From a virus (Duplodnaviria; Heunggongvirae; Uroviricota; Caudoviricetes): a DNA stretch of 15,354 nt. The stretch lies in the IMG/VR virus record IMGVR_UViG_2563366828_000009; one strand, 5' to 3'. The notes under the pieces were generated by a model. That model was not told where the DNA came from, ran no database searches, and was given only the letters and a program-made list of their open reading frames with translations. Positions 1 to 15,354 of the stretch are shown piece after piece. How positions within the stretch are numbered: position 1 is the first letter of the stretch; every line of letters begins with the position of its first letter. Made by a program: the position numbers and the translations under genes.

Positions 1-19
1 CTATTTGATAAATATTAAA

Positions 20-1315
20 TTAATTTTTCATTGCTTCGTTATGGGGCATGGTTGGGGCAAACTCGCTTAACTGTGTATTTAACAAAGCTACCTGTGCATT
101 ATTGTTTTCAGACATCCATTTTCCGTATACCTGAAATACCATTTGCGCATCTGCATGGCCCATCTGGTTTGCTATAAATGCCGGGTTAGCACCAGCTGTC
201 AGCGACCAGCAGGCATAAGTATGTCTCGACTGATATGATTTTCGATGGCGGAGTCCGGCACGTTTTATCGCTGCGTCCCACATCTGCCTTATTGAGTCAA
301 CGGTAAAATGGTCACCATAATTTTTTACTCTCGCTGACACTTCAGGTTGAAAAACAAAGGTGCATTTTTGTTTTTCTGTTCTGCCATACTCTCTGAGGTG
401 AACATCAATGATATGCTCTTTGCTCAGTCTCGTTAATGTCATCTGACTCCGGAGAGCGTCGATTGCTGGCTTAATAAGATGAATGACCCGATTGGTTCCC
501 GCCTGTGTTTTTGGTACCGTGAAACGGTCTTTTGCTAAATTTCTCCTGATCATCATTGTTCCATTTTTCAGATCTATGTCCTCCCATCCAAGTGCACACA
601 GCTCACCAGGGCGAACGCCAGTATAAACAGAAACACACCATAAATTTTTGGCTTGCTGATTTCTGCACGCATCGATAAGACGGATGAATTCCTCCCGCGA
701 AAGAGGATCCGGAATGGTTCTTGATTCCTTTAATGGCGAGATCCCCTTAAACGGGTTATCTACCAGGTAACCGTTATCAACACCAAACTGGAACACGGCG
801 TTAAGATTTGTCATGTAATTATTTACAGTTACAGCCGATCTCCCTGGTTGTGTAACAATATAGTTACTTTTGGGGATCTGGTATCCAGTCAGTAGCTCTT
901 TACGAACCTCCAGTAATTTTTCTTTATTAATCGATGAGGCAAGATTTTTTTCACCGATTATGCTCAGGATATTTTTGATGACGGCACGGTATGTGTTGAG
1001 TGATGTTTTTGCGACTTCAGTTTCTTTCAGTGCCAGAAATTTTTCAGCCAGTTCTTTTATGGTTAAATCTTGTCGGGCCTCACCAAATTTTTCCAGATTG
1101 CGTGAGGAGGGAAACTGTTTTGCATAGTCGAAAACACCAGTTTTTATTGCGTAACAAACAGAGGCGCGTAGCTCACCTGCAACGCGCCTGTTTTTTGCTG
1201 TGTCAGGAACCCCCAGGTTTTCCCTGACTCTTACGCCTTTATAAACAAACCAGATACGTAATTTCCCTCCATGGTTTTCCACGCCTGTCGGATATTTCAT
1301 TTCAACTTCTCTCAT
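20..1315 (-). CDS. int: phage tyrosine integrase (lambda-type site-specific recombinase)
   Basis: 431-aa ORF. N-terminus MKYPTGVENHGGKLRIWFVYKGVRV resembles the arm-binding domain of lambdoid integrases; C-terminus (SRHTYACWSLTAGANPAFIANQMGHADAQMVFQVYGKW) resembles the tyrosine-recombinase catalytic region. Position is the prophage edge next to an excisionase-like gene. Start may be M6 (coordinate 1300), which has a GAGAAG-type RBS. Confidence 0.85.
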   Translation of the reverse strand: MREVEMKYPTGVENHGGKLRIWFVYKGVRVRENLGVPDTAKNRRVAGELRASVCYAIKTGVFDYAKQFPSSRNLEKFGEARQDLTIKELAEKFLALKETEVAKTSLNTYRAVIKNILSIIGEKNLASSINKEKLLEVRKELLTGYQIPKSNYIVTQPGRSAVTVNNYMTNLNAVFQFGVDNGYLVDNPFKGISPLKESRTIPDPLSREEFIRLIDACRNQQAKNLWCVSVYTGVRPGELCALGWEDIDLKNGTMMIRRNLAKDRFTVPKTQAGTNRVIHLIKPAIDALRSQMTLTRLSKEHIIDVHLREYGRTEKQKCTFVFQPEVSARVKNYGDHFTVDSIRQMWDAAIKRAGLRHRKSYQSRHTYACWSLTAGANPAFIANQMGHADAQMVFQVYGKWMSENNNAQVALLNTQLSEFAPTMPHNEAMKN

Positions 1316-1334
1316 TAGTTAGTGTGGCTTTTAG

Positions 1335-1586
1335 TCAAGTAAGATGACGTCTTGGTCTTGCTGATGCCTGGCGCTCAATCCAGCGATCAATTTCTTCCAG
1401 GTTGTAAAAGCATGGACTGTTATCCCATGGCATACCGTCATGAGCGACATGCTTATATTCCCTTCCTTCCATAAACGATTTTTCCCGGGCCTTTTTTAAC
1501 GTACCTTTTTTTATTCCTTTCAGCGCAATTAACTGCTCTTCGGATACCCATTTGCCGGGAGAGACAATCATGATTACTTCGCTCAT
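1335..1586 (-). CDS. xis: excisionase-like small DNA-binding protein
   Basis: 83-aa ORF immediately upstream of int on the same strand. Motif WVSEEQLIALKGIKKGTLKKAREKSFMEGREY resembles putative excisionase families of enterobacterial prophages, recalled from memory. RBS is weak and the start could be M6. Confidence 0.6.
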   Translation of the reverse strand: MSEVIMIVSPGKWVSEEQLIALKGIKKGTLKKAREKSFMEGREYKHVAHDGMPWDNSPCFYNLEEIDRWIERQASARPRRHLT

Positions 1587-1658
1587 CGATTTCTTTATCT
1601 CTTATATTAGACGAGCGCCGGTTGCAGAATACCAGTCACAACCGGCGACAGTTGAACA

Positions 1659-4130
1659 TTAAGAATCAGCCTGACTCGGGATCAGTTTTTGCCAGATAAC
1701 TGAAACGTATTTTGCCTGGTAACGGGCGTCATCAAGTGCATTATGGCGCTCACCTTCGAATTGAATAGCCGTTCTGGCATCGAAGTCTATGGCTTTCCCC
1801 AGCTCAACGATTGTGCGTACATCGCGATCGTTGTAGTAACGCCACGGGCAGGGGATCCCCTGCCGTTCGTATGAACGGCGCAAAATCGTGTTGTCGAAGT
1901 TGGCTCCATTTCCCCAGACCTGAACAAAAAATTCACCGGAGTTTTCGTCGATAAATTCCCGCAATTGTAACAGTGCATCATCTAACGGGATTTCATCGGT
2001 CATAATGGCAGATTGCGCTTCGCGTGATTGCTTAAACCACCATTTAATGGTGTCCCGATCAATGACTCCGCCAGCAGTTTCCAGATCGATAGTCTTAATA
2101 AATTCCGGTCCCATATCTCCGGTTTGCGGATCGAAAAATATTGCACCTATTGAGATGATCGGGGCATCAGGATTTTTTCCCATGGTTTCAAGGTCGATCA
2201 TTAGATGGTCACACGTCCTGCTGGTGGATGTGATTTCGTGATGACCGTTCACCTTAATTGAGTGATCTGCCGTCTCGCCAGTTTCATTATCGCTATCGTG
2301 ATGCTGATTGCCGCCAGTGTTCTCCTTGTGTGGATGTTCAGCGCCTTCCATTTTCTCCGGATCATCTTCCTGAACTTCAACCTGATACTCTTCATCGAAT
2401 GTTTCCTGGTATGTTGCGTCGCCCATTACCGCGCCACAATCAGGGCAGTTGCCGCCGCCGGTCTGACCGCAGGCGGTGCAGACTTTTTCCACTTCCTGTT
2501 GCGCCACTGATTCAGGCTGTTTCGTTTCTGGCTCGTTTTGTAACGCATTTGGGCTGTTTTGTTCCGCTTTTTGGTAGTTCCGTTCCGATTCATGCTGGTT
2601 CTGGTTCACAGAATCGCGGGTCTGGATCCCCTTAACCCATTTCGGATCATTCGGGTCACTAATCCCTTCAACAAATTCACCACGTGATGCAGCAAGCAAC
2701 TTATCGGCGTCAGGCTGGATGATATTGGCTGCCTGCATAATTTTGTTTACTTCGTCAGCGGTAACTTTTATCGGCTCTGGTTGTTCTGAATCTTCAGCGG
2801 TATCTACATTTTGCGGTAAGCCCGTGTATGTGCCATTTTTTCGGGCAAAATATTCTTCTTTTGTGATTTCAGTGGCGCCAGCAGCCAGTGCCTTATCCAG
2901 ACCAGAAAGTTTGTTTGCGCGACCGTATTTTTCTCCGTCCTTATCTGCGAAGAGGAAATAGAACGGCCCCTCACGCTCTACAGATGGTTCAGCTTCCGGC
3001 GCGGTTTCATTTTTTGGGATATCAGATACCTCAGTTTCCACTGCATCAGTTTGTGTTTCTGATGACTGGAGAACATCAACAGTGCCCAGGTCTGTTTCTT
3101 CATTCTCAAACACGCCCTTTGTCGTCAGGTATTCGCAGATATATTTGTTCAGTGCTACGGGATCTTTGTGAATGTCGATCGGACGTTCACGGACAAGGCC
3201 AAAAATAGTTTGGCGGTCGTAGCGAAGGGCATCAGGCTGTTTGCGCATTGATGCCGAGATACGCTTCCAGTCTTCGCGGTCGTTATCGATAACTTCATTT
3301 TTTGCCCAGCGATGGATGCTGCCGTCAATGTTTCCGGCATCCACATCACCAGGCCAGAGAGCGTAGGCCAGTTCGTCATCCAGTGTTTTCCATGTCTGCT
3401 TGTATTCGCGATGAATGGCAGCAATGACCGGGCTGATTTTTCCTGTTGAATTTTCAGTGTACTGTTGATTGGCTCTGGCGCGGGCGAGATCAACAACAGA
3501 CGTGTATTTTCCGGTTTCCTTGCGTTCACCTTCGCGACGTTTTTTCCAGATGCGCATCTCTGCCTGAATTTCGGGCCATTTAGCACCAGGAATACATTTA
3601 TGCTTAACCCACCCAATGGCGTGCAACTTAAGCTCCGGATACATGGCGTTAACTTCTGGCATTTTCATCAACGCTTCAACGATATGTCCGTCGAATGTTG
3701 CCATGTCTTCCTGCAACAATTCCTGTGCGCTAATAACCATATCAACGGTGATGTTTTCACATGTGTCGAACTTAACCATGACAGCGTTCTGTACTTCAGG
3801 GGCCAGCTTGTCAAAAGTGACGTTCATCGGATCGGATTCAGTCTCAACCGGGACAAAAGAAGCAGACTCCTCATCCCAGCGGTTTTCCTGCATATATTCA
3901 GCATCCCATGAATCGAGGGCAGGGCGGGGTATGCCAGGTTTATCCTCGCAGACAATAAATTTATAAGCGCAGTCCTGAGCAGCCGGATAATGTTCCAGGA
4001 ATTGCCAGTGAAATTTTGCTCGAGCACGGCGTTCGTCGCCAGCTTCAATGGCTGTGGCTACAGCCACAGCGCCTTCTTCCCTTGTTGCCAGTTCGTCAGG
4101 AATAGCGGCGCAAATAAAGACTTTACTCAT
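1659..4130 (-). CDS. RecE-like exodeoxyribonuclease VIII-family prophage protein with C-terminal DnaQ-like (DEDDh-type) exonuclease domain
   Basis: 823-aa ORF. C-terminal ~180 aa carry three motifs typical of DEDDh 3'-5' exonucleases: DHLMIDLETMG, VWGNGANFDNTIL and HNALDDARYQAKY. The middle region has acidic low-complexity stretches and a CTACGQTGGGNCPDCG zinc-ribbon-like motif, as I recall for RecE-type proteins. Position (between xis and the dicB operon) is where lambdoid exo/recE genes sit. Confidence 0.75.
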   Translation of the reverse strand: MSKVFICAAIPDELATREEGAVAVATAIEAGDERRARAKFHWQFLEHYPAAQDCAYKFIVCEDKPGIPRPALDSWDAEYMQENRWDEESASFVPVETESDPMNVTFDKLAPEVQNAVMVKFDTCENITVDMVISAQELLQEDMATFDGHIVEALMKMPEVNAMYPELKLHAIGWVKHKCIPGAKWPEIQAEMRIWKKRREGERKETGKYTSVVDLARARANQQYTENSTGKISPVIAAIHREYKQTWKTLDDELAYALWPGDVDAGNIDGSIHRWAKNEVIDNDREDWKRISASMRKQPDALRYDRQTIFGLVRERPIDIHKDPVALNKYICEYLTTKGVFENEETDLGTVDVLQSSETQTDAVETEVSDIPKNETAPEAEPSVEREGPFYFLFADKDGEKYGRANKLSGLDKALAAGATEITKEEYFARKNGTYTGLPQNVDTAEDSEQPEPIKVTADEVNKIMQAANIIQPDADKLLAASRGEFVEGISDPNDPKWVKGIQTRDSVNQNQHESERNYQKAEQNSPNALQNEPETKQPESVAQQEVEKVCTACGQTGGGNCPDCGAVMGDATYQETFDEEYQVEVQEDDPEKMEGAEHPHKENTGGNQHHDSDNETGETADHSIKVNGHHEITSTSRTCDHLMIDLETMGKNPDAPIISIGAIFFDPQTGDMGPEFIKTIDLETAGGVIDRDTIKWWFKQSREAQSAIMTDEIPLDDALLQLREFIDENSGEFFVQVWGNGANFDNTILRRSYERQGIPCPWRYYNDRDVRTIVELGKAIDFDARTAIQFEGERHNALDDARYQAKYVSVIWQKLIPSQADS

Positions 4131-4223
4131 TTTGTTTTAACCTCATGACAGATTTAAGGATGAACAAATCCCTGCCATTGCTGGCATATAAGAATGAAAC
4201 CGGATATTTATTACGGAACTGTT

Positions 4224-4415
4224 TTAAAGACCTGCCGGGATTTCGATATTATACTGGTGAATAACTTTATCGACCGGGTAACAGTTACCGGGAATTTTCT
4301 GTTCGGTTGCTGCAGTCATACACTCCTGCATTGTCCTGTGAACACTGACTGCAATATCAACTGGCTCTCCGGAAACAAGAAAAACTGTCAGAACAAGCGC
4401 AAATGCTGAATTCAT
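4224..4415 (-). CDS. ydfD: YdfD-like small secreted/membrane lysis-associated protein
   Basis: 63-aa product starting MNSAFALVLTVFLVSGEPVD with a signal-peptide-like N-terminus. Its ATG overlaps the dicB stop (ATGA). Matches my recollection of Qin YdfD in sequence and position. The ORF track gives a longer 81-aa frame from an upstream ATG. Confidence 0.6.
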   Translation of the reverse strand: MNSAFALVLTVFLVSGEPVDIAVSVHRTMQECMTAATEQKIPGNCYPVDKVIHQYNIEIPAGL

Positions 4416-4600
4416 TGTGCACATCCTTTTGGCATCAGACGTAAACGAGCCAGCATTGAAACAATGCATATTTTATTTAATAGCTCCCGTTCTTGTTTTC
4501 TCTTGTTAATGGCATCTTCAGTAAATACAGGGTTACTGATAGTGACACCAATTTCAAAACAACCTTCAGACGTATTAACGTTTGGTAATAACGTTTTCAT
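4412..4600 (-). CDS. dicB: cell division inhibitor DicB
   Basis: 62-aa product MKTLLPNVNTSEGCFEIGVTISNPVFTEDAINKRKQERELLNKICIVSMLARLRLMPKGCAQ starting at the internal ATG (4598-4600), which has a GAGGA RBS 7 nt upstream. Lies directly downstream of the DicF sRNA on the same strand, as in the Qin dicB operon. Confidence 0.7.
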   Translation of the reverse strand: MKTLLPNVNTSEGCFEIGVTISNPVFTEDAINKRKQERELLNKICIVSMLARLRLMPKGCAQ

Positions 4601-4767
4601 TATCGCGTCCTCAACAATGAATTTTGTGATGCAGTGCCTGGTGCCTCCAGGTGACGTTAACCAGTTAACAATTAACGCCGGATACAGAGAATCCACCCAT
4701 AACACTGTTTTTGGTTTTAACTGTTCCGCGTGCGCTTAGCCGCATTCACCGCATCACAAAATTCACT

Positions 4768-4826
4768 TTAAAAACGGCGGCAGAGCAGTCACGGAGTAAA
4801 ACTGATACCGCCAAACGTCACCAGAA
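4768..4826 (-). ncRNA. dicF: DicF small regulatory RNA (Hfq-dependent sRNA of the dicB operon; targets ftsZ and other mRNAs)
   Basis: Reverse complement of 4767-4826 reads TTTCTGGTGACGTTTGGCGGTATCAGTTTTACTCCGTGACTGCTCTGCCGCCGTTTTTAAA, matching the DicF sequence I recall, including the 3' GC stem (GGCGG...CCGCC) and U-tract. Located between the ydfB/C-like region and dicB. Confidence 0.75.
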
Positions 4827-5086
4827 AATTGATAACAGAGGGCGTTGCAGCGGGGTTGTCGCTTAAGCGTATGGTCAACCTGACAACTCGGTGTCCTCAA
4901 CGGGGAAGGAATAACCCCGCCATACTTACCGCCGCGCCATTTCGCGGGTTGCCACAACCGGAAGCGCACGGTCGAATTAAATTTGACGACACCGTACAGT
5001 GAGACGAACTTCGCCGTGCGCTTTCGTGTTGTGTGCCTGCTTTTAACCACGTCAGGCGAGGTGGTATCCTTAAAATCACCACAGTT

Positions 5087-5662
5087 TTAAGGATTCATTA
5101 AGCAATGTCGCAACCACCAATAAATCCGCTTAAGAACATGAAAATTGATTACTGGTATAAAGCGCTTACAGTTGTTGGCGCTGCGTTGTTTGTCTTTAAT
5201 GGAACGTCTTTTTTTGACAGATATCCCGTTGTTCCATTGGTTTTTTTGTCCTCCGGCATCTTTTTTATTGGTTTGGGGGAGTGGATTAATCACCCTCTCA
5301 AAGTGAGATTTATTGGTCCTGGAGTTTGGACTCGTGGATATAATCGTTCTTCGTGCGCACTCGGTATCATCTTCGACATACTTGGTTGTTTCCTGATTGT
5401 TACAGGAGTCGTCAAGTTCTTCTGATGTAAAACCGCAAATGGGGCACGTAACGGGAATTTTGAAAAGCGTTTCTCCGGGTTCCAGAACAAAATTTTCTGC
5501 GGTCTGATTTTGCTTCTCATATTTGTGCTCCGCGTCATTGTGAGAGCGCATTCTTATTCTGAGTGCCTGTTTAAACTCACTGAAGCTGAGAGCTTCTTCG
5601 CCTTCGGCAAGGCCTTCGAAGTATTCTTCGTAAGCCTTTTCCATGATTGTGTCGAAATCCAT
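5087..5662 (-). CDS. YdfB/YdfC-like dicB-operon protein; extent and frame uncertain
   Basis: N-terminus MDFDTIMEKAYEEYFEGLAEGEEALSFSEFKQALRI has an AGGTGA RBS and starts next to the ydfA stop. The C-terminal half is K/R/N-rich low complexity and lies antisense to a membrane-protein-like + strand ORF (5105..5425), so the true end or frame may differ. Confidence 0.35.
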   Translation of the reverse strand: MDFDTIMEKAYEEYFEGLAEGEEALSFSEFKQALRIRMRSHNDAEHKYEKQNQTAENFVLEPGETLFKIPVTCPICGFTSEELDDSCNNQETTKYVEDDTECARRTIISTSPNSRTNKSHFERVINPLPQTNKKDAGGQKNQWNNGISVKKRRSIKDKQRSANNCKRFIPVINFHVLKRIYWWLRHCLMNP

Positions 5663-5663
5663 A

Positions 5664-5819
5664 TCACTCACCTGAGTTTCTTTCCAGCCAGCGACGGGCA
5701 CCATTTTCGGTTTTAAACGTTTTGCTTTTGGTATACGTCATTGCGGTGAACGTGCCGTCCTGGTTTGGAAACACGCCGTACACCAGAGATTCGTTGTTGC
5801 CAAGATCGATAGTATCCAT
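5664..5819 (-). CDS. ydfA: YdfA-like small protein, first gene of the dicB operon
   Basis: 51-aa product MDTIDLGNNESLVYGVFPNQDGTFTAMTYTKSKTFKTENGARRWLERNSGE from the internal ATG at 5817-5819. Sits immediately downstream of the dicA-like repressor gene and an operator copy. Confidence 0.6.
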   Translation of the reverse strand: MDTIDLGNNESLVYGVFPNQDGTFTAMTYTKSKTFKTENGARRWLERNSGE

Positions 5820-5934
5820 GCTGACCTCATTTCCCCTTAACGCCGGGGTAGCGGAACTGTTTGCTGAGAACACCGTGCGGTGTGTTGATGGAGGTAATTT
5901 AGTTTTCTCATTATTTTTCGTCAAGGCTTTTTGA

Positions 5935-5947
5935 TGAGAAAACTCAA
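5935..5947. promoter_or_regulatory. candidate repressor operator (copy B) upstream of the dicB operon
   Basis: 13-bp core TGAGAAAACTCAA with inverted-repeat arms TGAG/CTCA, identical to the core at 6471-6483 in the repressor/cro intergenic region; flanks also similar (GTATTGG versus TACTGG). Confidence 0.45.
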
Positions 5948-6011
5948 GTATTGGCGCAAGATAAAGCCAATACATTGAAATGTAAGGCTTTAAAATTTTG
6001 TGAAGGGATGA

Positions 6012-6419
6012 TTATTGATGCTTGTTGCGTTTGCGAGCCTCTAATAGCTCGGTGAACAGGCGATTAAAATTCTCAACGCGGGCGCGGAGTTCGCTGAGTT
6101 GTGCTTGTTGCTCTGATTTAGGAAGTGCGCGATACAAACGCAGCATCTCTAACTCATCTTCCGATAAGTCTAAGGCACTATCGAGTGAAACAGGGGGAGC
6201 TGGTGTTTTGTCCTCGTCGCCAAACAGTATCCAGGTTGGTGAACATTGCAATACCTCGGCGAGGCGATGCAAATTTTGCCCGCGCGGGGCTGTATGGTCA
6301 CTTTCCCATAATGAAATTGATGAGCCAGATACGCCAGCAGCTTTGCTTAAACCGTTTTGACTTAAACCTACCTGCTTACGTCTTTCTCTAATGCGTTGAC
6401 CTAAAGTTTTCTCGTTCAT
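6012..6419 (-). CDS. dicA: DicA-like HTH (XRE/cI-family) prophage repressor
   Basis: 135-aa product from the internal ATG at 6417-6419 (MNEKTLGQRIRERRKQVGLSQNGLSKAAGVS...LAEVLQCSPTWILFGDEDK...). Has an N-terminal helix-turn-helix and is divergent from a Cro-like gene. Closely resembles K-12 DicA as I recall it. The ORF track's longer frame (to 6470) would overlap the divergent promoter. Confidence 0.8.
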   Translation of the reverse strand: MNEKTLGQRIRERRKQVGLSQNGLSKAAGVSGSSISLWESDHTAPRGQNLHRLAEVLQCSPTWILFGDEDKTPAPPVSLDSALDLSEDELEMLRLYRALPKSEQQAQLSELRARVENFNRLFTELLEARKRNKHQ

Positions 6420-6440
6420 ATTTAGATATCTTAATAACCC

Positions 6441-6470
6441 TTGACTTGAGATTCCTTGAGTGATTAGCAT
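6441..6470 (+). promoter_or_regulatory. candidate rightward promoter for the cro-like gene
   Basis: TTGACT (6441-6446), 18-bp spacer, TAGCAT (6465-6470). The operator inverted repeat overlaps the -10 and start region; GGAGG RBS at 6489 and ATG at 6497 follow. Confidence 0.35.
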
Positions 6471-6483
6471 TGAGAAAACTCAA
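6470..6483. promoter_or_regulatory. candidate repressor operator (copy A) between divergent repressor and cro-like genes
   Basis: Inverted repeat TTGAG-AAAA-CTCAA; its 13-bp core is identical to 5935-5947. Confidence 0.45.
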
Positions 6484-6496
6484 TACTGGAGGTGCG

Positions 6497-6724
6497 ATGT
6501 TTAAATCAGACGTAATTAATTTTTACGGTACGAAAGCCAAAGTAGCGAAAGCTGCTGGCGTTGACCCATCTGCTGTTTCTCAATGGCAAGAGCTGGTTCC
6601 TGAAGGTCGCGCGATGCGTCTACAGGAGGCATCTGGCGGCGAGCTTCTGTATGATCCCAAGGTTTATGACGAATATCGTAAGACGAAGCGGGCGGGGCGG
6701 TTGAACAATGAAAATCACTCCTGA
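6497..6724 (+). CDS. dicC: DicC-like Cro-type regulator
   Basis: 75-aa product from the ATG at 6497 with a GGAGG RBS (MFKSDVINFYGTKAKVAKAAGVDPSAVSQWQ...). Helix-turn-helix region typical of Cro/YdaS-like proteins; divergent from the repressor. Confidence 0.8.
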   Translation: MFKSDVINFYGTKAKVAKAAGVDPSAVSQWQELVPEGRAMRLQEASGGELLYDPKVYDEYRKTKRAGRLNNENHS

Positions 6725-7229
6725 ACAGGCTCGTGAGGCTCTGGATGCCTGGATATGTCGACCAGGAATGACACAGGAGCAGGCGACGATATTAATCACT
6801 GAAGCATTCTGGGCTTTGAAAGAGCGCCCGAACATCGATGTTCAGCGTGTCACAGATGAAGGTGGCGCGGTTGATCAGCGAGCGCTTGGCGTTAATCGAG
6901 TGAAGATATTCGAACGCTGGAAGGCTATCGACACCAGGGATAAGCGTGAAAAGTTCACGGCGCTAGTGCCTGCAATTATGGAGGCTATCCGGATTAATGA
7001 TTTCAGGTTGTATCGTGAAATTAGTGACGGAAAAAGCATCACGTACATGATCGCCGGGTTAAACAAAGAATATGGCGATGTGGTGGAGTCCGGACTGCTT
7101 TTTGCTGATCCTGCCGTAGTGGATCGTGAAACTGACGAACTTATAGAAAAAGCAATTGCTTTCAAACTTGCGTATCGACAGCAATACCAACAAAAAGCTG
7201 GATGGAATTATGAGCCTTCTTTTTGCTGA
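6708..7229 (+). CDS. hypothetical early-operon protein in the cII position (possible YdaT-like regulator)
   Basis: 173-aa ORF. Start overlaps the cro-like stop and its end overlaps the start of the O-like gene, suggesting translational coupling within the early right operon. No recognisable catalytic motif; functional call is positional only. Confidence 0.5.
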   Translation: MKITPEQAREALDAWICRPGMTQEQATILITEAFWALKERPNIDVQRVTDEGGAVDQRALGVNRVKIFERWKAIDTRDKREKFTALVPAIMEAIRINDFRLYREISDGKSITYMIAGLNKEYGDVVESGLLFADPAVVDRETDELIEKAIAFKLAYRQQYQQKAGWNYEPSFC

Positions 7230-8175
7230 ACGCCCACTGGTTATAAACACACAGCTTGCGATGAAGATTGGCTTAAATGAAGCCATTGTGTTGCAGCAGT
7301 TGCATTACTGGTTGAGAGATACCAATTCCGGCATGGAATGTGATGGTGTTCGCTGGATTTACAACACAACGGAACAATGGCTGGAACAGTTCCCATTCTG
7401 GTCAGAGTCAACGTTAAAGCGCGCGTTTGCAAGTCTGAAAACGCTGGGGCTTTTGCGTTGTGAAAAGCTCAATAAATCAAAGCGCGATATGACCAATTTC
7501 TACACGATTAACTATGGAAGCGAGCTTTTAGATGATGGCAAATTGAGCGAATCCATCGGTTCAAAATGCGCCGCTCCATCAGGTCAAAATGACACGATGG
7601 AAGAGGTCAAAATGAAACGCTCCATTGGTTCAAAACGACCCAATGTCATCGGGTCAAAATGGCCCGATGATCCTACAGAGAATACAACAGAGATTACTAC
7701 AGAGAATAAAAACACTTTTCGTCCGGAAGCTTCGCAACCGGACCCGCAGACGGCTGAACAGGATTTTTTAATCCGGCACCCTGGCGCAGTTGTGTTTAGT
7801 GCGAAAAAACGCCAGTGGGGTAGCCAGGAGGATCTGGCGTGTGCGCAGTGGATATGGGGGCGGATCGTGGGTCTCTACGAACAGGCCGCCAGTGATGATG
7901 GCGAGATCATGCGACCAAAAGAGCCTAACTGGACTGTCTGGGCCAATGATGTGCGCACAATGCGGATGCTGGATGGCAGAAGCCACAGACAAATTTGTGA
8001 AATGTTTGGTCGGGTACAGCGGGATCCATTCTGGGTAAAAAACATCATGAGCCCGTCAAAGCTCCGCGAAAAATGGGACGAACTGGTCATCCGCCTGGGG
8101 CGTTCACCTGTACAGCGTTGTGTTAATCATATTTCTGAACCGGATACAGAAATTCCGCCTGGTTTCAGAGGATAA
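7210..8175 (+). CDS. phage replication initiator (O-like) containing an in-gene iteron origin
   Basis: 321-aa product from the ATG at 7210 (MSLLFAERPLVINTQLAMKIGLNEAIVLQQLHYWL...). Central region contains five iterons that encode repeated IGSK-type peptide units, as in lambda O/ori. Located downstream of cro and the cII-position gene. Confidence 0.7.
   Translation: MSLLFAERPLVINTQLAMKIGLNEAIVLQQLHYWLRDTNSGMECDGVRWIYNTTEQWLEQFPFWSESTLKRAFASLKTLGLLRCEKLNKSKRDMTNFYTINYGSELLDDGKLSESIGSKCAAPSGQNDTMEEVKMKRSIGSKRPNVIGSKWPDDPTENTTEITTENKNTFRPEASQPDPQTAEQDFLIRHPGAVVFSAKKRQWGSQEDLACAQWIWGRIVGLYEQAASDDGEIMRPKEPNWTVWANDVRTMRMLDGRSHRQICEMFGRVQRDPFWVKNIMSPSKLREKWDELVIRLGRSPVQRCVNHISEPDTEIPPGFRG
7551..7661. 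repeat. five 18-bp iterons (consensus about TCCATCGGTCAAAATG) forming a putative origin of replication, followed by an A-rich tract
   Basis: Copies at 7551-7568, 7574-7591, 7597-7614, 7620-7637 and 7644-7661, spaced 22-25 bp (about two helical turns). An A-rich ACAGAGA-repeat tract follows at 7675-7715. Confidence 0.6.
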
Positions 8176-8215
8176 GTTTTGATTTCAGGTCATGAGGTAA
8201 TTTTAAGGGGGACTT

Positions 8216-8617
8216 GTGGCAAAAGTTTTTACACAAGAAGAGCGGGAAAAAATTAAAGGGCAGGTGGTGGAACTCGTGCGCCAGAGCGGTCGTGAGACGT
8301 TACGGCAACTGGAAGCTAAAACAGGTGCGACTAGATATCTGATGAGCGTTCTTGCCAGAGAGCTGGTAGCCAGTGGCGATGTATACAACTCCGGCTACGG
8401 GTTATTCCCGTCTGAACAGGCGCGTAAGGACTGGCAAAACGCCCGCAAAAAACTCTCGAGGGCAAAGGTGAAGAAAACAGCTGTGGTTGATCCGGACCTT
8501 ATCTGGTCGTTACCTGATGGAGAAATACGTCGCTACGACAGTCGCCTAAACATAATCTGTCGCGAGTGCCGGATGAGTGAAGTTATGCAGCGCATACTGG
8601 CATTTTATCAGGGATAA
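8216..8617 (+). CDS. hypothetical phage protein (133 aa), possible winged-helix-like N-terminus
   Basis: GTG start at 8216 preceded by a strong AGGGGGA RBS (8203-8209). Follows the O-like gene on the same strand. No recognised motifs. Confidence 0.55.
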   Translation: MAKVFTQEEREKIKGQVVELVRQSGRETLRQLEAKTGATRYLMSVLARELVASGDVYNSGYGLFPSEQARKDWQNARKKLSRAKVKKTAVVDPDLIWSLPDGEIRRYDSRLNIICRECRMSEVMQRILAFYQG

Positions 8618-8835
8618 TGTTAGGTATTTTAGACGTTACTAGATTAAAAAGCATTAGTTCAGGAGTGAATTGACATTCTCATTTTTCATGGCACAGGGTA
8701 GATCTGGCGTGGTTGTCCGCTTTGTGCCAAAAGCGGACATCGAATAATTTCAGCAGCACTCAACCTTATTAACCAAATCGCCTCAACTCATATGGACATG
8801 CATCCGGAAGTGCCAACTTCGTAAACTTATTCACT

Positions 8836-10623
8836 TTAAGTCTGAGCCTCACTCTCTTGGCCATAAGTGGCTTGCCAGTATCTCGCCGTAGGGTTCATTA
8901 GAATGTGCAATACAAGCCACCATGCAAAAATGCAGGGAGGTTGATTGTAGTAACCGGCAGGCACATATCCGTGAGCTAGTTGATTTCGTAAATCACCATA
9001 GATTTTATCTACCAGTAAGGCCTGAAGATTGCCAATTATGTCTACGCCGAAAGCTTCAATAATCAGTGGATTATCTAGTAATCCCTTGAGTCCATTTCGC
9101 TCTTGCGAACCGTCCCCGTGAAGCTGCGATGGTTCCTCACCTTTAATTTTAGCCACATATCTCAGACTATTTTCGATCTGGGGAATCAACACGTGGCATG
9201 CCGTCATAAAATCTCCATTGAAACCGCAAACCATACCCTTGATGAAAAACTCTTCATGCCCAAACGGGATGAAGGGATGATTGATGAACATATCGCGAAA
9301 AAACGCCTCCGAGATTGGATATTTCATTGTGATCTCATCTGTAGCAGGAATAATTTGCCCAGCTACTGCCAACTCATGGTCGATACGCATTCTCGTCATC
9401 ATTATGGGCCAAATAACTGCCCCATTTGCATCATCAATCCCCAATCCTGCGGGTATGCGAGCAAGTGTCATTCCCTCATGATCAATATGTGTTGATCCAA
9501 ACATCCAAGCTATGCTGTTGGCCTTTTGTTCTATTGCTTGAGCCTTAAGTCTCTCAATGCTGGTTGGCCGACAGACCAGCATCGCAAGTCTGAAAACCAT
9601 ATCAAACATATCTCTTCCGACTACCCGACTCTTGGCTTGATGGACAATCTCACTAATATCTTGAGGGGGAGACTGAAGGATAGACATCTGGTGACGGGAT
9701 TCGATTTGGTAATCACGCATTTCTTCATACAGCGCAAGACGTTCTATTCGGGTTCCTGGAATATTAGCCAGTGCTTCAATAGCATTCTGCATGCAGGCTG
9801 CCGAAATCATACCGCCATCTTGGAATTTTGACTCTTCCAGATGTGTATCGGCAAGAAGCCGCCAGAATTCAAACTGTGTATCTCTGTCACAGCACCTATT
9901 CGCAATCGTGATTGCGGTTTTACAGGCATCGACGGCAAATGAAAATAATTTTTGAGCCAGATAGTTTTTTGTCAGAAACAGGAGTTCCTGGGCAATAAAA
10001 GATGGCTCACTCACTTTACAGTCGATATCGAGTTGCAGGAGTCGCAGCGGATAAGGTGAATCGCCTTGTTCTCTGGTACGTTCATACTCTGCTAGTAGAT
10101 GTGCCGAAAGCTGATCAAATTCATCCCTGAAATCAGTATTCTTTCGAAAAAAACAACACAGCCTAAGCGCACGCTCTAGGCGTTCTAAAGCACTAACCCA
10201 CGTCCCTTGCGATGTCATAATAGCTATACTGGACGCATAATAAGCACGGACTGCCAGCAAAGGAAAACGGATTCCACCAATTTTACGAACCCAAAGTGTA
10301 TCAGCAATACGAGCTTGAAGTTCGGGTAGCTCTATCGTCGGGCAAAATTGAGAAAGTACCTCCAGCGACAACCCGTTAATGTCATCCGGAATTGCAGATC
10401 TACCTTGGCTGCTTTGAAAGCACGGACCAAATGGTACCTGTGGATTTTCGGGACGAAAGTGAAAACCGCAAATATGGGTTAGCAGTCTTATCTCCGCTCT
10501 TCCATCACCTAGGCTAGAAAGATACTTTGTGATATCAAAGCAGGTAACTGGCAGCTTACTCTGGATTAAGGGGGATAAATCAATAGTGTTAAGTTCGTCG
10601 AGGCTGATATTAATATCGTCCAT
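8836..10623 (-). CDS. large orphan protein (595 aa) with C-terminal HEPN-like R-x4-H motif; candidate abortive-infection / anti-phage effector
   Basis: Long uninterrupted ORF on the strand opposite all flanking phage genes. ATG at 10623 has an AAGGTGA RBS. No Walker A/P-loop visible. C-terminal DLRNQLAHG (codons 8971-8988) fits the HEPN RNase signature R-[N/Q/H]-x3-H. Flanks are AT-rich non-coding DNA (8618-8835 and 10624-10990). Confidence 0.75.
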   Translation of the reverse strand: MDDINISLDELNTIDLSPLIQSKLPVTCFDITKYLSSLGDGRAEIRLLTHICGFHFRPENPQVPFGPCFQSSQGRSAIPDDINGLSLEVLSQFCPTIELPELQARIADTLWVRKIGGIRFPLLAVRAYYASSIAIMTSQGTWVSALERLERALRLCCFFRKNTDFRDEFDQLSAHLLAEYERTREQGDSPYPLRLLQLDIDCKVSEPSFIAQELLFLTKNYLAQKLFSFAVDACKTAITIANRCCDRDTQFEFWRLLADTHLEESKFQDGGMISAACMQNAIEALANIPGTRIERLALYEEMRDYQIESRHQMSILQSPPQDISEIVHQAKSRVVGRDMFDMVFRLAMLVCRPTSIERLKAQAIEQKANSIAWMFGSTHIDHEGMTLARIPAGLGIDDANGAVIWPIMMTRMRIDHELAVAGQIIPATDEITMKYPISEAFFRDMFINHPFIPFGHEEFFIKGMVCGFNGDFMTACHVLIPQIENSLRYVAKIKGEEPSQLHGDGSQERNGLKGLLDNPLIIEAFGVDIIGNLQALLVDKIYGDLRNQLAHGYVPAGYYNQPPCIFAWWLVLHILMNPTARYWQATYGQESEAQT

Positions 10624-10996
10624 GTCGTCACCTTGATGATTTGTTAATGCGGGGGCAACATTAATAAATGTACTTGAGACCGCAATTTGTCGATGGAGCC
10701 AACATTTATAACTATGTGCTTCTACCCTCTGAATTTTTACATGTGAATTGCTAGCTTGAATAGCTCTATCATTATATACGTGGCACTAAATTATGGCTGT
10801 TTTTCGCTCAAAGCGGACTAGAAGGTTAGCTTGTGTCGGACTTTGCGTATTAAAAGAAGTGCTGGTGGTGACTAGTGGTTGTGCCCCATTTCCACAGAAA
10901 AAATCAGAGAAACTATACCCAATAGTTGTATTGAATCACTGACGAGACAGCCTCATATTCATCAGGACTGGTCTACGTCCAATACAGGAGGTTGTG

Positions 10997-11086
10997 GTGC
11001 TGGTTCTCAAATGTGCGCTGGCTATTACGGCTGTAATGGCGATTTATTGTCTTGCTATTGTTCTTATGGATCGCCTTTCTGACTGA
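10997..11086 (+). CDS. possible small hydrophobic peptide (29 aa, VLVLKCALAITAVMAIYCLAIVLMDRLSD)
   Basis: Consensus AGGAGG at 10986-10991, 5 nt before a GTG at 10997. One predicted transmembrane helix plus a charged tail, the architecture of type I toxins and small phage membrane peptides. Frame differs from the 67-aa ORF in the track, which starts at a TTG with no RBS. Confidence 0.3.
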   Translation: MLVLKCALAITAVMAIYCLAIVLMDRLSD

Positions 11087-11297
11087 TTTCATATTGGCGA
11101 GGTAACGGTAGTTAAGTAGAATGGCTGCGGGTGCTTGAGGCTATCTGCCTCGGGCATGAACACCAAAGGCAGATAGAGAAAAGCCCCAGTTAACATTACG
11201 CGTCCTGCAAGACGCTTAACATTAATCTGAGGCCAATTTCATGCTAGACACATGTAGGTTAGCCTCTTACGAGCCGAAAGGCAAGGAGAAGCAGGCT

Positions 11298-11453
11298 ATG
11301 AAGCAGCAAAAGGCGATGTTAATCGCCCTGATCGTCATCTGTTTAACCGTCATAGTGACGGCACTGGTAACGAGGAAAGACCTCTGCGAGGTACGAATCC
11401 GAACCGGCCAGACGGAGGTCGCTGTCTTCACAGCTTACGAACCTGAGGAGTAA
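11298..11453 (+). CDS. hokD: Hok-family type I toxin HokD (RelF)
   Basis: 51-aa product MKQQKAMLIALIVICLTVIVTALVTRKDLCEVRIRTGQTEVAVFTAYEPEE; AAGGAGAA RBS 7 nt upstream. Structured leader with a CTATCTGCC...GGCAGATAG hairpin, and 3' fold-back hairpins plus terminator, as expected for hok mRNAs. Confidence 0.85.
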   Translation: MKQQKAMLIALIVICLTVIVTALVTRKDLCEVRIRTGQTEVAVFTAYEPEE

Positions 11454-11521
11454 GAGACCCGGCGAGGGAGAAATCCCTCGCCACCTCTGATGTGGCAGGC
11501 ATCCTCAACGCACCCGCACTT

Positions 11522-11542
11522 AACCCGCTTCGGCGGGTTTTT
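11522..11542 (+). terminator. rho-independent terminator of the hokD transcript
   Basis: CCCGC-TTCG-GCGGG stem-loop followed by a T-tract; a second hairpin GGCGAGGGAgaaaTCCCTCGCC lies just upstream at 11461-11482. Confidence 0.6.
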
Positions 11543-11669
11543 GTTTTTATTTTCAACGCGTTTGAAGATCTGGACGGTGCCGGAATAGAATCAAAAATAC
11601 TTAAGTAGCGCGCAGGGATAAGAGGGATGGTCCCTTAAAGGGGAGAGCTAATTATCCGGAAGGATTCTG

Positions 11670-11921
11670 ATGATGAACATCGAAGAACTGCGTAAAATTT
11701 TTTGTGAAGATGGCCTCTATGCTGTGTGCGTTGAAAATGGAAATCTTGTTAGTCATTACCGCATTATGTGTTTGCGAAAGAATGGGGCTGCGTTAATTAA
11801 TTTTGTGGATGCTCGGGTCACGGACGGATTTATCTTGCGCGAAGGTGAGTTTGTCACTTCATTACAGGCATTGAAAGAGATCGGAATAAAAGCTGGCTTT
11901 TCTGCTTTTGCAGAAGAATAA
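11670..11921 (+). CDS. rem: Rem-like small prophage protein (83 aa)
   Basis: ATG at 11670 with a GGAAGGA RBS. Length and position (between hokD and the ydfU-like gene) match Qin rem as I recall it; function unknown. Confidence 0.55.
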   Translation: MMNIEELRKIFCEDGLYAVCVENGNLVSHYRIMCLRKNGAALINFVDARVTDGFILREGEFVTSLQALKEIGIKAGFSAFAEE

Positions 11922-11987
11922 ACTCATCTACAATCTTGCGCGGGGCTGAACTCCCGCTGAGTAACACCGTGCCACCGGAGAAAACCG

Positions 11988-12266
11988 ATGGCACGCAACG
12001 TAAAATATTACAATTCTGATAATTCGCCCGTTCTTGCCTGCACGCACGGGCGGTATTCTCACGCATTCAAGTCTGAATGGTTCCAGCACCCTCCATGCAC
12101 TGCAGAACAGGCCGAATGGCTGATTCATTCTTACCGCAGGCGCGGGTTCGAGGTTAAGAAAGCTCTCAGTCTCGACTATCGGCACTGGATAATCTCTGTC
12201 AGGCTGCCTTATTCCGAACGCCCACCACGTGCGTCCCGCACTTTCCAGCAACGGATCTGGAGGTAA
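11988..12266 (+). CDS. hypothetical protein (92 aa), translationally coupled to the downstream gene
   Basis: ATG at 11988 with a GGAGAA RBS. TAA stop at 12264-12266 sits 1 nt before the GTG start of the next gene and inside that gene's RBS. Confidence 0.5.
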   Translation: MARNVKYYNSDNSPVLACTHGRYSHAFKSEWFQHPPCTAEQAEWLIHSYRRRGFEVKKALSLDYRHWIISVRLPYSERPPRASRTFQQRIWR

Positions 12267-12267
12267 C

Positions 12268-13317
12268 GTGCGGGTATTACTTAGACCTGTTCTGGTGCCT
12301 GAGCTTGGGCTGGTGGTCCTTAAGCCGGGCCGTGAATCCATACAGATATTTCATAATCCTCGAGTGCTGGTGGAACCGGAACCAAAAAGCATGCGAAATC
12401 TGCCATCCGGAGTCGTTCCTGCCGTTCGCCAGCCGCTGGCAGAAGACAAAACATTGCTGCCGTTTTTTAGTAACGAACGGGTGATTCGTGCTACTGGCGG
12501 CGTTGGCGCATTGTCTGACTGGCTATTACGTCATGTTACATCCTGCCAGTGGCCTAATGGCGATTACCATCACACTGAAACAGTCATTCACCGTTATGGT
12601 ACCGGCGCAATGGTGTTGTGCTGGCACTGCGACAACCAACTGCGTGACCAGACATCGGAATCACTGGAGCTGCTTGCTCAACAAAATCTGACAGCATGGG
12701 TGATTGACGTCATCCGTCACGCAATAAGCGGTACGCAGGAGCGGGAATTATCTTTGGCTGAATTATCCTGGTGGGCGGTCTGCAATCAGGTGGTGGATGC
12801 ACTACCTGAGGCTGTATCGCGTCGTTCGCTGGGATTACCAGCGGAAAAAATCTGCTCGGTGTACCGCGAAAGCGACATCGTACAGGGAGAGCAGACCGCC
12901 ACCAGCATATTGAAACAACGCACAGAAAATCTTGCACCGTTGCCTTACGCCCACCAGCAACAAAAACCACCACAGGAAAAGACGGTGGTAAGCATCACCG
13001 TTGATCCAGAGTCTCCGGAATCTTTCATGAAGCTGCCTAAACGTCGCCGCTGGGTTAAGGAGAAATACACTCGTTGGGTTAAGACACAGCCGTGTGCTTG
13101 CTGCGGTATGCCAGCCGACGATCCGCATCATCTGATTGGTCACGGGCAGGGCGGAATGGGAACAAAAGCACATGATCTCTTTGTGTTGCCTTTGTGCAGA
13201 AAGCATCACAACGAGCTGCATACGGATACAGTGGCATTTGAAGAGAAGTATGGCTCCCAACTGGAGCTGATATTTCGTTTTATCGATCGCGCGCTGGCAA
13301 CTGGCGTACTGGCGTAA
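12268..13317 (+). CDS. ydfU: YdfU-like prophage protein with C-terminal HNH-type Cys/His motif
   Basis: 349-aa product from the GTG at 12268, preceded by GGAGGT at 12259-12264. C-terminal QPCACCGMPADDPHHLIGHGQGG...LPLCRKHHNELH resembles HNH/zinc-finger nuclease-like motifs. Lies just upstream of Q, as ydfU does relative to quuQ in Qin. Confidence 0.65.
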   Translation: MRVLLRPVLVPELGLVVLKPGRESIQIFHNPRVLVEPEPKSMRNLPSGVVPAVRQPLAEDKTLLPFFSNERVIRATGGVGALSDWLLRHVTSCQWPNGDYHHTETVIHRYGTGAMVLCWHCDNQLRDQTSESLELLAQQNLTAWVIDVIRHAISGTQERELSLAELSWWAVCNQVVDALPEAVSRRSLGLPAEKICSVYRESDIVQGEQTATSILKQRTENLAPLPYAHQQQKPPQEKTVVSITVDPESPESFMKLPKRRRWVKEKYTRWVKTQPCACCGMPADDPHHLIGHGQGGMGTKAHDLFVLPLCRKHHNELHTDTVAFEEKYGSQLELIFRFIDRALATGVLA

Positions 13318-13330
13318 GTGGAGAACGAGC

Positions 13331-14083
13331 ATGAACCTTGAAGCCTTACCAAAATATTACTCCCCAAAATCTCCAAAATTGAGCGATGACGCTCCAGCGA
13401 CAGGCACCGGTTGTTTAACAATTACGGATGTAATGGCAGCGCAGGGGATGGTGCAGTCGAAAGCACCACTTGGGTTGGCCTTATTTCTGGCAAAAGTTGG
13501 TGTTCAGGACCCTCAGTTTGCGATTGAAGGCCTGCTAAATTACGCGATGGCACTGGATAACCCGACATTGAACAAATTGAGTGAAGAAATCCGGTTACAG
13601 ATTATTCCTTACCTTGTGAATTTTGCCTTTGCTGATTACTCCAGGTCTGCGGCAAGTAAGGCTCGCTGTGAGCATTGTTCAGGTACGGGATTTTATAATG
13701 TATTGCGCGAAGTGGTGAAACACTACAGACGCGGGGAATCTGTAATCAAGGAAGAATGGGTGAAGGAACTATGTCAGCATTGCCATGGTAAGGGCGAAGT
13801 CAGCACAGCGTGCAGAGGGTGTAAGGGTAAAGGGATTGTTCTGGATGAAAAAAGAACCCGGTTTCATGGCGTACCGGTATATAAGATTTGTGGGCGTTGT
13901 AATGGAAACCGATTTAGTCGTTTACCGACCACGCTGGCACGACGTCATGTCCAGAAGCTGGTACCAGACCTGACCGATTATCAGTGGTATAAGGGGTATG
14001 CGGACGTCATTGATAAACTGGTAACAAAGTGCTGGCAGGAAGAAGCATACGCGGAAGCGCAATTGAGGAAGGTGACGAGATAA
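13331..14083 (+). CDS. quuQ: late-gene antitermination protein Q (QuuQ-like)
   Basis: 250-aa ORF with Cys-rich zinc-binding motifs (CEHCSGTG, CQHCHGKG, CRGCKGKG, CGRCNG). Followed within 150 bp by a promoter-like element and a strong intrinsic terminator, the classic Q-PR'-tR' arrangement. Confidence 0.8.
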   Translation: MNLEALPKYYSPKSPKLSDDAPATGTGCLTITDVMAAQGMVQSKAPLGLALFLAKVGVQDPQFAIEGLLNYAMALDNPTLNKLSEEIRLQIIPYLVNFAFADYSRSAASKARCEHCSGTGFYNVLREVVKHYRRGESVIKEEWVKELCQHCHGKGEVSTACRGCKGKGIVLDEKRTRFHGVPVYKICGRCNGNRFSRLPTTLARRHVQKLVPDLTDYQWYKGYADVIDKLVTKCWQEEAYAEAQLRKVTR

Positions 14084-14114
14084 ATGATTTTTGCTGAAGA
14101 TGGCGACATGATGT

Positions 14115-14143
14115 TTGCATTTTTCAAAAAATATGGATAAAAT
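14115..14143 (+). promoter_or_regulatory. candidate late promoter PR' (with qut region) downstream of Q
   Basis: TTGCAT (14115-14120), 17-bp spacer, TAAAAT (14138-14143), about 45 bp upstream of the terminator hairpin. Confidence 0.4.
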
Positions 14144-14188
14144 TTTTTCAACGATGGGCTTTGTATACCCGACGTTAAGAAAAAGTAG

Positions 14189-14216
14189 AAAACCCGCTGA
14201 TGAGCGGGTTTTGTGC
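14189..14216 (+). terminator. rho-independent terminator (tR'-like) downstream of Q
   Basis: AAACCCGCT-GATG-AGCGGGTTT perfect 9-bp stem followed by a T-rich tract. Confidence 0.65.
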
Positions 14217-14504
14217 TTTAAATGGGGCAATGGTAATGTTGAATCTCATCCCGGGACTCATGTCTGTTAACTTATTATTTAGCTGGTGACTTGGTTATTT
14301 GCCTGATGTTTAAAATATTTTCTTCCAGTACAATGTCCCTAAACACAATGAGTCTGCTTATTATATTATTAGCAGAGCTATTACGGCCAAAGTACAGCAT
14401 AAGCTTTTAAAGCCAATCAACCAGTCATCAAGACAGACGGGGTTATTCATAAAAACTCTCCATGTGTGATCCGATGGGGCCTGAAATTAAAGCTTTAATA
14501 TAGC

Positions 14505-14717
14505 TCATGAAAGGTAAACATTGGCAGCTGAAGGGCCACGCAGACCATTTATCCGGCAAAATTCCACGCGTAATCCGGTGGTAATTTCTTCTGCATCGCG
14601 GAGATTGAGCGCTGAAACATGAAGCTGGACATCGATACGACCATCGGATGGGGTGATAAGACCCTTGCCGCTTTTGCCGTCAAAGGTTTTGACAATTCCT
14701 GTCATTTTACGGGACAA
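14505..14717 (-). CDS. cspF: cold-shock-protein family protein (CspF/CspH-like)
   Basis: 70-aa product [70 protein letters not shown] with a cold-shock domain. The annotated start is a TTG with an AAGGA RBS; an in-frame ATG lies 4 codons downstream. Adjacent to Q, as cspF is in Qin; cspH is the alternative identity. Confidence 0.75.
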
Positions 14718-15023
14718 AAAAATTCCTTAATACTGATAACTTGGCGCACTATACACACGTTCCTGAAGAAAGCTATAGTTTTTTGATGGGGTTGAAGATG
14801 GCTGGATGTCTAAAATAAACATTGCTTCATATGTTCAACTATGCGTTAATGATTGCGTCGGTTTGAAGAACAGACGATATACGAAGTAGTTTACTAAAGC
14901 AGTTCTCATTTCAGGTGTTATTCACTTATTCCTTCTTTGAGTCTCTCCAATTAAGTACGAAGTCGTTTCTGTTATGCAAACCATTTATGCCGAAAGGCTC
15001 AAGTTAAGGAATGTAGAATGTCA

Positions 15024-15354
15024 GGTGATGCTGCCAACTTACTGATTTAGTGTATGATGGTGTTTTTGAGGTGCTCCAGTGGCTTCTGTTTCTATCAGCT
15101 GTCCCTCCTGTTCAGCTACTGACGGGGTGGTGCGTAACGGCAAAAGCACTGCCGGACATCAGCGCTATCTCTGCTCTCACTGCCGTAAAACATGGCAACT
15201 GCAGTTCACTTACACCGCTTCTCAACCCGGTACGCACCAGAAAATCATTGATATGGCCATGAATGGCGTTGGATGCCGGGCAACCGCCCGCATTATGGGC
15301 GTTGGCCTCAACACGATTTTCCGCCATTTAAAAAACTCAGGCCGCAGTCGGTAA
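15024..15354 (+). mobile_element. IS1 insertion sequence, left end (continues beyond the window)
   Basis: Left inverted repeat GGTGATGCTGCCAACTTACTGAT at 15024-15046, followed by the complete insA ORF. Confidence 0.9.
15079..15354 (+). CDS. insA: IS1 InsA (transposition repressor / N-terminal part of the InsAB' transposase)
   Basis: 91-aa product [79 protein letters not shown]..., matching IS1 InsA from memory; TAA stop at the window end. Confidence 0.9.

Follow-up and report, generated by a model that had tools for sequence, protein, structure and literature searches.

The exonuclease gene of this Qin-type lambdoid prophage is best explained, with moderate confidence on our part, as encoding a chimeric member of the RecE family, in which a DEDDh domain stands in place of the PD-(D/E)XK head and which would serve as an annealase-independent DNA-end processing enzyme. 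The initial annotation had suspected a type of prophage nuclease different from RecE, and the gene bears this out: its head is of the DEDDh type, and it comes with neither the RecE nuclease nor an annealase.

An intact ydfE gene in a Qin-type early operon

The window analyzed here is the whole 15,354-nt stretch of IMG/VR record IMGVR_UViG_2563366828_000009. The open reading frame list and its translation place the exonuclease gene at 1659..4130 on the minus strand, with an ATG start, a GAGG about 11 nt upstream of it, and a product of 823 aa. These ends agree exactly with those first reported, and RefSeq has a CDS at the same place named "exonuclease" (WP_000048333.1). The protein matches PHROG 2082 over its full length and at residues 1-256 shows 100% identity to the ydfE pseudogene of K-12; the gene is the intact form of that Qin pseudogene. 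The features of the gene and its neighbors are:

1659..4130, minus strand: whole gene, RecE-scaffold/DEDDh exonuclease, intact ydfE, stop codon at 1659-1661 (ORF, RefSeq, PHROG 2082)
3360..4130, minus strand: N-terminal scaffold domain, aa 1-257, YdfE_N type (AF2, hhalign, dN/dS 0.13)
2721..3359, minus strand: middle scaffold, aa 258-470, YdfE_C type (BLASTP to RecE from residue 278, AF2, dN/dS 0.32)
2256..2720, minus strand: RecE-like acidic region M2, aa 471-625 (BLASTP, DNA identity, dN/dS 0.31)
2436..2480, minus strand: CxxC-x7-CxxC motif, aa 551-565, CTACGQTGGGNCPDC (sequence reading, RecE alignment)
2205..2255, minus strand: junction linker, aa 626-642, joining the RecE-homologous part to the exonuclease domain
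1662..2204, minus strand: predicted DEDDh 3'-5' exonuclease domain, aa 643-823, DexA/Rv2179c-like (PF16473, 8KEL, alignments, dN/dS)
2193-2195, 2187-2189 and 1893-1895, minus strand: predicted catalytic codons D646, E648 and D746
1743-1745 and 1728-1730, minus strand: predicted catalytic codons H796 and D801
4224..4415, minus strand: ydfD, immediate upstream neighbor (RefSeq, Pfam DUF1482)
4412..4600, minus strand: dicB cell-division inhibitor, same leftward early operon (RefSeq, Pfam DicB)
4775..4826, minus strand: DicF small RNA, same operon (Rfam RF00039, 72.5 bits against a gathering score of 48)
1335..1586, minus strand: excisionase (xis), immediate downstream neighbor (RefSeq, Pfam DUF1233 excisionase)
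20..1300, minus strand: tyrosine integrase, end of the prophage left arm, adjoining rspB (RefSeq, Pfam Phage_integrase)

The exonuclease gene forms the distal end of the leftward early operon (repressor ... DicF-dicB-ydfD-exo-xis-int), with a gap of 72 nt and no gene between its stop codon and xis. The order dicB, ydfD, exo is kept in 76/80 and 38/44 related loci. A search around the gene for a promoter or terminator of its own gave nothing above chance. The timing of its expression is read from gene order, by which the protein would be made after prophage induction or infection. A candidate defense gene, PDC-S39, also lies in the window.

Current Pfam splits the protein into YdfE_N, YdfE_C and an Rv2179c-like domain, RefSeq names the gene "exonuclease" or "3'-5' exonuclease", and the domain-level annotation of RefSeq, PHROGs and current Pfam is already correct. 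NCBI calls many PF16473-type members "3'-5' exoribonuclease". The gene has no internal repeats, and literature searches combining ydfE with exonuclease, Rv2179c with prophage, and DEDDh with RecE returned nothing relevant.

The gene turned out to be anything but rare. Of 5426 complete E. coli genomes, 3537 (about 65%) carry at least 80% of it, and the number of matching places per genome, full or partial copies counted together, has a median of 2 and reaches 10; it is already annotated by RefSeq, PHROGs and Pfam, and K-12 itself carries the first 256 residues as ydfE. The sighting is in this sense an ordinary one, a named domain in one of the commonest E. coli prophage genes. The same gene is found at 98.9% identity in an isolated phage, HannyBb, and protein length stays at 823-831 aa over thousands of sequences. 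All modules are under purifying selection: dN/dS is 0.13 in the N-terminal domain, 0.32 in the middle scaffold, 0.31 in M2, and 0.11-0.21 in the DEDDh head at pS 0.16-0.50. Relaxed selection on the head, as might be read from a pooled dN/dS of 0.75 among near-identical copies, was rejected as a low-divergence artefact given the values of 0.11-0.21 at higher divergence.

A DexA-like DEDDh head in place of the RecE nuclease

The Pfam family PF16473 ("Rv2179c-like 3'-5' exoribonuclease") matches residues 642-813 with E=1.6e-66 and 223.8 bits against a cut-off of 27, spanning model positions 2-177 of 177, and a further match of the C-terminal domain, at E=1.4e-6, is to the T4 DexA exodeoxyribonuclease, whose structure is solved (8KEL/8KEN). 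The three DEDDh motifs pointed out in the initial annotation are real and line up with the DexA catalytic residues: D646/E648 (MIDLET), D746 (NFD) and H796/D801 (HNALDD) are aligned with DexA D7/E9, the motif-II Asp and H186/D191, and the Exo I (D-x-E), Exo II (D) and Exo III (H-x4-D) residues are complete. These five residues are kept in 67/67 in-register variants. Weak profile matches were seen to the DnaQ and PolC exonuclease domains, and PF00929 (RNase_T) matched weakly, under the Pfam threshold (E=0.0027). A stand-alone homologue from phage mEp460 begins 3 aa ahead of motif I. Profile and alignment evidence thus agree that the C-terminal domain is a DEDDh exonuclease, with a predicted active site that is complete and a predicted RNase H-like alpha/beta fold.

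A PD-(D/E)XK nuclease in this position, a finding named at the outset as one that would overturn the first reading, was looked for by profile analysis and is absent. Pfam finds no PF12684 (PD-(D/E)XK) in the protein, whereas K-12 RecE matches PF12684 at 615-850. No BLASTP alignment runs past RecE residue 591, the lambda-Exo-like PD-(D/E)XK 5'-3' nuclease domain of RecE being taken as residues about 564-866. With no PF12684 match, and nothing aligned to RecE 600-866, we reject such a nuclease at the C-terminus, which is DnaQ-like and not of the RecE/lambda-Exo type.

A RecE-type scaffold precedes the head

The remainder of the protein, residues 1-625, is a RecE-type scaffold made of a divergent N-domain, a middle domain and an acidic region with paired CxxC motifs. 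A BLASTP alignment to K-12 RecE covers residues 262-625 (39% identity over 364 aa, E=2e-61) and stops at 625. The likeness is very high at residues 473-625, near-identical over about 150 aa; the M2 region (aa 471-625) is the stretch most similar to K-12 RecE (RecE residues 453-591), and at the DNA level window positions 2264-2706 are 78% identical to Rac recE. Here CTACGQTGGGNCPDC (CxxC-x7-CxxC, aa 551-565) is aligned with RecE CNACGQTGGDNCPDC, a putative zinc ribbon, shared with RecE, that would bind metal.

The NCBIfam RecE model NF007259 gives 281.1 bits against a curated equivalog cut-off of 1269, with model positions 271-602 alone matched, and Pfam PF06630 (Exonuc_VIII) is not matched. 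An hhalign comparison of YdfE_N with RecE_N nevertheless returned 97.7% probability (E=1.4e-12, 188 columns), and on this profile comparison the N-domain appears to be a remote homologue of the RecE N-domain placed in a separate Pfam family, YdfE_N. The AF2 model is confident over residues 1-204, in which a small alpha/beta unit leads into a helical bundle; the middle scaffold, which is conserved in relatives, shows a helical unit (247-340), an acidic disordered linker (344-384) and a small beta/alpha unit (388-432). A structure-based search of the scaffold gave no informative PDB fold match. That the scaffold serves as a "targeting module" is suggested by domain shuffling.

An exonuclease gene that travels without an annealase

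The flanking genes of the exonuclease are ydfD and xis, directly adjoining, so the earlier observation that no recT- or bet-like gene stands beside it holds. Six-frame tblastn of the 15-kb window with RecT, lambda Bet, P22 Erf and a Rad52-like domain gave no match, which also answers the possibility, raised with the first observation, of a recT-like gene elsewhere in the operon. With lambda Exo, Gam and Abc2 added to these queries, tblastn was likewise without a match in the window, HannyBb, the 813R8 locus, the mEp460 left arm and the 124 DEDDh-type IMG/VR loci, and Pfam and PHROG scans of the remaining left-arm ORFs produced no annealase. The absence extends to all DEDDh-type IMG/VR prophage loci (annealase in 0/124 by tblastn) and to the complete 45-kb phage HannyBb with the same gene (tblastn and annotation). 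At the sensitivity of Pfam, PHROGs, tblastn and the HannyBb annotation, we therefore reject a hidden annealase elsewhere in the window or in HannyBb.

The PD-(D/E)XK RecE loci behave differently: recT lies immediately downstream in 33/37 of them, and it was found nowhere else among the compared loci. The annealase gene thus tracks the head, not the scaffold, and the exonuclease gene, encoding a 3'-5'-type nuclease with no adjacent annealase, is not part of a two-component recombinase of the Red, RecET or "SynExo" kind. Deletion of ExoI lifts RecET and Red linear-DNA assembly about 65-70-fold (PMC13048471), an effect indicating that 3'-5' trimming is incompatible with annealing recombination. 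That the DEDDh head and recT exclude each other is in keeping with this.

One scaffold, three heads

The scaffold is seen with three heads: the DEDDh domain, the RecE nuclease and a Rad52-like C-domain. The last of these yielded nothing in a sequence-based PDB profile search, but in a structure-based search its AF2 model matches human RAD52 alone (E=1e-5, probability 1.0). In the one neighborhood examined, the Rad52-like type is placed after kilR and gam, the position of lambda bet and exo, and no nuclease lies beside it. A mixed full-length alignment was discarded because in it MAFFT had made the DEDDh domain align with the Rad52-like domain, to which it is unrelated. Among the 120 listed proteins of this group, most of those named by NCBI are called "exodeoxyribonuclease VIII", and we flag the labeling of the YdfE-scaffold/Rad52-like group as exonucleases in public databases as an annotation error.

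The nuclease head of RecE-family proteins is exchangeable. The DEDDh head is also joined to the other, RecE-type N-domain, and heads of other kinds are found on the YdfE N-domain, which implies that shuffling has recurred and its products have been retained.

Discussion

In this protein a DexA/Rv2179c-family DEDDh domain replaces the PD-(D/E)XK 5'-3' nuclease head of RecE. As predicted from its family, the head would be a Mg2+-dependent 3'-5' exonuclease, with two-metal catalysis by D646, E648, D746 and D801 and with H796 as the general base. Position and architecture suggest that the head is held on a flexible tether and that the scaffold could deliver it to whichever DNA ends or host partner RecE addresses, where it would trim 3' ends and tails at sites at which RecE would produce them. 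Such activity might be used for 3' tail trimming in phage replication or recombination with host functions, for degrading host or competitor DNA fragments, or for nucleotide salvage as for DexA. We infer that, early in lytic growth, the protein most likely works on DNA ends as a tethered exonuclease of 3'-5' polarity and not as a RecET-type recombinase. The earlier suggestion of a role other than recombineering can thus be kept in part: there is no RecET-type pair, but the first 625 residues are homologous to the RecE scaffold, and in sister prophages this scaffold is fused either to the RecE nuclease or to an annealase of the Rad52-like type, which links the family to the biology of DNA ends or recombination.

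Among the alternatives, superinfection defense of the HREX/EcD type, in which the head would digest modified (5hmC or similar) DNA of T-even-like phages and spare the host, is the one that survives best, and we still regard it as unlikely. Its appeal comes from EcD ("HREX"), a stand-alone E. coli homologue of DexA reported to digest the T4 genome and, with a plasmid as the source of expression, to protect cells (Kang et al. 2025, PMC12153337). The EcD-type protein, which we recovered via a published primer sequence and the A78 landmark, is 38% identical to the C-terminal domain, and the PDC-S39 candidate indicates that the prophage does carry accessory cargo genes. EcD A78, W132 and E145 are, however, D718, Y766 and K779 here. 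The tetramer-forming Asp (DexA D90; A78 in EcD) is retained as D718, mEp460 gp26 has a Trp at the Y766 position, and K779 (E145 in EcD-like proteins, D169 in DexA) falls in a loop that is the least certain part of the alignment. As these three signature positions, which the authors connect with the behavior of EcD, differ, membership in the EcD/HREX group was rejected, as was identity with a known defense protein, since PADLOC gave no match. The gene moreover sits inside a repressed early operon and not in a moron position with its own promoter, the scaffold of some 640 aa is left unexplained, and EcD itself is an early-operon gene, so its natural role may also lie in phage DNA metabolism.

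Two further readings seem to us about equally improbable. In one, the 3'-5' head would process ends for annealing-type recombination, with the annealase supplied in trans by the RecT or Bet of another prophage or with host RecA/RecFOR in its stead. The homology of the scaffold to that of RecE and its fusion to a Rad52-like annealase in sister prophages speak for it, as does the frequent presence of several lambdoid prophages in one E. coli genome. So does DexA itself, which PMC12153337 describes as participating in intron homing, and intron homing is a form of double-strand-break repair. A 3'-5' exonuclease would nonetheless destroy the 3' tails needed by annealases and RecA, in line with the benefit of ExoI loss to RecET and Red (PMC13048471), and the lack of a linked annealase in 124/124 loci and in a complete phage, set beside the tight linkage of recT to the PD-(D/E)XK head, also counts against it.

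In the other, the protein would be an exoribonuclease acting on RNA 3' ends, for example those of host or phage transcripts, or helping to process or turn over the co-transcribed DicF. PF16473 takes its description as a 3'-5' exoribonuclease domain from Rv2179c of M. tuberculosis, many members bear the corresponding NCBI name, and DicF is encoded in the same operon. Yet the solved-structure relatives found by sequence are the DNase DexA and DnaQ/PolC-type proofreading domains only, the nearest characterized E. coli relative, EcD, is a DNase, and the domain is fused to a scaffold that belongs to a DNA exonuclease. By analogy with its two closest characterized relatives, T4 DexA and E. coli EcD, both DNases, DNA is more likely to be the substrate than RNA.

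Still less probable is an anti-defense nuclease directed against retron msDNA, guide or primed DNA, or linear oligonucleotide signals of host immunity. An early-operon position is typical of counter-defense genes, and anti-defense had been suggested at the outset, but nothing we found points there: the protein has no PADLOC match or homology to described anti-defense proteins, the putative 5hmC-recognition positions of EcD are not kept, no literature link was found, and the large RecE scaffold would have no place in such a function. Cyclic-nucleotide signals, for their part, lack the free 3' end that DEDDh exonucleases need, which counts against them as targets of this class.

A functionless accident, in which a truncated recE became joined by deletion to a stand-alone exonuclease gene lying downstream of it and the product has been a mere passenger since, fits the 60% identical stand-alone homologue at exactly the same position upstream of xis in mEp460 and a junction precisely at the RecE domain boundary, but it is already disfavored and in our judgment highly improbable, given purifying selection on all modules, a length of 823-831 aa across thousands of sequences, a viable isolated phage with the gene, and the repeated, retained shuffling of head and N-domain. 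As the origin of the gene, a fusion of recE with a stand-alone exonuclease gene is plausible.

Beyond the annealase-independent end-processing role that we favor, a bolder and decidedly tentative proposal is that the N-terminal 600 residues of RecE and YdfE form a head-independent targeting platform that binds a DNA end, a replication structure or a host protein and accepts interchangeable heads. The heads would be a 5'-3' nuclease (with RecT), a 3'-5' DEDDh domain (never with an annealase) and a Rad52-like annealase. If this is true, the DEDDh version would define a distinct annealase-independent DNA-end processing pathway in lambdoid phages, used for example in removing 3' tails, so that neither the host nor competing phages could carry out repair or recombination that depends on RecA or an annealase. 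The N-terminal two thirds of RecE improves linear-linear recombineering, and the exchange of heads offers a handle on this long-unexplained part of the protein. As a very abundant candidate phage 3'-5' exonuclease, the enzyme could also influence prophage induction, phage-phage competition or recombination between co-resident prophages, the last being relevant to Stx-phage mosaicism.

Comparison with known systems

K-12 RecE of the Rac prophage resembles the exonuclease protein in its homologous scaffold, its size (866 aa vs 823 aa) and its place in a leftward early operon upstream of xis-int. The two differ in that the exonuclease protein is without PF12684 and a PF06630 match, in the opposite exonuclease polarity that would be expected, and in that neither recT nor ralR nor rcbA lies downstream of its gene.

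T4 DexA, a phage-encoded 3'-5' DNA exonuclease (PMC12153337), belongs to the same Pfam family as the head, with the same DEDDh catalytic residues and 24% identity over the domain. DexA is, however, a free-standing protein of 227 aa with extra loops, whereas the domain here is the C-terminal head of an 823-aa protein, and DexA W152, which stacks on 5hmC, and D169 (both in 5hmC recognition) correspond to Y766 and K779. EcD likewise shares a DexA-family DEDDh domain and an E. coli prophage early operon, in which its gene lies between cox and gpA, beside a Dam methylase; unlike our protein it stands alone, at about 189 aa, and comes from a P2-like prophage. The cellular DEDDh exonucleases (DnaQ/epsilon, RNase T, ExoI) have the same set of catalytic motifs, but PF16473 is a different subfamily and its context here is a phage.

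The closest relative of the head is mEp460 gp26, whose gene is directly upstream of xis at the end of a left arm that is also without an annealase; gp26 differs in having 190 aa and no scaffold. Relatives of gp26 also occur in SfV-like and P22-like phages. For the scaffold, the counterparts are the YdfE-scaffold/Rad52-like proteins of Enterobacter, Klebsiella, Citrobacter, Pantoea and E. albertii prophages, which are 30-49% identical over the first 470 aa and occupy a similar early-operon position, but whose head matches the RAD52 annealing domain only, with no DEDDh domain.

An intact ydfE in a Qin-type prophage

The window consists of the left arm and the early region of an E. coli lambdoid prophage that is integrated beside rspB/ynfA. 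In 271 complete E. coli genomes at least 80% of it lies together at a single place, and the best ten records listed show 100.0% identity to the window over 98%. The minus-strand order is repressor, ydfA, a 191-205-aa hypothetical protein, DicF RNA, dicB, ydfD, the ORF studied here, xis and int.

Features of the leftward region of the window
6012-6419, minus strand: repressor gene (annotation)
4775-4826, minus strand: DicF RNA, upstream of dicB (Rfam, above gathering score)
4412-4600, minus strand: dicB (annotation)
4224-4415, minus strand: ydfD (annotation)
1659-4130, minus strand: exonuclease ORF (intact ydfE), 823 aa, ATG start with GAGG upstream; RefSeq "exonuclease"
3363-4130, minus strand: ydfE counterpart, the first 256 codons of that ORF (K-12 locus L033:18079-18999)
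1335-1586, minus strand: xis (annotation)
20-1300, minus strand: int (annotation)

Over residues 1-256 the protein shows 100% identity to the K-12 MG1655 Qin pseudogene ydfE (b1577), which IS2E truncates right there, so that the gene in the window is ydfE in its intact form. Judged by this identity, the K-12 Qin prophage once carried the predicted exonuclease as well. The gene and its protein are already database objects and so are not new as such, and our literature search found no paper discussing the protein. The gene matches in 4800 of 5426 complete E. coli genomes and is present over at least 80% of its length in 3537 of them, with two places per genome as the median and ten as the maximum; its top protein cluster has 23,183 members.

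Several other genes of the prophage were noted in passing. The hypothetical protein encoded at 5087-5704 (minus strand) has a CPICG...C cysteine cluster and belongs to PHROG 35040 (unknown function), with no Pfam or PADLOC match; phage HannyBb keeps it. Between the replication genes and hokD, a gene on the opposite strand (8836-10623, minus strand) encodes a 595-aa DUF7380/DUF4209 protein that matches the PADLOC candidate defence family PDC-S39 (E=8e-103) and is probably prophage-borne defence cargo. At 11129-11303 (plus strand) Rfam places the sok antisense RNA that belongs to the hokD toxin locus, above gathering score. The gene ydfU (DUF968; 12229-13317, plus strand), which lies shortly before the gene for antiterminator Q, has a match to a PHROG with the annotation HNH endonuclease (E=9e-170).

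A RecE-type scaffold carrying a DexA-type head

K-12 RecE has PF06630 at its N-terminus and the PD-(D/E)XK domain PF12684 at 615-850. The initial annotation held that the C-terminus of the window protein is of another kind, a DEDDh domain with all three motifs, and both halves of that view are borne out. Neither PF06630 nor PF12684 is found in the protein at Pfam thresholds, and in BLASTP against K-12 RecE residues 262-625 align with RecE 278-591 at 39% identity, far higher over roughly the last 150 residues, with nothing aligned after residue 625. DNA-level likeness to Rac recE is likewise confined to window positions 2264-2706. Residues 642-813 match PF16473 (Rv2179c-like 3'-5' exoribonuclease domain) across the model end to end (E=1.6e-66), and the sole sequence matches among solved structures are 8KEL and 8KEN, both entries of one 227-aa "exodeoxyribonuclease" (Kang et al. 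2025, PMC12153337) whose sequence is that of the T4 dexA product, DexA. In an alignment of the domain with gp26 of phage mEp460, T4 DexA and a stand-alone homologue from an E. coli prophage, all five residues D646, E648, D746, H796 and D801 fall on catalytic positions of DexA (D7, E9, the motif-II Asp, H186 and D191). By these matches the protein is a predicted DexA-family exonuclease and a member of PF16473.

The N-terminal part is related to RecE more distantly. Precomputed Pfam labels on its relatives name two scaffold families, YdfE_N (PF27430) and YdfE_C (PF27432), and a profile-profile comparison matches YdfE_N to the RecE N-domain with 97.7% probability (E=1.4e-12, 188 columns), which argues that the entire stretch of residues 1-625 is a divergent RecE scaffold. 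An AlphaFold2 model of residues 1-470 (alignment of 128 sequences, mean pLDDT 77) has confident units at 1-204, 247-340 and 388-432 joined by acidic low-confidence linkers. Foldseek returned nothing from the PDB for this model at E<=1e-3, so the scaffold is without an informative structural relative, in agreement with the published statement that the function of the RecE N-terminal domain is unknown, even though linear-linear recombination works better with full-length RecE (PMC11611040).

The subfamily of the head also includes stand-alone exonucleases of about 190 aa in the lambdoid/P22-like phages mEp460, CurroJimenez, g341c and PSTCR8lys. In mEp460, the one phage whose neighbourhood was examined, the gene (locus L004, 4998-5570) lies directly upstream of xis, the position held by the fused head in the window, which suggests that a deletion joined a recE-type gene to a stand-alone exonuclease gene and so gave rise to the fusion.

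Compared with 44 distinct variants of 823 aa, the window gene has a dN/dS of 0.13 in the N-domain, 0.32 in the middle and 0.31 in the acidic region that resembles RecE. The head (1662-2204, minus strand) has a pooled dN/dS of 0.75 among near-identical copies (IMG/VR loci L034-L113), a figure based on very few synonymous changes, with nonsynonymous differences outnumbering synonymous ones; at pS 0.16-0.50 its dN/dS is 0.11-0.21. The catalytic residues are kept in 67/67 in-register variants. The pooled value is probably a low-divergence effect, but it may also include recent diversifying change in the head.

The annealase gene follows the head

In Rac the order is recE-recT-ralR-rcbA-xis-int; in the window, xis comes 72 nt after the exonuclease stop codon. 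Six-frame tblastn with RecT, lambda Bet, P22 Erf, a Rad52-like domain, lambda Exo, Gam and Abc2 gave no match in the window, nor in the complete 45.3-kb genome of HannyBb, an isolated phage that carries the gene at 98.9% identity in unchanged gene order; the initial annotation was right that recT/bet-like genes are missing between xis and the dicB operon. The same queries found nothing in the vB_EcoS-813R8 locus or the mEp460 left arm.

Typing covered 160 prophage loci from IMG/VR, collected by searching with either the shared middle region or a RecE-N/DEDDh relative. RecT is absent from all loci of the window architecture (0/80) and from all that pair a RecE-type N-domain with a DEDDh head (0/44), and recT lies immediately downstream in 33 of 37 loci with a PD-(D/E)XK head. 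In Serratia and two other genome records, recT likewise comes after more distant PD-(D/E)XK relatives; three Proteus loci with such relatives gave no RecT match. The annealase gene therefore tracks the nuclease head, not the scaffold.

A scaffold with exchangeable heads

A library-wide HMMER search with residues 1-512 recovered only 221 representative clusters, and the named relatives gathered afterwards all belong to Enterobacterales. Domain typing of the long relatives gives five scaffold/head combinations.

Scaffold/head combinations among long relatives
1: YdfE_N scaffold with DEDDh head (window type)
2: YdfE_N scaffold with RecE PD-(D/E)XK head
3: RecE_N scaffold with DEDDh head
4: RecE_N scaffold with PD-(D/E)XK head (canonical RecE)
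5: YdfE_N scaffold with a conserved C-domain of ~260 aa, no Pfam match (proteins P0128, P0131, P0132, P0270-P0386; loci L195/L196 6001-8340)

Proteins of the fifth combination (~700-800 aa) come from prophages of Enterobacter, Klebsiella, Citrobacter, Pantoea, Kosakonia, Salmonella and E. albertii and are named "exodeoxyribonuclease VIII" by NCBI. They have no nuclease domain. Their C-domain contains the motif …KKSLTDAIKKALSxLGFSADVxLGLYD…, which we take to recall RAD52, and has no match in the PDB by sequence profile. For one member, P0131, the AlphaFold2 model (mean pLDDT 75.8) has only two Foldseek matches in the PDB at E<=1e-3, both to the human RAD52 annealing domain (5JRB/1KN0; E=1e-5 and 4.5e-5, probability 1.00); counting gaps, these alignments span 181-182 columns, and the targets are 184-188 residues long. 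The E. albertii gene comes after kilR and a weak Gam match and before a Sipho_Gp157 gene, in the place taken by bet and exo in lambda. The NCBI name looks like an annotation error, and the proteins like an undescribed annealase fusion. The five combinations, together with the RAD52-like model, make the scaffold a platform for three kinds of head: a 5'-3' nuclease, a predicted 3'-5' nuclease or a predicted annealase. What goes beyond existing annotation is this head-swap pattern with its strict annealase exclusion, and the Rad52-like sister fusions.

Predicted activity and relation to known systems

Given its family membership and complete active site, the protein would be a metal-dependent 3'-5' exonuclease. 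DNA is the more likely substrate because DexA and its stand-alone E. coli homologue EcD are DNases (PMC12153337), because the weak matches that come next after DexA are to proofreading domains, and because the head is fused to a scaffold that belongs to a DNA exonuclease. The gene ends the leftward early operon and no signal for a separate promoter stood out; from its position, the enzyme would be made after prophage induction.

A 3'-5' exonuclease takes away the 3' tails needed by annealases, and Red and RecET linear assembly gains about 65-70-fold when host ExoI is deleted (PMC13048471). This offers a rationale for the DEDDh head never occurring with recT. We therefore read the protein as an annealase-independent, scaffold-tethered trimmer of DNA 3' ends. 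Such trimming could serve phage replication or recombination by shortening tails, the breakdown of host or competitor DNA, or nucleotide salvage.

Alternatively, the head may be a defence exonuclease against T4 of the kind described for EcD, which is reported to digest T4 DNA and protect cells ("HREX"; Kang et al., PMC12153337). We recovered an EcD-type ORF (189 aa; locus L029, 6401-6991, minus strand) that starts MIDTET, as does the published forward primer, and has Ala at 78 as published. Its product is 38% identical to the window head, but the three positions that Kang et al. tie to EcD behaviour differ in the window protein (D718 for A78, Y766 for W132 and K779 for E145), and the latter has no PADLOC match, making a defence role unlikely. 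The EcD-type gene is in turn part of an early operon, that of a P2-like prophage. The integrase gene is to one side of it; the other side reads, in order, cox (or a Cox-like gene), DUF4761, the exonuclease, a D12-class Dam methylase, DUF4406 and gpA. This applies to the L029 ORF with its neighbouring genes, and also to L008, L013, L023, L024 and L026. The native role of EcD may be in phage DNA metabolism.

The predicted 3'-end trimmer has its scaffold in common with RecE. Against the NCBIfam RecE model it scores 281 bits, with a cut-off of 1269, and matches model positions 271-602 only; because this score falls below the threshold, and both RecE's nuclease domain and its recT partner are missing, the window protein lies outside the RecE equivalog.

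Follow-up and report, generated by a model that had tools for sequence, protein, structure and literature searches.

A 13-base repeat is very probably the operator by which a Qin-like Escherichia coli prophage repressor silences its cro-side and dicB-side promoters

Introduction

The Qin prophage of Escherichia coli K-12 provides the well-studied point of comparison for the immunity region described here, its DicA/DicC-dicBp segment having been the subject of Bejar et al. 1988, as cited in PMC10448788, and of Yun et al. 2012 (PMC3441716). DicA binds Oc, the experimentally supported operator TTGTTAGTCATAACTAACAA, represses dicC and activates dicA; the Om and Oa sites show no DicA binding alone, Oc being the only one bound (PMC3441716). 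DicA also represses dicBp, a repression that is relieved by Rem, the Qin antirepressor (PMC10448788), and ChIP-seq peaks of DicC lie on either side of dicA (PMC11430063). The PL-side operators of K-12 Qin rest on sequence, genetics and DicC ChIP.

In the lambdoid switches of lambda, 434 and P22, the repressor and Cro share operators. Those of 434 are 14-bp dyads with contacted arms of 4 bp (ACAA-N6-TTGT) around a centre that tunes affinity without being contacted, and those of P22 are 18 bp long and unlike the sequence reported below. In lambda, a loop between OL and OR couples repression to autoregulation.

Here, we analyse a stretch of viral DNA of 15,354 nucleotides (IMG/VR record IMGVR_UViG_2563366828_000009), hereafter the window, in which an initial annotation had pointed to an identical 13-bp sequence on both sides of a DicA-like repressor gene and had proposed that the repressor controls both the cro-like promoter and the promoter of the dicB operon. 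We find three copies of this sequence at two predicted promoters, follow them through related loci, and put forward that the repeat is very probably the operator by which the repressor silences the cro-side and dicB-side promoters.

Results

The window is a lambdoid prophage of the Qin/mEp460 type. A 1.2-kb segment of it (5600-6800) is 100% identical to Qin-like prophages that stand beside rspB in many E. coli chromosomes, and at least 80% of this query is present in about 796 of 5,426 complete genomes and also in the functional phage mEp460_ev081. Gene coordinates follow an identical annotated record and Rfam matches. On the minus strand lie the integrase (20-1300), excisionase (1335-1586) and exonuclease (1659-4130) genes, ydfD (4224-4415) and the controlled operon ydfA-dicF-dicB (4412..5819), with dicB at 4412-4600, the DicF RNA at 4775-4826 (Rfam, 72.5 bits; unannotated in the identical RefSeq record) and ydfA at 5664-5819. 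The operon also includes an open reading frame of 191 aa (5087-5662) that found no match in Pfam and PADLOC searches; the stretch 5045-5561, which takes in part of it, is absent from K-12 Qin, where ydfB and ydfC stand. Between DicF and dicB, the operon transcript contains an inverted repeat of 13-15 nt (4618-4632 and 4751-4765; GAATTTTGTGATG...) that may form a stem for processing of the dicBF mRNA.

Rightwards of the switch, a YdaT-like gene (6708-7229, plus strand) is followed by replication-region genes and then by a reversed gene for a DUF4209 protein of 595 aa (8836-10623, minus strand), which stands between the replication genes and hokD. Its product matches the PADLOC candidate defence family PDC-S39 (E = 8e-103), and from this similarity the gene looks like a prophage-borne defence moron. 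The sok antitoxin RNA lies upstream of hokD (11129-11303, plus strand; Rfam, 116 bits), and a rem homologue (11670..11921, plus strand), 99% identical to rem of mEp460_ev081, precedes ydfU and a Q-like antiterminator. The function of Rem is known from K-12 only (PMC10448788).

At the heart of the region, a gene for a DicA-like immunity repressor of 135 aa (6012..6419, minus strand; HTH_3; WP_001003381.1) faces away from a Cro-like (DicC-like) gene (6497..6724, plus strand) of the P22_Cro family (PF14549, E = 3e-16), and the gene assignments made initially hold, with ydfA, DicF and dicB downstream. The repressor is 55% identical to K-12 DicA overall, with a conserved C-terminal half, and its recognition helix reads VSGSSISLWES as against ISHVSVSQWER in DicA. 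Its N-terminal domain matches that of P22 C2 (E = 8e-16; PDB 1adr, 2r1j, 3jxb), and the 434 Cro and cI domains are detectable relatives (E = 2e-6 to 5e-4). Family searches with the repressor, which is just 135 aa long, matched HTH families only and no peptidase S24 domain; DicA has likewise been reported to be without a domain of the S24/RecA-cleavage type (PMC10448788). The Cro-like protein matches the P22 Cro structure 1rzs (E = 2e-12).

The start of the repressor gene has features of its own. The repressor mRNA may be leaderless, as is the lambda cI mRNA made from PRM, for the ATG has no Shine-Dalgarno sequence before it and, 8 nt upstream on the minus strand, there is a TAAGAT hexamer. A near-perfect palindrome, TATTTAGATATCTTAATA (6419-6436), adjoins the start codon; it is conserved by clade, in all '...ISLWE' repressors, rather than by operator type, and resembles the P22 operator consensus.

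The 13-mer itself, TGAGAAAACTCAA, is present as two exact copies on the plus strand, at 5935-5947 and 6471-6483, just as first noticed, and the inverted-repeat character ascribed to it is that of a dyad, TTGAG-AAAA-CTCAA. A third copy had been overlooked: TGAGAAAACTAAA, on the minus strand at 5898-5910, is inverted and has one mismatch. These copies define three sites. Site A, the putative PR-side operator and equivalent of K-12 Oc and lambda OR1, is the 14-bp dyad TTGAGAAAACTCAA (6470..6483, plus strand), the symmetry of which reaches 16 bp (ATTGAGAAAACTCAAT). Site C, the promoter-proximal, OL1-like candidate operator on the PL side, reads ATGAGAAAACTAAA on the minus strand (5898..5911). Site B, the distal, OL2-like candidate (ATGAGAAAACTCAA; 5934..5947, plus strand), is inverted with respect to site C, and the two form an inverted pair with arms of 17 nt, 88% complementary, separated by a gap of 22 nt.

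A consensus scan of 5780-6540 yielded only two sigma-70-like promoters, one on the cro side and one on the side of the dicB operon, and a copy of the motif touches each. The predicted PR-like promoter of the cro-like gene (6441..6470, plus strand) consists of TTGACT, 18 nt and TAGCAT, and the predicted PL-like promoter, the equivalent of dicBp (5896..5924, minus strand), consists of TTGACG, 17 nt and TAAATT and is directed towards ydfA-dicF-dicB. Both the -35 element of the cro promoter, together with its spacing, and the dicBp-like promoter are conserved family-wide. On the cro side, site A directly follows the -10 element (TAGCAT, 6465-6470) and covers the expected start site. The initial annotation was right to place this copy in the promoter region but less so in having it overlap the -10, as the 14-bp dyad abuts the hexamer and shares a single base with it rather than lying inside it.

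On the other side, the spacer of the dicB-operon promoter is taken up by site C, the right half-site of which belongs to the -10 element. The single mismatch of site C, a C-to-A change at base 5900, falls on position 2 of the -10 hexamer TAAATT, and we attribute it to this overlap, since a dual role as operator and -10 element requires it. The arrangement, GAGAAAAC running directly into TAAnnT, occurs in representatives of all 11 helix classes of the window type, and almost all distinct sequences of site C share it. Site B, 9 nt upstream of the -35 element, does not overlap the core promoter. The proposal that one repressor controls both promoters thus gains in silico support, from the contact of the motif with each promoter and from the helix covariation described below, with the correction that the copy in the core dicB-operon promoter is site C, site B lying upstream of its -35.

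A further argument was that chance would hardly produce a 13-bp identity in 15 kb. This does not hold, and we dropped the rarity of such a repeat across the whole window as an argument: five independent direct 13-mer repeats are found in the window, and first-order Markov simulations give a mean of 2.4, with at least one in 85% of simulated sequences, so that repeats of this kind are expected by chance. The sites are significant through their location, their dyad symmetry and the comparison with relatives, not through the rarity of the 13-mer. The non-coding stretches on either side of the repressor gene (189 and 77 nt) have a run of 13 bases in common, and in dinucleotide-preserving shuffles of these two stretches (n = 3000) the longest common run was 12, with 0/3000 reaching 13. 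Furthermore, the pattern TTGAGNNNNCTCAA, with up to 2 mismatches, has 8 matches in the whole window, 5 of which lie inside the flanking 266 nt (binomial, 8e-8).

These figures bear on the reading that the repeat is a chance coincidence or the functionless relic of a local duplication. It would agree with how common 13-mer repeats are in a 15-kb window and with the TATTGG that trails both direct copies in most variants, but the shuffles restricted to location, the third, inverted copy, the conservation across genera between diverged flanks and the covariation with the recognition helix together make it extremely improbable. We regard chance itself as ruled out by the placement shuffles, helix covariation and cross-locus conservation.

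For the comparison with relatives, we assembled 134 distinct related loci, 62 with a window-type helix, S-[GDE]-S-[ST]-[IV]-S, and 72 with other helices; a scan of genome contigs gave 14 loci, and four scans of viral contigs supplied further diversity. The promoter scaffold is constant over all 134. Many of the loci are closely related, and the conservation counts are thus not independent; with this in mind, the 12-bp core TGAGAAAACTCA, allowing one mismatch, is present at the PR position in 62/62 distinct window-type loci, and on the PL side there are two copies of the core in 56 of these and one in the remaining 6. At site A, TTGAGAAAACTCA is kept in 17/17 distinct 22-mers from the 62 loci, with varying flanks. 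A motif search in related prophages, which the initial annotation had suggested, hence returns further copies at the same three positions in window-type loci, and the conservation of site B, on which that annotation had made its model depend, is borne out by a retained core and by a B-to-C spacing that stays within 35-37 bp wherever both sites were located, in 61 distinct window-type loci. Where repressors are 70-88% identical to that of the window (Buttiauxella, Salmonella, Citrobacter-type and others), the core is kept at the three positions between diverged flanks, and all three sites are present in the functional temperate phage mEp460_ev081.

Among 46 distinct IMG/VR sequences with the same repressor, no column varies in cores A and B and one varies in core C, and the substitutions crowd the edges of the cores (5934, 5948-5951, 6467-6469 and 6485-6486). 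At site B, 5935-5947 is invariant, with variation at 5934 and 5948-5951. As a footprint statistic, finding no more than one variable column in 39 core columns is modest (hypergeometric p = 0.03). The window has C at 6486, where 42/46 of these sequences have T; a T there makes TATTGG trail the site A core, just as it trails the core of site B, with an offset of one base. Three contigs in our collection (L083, L084 and L089) bear the MAG labels Bacillota, Veillonella parvula and Collinsella and carry E. coli prophage repressor genes, two of them encoding proteins 100% identical to the window repressor and one a protein of the K-12 DicA type; they are probably mis-binned E. coli contigs.

Loci with other helices provide the complementary view. 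The core TGAGAAAACTCA is absent from 66/72 of them, and different dyads, for example TTGTTAAATAAACTCAACAA, TTGTTTAACATTCTCAACAA, CCTTAGGAAAACCTAAGG and TTGTTAGGAAAATCTAACAA, stand at the same three positions; in an alignment anchored on the -35 element, the position of site A is that of K-12 Oc, and dyads related to Oc occupy the three positions in K-12. The mean Hamming distance between the PR 16-mer and the PL region is 2.8 within the same locus and 2.25 between loci that share a helix, as against 5.2 between loci with different helices, and the covariation of the dyad with the recognition helix of the repressor is supported by a permutation over 15 helix groups (p = 5e-5). The Cro HTH motif DPSAVSQW, for its part, is found wherever the operator arms are TTGAG/CTCAA.

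On this basis, we consider it highly likely that the three copies of TGAGAAAACT(C/A)A act as operators of the prophage immunity switch. That they could serve the Cro-like protein alone, with the 135-aa repressor binding elsewhere, is improbable in our view. The motif DPSAVSQW does follow the TTGAG..CTCAA dyad no less closely than the repressor helix, and the direct ChIP evidence from K-12 on both sides of dicA concerns DicC (PMC11430063); yet the repressor helix co-varies equally, DicA of K-12 binds Oc, the positional equivalent of site A (PMC3441716), repressor and Cro use common operators in lambdoid switches, and neither promoter has another conserved dyad open to the repressor.

The differences from K-12 Qin are confined to a sharply bounded segment. 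An immunity module of 705 bp (5891..6595) has diverged to about 30-60% identity, between flanks that are 99.4% (5562-5890) and 98% (6596-6987) identical to K-12 Qin. Inside it lie exactly the dicBp-like promoter and its sites C and B, the gene for the repressor, the cro promoter together with site A, and the start of cro up to codon 33; the left edge of the module falls on the expected start site of dicBp. The Cro-like gene is consequently a composite, with the N-terminal HTH part in the swapped module and a C-terminal part 98% identical in DNA to K-12 dicC. As judged by sequence comparison, the two promoters with their operators, the gene for the repressor and the N-terminus of cro make up one exchangeable immunity cassette of 705 bp. 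A leader (5850-5890, minus strand; ..CCATCAAGACACCGCACGGTGT..), just downstream of the -10 of dicBp, starts at the left cassette boundary, contains the 6-bp inverted repeat ACACCG/CGGTGT and is kept in all immunity types of the family.

Site B, which stands apart from the core promoter, invites explanations other than an operator. One is that it belongs mainly to an intrinsic terminator of the repressor transcript, with a hairpin ending in CUUGAG before UUUUCUC. Indeed, the minus-strand RNA from 6015 to 5940 folds in the window as a hairpin of 13 bp whose end is the TTGAG of site B, with UUUUCUCAU after it (dG -13.6 kcal/mol, z = -3.0). Against this, the majority variant in E. coli and most other genera fold a different hairpin upstream, away from the U run, the TGAG/CTCA arms are kept even where the hairpin is missing, and K-12-type loci have a dyad at the site B position without a T run. 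A terminator scan from the repressor stop to site B found none under the criteria of the tool. We rejected site B as a terminator U-tract on the grounds that the fold, good as it is in the window, is not conserved; a main role of this kind is quite improbable, and any terminator function would be at most a secondary, strain-specific overlap.

The stretch downstream of the repressor stop (5943-5995, minus strand) can form two alternative hairpins, the one just described and AAAGCC..GGCUUU, which is the preferred fold in most variants; either may be a terminator between the repressor gene and dicBp. Also in this stretch, a TTCAATGT(G/A)TTG block is conserved across genera.

Site B might otherwise be an A/T-rich, UP-like element of the dicB-operon promoter, its identity with site A being incidental. 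About 9-22 nt upstream of the -35, it does occupy the usual place of an UP element, in a sequence rich in T-runs and A-runs. Such an element, however, has no need for G/C-containing TGAG...CTCA arms, which are the invariant part across genera, and in other immunity types these arms give way to the dyad specific to the locus, which leaves the UP-element reading very improbable. We therefore retain site B as a putative PL-side operator.

Other resemblances to the motif in the PR region are weaker. A candidate second PR operator, equivalent to Om (TTGAGATTCCTTGA; 6446..6459, plus strand), has 2 half-site mismatches, lies in the -35 and spacer of the cro promoter at 24 bp centre to centre from site A, and tracks the locus-specific operator weakly (permutation p = 0.02). 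A weak candidate third element, equivalent to Oa (6421..6434, plus strand), is the palindrome TTTAGATATCTTAA that abuts the repressor start codon; its tracking of the locus-specific operator is not significant (p = 0.07), and it is conserved by clade, not by helix. The Om-like and Oa-like half-matches are spaced 24-25 bp. A fourth copy, AGTTTTCTCGTT (minus strand AACGAGAAAACT), in repressor codons 2-5 (6405-6416), was taken as chance because it has 3 core mismatches and the encoded E-K-T is unconserved, other window-type loci having MNEM.. or MSEI.. instead.

Discussion

In this work, the presence of three sites, their positions relative to the predicted promoters, their conservation and their co-variation with both recognition helices are demonstrated directly, and from them we infer binding, repression and any cooperativity at this operator type. 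In the mechanism that we propose, each dyad would be bound by a dimer of the 135-aa DicA-like repressor, by way of a helix-turn-helix like that of P22 C2. The dimer at site A would occupy the start site after the -10 and block rightward transcription of cro, ydaT and the replication genes, and, if the analogy to K-12 DicA at Oc applies, the repressor may also stimulate its own weak promoter. On the dicB side, dimers at sites C and B would bracket the -35, cover the spacer and the -10, and block leftward transcription of ydfA-dicF-dicB. The Cro-like protein, the HTH part of which was exchanged along with the operators, most likely recognizes these dyads too, in the manner of Cro in lambda and P22, and probably uses the same three sites.

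What site B contributes is the weakest point of this model. The 36 bp between B and C correspond to about 3.4 helical turns, which would place the two dimers on different faces of the DNA, so that a simple cooperative pair of the lambda kind is not obvious. Because site B avoids the core promoter and is still kept 35-37 bp from C in every immunity type, we put forward, as a tentative and rather unlikely possibility, that it serves a higher-order assembly, in which dimers at B and C clamp the -35, or loop the repressor gene of about 0.55 kb to site A, or both. If true, this would couple repression of the dicB operon to autoregulation of the repressor, and would do so with a small repressor without a C-terminal domain of the lambda type.

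Placed beside K-12 Qin, the locus is the same in gene order and orientation, with the dicC-like and dicA-like genes divergent and the latter followed by dicBp and ydfA..dicF..dicB, as well as in the 135-aa length of the repressor, the promoter scaffold, three dyads at equal positions relative to the -35 and -10, and the rem gene. At the sequence level, the features of a Qin-type region are found throughout: a short DicA-like repressor without S24, a divergent P22_Cro gene, a promoter towards ydfA...dicF...dicB, dyads at the dicC-side and dicB-side promoters, and rem on the same element. What differs is the specificity. The operator is TGAG-AAAA-CTCA (12-14 bp) in the window and the 20-bp TTGTTAGTCATAACTAACAA in K-12, the recognition helices of both the repressor and Cro differ, and neither an operator of the TTGTTAGTCATAACTAACAA type nor the helix ISHVSVSQWER occurs.

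The resemblance extends to the classical switches. P22 immC shares with the window a C2-like N-terminal repressor domain, a P22 Cro-like gene, divergent genes and operators at the rightward and leftward promoters, whereas the window repressor is without a RecA-cleavable peptidase S24 C-terminal domain, and the window has one strong candidate operator at PR and two at PL where P22 immC has three and three. Indeed, the hallmark of lambda and P22 CI-type repressors, an S24 domain with a site for RecA-stimulated self-cleavage, is lacking. Like imm434 and lambda, the locus follows the concept of a compact, exchangeable unit in which operators, repressor and cro HTH sit between homologous flanks; the C-terminal domain of the repressor differs, as does induction, which in the window type would proceed by antirepressor and not by RecA cleavage. 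We take the short 4+4+4 dyad to recall the 14-bp operators of 434, although the window has arms and centre of 4+4+4 or 5+4+5, an invariant A-tract centre and an unrelated sequence.

The layout as a whole is an ordinary textbook arrangement of lambdoid immunity, with an operator unlike the well-studied one of K-12, and would not surprise a specialist. In the searchable literature, the motif string returned only unrelated eukaryotic primer matches, and the papers on mEp460 do not treat its operators; as no description of the operator was found there, we take it to be a new specificity in a known system.

The core TGAGAAAACTCA and the boundaries of its cassette are now defined for a common immunity type of E. 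coli. As operator, helix and module all differ from those of K-12, a different immunity specificity within the same scaffold is to be expected, and the prophage would be heteroimmune to K-12 Qin, a prediction that follows from the finding. More broadly, the family constitutes a natural recognition code, with at least 8 pairs of helix and operator in one fixed promoter scaffold, and as such offers a dataset for the specificity of helix-turn-helix proteins.

Follow-up and report, generated by a model that had tools for sequence, protein, structure and literature searches.

A probable iteron-type replication origin within the initiator gene of a Qin/mEp460-like lambdoid prophage of E. coli

Does an array of short repeats inside a presumed replication initiator gene mark the place where the prophage carrying it starts to replicate? 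The question is raised by a stretch of viral DNA of 15,354 nucleotides (15.4 kb), which was analysed as a whole and is called the window here. It is the early region of an E. coli lambdoid prophage, integrated beside rspB, the insertion site of the cryptic Qin prophage on the K-12 map. Based on the RefSeq annotation and on phage HannyBb, the gene order in the window is int, xis, exonuclease VIII, dicB/DicF, a cI-like repressor, a cro-like gene, a cII/YdaT-like gene, the initiator, DUF977, hok/sok and a Q-like antiterminator. HannyBb is an isolated phage that covers 83% of the window with 97.3% sequence identity and is collinear with it from int to Q. Other close phages are mEp460_ev081 and PhiR42_1. 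A preliminary description, made from the window alone, had proposed an iteron-type origin inside the O-like initiator gene. We consider it probable (about 0.85), from comparative sequence analysis, that the region 7531-7716 is the replication origin of this Qin/mEp460-like lambdoid prophage and that it lies within the gene of its own initiator. Constraint on the DNA and the recurrence of the same layout in distant phages support the proposal.

The initiator gene and its repeats

The initiator gene (7210..8175, plus strand) was found as an open reading frame coding for 321 amino acids, and a RefSeq CDS has the same coordinates. RefSeq/NCBI label the product as a hypothetical protein, and it is matched by PHROG 391 (replication initiation O-like, 3e-92). 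Pfam has no family for any part of it. The protein is a hybrid with an N-terminal domain of RepA_N-like fold, a C-terminal domain homologous to that of lambda O, and a tail resembling the C-terminus of DnaT. The N-terminal domain (residues 1 to ~105; 7210..7524, plus strand) is presumed to bind the iterons. It is confidently modelled as a winged helix, and structural comparison puts it closest to the iteron-binding N-terminal domain of RepA_N plasmid initiators. Pfam has no family for this domain, neither in the window protein nor in four distant homologs. The domain is followed by a linker (residues ~106-178; 7525..7743, plus strand), which is encoded by the origin DNA and is predicted by AlphaFold2 to be disordered (pLDDT 23-34 over residues 101-180). 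The full-length model, computed from a shallow alignment, is of low confidence (pLDDT 52.8) and was used only for the disordered linker. The C-terminal domain (residues ~179-297; 7744..8100, plus strand) is assigned by BLASTP, which aligns residues 147-294 with lambda O (34% identity over 148 residues, E 3e-27), and by PHROGs 2357 and 277. The DnaB_2/DnaD C-terminal domain (PF07261) is absent from the window protein and present in a staphylococcal homolog (5.7e-8); "DnaD-like helicase loader" is the PHROGs label for some relatives. YdaU from the Rac prophage was considered as a relative and was rejected, as it belongs to a different family (DUF1376).

All iterons and the 12-mers that follow them are located inside the initiator gene. 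Five iterons, which are palindromes around GGTCAAAATGACC, occupy 7554..7669 (no strand is assigned to the repeat elements). They are backed by a repeat finder, Tandem Repeats Finder, the count of their core, allele diversity and homologous loci. The repeat finder places the copies at 7554-7576, 7577-7599, 7600-7622, 7623-7645 and 7647-7669, which corresponds to a start-to-start spacing of 23, 23, 23 and 24 bp, while the 23-bp period detected by Tandem Repeats Finder extends over 7552-7625. The iterons correspond to codons 115-153, and the 12-mers extend to codon 168. All five occurrences of the core GKTCAAAAYG in the window are in the array; for the window as a whole, 0.19 would be expected, and none of 200 shuffled windows contained more than two. 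The preliminary description had listed five 18-bp direct repeats spaced 22-25 bp apart. The number of copies, their spacing and their position within the gene hold, but the unit has to be redefined as a palindrome of 19-23 bp with the consensus CATCGGGTCAAAATGACCCGATG. The palindromic symmetry is good in iterons 2, 4 and 5 (16-18 of 23 positions are self-complementary) and poor in iterons 1 and 3 (12 and 10 of 23 positions). Beyond these five, there is a degenerate sixth copy, iteron 0 (GATGATGGCAAATTGAGCGAATC, 7531..7553), which keeps the 23-bp register on the upstream side of iteron 1. Two related loci, L004 and L259, have a clearer copy at the equivalent place, and L004 has six clear iteron copies. 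As is characteristic of lambda-type origins, there are at least four dyad-symmetric iterons at a spacing of about two helical turns.

The iterons are followed by an A-rich tract (7673..7716), as the preliminary description had also noted from its ACAGAGA repeats. It contains three 12-bp units (ACAGAGAnTACw) at 7675-7710, and Tandem Repeats Finder detects the 12-bp period (ACAGAGAATACA, 2.8 copies) at 7675-7708. The tract consists of 51% A (32% G+C) and is the presumed DNA-unwinding element, an assignment based on its stability, on alleles and homologous loci, and on a codon test (see below). No other 40-bp stretch of the initiator gene is less stable (-45.9 kcal/mol). Compared with the mean of the window (-55.2, sd 3.8), this value is at the 99.6th percentile. 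In the sampled stability profile of the gene, the most stable stretch is found immediately after it. An easily unwound AT-rich tract downstream of the iterons is a further characteristic of lambda-type origins, and the tract has a loose, partial DNA similarity to the A-rich region of ori-lambda. A weak palindrome (GTCCGG-N11-CCGGAC) is found after the tract, at ~7721-7743. It is the only one obtained when a lambda-like palindrome was sought at this position, and the stretch is not conserved among alleles. A scan for DnaA boxes returned none in the origin and one chance-level site outside it. The Rfam scan gave no match within the origin region, and a literature search with the iteron and 12-mer sequences returned unrelated primers only.

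Constraint on the repeats and their occurrence in distant loci

The constraint on the repeats acts on the DNA. This is evident from the reading frames, from the diversity of alleles and from the choice of codons. A period of 23 bp is not divisible by three, so that the iterons are read in all three frames. The IGSK-type peptide, which the repeats had been thought to force into the protein, is indeed encoded by iterons 1, 4 and 5 (SIGSK, SIGSK and VIGSK) but not by iterons 2 and 3, which are read in the other two frames and code for PSGQND and EEVKMK.

Diversity was analysed for 59 distinct 321-aa alleles from related loci. At third codon positions, it is 0.027 in the origin versus 0.160 across the two domains (Mann-Whitney p 1.8e-7; the alleles are related and mosaic, so that the p-value overstates their independence, while the contrast is internal to the same sequences). 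When broken down by part, third-position diversity is 0.033 for the iterons and 0.014 for the 12-mers, whereas the N-terminal domain reaches 0.132, the C-terminal domain 0.180 and the tail 0.209. Overall, the flanks have six times the synonymous diversity of the origin. Codon positions 1 and 2 show no extra conservation (0.027 in the origin versus 0.020 in the domains). With these positions no more conserved than elsewhere and third positions low, the codon periodicity of variation vanishes in the origin. The CAAAATG core of the iterons is almost invariant (0.00-0.03 per site), and the A-rich tract is nearly invariant among the same alleles. The codon test addressed the TExT peptides that are encoded by the 12-mers and covered 37 nonredundant loci. 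Their threonine is encoded by ACA in 62 of 64 cases (background 30%) and their glutamate by GAG in 63 of 64 (background 41%). For the third residue of the peptide, the codon is AnT, which may stand for Ile, Thr, Asn or Ser. What is fixed here is the nucleotide sequence, while the amino acid may vary.

The same layout is found far beyond E. coli. A tblastn search with the first 112 residues returned relatives in 155 phage records, with hosts from Vibrio, Staphylococcus, Bacillus, Bacteroides, Klebsiella, Pseudomonas, Erwinia and Listeria. Relatives also occur in prophages of many bacterial orders. Nearly all of eleven annotated phages have 3-6 repeats at a spacing of 22-24 bp, starting ~310-330 nt into the gene. 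A set of 88 loci, spanning Enterobacteria, Pseudomonas, Campylobacterales, Bacillaceae, Lactobacillaceae and Clostridia, was searched with a crude detector for chains of at least three 11-mers phased at 21-25 bp. Of the 88 loci, 54 have such a chain after residue 100 of the N-terminal domain (at least four copies in 22); the remaining 34 have fewer than three phased copies by this detector. In three control stretches of the same size, the numbers were 0/89, 1/88 and 0/88. Across loci, the consensus site is a 17-bp palindrome with the kept centre CA-AAA-TG. The arms vary between lineages yet stay complementary (GGGT/ACCC, AGGG/CCCT, GGTG/CACC, TGTT/AACA, GGAT/ATCC, TGAT/ATCA and TACC/GGTA). Such covariation is what would be expected for sites that are read by a dimer with co-evolving specificity. 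The motif CAGAGAnTAC is found just after the iterons in 55 of the 88 loci (31.7 kb searched) and elsewhere in 6 of them (in the other 429 kb). Successive 12-mers are spaced by 12 bp in 45 of 54 pairs.

Several loci allow the parts of the gene to be considered separately. L259 shares the N-terminal domain, the iterons and the 12-mers with the window but differs in its tail and has a P gene. In L273, a C-terminal domain and a tail of the same kind as in the window are combined with another N-terminal domain; its array is a different one (GACCCGTCAAAATCTGAC, with a spacing of 15 bp), and it is devoid of 12-mers. In Klebsiella phages, sharing at the DNA level is limited to that part of the gene which covers the N-terminal domain and the origin. 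The downstream partner genes vary across the family and may code for a primase-helicase, a DnaB-like helicase, an IstB/DnaC-like ATPase or lambda P, or there may be none at all. Across phyla, the origin elements travel with this N-terminal domain, irrespective of the kind of C-terminal domain and of the partner genes.

A single uncharacterised domain, presumed to bind the origin, is thus accompanied by the same grammar across phyla, namely phased CA-AAA-TG palindromes that are followed by ACAGAGAnTAC 12-mers. This provides a simple rule for locating origins in many phages.

Alternative readings and the step after origin opening

We interpret the repeats as an origin because they are far beyond chance, are constrained as DNA and show the same layout in distant loci. 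An origin would thereby be located for a very common type of E. coli prophage: the initiator gene region is present in 3026 of 5426 complete E. coli genomes. It might be a true origin only by descent, however, and dead in this prophage, which would then be a cryptic remnant like Qin. This would fit the insertion beside rspB, at the Qin site of K-12, and decayed copies do exist, as in a Shigella locus (L052) with an initiator gene that is truncated at residue 127. Against this, the gene, the iterons and the 12-mers are intact in the window and identical in many genomes, and the window is collinear with an isolated phage. The origin/initiator module itself is also present in the isolated phages HannyBb (97.4%), mEp460_ev081 and PhiR42_1. 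We therefore regard a dead origin as unlikely, and the earlier suggestion that the replication module may still work is plausible.

Less likely still, the repeats may bind the initiator for purposes of control (autoregulation, titration or handcuffing, incompatibility or exclusion), with replication starting elsewhere. Plasmid iterons serve both initiation and control. For lambda, cloned ori-lambda fragments are reported to inhibit phage growth (PMC3349717, PMC4488673). However, a conserved and easily melted 12-mer tract abuts the iterons in most family members, and the window has no second copy of the iteron core outside the array. Also, the arrangement is the same as in lambda, which starts its replication from this region (PMC7466680).

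It is even more improbable that the sites are bound by another protein (the cII/YdaT-like protein, the DUF977 protein or a host factor) and represent a signal for transcription, partition or packaging. Palindromes with A-tracts would suit many dimeric DNA-binding proteins, and the DUF977 protein has a weak match to a PHROG annotated as "DNA binding protein". Nevertheless, the N-terminal domain encoded by the same gene is the one neighbour that stays with the repeats throughout the 88 loci, while the genes up- and downstream differ (primase-helicase, DnaB-like, IstB-like, lambda P or none). Finally, a peptide repeat or a tolerant linker with slippage repeats and no role at the DNA level is the least probable reading: the region does encode a disordered linker and the copy number differs between alleles, but the three reading frames, the vanished codon periodicity, the reduced synonymous diversity, the fixed TExT codons with their free third amino acid and the arms that covary across phyla all argue against it. 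With respect to copy number, one natural allele (P0018) lacks exactly 31 linker residues (93 nt, four iteron periods), so that either fewer sites suffice or that copy is dead, and another allele has one extra TENT unit in the linker.

For an origin at this position, we propose the following mechanism, which draws on lambda and on iteron plasmids. Dimers of the N-terminal domain would bind to the palindromic iterons. With their period of 23 bp, the A4 tracts in the middle of the iterons may bend or wrap the DNA into a complex resembling the O-some. The neighbouring ACAGAGAnTAC tract would open under the resulting stress, and its 12-mers may be recognised in a strand-specific manner. Rightward transcription from a promoter on the cro side would cross the origin and may help, as in lambda. 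A pR-like candidate promoter (6441..6470, plus strand), obtained by a consensus scan, precedes the cro-like gene (6497-6724), the cII/YdaT-like gene (6708-7229) and the initiator gene. The peptide encoded by the origin would be a mere disordered linker. It is more speculative that the lambda-O-like C-terminal domain, together with the DnaT-like tail (…IPPGFRG), recruits host DnaB-DnaC in the absence of phage P. Precedent does not explain the step after opening, since no gene for a helicase or a loader follows and the origin has no DnaA boxes.

Neither a P gene nor a DnaC-like or DnaB-like gene was found after the initiator gene, and the next gene, directly 3' of it, is that for DUF977 (8216..8617, plus strand; PF06163, 6e-27; PHROG 142). 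In relatives, a lambda P or a DnaC-like gene sits between the initiator and DUF977. The C-terminal tail of the initiator (QRCVNHISEPDTEIPPGFRG, 8113..8172, plus strand) was assigned by pairwise, PDB and NCBIfam comparison. Against residues 160-179 of E. coli DnaT, 14 of 20 residues are identical (70%) and 18 of 20 are similar. The tail also matches the PDB entries 2ru8, 6aep and 9zbt. The NCBIfam match to DnaT is confined to model positions 160-179 (16.3 bits versus a cut-off of 201). Diverged alleles retain IPxGFRG-COOH even when the preceding residues differ. RAST-style names in phage records ("Primosomal protein I") rest on this DnaT-like tail. An assignment of the initiator as DnaT (primosomal protein I) was rejected, because nothing beyond the tail matches.

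The distribution of tails was surveyed in 253 fetched loci with this type of C-terminal domain. Many of them are near-identical, so that lineages outweigh counts. A scan of viral contigs with an alignment of the C-terminal domain had returned only near-identical loci; a second scan, with another allele, was more useful. The DnaT-like tail was found in 227 of the 253 loci. Among these 227, there are 185 without a loader or helicase gene within 700 nt downstream and 42 in which an IstB/DnaC-like ATPase is encoded next; lambda P is next in none. Conversely, a lambda-type tail (…W…G.[ED]D.L; in lambda O …DWIYGVDL) occurs in four loci, and all of them have lambda P as the next gene. Three loci with similar early-region backbones form a natural series: L259 (same backbone as the window) has the order O with lambda tail, P and DUF977; L157 has O with DnaT tail, a DnaC-like gene and DUF977; and the window has O with DnaT tail followed by DUF977. 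We infer that the tail may select the loading route, with a DnaT-like tail working with DnaC-type loaders. That the tail of a P-less lambdoid initiator recruits the helicase is a tentative proposal, for which we would give somewhat less than even odds. The same caution is appropriate for the more general idea that the DnaT-like tail is a portable peptide that hands the opened origin to host DnaB-DnaC or to a phage DnaC homolog, while the 12-mers act as a sequence-specific unwinding or loading element; it may well turn out to be incorrect.

This proposal touches upon several published issues. According to a 2025 survey, 34 of 314 lambdoid phages encode an O homolog only, and their replication is "not yet understood" (PMC12315714). 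The route from DnaT to DnaB/DnaC is described as unknown (PMC13377028) and a contact between DnaT and DnaC as undocumented (PMC5778457). The literature on DnaT that we examined does not name a contact partner for its extreme C-terminus. In any case, the tail is a testable lead on helicase loading in lambdoid phages that have only O. If the proposal is correct, a portable tail would explain how these "O-only" phages replicate, and the C-terminus of DnaT would be an undocumented contact of the restart preprimosome with DnaB-DnaC. The ACAGAGAnTAC 12-mers would then be common to phage origins from Proteobacteria to Bacillota and would be more than mere AT-rich DNA.

Comparison with known systems

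DnaT resembles the initiator only in its last 20 residues, including the terminal IPPGFRG-COOH. A second partial resemblance is to the RepA_N plasmid initiators of Gram-positive bacteria (4pta, 4pql, 4pt7 and 5kbj). They share the winged-helix N-terminal fold with the initiator but have no Pfam match in common with it, only 11-18% sequence identity, a different C-terminal domain and a plasmid rather than a phage context.

An origin that is embedded in the gene of a replication organizer is also known from SPP1 (G38P, with oriL in gene 38) and from 80alpha (gp20). For 80alpha, the putative origin is recorded at +235 to +460 of gp20, with repeats that are followed by an AT-rich repeat tract, and a gp20 deletion is not complementable in trans. 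However, these proteins have the C-terminal domain Phg_2220_C (PF09524), which is absent here, and a loader or helicase of their own follows. Homology to G38P or gp20 was rejected, as BLASTP detects no similarity to the N-terminal domain. These systems are only analogous.

The closest counterpart is ori-lambda, as found in lambda and Stx phages. [quoted passage not shown] Its 4-6 iterons are dyad-symmetric, ~19 bp long, centred on an A-tract (ATCCCTCAAAACGAGGGAT in lambda, CATCGGGTCAAAATGACCCGATG here) and spaced 20-24 bp apart, and an A-rich, strand-asymmetric tract comes after them. The peptide encoded by the origin is a linker, the C-terminal domains are homologous (34% identity), and the origin is crossed by transcription from pR (here from the candidate promoter). 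The preliminary description stated that the window mirrors the organisation of ori-lambda. This is correct for the layout, which corresponds to that of the lambda start site (PMC7466680), and for the homology of the C-terminal domains. It does not extend to the N-terminal domain, which is not from the lambda O family: it has no match to PF04492 (lambda O itself scores 5.7e-36 in the same Pfam run), and the hhalign probability is 0.1%. Further differences from lambda are the conserved 12-mers that make up the A-rich tract, the lack of a P gene, and a tail of DnaT rather than lambda type. A classical lambda-type iteron origin inside an initiator gene is already known, so that its existence is unsurprising. 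What appears to be new, as far as can be judged from sequence, is the uncharacterised origin-binding domain, the conserved 12-mer tract, and a P-less phage type with an initiator tail that resembles the C-terminus of DnaT.

Variation in the repeat region

The number of repeat copies within the initiator gene varies in nature. In the alignment of alleles, P0018 is shorter by exactly 31 residues (93 nt), corresponding to four iteron periods, and P0100 has one additional TENT peptide, encoded by a 12-bp unit. In the copy from Shigella flexneri (L052), the initiator is truncated at residue 127, which is within the iterons. Among the best database entries listed for the N-terminal domain, all 120 of P0121-P0240 are short (97-219 residues each), and many carry a "partial" flag. 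The short entries are consistent with gene calls or assemblies that break in the repeat region.

At one homologous locus (L273), a different N-terminal domain is fused to a C-terminal domain of the type found in the window, followed by a DnaT-like tail. This locus has its own repeat array (L273:2779-2934; unit GACCCGTCAAAATCTGAC), in which the units are spaced 15 bp apart and still have a TCAAAAT centre.

Genes and RNAs around the replication module

The DUF977 gene (8216-8617, plus strand) adjoins the replication genes, and its place beside them is constant. Each of the three module types (O-DUF977, O-P-DUF977 and O-DnaC-like-DUF977) has DUF977 after these genes, and DUF977 (ydaW) is likewise downstream of the replication genes in the Rac prophage. 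PHROGs labels DUF977 as 'Ren-like exclusion protein'. Rfam matches were obtained for DicF RNA (4775-4826, minus strand) and for the sok antitoxin RNA (11129-11303, plus strand), alongside which RefSeq annotates hokD; both RNAs are expected of a Qin-like prophage. Between DUF977 and hok/sok, a gene for a 595-residue DUF4209 protein is encoded on the opposite strand (8836-10623, minus strand). The corresponding place in phage HannyBb is taken by other small genes, so the DUF4209 gene may represent a moron or an accessory insertion.

C-terminal tails of the initiators

E. coli DnaT ends in a sequence with 70% identity to the 20-residue C-terminal tail of the initiator (residues 302-321; 8113-8172), with the common pattern …SEPDxxIPPGFRG-COOH. 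Among the fetched loci, those with a DnaT-like tail either lack a loader gene or have a DnaC-like one, and lambda P was never found beside such a tail, while it is present at every locus with a lambda-type tail.

Several other members of the N-terminal-domain family (L010, L014, L037, L041, L056, L068, L079 and others) have acidic or aromatic C-termini, such as …EEDFRFDDET, …DEWDFDF, …KDDLPF and …DIVLPF. Recruitment of host factors through short C-terminal docking peptides may be general among initiators of this family, several of which have tails resembling the C-terminal peptide of SSB.

Follow-up and report, generated by a model that had tools for sequence, protein, structure and literature searches.

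A stand-alone DUF7380/DUF4209 gene in a variable slot of a Qin-like Escherichia coli prophage: a candidate single-protein HEPN-RNase abortive-infection system

A long gene that is read in the opposite direction to all the phage genes around it raises two questions, what it encodes and why a prophage should carry it. The gene considered here lies in a 15,354-nt stretch of viral DNA (IMG/VR record IMGVR_UViG_2563366828_000009, referred to below as the window), which is an E. coli Qin-like lambdoid prophage adjoining rspB. The neighboring genes, cro (6470-6724), YdaT, a 339-aa ORF, DUF977, hokD, rem, ydfU and Q (13331-14083), are all on the + strand, as the original prediction, made by inspection of the DNA, had stated for the flanking phage genes from cro to Q. 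On the - strand, at 8836-10623, lies a CDS of 595 codons plus stop, identified in the ORF list and its translation and by matches in Pfam, PADLOC and RefSeq. It starts with ATG, and the ribosome binding site ascribed to it can be read from the sequence as a Shine-Dalgarno element, AAGGTG, 5 nt before the start codon (10629-10634, - strand). A perfect TATAAT hexamer is found about 150 nt upstream of the ATG (10771-10776, - strand) and is possibly the -10 element of a promoter belonging to this gene. At this hexamer a scan for consensus promoters did not detect a complete -35/-10 pair, and in promoter and terminator scans of the window the counts did not exceed those in shuffled sequence, with nothing at the expected places. 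The flanks of the gene had been described as AT-rich; their GC content (40.8% in the left spacer and 43.8% in the right) is indeed below that of the gene (44.7%) and the window (46.3%), but the difference is mild.

When the window was compared with sister Qin-like prophages, homology to two that carry other cargo (L009 and L010) was seen to end at about 8738-8740 and to restart at about 10797-10803. These breakpoints define a variable cassette of about 2.05 kb (8741-10796) that sets this prophage apart from its sisters. In the sister prophages the same slot, between DUF977 and hokD, holds relBE/flxA, LysE with DUF1989, QueH, a gene annotated 'chaperonin', or flxA/ydfV. E. coli K-12 lacks the gene, and its Qin prophage has relBE at the equivalent position. 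The proposal that this is an accessory cargo gene, in a slot upstream of hokD that varies among Qin-like prophages, was thus borne out. The further suggestion of a clustered defence and toxin islet was overstated: the slot also takes LysE and QueH, and hokD/sok, considered as part of a common islet, was rejected as such, being in the conserved prophage backbone outside the cassette.

The left border of the cassette is marked by a hairpin, TGTCCGCTTT-GTGCCA-AAAGCGGACA, with a perfect 10-bp stem (8714-8739, found by repeat search), which is the last element of the conserved left flank; it folds at -16.7 and -14.7 kcal/mol (z values of -3.1 and -3.7). No ORF was found between the stop codon of the DUF4209 gene and this hairpin. 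A copy of the palindromic motif, identified by repeat search and junction comparison, is located at the right border (10793-10818). This copy is degenerate in the window, where its stability is not above that of shuffled sequence, and better formed in L009 and L010. The 9-mer AAAGCGGAC occurs three times in the window, at the two borders only, against 0.17 copies expected. The gene itself was found in 152 of 5,426 complete E. coli genomes (2.8%), always with at least 99% identity; at least 80% of the gene was covered in 147 of these matches, and IS-interrupted or truncated copies are present in other genomes. The flank of the slot is much more widespread, occurring in 4,006 E. coli genomes.

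The encoded protein had been thought to fit no family, a view that the database searches overturned. Pfam assigns DUF7380 to residues 4-166 (E 2.1e-34, 119.3 bits against a cut-off of 27) and DUF4209 to residues 484-573 (E 3.2e-8, 34 bits against a cut-off of 22.3), and residues 43-581 match positions 54-602 of the 615 in the PADLOC model PDC-S39 (E 8.4e-103, 343 bits), so the protein is not an orphan. Within PADLOC-DB v2.0.0 only this candidate model was matched, and no model of a validated defence system. NCBIfam has no family for the protein, its PHROG matches are groups of unknown function, and its RefSeq name is 'DUF4209 domain-containing protein' (WP_000340970.1). The family is large, comprising 5,454 clusters at 50% identity. 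Nearly all the members among the matches listed are about 600 aa long with DUF4209 at the C-terminus; among the representatives the median length is 602 aa and DUF4209 falls at about residues 400-600, and this single-gene architecture was uniform across the homologs examined.

The protein is soluble, with a mass of about 68 kDa, and the AF2 model (pLDDT 90) divides it into an N-terminal cap, a TPR-like solenoid and a helical C-terminal domain. The DUF7380 region (aa 4-166; 10126-10614, - strand), delimited by Pfam and the AF2 secondary structure, takes in the small alpha/beta cap (aa 1-95) together with the helices that open the solenoid. No other part of the protein varies as much, the mean identity to homologs being 23% in the cap versus 52% in the predicted HEPN (effector) core. 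The alpha-solenoid (aa ~100-370; 9514-10326, - strand) resembles TPR solenoids when the folds are compared. None of the Pfam TPR families was matched at E values up to 1, and matches to PDB sequences were only marginal (E 0.03-0.5); because the TPR sequence models are unmatched, we describe the solenoid as TPR-like rather than as a TPR family member. An N-terminal sensor or regulator had been proposed, and a variable cap followed by such a solenoid makes this plausible; the solenoid is the putative sensor or regulatory module. The protein contains no Walker A motif, confirming the predicted lack of a P-loop. None of the phmmer and hmmsearch runs against PDB sequences, with the protein and with profiles A1 and A2 as queries, turned up a relative whose structure has been solved.

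The C-terminal helical domain (aa 457-595; 8839-9255, - strand), delimited by Pfam and helix order, contains DUF4209 and is the predicted HEPN RNase. In the AF2 model it consists of helices at 457-468, 472-493 and 527-551, a loop, and a helix at 562-594, with an insert of a beta-hairpin and short helices between the second and third of these. Rousset's table notes a C-terminal transmembrane helix for the P2 homologs. Such a helix was considered for the protein in the window and rejected: the hydrophobic run is too short, and in the model it makes up the last helix of the core. The best 19-residue hydropathy value, 1.75, falls within the helical core, and there is no convincing transmembrane segment.

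The HEPN definition requires R-x4-6-H with a polar N, D or H after the R, together with an upstream acidic residue, usually as part of an E-x3-[KR] motif on helix 2 (HEPN paper). The original prediction had singled out DLRNQLAHG as a fit to R-x4-H; this sequence is at residues 544-552, and its R546-N-Q-L-A-H551 motif (8971-8988, - strand) contains the predicted catalytic residues. The expected helix 2 motif, E-x3-[KR], is present as E484-N-S-L-R488 (9160-9174, - strand), inside the predicted helix 472-493. Both motifs, the helix positions and the position of the insert agree with the published HEPN description. The presence of R-x4-H is by itself not beyond chance, with about 0.9 occurrences expected at the composition of the protein and two found. 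Its conservation is a different matter: in an alignment of 52 homologs reaching down to 24% identity, there is no variation at Q482, E484, S486, R488, R546, H551 or G552, with N547 conserved to at least 90%, and, judged on sequence, the invariance of R546, H551 and G552, unlike the mere presence of the motif, exceeds chance. When the family was sampled at 50% identity, the paired motifs E-x3-R and R-x4-H were intact in 142 of 146 distant representatives, and the residue after the motif R was N in 125, H in 14 and D in 2. Anantharaman et al. (2013) placed DUF4209 in the HEPN superfamily as the C6orf70 family, and described bacterial members as 'fused to TPR' and 'in R-M related operons'.

Fold searches with the predicted structure retrieved no solved HEPN structure, and the HEPN assignment is therefore based on the motifs, the helix order and the literature. 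Of the HEPN fold expected at the C-terminus, the Pfam domain and the hallmarks were found, but not the structural match. An hhalign comparison of the C-terminal profile with a single RiboL-PSP-HEPN sequence from a supplement gave a probability of 0.3%, and Pfam and PADLOC scans run on 19 C-terminal domains at permissive settings returned DUF4209 and PDC-S39 only, with no bridge to other HEPN families. The domain might be imagined as some other helical fold, or as a HEPN-like domain that acts by binding and is not an active RNase. We consider this improbable: E-x3-R and R-N-x3-H-G are invariant even among very distant members, which also show the published preference for a polar residue after the R; the helix order and insert position match the HEPN description; and published profile analyses assign the family to HEPN. 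From these features the C-terminal domain is predicted to be a metal-independent HEPN RNase.

Several known systems have a comparable design. AbiJ, AbiD/AbiF, ApeA and DS-11 (CBS-HEPN) combine a regulatory or sensor part with HEPN in one polypeptide, as predicted here, and defence by DS-11 is lost in its R330A and H335A constructs. However, in the PADLOC models none of these has a significant sequence match to the 595-aa protein, and their N-terminal modules differ from its DUF7380 cap and TPR-like solenoid. LA2681 and also PrrC and RloC, whose RNase stays latent until phage interference unleashes it, join an HEPN-type RNase to a large sensing or regulatory module, again as predicted here. The 595-aa protein has no P-loop or ABC ATPase, no detectable sequence relationship to these three and no associated restriction system in the window. 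The LA2681 family is itself listed as fused to TPR (Anantharaman et al. 2013). Closer relatives are the DUF4209 proteins of P2-EC46 (ORF612) and vB_EcoM-569R9, in the P2 gpA-gpQ hotspot. They match the same models (E 7e-85 and 2e-67), retain QxExxx[KR] and RxxxxHG and are likewise stand-alone proteins of about 600 aa, but they share only about 23% identity with the 595-aa protein and occupy that P2 hotspot, whereas the copy in the window is in the lambdoid Qin-like slot between the replication genes and hokD.

Relatives are found in varied settings: in the P2 gpA-gpQ (tin/old) hotspot, between Q and the holin gene (a moron site) in an Enterobacter prophage, at a prophage end in Citrobacter, and in small islets beside PIN, Schlafen-AlbA_2 or HigA-like genes. 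Since it occupies a swappable prophage slot and has relatives in other phage cargo hotspots, we regard the gene as cargo. Taken with the predicted RNase domain, the most plausible reading, as yet unproven, is that it is a single-protein HEPN-RNase abortive-infection candidate in a self-contained 'moron' cassette of a Qin-like prophage, to which we assign a probability of roughly 0.55. That it is a candidate defence gene, as had been proposed, agrees with PADLOC PDC-S39, the P2 hotspot listings and DefensePredictor; the DUF7380/DUF4209 family is already catalogued as an anti-phage candidate by several computational studies, and the idea is a sensible one but not new. The PDC candidates of PADLOC were drawn from genes embedded in BREX, DISARM or type I RM loci. 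DefensePredictor lists a 595-aa E. coli DUF4209 protein (WP_021514655.1) as a 'predicted novel defense gene' with log-odds of 4.3 and gives the same designation to a 602-aa paralog with log-odds of 7.4; in its HHblits analysis the nearest remote match of the E. coli DUF4209 proteins is the C-terminal HEPN of AbiJ (65-73%, over about 20% of the protein). DUF4209 proteins are absent from its Tables S6 and S8, which give the cloned transcription units, nor does DUF4209 occur in the supplements of the language-model defence paper, and the tests in the P2/P4 'shuttling' paper were confined to P4 candidates. Our literature search found no experimental test or phenotype of any family member, and nothing relevant on WP_000340970, ORF612 or P2-EC46.

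Two features count against a role in defence. Several homologs are single genes amid housekeeping loci, outside recognizable defence islands, and some cargo of the slot (LysE with DUF1989, QueH) has no obvious defence role. Together with the 'chaperonin' and flxA/ydfV occupants, and with the prediction that eukaryotic C6orf70 relatives act in RNA degradation rather than immunity (Anantharaman et al. 2013), they would suit a moron of another kind, a host or prophage fitness factor such as an RNase for RNA processing or regulation, or a TPR-type scaffold that influences host physiology, in a slot that accepts any useful cargo. We judge this rather unlikely, given that the family recurs in the P2 gpA-gpQ anti-phage hotspot and at moron sites in prophages that are unrelated, that by the definition of the PDC candidates it is embedded in BREX/DISARM/RM loci, that its distribution is patchy (2.8% of E. 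coli genomes) and its N-terminus variable, and that it is predicted to be defensive by machine learning (DefensePredictor).

The proximity of toxins suggests another role. The relBE and hok/sok genes of K-12 Qin encode RNA-directed toxins at the equivalent position just upstream of hokD, and here hokD/sok is adjacent to the cassette; an auto-inhibited RNase toxin might stabilize the prophage or the slot with no anti-phage role, and the interrupted and truncated copies could reflect a cost of carriage. But relBE consists of two genes, toxin and antitoxin, in an operon that runs in the same direction as hokD, whereas the cassette has one large reverse-strand gene and no antitoxin. No cognate antitoxin is conserved beside family members, and no conserved partner gene was found across the neighborhoods of the homologs examined, which differ from one another. 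The 160-aa ORFs downstream of the gene in Vibrio and Aeromonas were considered as partners and rejected, being unrelated to each other. The coverage of at least 80% of the gene in 147 of the 152 E. coli matches also speaks against a self-contained addiction module, and we give this explanation little weight, slightly less than that of an inactive C-terminal domain.

If the gene is an abortive-infection system, the cap and TPR-like solenoid would hold the HEPN RNase inactive until a phage-derived cue is bound. Binding of the cue could then allow two HEPN domains to pair and form a composite active site, which may cleave cellular and/or phage RNA (tRNA, rRNA or mRNA). Translation would halt and the infection abort, and the lysogen population and the resident prophage would be protected from superinfecting phages.

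The family has been flagged by four independent computational approaches, namely the HEPN census, PADLOC guilt-by-embedding, the P2 hotspot catalogue and DefensePredictor, and the E. coli allele is an easy test case: a 2.05-kb cassette with its own upstream region that is missing from K-12. Confirmation of defence would turn PDC-S39 into a validated system and establish a new sensor-plus-HEPN design; disproof would remove from surveys of defence systems a candidate that they now count as a matter of routine. A more speculative and rather doubtful extension is that PDC-S39 proteins are widespread single-protein immune sensors, in which the cap and solenoid would recognize a phage protein and release the HEPN RNase, and that human ERMARD/C6orf70 descended from such a bacterial effector. 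ERMARD/C6orf70 shares Pfam DUF4209 and a conserved Rx4-6H motif with the family (Anantharaman et al. 2013), but the eukaryotic proteins are described as having a transmembrane segment and ER localization, and the E. coli protein shows no convincing transmembrane segment; no paper joining ERMARD and HEPN was found in the literature. Were this extension true, it would add another immune module shared from bacteria to eukaryotes and provide the first testable biochemical function for ERMARD. As a separate observation, the ERMARD/C6orf70 family has been traced to the last eukaryotic common ancestor.

The gene under study was recovered from the ORF list and by translation as a 595-aa ORF at 8836..10623 on the minus strand, with an ATG start and, on sequence inspection, AAGGTG 5 nt before the ATG, as expected from the original prediction of a long ORF with a ribosome binding site of its own. 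Its reverse orientation amid plus-strand phage genes was also borne out: cro (6470-6724), a YdaT-like gene (6708-7229), a 339-aa ORF and a DUF977 gene (8216-8617) on one side, and hokD (11298-11453), rem, ydfU/DUF968 and Q (13331-14083) on the other, all lie on the plus strand. The flanks, described as AT-rich, are only mildly so (40.8% and 43.8% GC, versus 44.7% for the gene and 46.3% for the window). Many E. coli chromosomes match the window at 100% identity. Strain 118UI carries the region as a Qin-like lambdoid prophage integrated beside rspB, and the gene product there has the RefSeq label 'DUF4209 domain-containing protein' (WP_000340970.1).

The view that this protein fits no family did not hold. 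Pfam matches were found to DUF7380 (aa 4-166, E 2e-34) and DUF4209 (aa 484-573, E 3e-8), and PADLOC identified essentially the whole protein as the single-gene phage defence candidate PDC-S39 (E 8e-103); the PDC systems are explicitly untested candidates, drawn from genes that lie inside BREX, DISARM or type I RM loci. In PHROGs, the protein matched two families of unknown function, and a scan of NCBIfam gave no match. Homologs of about 600 aa with both DUF7380 and DUF4209 occur in Gammaproteobacteria and Cyanobacteria. A search profile built on the last 200 aa matched 5,454 clusters at 50% identity (E up to 1e-3), 1,770 of them with E up to 1e-30; among the matches listed, nearly all were about 600 aa long with the domain at the C-terminus. 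Shortened forms of the family, of 335-369 aa and 553 aa, are likewise frequent in the protein collection.

An AlphaFold2 model built with a 52-sequence alignment (mean pLDDT 90) has a three-part architecture: aa 1-95 form a small alpha/beta cap, about aa 100-370 a TPR-like solenoid made of a long series of stacked helical hairpins, and about aa 400-595 a C-terminal region that is helical. As first reported, the protein has no P-loop (Walker A motif). Residues Q306, G384, G463, L479, Q482, E484, S486, R488, R546, H551, G552 and W569 are invariant in the alignment. Both HEPN hallmarks are among them: R-x4-H is R546-N-Q-L-A-H551, within DLRNQLAHG (residues 544-552) and with the preferred polar residue following R, and E-x3-[KR], the second motif, located in HEPN helix 2 (Anantharaman et al.), is E484-N-S-L-R488. 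Because about 0.9 R-x4-H occurrences are expected by chance at this protein's composition and 2 are present, the motif acquires meaning only with conservation data. Among 146 representatives at 50% identity, Q-x-E-x3-[KR] followed by R-x4-H-G is kept in 142, and R is followed by N in 125, by H in 14 and by D in 2. Thus, the HEPN-type catalytic residues are strictly conserved while the N-terminal half is variable, with mean identity of 52% in the HEPN core and 23% in the N-terminal cap; such a gradient is usual where a conserved effector is paired with a variable sensor.

The C-terminal 200 aa modelled alone reached a pLDDT of 90.5, and in both models the helices follow the same order: H457-468, then H472-493 with E-x3-R, an insert of a beta-hairpin plus short helices, H527-551 with R-x4-H at its end, a loop, and H562-594. 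According to Anantharaman et al. 2013, DUF4209 is the C6orf70 family of HEPN domains, whose bacterial members occur as TPR fusions and in R-M-related operons. The DefensePredictor tables (HHblits) give the AbiJ C-terminal domain as the nearest known defence protein, at only 65-73% probability. The HEPN assignment is based on the two motifs and helix order together with these two sources. Motifs, conservation, helix order and literature thus agree with the HEPN domain originally proposed, but a Foldseek search of the PDB with the C-terminal model found nothing significant (best E 1.9). Profile searches of PDB sequences and permissive Pfam and PADLOC scans were empty or uninformative for a HEPN link, as was hhalign against one single known HEPN sequence. 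Given the conserved residues, a C-terminal domain that is non-catalytic or not HEPN is unlikely; the predicted domain is probably an active HEPN RNase.

Relatives of the gene were found in anti-phage hotspots. Distant ones (~23% identity) have full-length matches to PDC-S39 (E 7e-85 and 2e-67) and occupy the tin/old hotspot of P2-like phages, flanked by gpA and gpQ; Rousset et al. 2022 give them as entries 13 (n=193) and 55 (n=76) of a supplementary table of systems. An Enterobacter kobei prophage has a homolog of 39% identity placed between Q and holin, an 81%-identical one adjoins umuD-like and dinI genes at a Citrobacter prophage end, and in Vibrio cholerae and Aeromonas the homolog is in a two-gene islet amid housekeeping genes. 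Near other distant homologs are a HigA-like gene in Pseudomonas (L008, 5977-6312), an adjoining Schlafen AlbA_2 protein in Shewanella (L018, 11358-12419), and a PIN-domain gene overlapping the homolog's stop codon in a cyanobacterium (L019, 10926-11348). These neighbours have a conflict-system flavour and are not conserved. ORFs downstream of the homologs were unrelated to one another, and since no conserved partner was seen among the contexts examined, the gene stands alone. The gene might also be a self-contained addiction toxin, which is the least probable alternative.

In a full-text search, DUF4209 appeared only in the 2013 HEPN paper and PDC-S39 only in two genome surveys; our literature search found no experimental test of the DUF7380/DUF4209 family. 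Two E. coli DUF4209 proteins carry the label 'predicted novel defense gene' in DefensePredictor (Science 2026): WP_021514655.1 (595 aa, equal in length to the protein here; log-odds 4.3) and WP_000710784.1 (602 aa, log-odds 7.4). Neither accession, nor 'DUF4209', is in its tables of cloned transcription units and validated systems. The same paper reports that defence by DS-11 (CBS-HEPN), a single-protein system unrelated to the protein here, is abolished by HEPN catalytic mutations.

The gene is accessory cargo, as proposed, and comparison of Qin-like prophages showed its slot to be variable. K-12 Qin, at the same rspB site, has flxA, ydfV and relBE between replication remnants and hokD; its homology with the window ends at 6987 and restarts at 11284. 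Other Qin-like prophages share the DUF977 gene and hokD with differing cargo between: a LysE translocator and DUF1989 (L009, 5076-6382), a gene annotated 'chaperonin' (L010, 5070-5879) and QueH (L011, 5100-5765). Homology with L009 and L010 stops at 8738-8740 and restarts at 10797-10803, which therefore defines an exchangeable cassette of about 8741-10796. It contains this gene only, with 95 bp past the stop codon and 173 bp upstream, the latter holding a perfect TATAAT (10771-10776). Of 5,426 complete E. coli genomes, 152 have the gene, chromosomal in every case and at least 99% identical; 4,006 genomes have the DUF977 flank. In a few E. coli genomes (NZ_CP070048.1, H1; NZ_CP025842.1, H66; NZ_CM143724.1, H73; H75; H76), IS4 or IS3/IS1203 insertions interrupt the gene, or a truncation leaves just a DUF7380 protein annotated; this might reflect a cost of carriage or simple decay.

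The term 'defence/toxin islet' proved too strong, because hokD/sok belong to the conserved backbone outside the cassette; for some of the alternative cargo, moreover, a part in defence is not obvious. The slot takes morons in general and is not a dedicated defence hotspot. The gene could accordingly be a moron serving something other than defence, a lesser possibility set against the PADLOC assignment, the P2 hotspot listings and DefensePredictor, all in agreement with a single-gene defence candidate. We favour, at a probability of roughly 0.55, defence by an auto-inhibited HEPN RNase acting through abortive infection. The C-terminal domain would be a metal-independent RNase, kept inactive by the cap and solenoid, which would sense a phage-derived cue; upon activation, two HEPN domains would pair and cut RNA, halting translation and aborting the infection, which would protect the lysogen and its prophage. 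The gene is a candidate member of the single-protein HEPN abortive-infection/defence group. Annotation, HEPN superfamily placement, PDC-S39, the P2 hotspot listing and the DefensePredictor flag were already known for the family, and to a specialist the result is unsurprising; yet the gene is a cheap, well-defined test case for a large family with a human relative.

Two copies of a related palindromic motif flank the cassette (8714-8739 and 10793-10818). In the left copy, TGTCCGCTTT-GTGCCA-AAAGCGGACA, the 10-bp stem is perfect (folding -16.7 and -14.7 kcal/mol); the right is degenerate in the window and better formed in L009 and L010. The 9-mer AAAGCGGAC occurs 3 times in the window, all at the cassette borders (0.17 expected; 3 reached in 0 of 200 shuffles). 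The palindromic motifs could serve as terminators bracketing the moron or as a substrate for recombination in the swapping of cassettes.

The possible small membrane peptide noted beside the gene corresponds to an unannotated, putative 30-aa ORF (10994-11086, plus strand), MVLVLKCALAITAVMAIYCLAIVLMDRLSD. It is strongly hydrophobic, with a GTG start and GGAGG ~7 nt upstream, but belongs to the conserved flank that separates the cassette from sok/hokD; a PADLOC scan gave no match. Homology with L011 begins only at 11064. A full-length Rfam match to sok (11129-11303, plus strand, 116 bits) is directly upstream of and overlaps hokD, and the hok/sok module of this prophage is therefore complete; in K-12 Qin, the region upstream of the 11284 homology start is replaced by relBE. 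At the C-terminus of the early-left 'exonuclease' (1659-4130, minus strand, 823 aa) is an Rv2179c-like 3'-5' exoribonuclease domain (E 1.6e-66); Pfam matched nothing in its first 640 aa. The DicF small RNA (4775-4826, minus strand; Rfam, 72.5 bits) lies upstream of dicB/ydfD, as it does in K-12 Qin.

Follow-up and report, generated by a model that had tools for sequence, protein, structure and literature searches.

The window, by which we mean the whole stretch of 15,354 nucleotides that was analysed, is a lambdoid prophage of E. coli resembling Qin, with DicF on its minus strand (4775-4826), rem, ydfU and a Q-type antiterminator. In the identical genome RefSeq leaves positions 10624-11297 without annotation. 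Inside this interval, on the plus strand, lies a frame of 29 codons with its TGA stop (10997-11086), hereafter the sORF, whose product is VLVLKCALAITAVMAIYCLAIVLMDRLSD. The GTG start codon occupies 10997-10999 and the stop 11084-11086, fMet being position 1 of the product. A Shine-Dalgarno (SD) sequence, AGGAGG (10986-10991, plus strand), stands 5 nt (TTGTG) ahead of the start. The original prediction had described this arrangement, a perfect AGGAGG placed 5 nt before a GTG that opens a 29-codon frame, and all of its elements are indeed present at 10986-11086. AGGAGG is found five times in the window when both strands are counted, and the sORF's is the only one that precedes a start codon and a hydrophobic ORF. 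When the combination was defined as AGGAGG, a start within 4-9 nt, an ORF of at least 20 codons and a 19-residue Kyte-Doolittle window of at least 1.6, the mean over 300 dinucleotide shuffles of the window was 0.02 such combinations (P about 0.02).

The list of open reading frames opens the frame one codon earlier, at the GTG at 10994, where relatives have GTC, ATC, GTT or TAT. All copies have GTG at 10997, except that Shigella has ATG (n=200). Because it is at 10997 that the codon is conserved, and not at the GTG at 10994, the true start is 10997. The SD is kept as well: GGAG or GAGG is retained in most alleles (19 of the 21 upstream variants, in the forms AGGAGG, AGGAGA, GGGAGG, TGGAGG and ATGAGG), the exceptions being AGGGGG, in two alleles of which one is common (14 copies), and AGAAGA in a single copy.

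Residues 2-24 of the product are hydrophobic, with Lys5 near the N-terminus, and the protein ends in the tail DRLSD. This C-terminal tail of five residues is acidic and follows the pattern (D/E)(R/H)(L/F)SD. The GRAVY score is 1.74 and the top 19-residue Kyte-Doolittle window reaches 2.58, values which agree with the architecture first proposed for the peptide, a single transmembrane helix with a charged C-terminal tail.

The upstream module and its neighbours

When diverse contexts were aligned, the sORF appeared as part of a compact conserved block of about 175 bp (~10926-11100), made of two hexamers, a leader, the SD and the ORF. The first hexamer, TTGAAT (10931-10936, plus strand), resembles a -35 element and has the form TTGAA(T/G) in eight of ten diverse contexts. 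The second, CATATT (10954-10959, plus strand), resembles a -10 element and is invariant in all copies that retain the region, while the DNA around it varies. They are separated by a spacer of 17 nt which is constant in length and free in sequence. Hexamers and a spacer length conserved in this way are what a sigma-70 promoter would show, and they suggest a putative sORF promoter with a predicted transcription start near 10964-10966. The alignment then delimits a short leader of about 31 nt (10966-10996, plus strand) containing a conserved TACGTC box (10974-10979) and the SD.

The hexamers match the consensus at 8 of 12 positions, which places them below the threshold of the promoter scan. In the differential RNA-seq of Shigella M90T (PMC7132871, Table S3), no transcription start site (TSS) was called at the predicted site of the Shigella copy. 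The minus-strand TSSs called there are 90709 and 90726, both of icsP, and an orphan at 91318 (PMC7132871, Table S3), which lies 321 nt upstream of the Shigella sORF ATG at 90997. In view of the 8/12 match and of the TSS calls at the Shigella copy, we infer rather than observe this promoter. As for an end of transcription, no terminator-like site was found between 11086 and the hok promoter. A terminator-like hairpin at 11021-11040 was considered and set aside: it lies inside the ORF, has a weak T-run, shows no covariation and falls with the RNA-element reading discussed below.

To the left of the conserved block lies variable cargo DNA. In the window this cargo is a minus-strand gene of 595 aa with a DUF4209 domain, which matches the PADLOC candidate defence system PDC-S39 (E = 8e-103); in other genomes the slot holds SIR2, QueH, DUF4145 or another gene. 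In the nin region of lambda-like Escherichia and Shigella prophages, a variable cargo/defence slot is bounded on the right by the sORF module. To its right, the promoter scan places the hok promoter (TTGGCG, 17 nt, TAGAAT; 11094-11122, plus strand), a neighbour outside the sORF gene that opens 7 nt past the sORF stop. It is followed by a complete hok/sok locus (11129-11453, plus strand), recognized through Rfam RF01794 (116 bits), the RefSeq annotation of hokD and the list of open reading frames. The locus comprises the hok/sok leader and sok region (11129-11303, the part matched by RF01794), mok (11241-11453, from the list of open reading frames) and hokD (11298-11453, from RefSeq and the same list), all on the plus strand.

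Most sORF copies in the aligned diverse contexts are linked to hok. Nonetheless, intact sORFs are followed by different downstream DNA at six loci, and in one lineage the downstream DNA is unrelated and devoid of hok. Conversely, the hok part of the locus was matched in 4768 complete E. coli genomes as against 2495 for the sORF part, most phage matches begin only at ~11102-11112, and most hok loci have no sORF. Since each can occur without the other, the sORF and hok are neighbours and not a single unit.

Selection on the reading frame

We pooled 200 copies of the sORF from Escherichia and Shigella prophages, phages and pINV plasmids, representing 26 ORF haplotypes and 18 distinct peptides. 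Most of them were found through patterns in the protein or within the ORF, a procedure biased towards intact frames; the flank-anchored set alone (n=92) is free of this bias, and its divergence is low. The start, the 29 codons and the stop are all kept in 195 of the 200 copies (48 of 49 unique contexts), the exception being the S30-type allele, in which the stop is lost through a 9-nt deletion and the product grows by six residues. No in-frame stop occurs in the sense frame of any of the 26 haplotypes, and neither frameshifts nor nonsense mutations were seen in any copy. All 92 copies recovered through their flanks alone are intact, and the sole length change among them is a gain of 2 nt in the leader. 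Indeed, the length changes among full-length copies are confined to the leader, where two loci have gained 2 nt and Shigella has lost 1 nt.

The haplotype network contains 82 substitution events, which fall on codon positions 1, 2 and 3 in the numbers 27, 13 and 42. Read in the sense frame, 44 of these events are synonymous and 38 non-synonymous, compared to 58.5 +/- 4.0 non-synonymous events expected (P < 5e-5) when the same mutations are re-placed at random, a procedure in which 0 of 20,000 permutations gave a value as low. The pairwise pN/pS is 0.28 in the sense frame and 0.46-1.37 in the other five. On the other hand, 29% of the permutations created no stop, so that an open ORF has by itself no significance. 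The amino-acid replacements are conservative (A/T/V, I/L/M/V, F/L, D/E/N, R/H and S/T), and a helical periodicity of conservation in the peptide did not reach significance (P = 0.075).

The flanks give a reference for these figures. In 54 long sequences sharing both flanks, variable columns make up 22% of the ORF, 43% of the upstream flank and 30% of the downstream flank. Nine indel events were counted in the flanks (345 columns), whereas the ORF (90 columns) has none, a contrast that is weak when taken alone (P about 0.12). The original prediction would have been undermined by indels that break the frame in homologous regions; the absence of indels from the ORF, against nine in the flanks, and the 92 intact flank-anchored copies out of 92 go the other way. 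These results show purifying selection on the peptide frame, of moderate strength (dN/dS 0.28-0.46 when the published value given below is included). Four metagenomic viral-contig loci (five copies) that matched both flank anchors were discarded as chance matches, as they enclose an unrelated interior of 118 nt and belong to AT-rich, unrelated phages.

Two other frames are open over the same DNA in the window, and one could ask whether either is the true gene. The first runs for 67 aa from a TTG (10879-11082, plus strand) and has no SD. Its start and open frame are present in only 5 of 48 unique contexts, and its substitutions amount to 68 non-synonymous against 12 synonymous events (pN/pS 1.37). 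The second, of 39 aa, runs antisense from an ATG (10973-11092, minus strand), and the annotators of phage HannyBb did call a minus-strand ORF over the sORF stretch. It has its ATG and is open in 21 of 37 contexts, with a pN/pS of 0.59 compared to 0.28 in the sense frame, and it is broken by stops in 5 of the 26 haplotypes, at sites which are synonymous in the sense frame. The probability that one of the two is the real gene is accordingly negligible in our estimate, and neither is retained as a gene; both arise as a side effect of a coding frame that is hydrophobic and T-rich. The preference stated at the outset for the 29-codon frame over the 67-aa TTG frame is therefore borne out, the latter being intact in so few contexts and having no SD.

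Translation, earlier records and distribution

Ribosome profiling had been proposed as a check on the sORF, and it exists in published form. The supplementary data of 'The Cryptic Bacterial Microproteome' (PMC11188072, Table S4, sheet Escherichia) include the BL21(DE3) allele, VLVLKCTLAIVAVMAIYCLVIVLMDHLSD, at NC_012971.2 1591437-1591524(-). In the retapamulin dataset this allele has a TIScounts value of 13, a TISfraction of 1, an RPFcounts value of 38 and an RPFfraction of 0.897 (PMC11188072), that is, a Ribo-RET start peak of 13 reads and a footprint coverage of 90%. Its prediction label, 'Entero67K', denotes coding by RNAcode and/or EvolScore (PMC11188072). The cluster to which it belongs, Escherichia_98807, has 389 members, with dN 0.074, dS 0.161 and dN/dS 0.46 (PMC11188072). 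The same study found that most ismORFs with such ribosome signals show no selection (PMC11188072). The bulk survey therefore independently confirms both the constraint and the initiation at the proposed start, with a small peak (13 reads) in a single strain. In the E. coli B lineage, a deletion fuses the DUF977 gene onto the sORF leader, and because of this fusion the BL21 ribosome signal is uninformative on the sORF's own promoter.

Escherichia_98807 is the same ORF as the sORF, predicted to be coding and with a Ribo-RET signal on the BL21 allele, and it is one of the 67,297 clusters tabulated, to which neither the searchable text nor the tables of that study give an individual description, context, name or function (PMC11188072). 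The peptide strings are likewise absent from the searchable main texts of the literature. Annotation is sporadic, under the names hypothetical or membrane protein: ACT39199.1 in REL606, 'membrane protein' in Shigella and UniRef, and RefSeq WP_000960667.1 in GF8. Only 1 of the 60 genomes sampled in the E. coli search described below has the sORF annotated. What is new here is thus its anatomy, its context and the synthesis of the evidence, the ORF itself being already in databases and in a bulk microproteome catalogue.

Of 5426 complete E. coli genomes, 2495 matched a query of 161 nt, and in 1844 the match covered 80% or more of the query. The tblastn search across prophages that had been suggested for the peptide recovered it, with a conserved frame, in phages, in plasmids and in Escherichia and Shigella: the phages are four (mEp460, Tritos, Evi and HannyBb) and the plasmids 143, mostly Shigella pINV, at about 71% amino-acid identity. 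All the Shigella virulence plasmids sampled have an intact copy upstream of icsP. In a bacterial scan with one genome per species, the peptide was found only in E. coli, Shigella, E. albertii and E. ruysiae, and in three short MAG contigs which are probably contamination. The gene can also be lost in part: ST131-type genomes have only the last six sORF codons left, and strain ET670 lacks everything from the promoter through codon 11. These partial losses show that the sORF is dispensable.

Searches for relatives outside this group gave little. With the peptide as query, Pfam, PHROG, NCBIfam and PADLOC returned just generic transmembrane noise under the cut-offs. An exhaustive phmmer search of 1.84 billion representatives gave nine matches, all at least 83% identical, and on this ground the peptide has no distant relatives in that collection. 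A 40-aa stop-loss variant, used as a protein query, found one relative only.

Nature of the gene

Taken together, the coding constraint, the conserved start, the Ribo-RET signal on the BL21 allele and the RefSeq entry in GF8 make it very likely that 10997-11086 is a real protein-coding gene. Probably, the whole picture is that of a genuine translated gene of 29 codons, encoding a single-pass microprotein of the inner membrane with an accessory prophage function. Judging from hydropathy, the product would insert in the inner membrane as one helix (residues 2-24) followed by its short acidic tail. There it may act by helix-helix contact with itself or with a membrane protein of the host or phage, in an accessory and dispensable role such as the modulation of a transporter or superinfection exclusion. 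Its transcription would be that of the rightward early (pR/nin) operon, to which a weak promoter of the gene's own might add in lysogens.

The same conservation could have arisen for a reason at the level of DNA or RNA, the open frame being incidental or neutrally translated. The stretch might regulate the hok promoter from upstream, act as a recombination linker where modules of mosaic lambdoid genomes meet, or be an untranslated leader. The block does coincide exactly with a mosaic junction: the DNA varies to its left and to its right, and on the right it ends within the hok promoter. The gene has also been lost in many genomes, and hydrophobic T-rich codons seldom mutate to stops (P(no stop) = 0.29, as seen in the permutations). 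Two hairpins can moreover form in 96% of cells when pairs are counted across the variants. These pair counts, however, are no higher than those of shuffles (249 of 500), the alifold covariation term is only -1.68 kcal/mol, and folding compared to shuffles gives z = -0.32 and +0.15 on the two strands. With z about 0 on both strands, weak covariation and pair counts equal to those of shuffles, we rejected the reading of the stretch as an RNA element. More generally, the 27/13/42 bias and the non-synonymous deficit are specific to one frame, the change from GTG to ATG falls exactly on the start codon, ribosome start-site and footprint signals are present, and the block persists where hok is absent. 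An explanation at the DNA or RNA level is for these reasons unlikely. Still less can be said for a regulatory upstream ORF, in which translation or transcription through the sORF would tune the hok promoter and the peptide itself would be irrelevant. The sORF stop and the hok -35 are 7 nt apart, no terminator separates them, and most copies are hok-linked; the selection acts on the amino-acid sequence, though, intact copies exist without hok, and most hok loci do without the sORF (4768 against 2495 genomes). We regard this reading as very unlikely.

The original prediction compared the peptide with type I toxins, and the sORF could be the membrane-depolarising toxin of a type I pair that operates in parallel to hok/sok, with an antisense or neighbouring small RNA to restrain it. 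In its size and hydrophobic single-helix architecture it does fit: it is a small hydrophobic membrane peptide (29 aa, GRAVY 1.74), carried by a prophage and directly beside a bona fide type I locus. Toxin genes often combine a strong SD with the weaker GTG start, as the sORF does. The likeness to Hok/Gef ends there, with a product that is small, hydrophobic, predicted to be membrane-bound, borne by prophages and plasmids and encoded beside hokD, mok and sok. By contrast to Hok, the sORF product is half as long and lacks the periplasmic C-terminal domain, and its gene has no mok-like overlapping frame, no Sok-like antisense RNA or promoter and no long mRNA with paired 5' and 3' ends. No homology was detected either: Hok/Gef gave no Pfam or NCBIfam match at E up to 10, no other toxin family was matched in these databases, and BLASTP against the window's HokD gave no alignment at E up to 100.

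The antisense partner was sought in several ways. The original prediction had proposed looking for an antisense RNA promoter on the opposite strand; the promoter scan found no minus-strand promoter-like site in 10500-11700. No Rfam RNA lies over the ORF at gathering score, the sole sub-threshold match being a minus-strand sok of 18 bits against a cut-off of 59. Around the Shigella copy, no antisense TSS was called in 90219-91397 by the M90T differential RNA-seq (PMC7132871, Table S3); a novel, unannotated RNA may be made under other conditions. As to an occluded initiation region, the probability of being unpaired ranges, across 17 variants, from 0.26 to 0.68 for the SD and from 0.01 to 0.68 for the start codon; the variants share no structure that would occlude these sites, and the energies equal those of shuffles. 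A leader hairpin that occludes the SD in the window's minimum free energy structure was put aside, as it is not kept across variants. Finally, the sORF is translated in uninduced BL21 without obvious harm. Thus a Hok/Gef match, a mok-like frame with a structured mRNA, an antisense or adjacent RNA and an occluded initiation region were all looked for and not found, folding is no better than in shuffles, and covariation is lacking too. The analogy is left unsupported by the want of a family match, of an antisense promoter or RNA, of a conserved RNA structure and of a leader that hides the SD. We think that the sORF is not a type I toxin-antitoxin locus, and a type I toxin is, on this evidence, quite improbable.

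A single-pass accessory microprotein, the reading that we prefer, has better parallels elsewhere. MgtS (31 aa), KdpF (29 aa) and AcrZ (49 aa) are small single-pass inner-membrane proteins of E. coli, of the class uncovered by ribosome profiling and by screens such as those of the Storz laboratory. The sORF product resembles them, and YnfT, in its length class, in a single helix that fills most of the protein, in a very short charged tail and in a strong SD. It shares with them discovery by initiation-site ribosome profiling and the fate of being routinely missed by annotation pipelines. Two marks of this class are found here, a translated ORF of at most 50 codons (in one strain, with a low count) and purifying selection. 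Unlike these proteins, the sORF is limited to mobile elements of Escherichia and Shigella, is not part of the core genome and has no family match. YnfT (37 aa), a protein of the Qin prophage with its own row in Table S4 of PMC11188072, is prophage-borne like the sORF, and BLASTP found no similarity between the two.

The setting also recalls the morons of lambdoid phages. The sORF is small and non-essential, occupies a mosaic boundary of the nin region, with the replication genes on one side and Q on the other, has a promoter-like element of its own and is present in functional phages (mEp460, HannyBb, Tritos and Evi). It differs from them in having no terminator of its own, in a promoter that is putative and in being far smaller than described morons. 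A more specific role is rather unlikely but deserves mention. The peptide may be a hitherto unrecognized prophage effector in the host inner membrane, acting in superinfection exclusion, in abortive infection or as a membrane toxin, alongside hok/sok at the fixed right-hand border of the defence slot. With an intact copy upstream of icsP on every sampled Shigella virulence plasmid, it may also have escaped notice as a product of a much-studied virulence locus.

In conclusion, the sORF is an ordinary but real orphan microprotein gene, catalogued in bulk and without name or description. It marks a fixed border of the prophage cargo/defence slot beside hok/sok, and in Shigella it lies within the DNA used for icsP promoter studies. 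As a candidate membrane protein of 29 aa, carried by about one third of complete E. coli genomes, by functional temperate phages and by Shigella pINV and annotated only sporadically in RefSeq, it offers the small-protein field a concrete and well-supported candidate.

Neighbourhood of the sORF

The element is Qin-like, as identified through its full-length DicF sRNA (4775-4826, minus strand; Rfam RF00039, 72.5 bits). Directly left of the sORF module lies a minus-strand DUF4209 gene (8836-10623), whose 595-aa product is a hit to PDC-S39, one of PADLOC's candidate defence systems (E = 8e-103). The equivalent slot of related prophages, bounded by a DUF977/ren-like gene on one side and by the sORF on the other, carries SIR2, QueH, DUF4145 or a 449-aa minus-strand gene. 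This nin-region slot beside the sORF looks like a variable cargo/defence hotspot.

A 49-aa ATG ORF located just 5' of the module (10793-10942, plus strand) is non-coding: phage mEp460 carries a 14-nt indel that disrupts it, and indels of 1-2 nt do the same in other relatives. It is, in this respect, an internal contrast to the sORF.

On the right-hand side, the window holds a complete hok/sok locus (11094-11453, plus strand) with promoter, leader, mok (11241-11453, plus strand) and hokD (11298-11453, plus strand), unlike the relBE-linked hokD of K-12, which is truncated. The hok -35 begins 7 nt past the sORF stop codon and no terminator separates the two, so transcription that passes through the sORF would continue into hok. 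A terminator-like hairpin does occur within the sORF itself (11021-11040, plus strand), and the Rfam sok model has a sub-threshold match on the minus strand (11045-11187), which scores 18 bits where the cut-off is 59. Both are probably chance occurrences, since neither is backed by covariation or score.

Altered alleles of the sORF

In E. coli S30 (locus L007, ~2557-2665), the sORF has lost its stop codon to a 9-nt deletion; the product is now 35 aa long and ends in …FSDWRGRGS, and the ORF end abuts the hok -35 region. L102 and three other viral-contig copies carry the same deletion. Rearrangements of three kinds were seen at the sORF locus. In the ST131-type E. coli 81009 (L223, 1490-1540), the sORF is reduced to its final 6 codons (MDHLSD), which follow QueH; in ET670 (L222, 1480-1580), an internal deletion has removed the promoter through codon 11; and in the B/BL21 lineage (E. 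coli B, L221, 1480-1630), a deletion has fused the DUF977 gene to the locus, so that this gene runs across the SD and start of the sORF in a frame that differs from that of the sORF.

The copy upstream of icsP

On the Shigella flexneri M90T plasmid pWR100 (NZ_CP037924.1; L004, ~2440-2880), an intact sORF with an ATG start lies upstream of the virulence gene icsP. A hok promoter and leader, both in decay, also precede icsP. Differential RNA-seq of M90T placed the icsP transcription start sites at 90709 and 90726; a further start, an orphan on the same strand, lies at 91318, 321 nt 5' of the sORF (PMC7132871). The intact sORF and the remnants of hok suggest that the upstream regulatory region of icsP, which has been studied extensively, is what remains of a lambdoid nin region.
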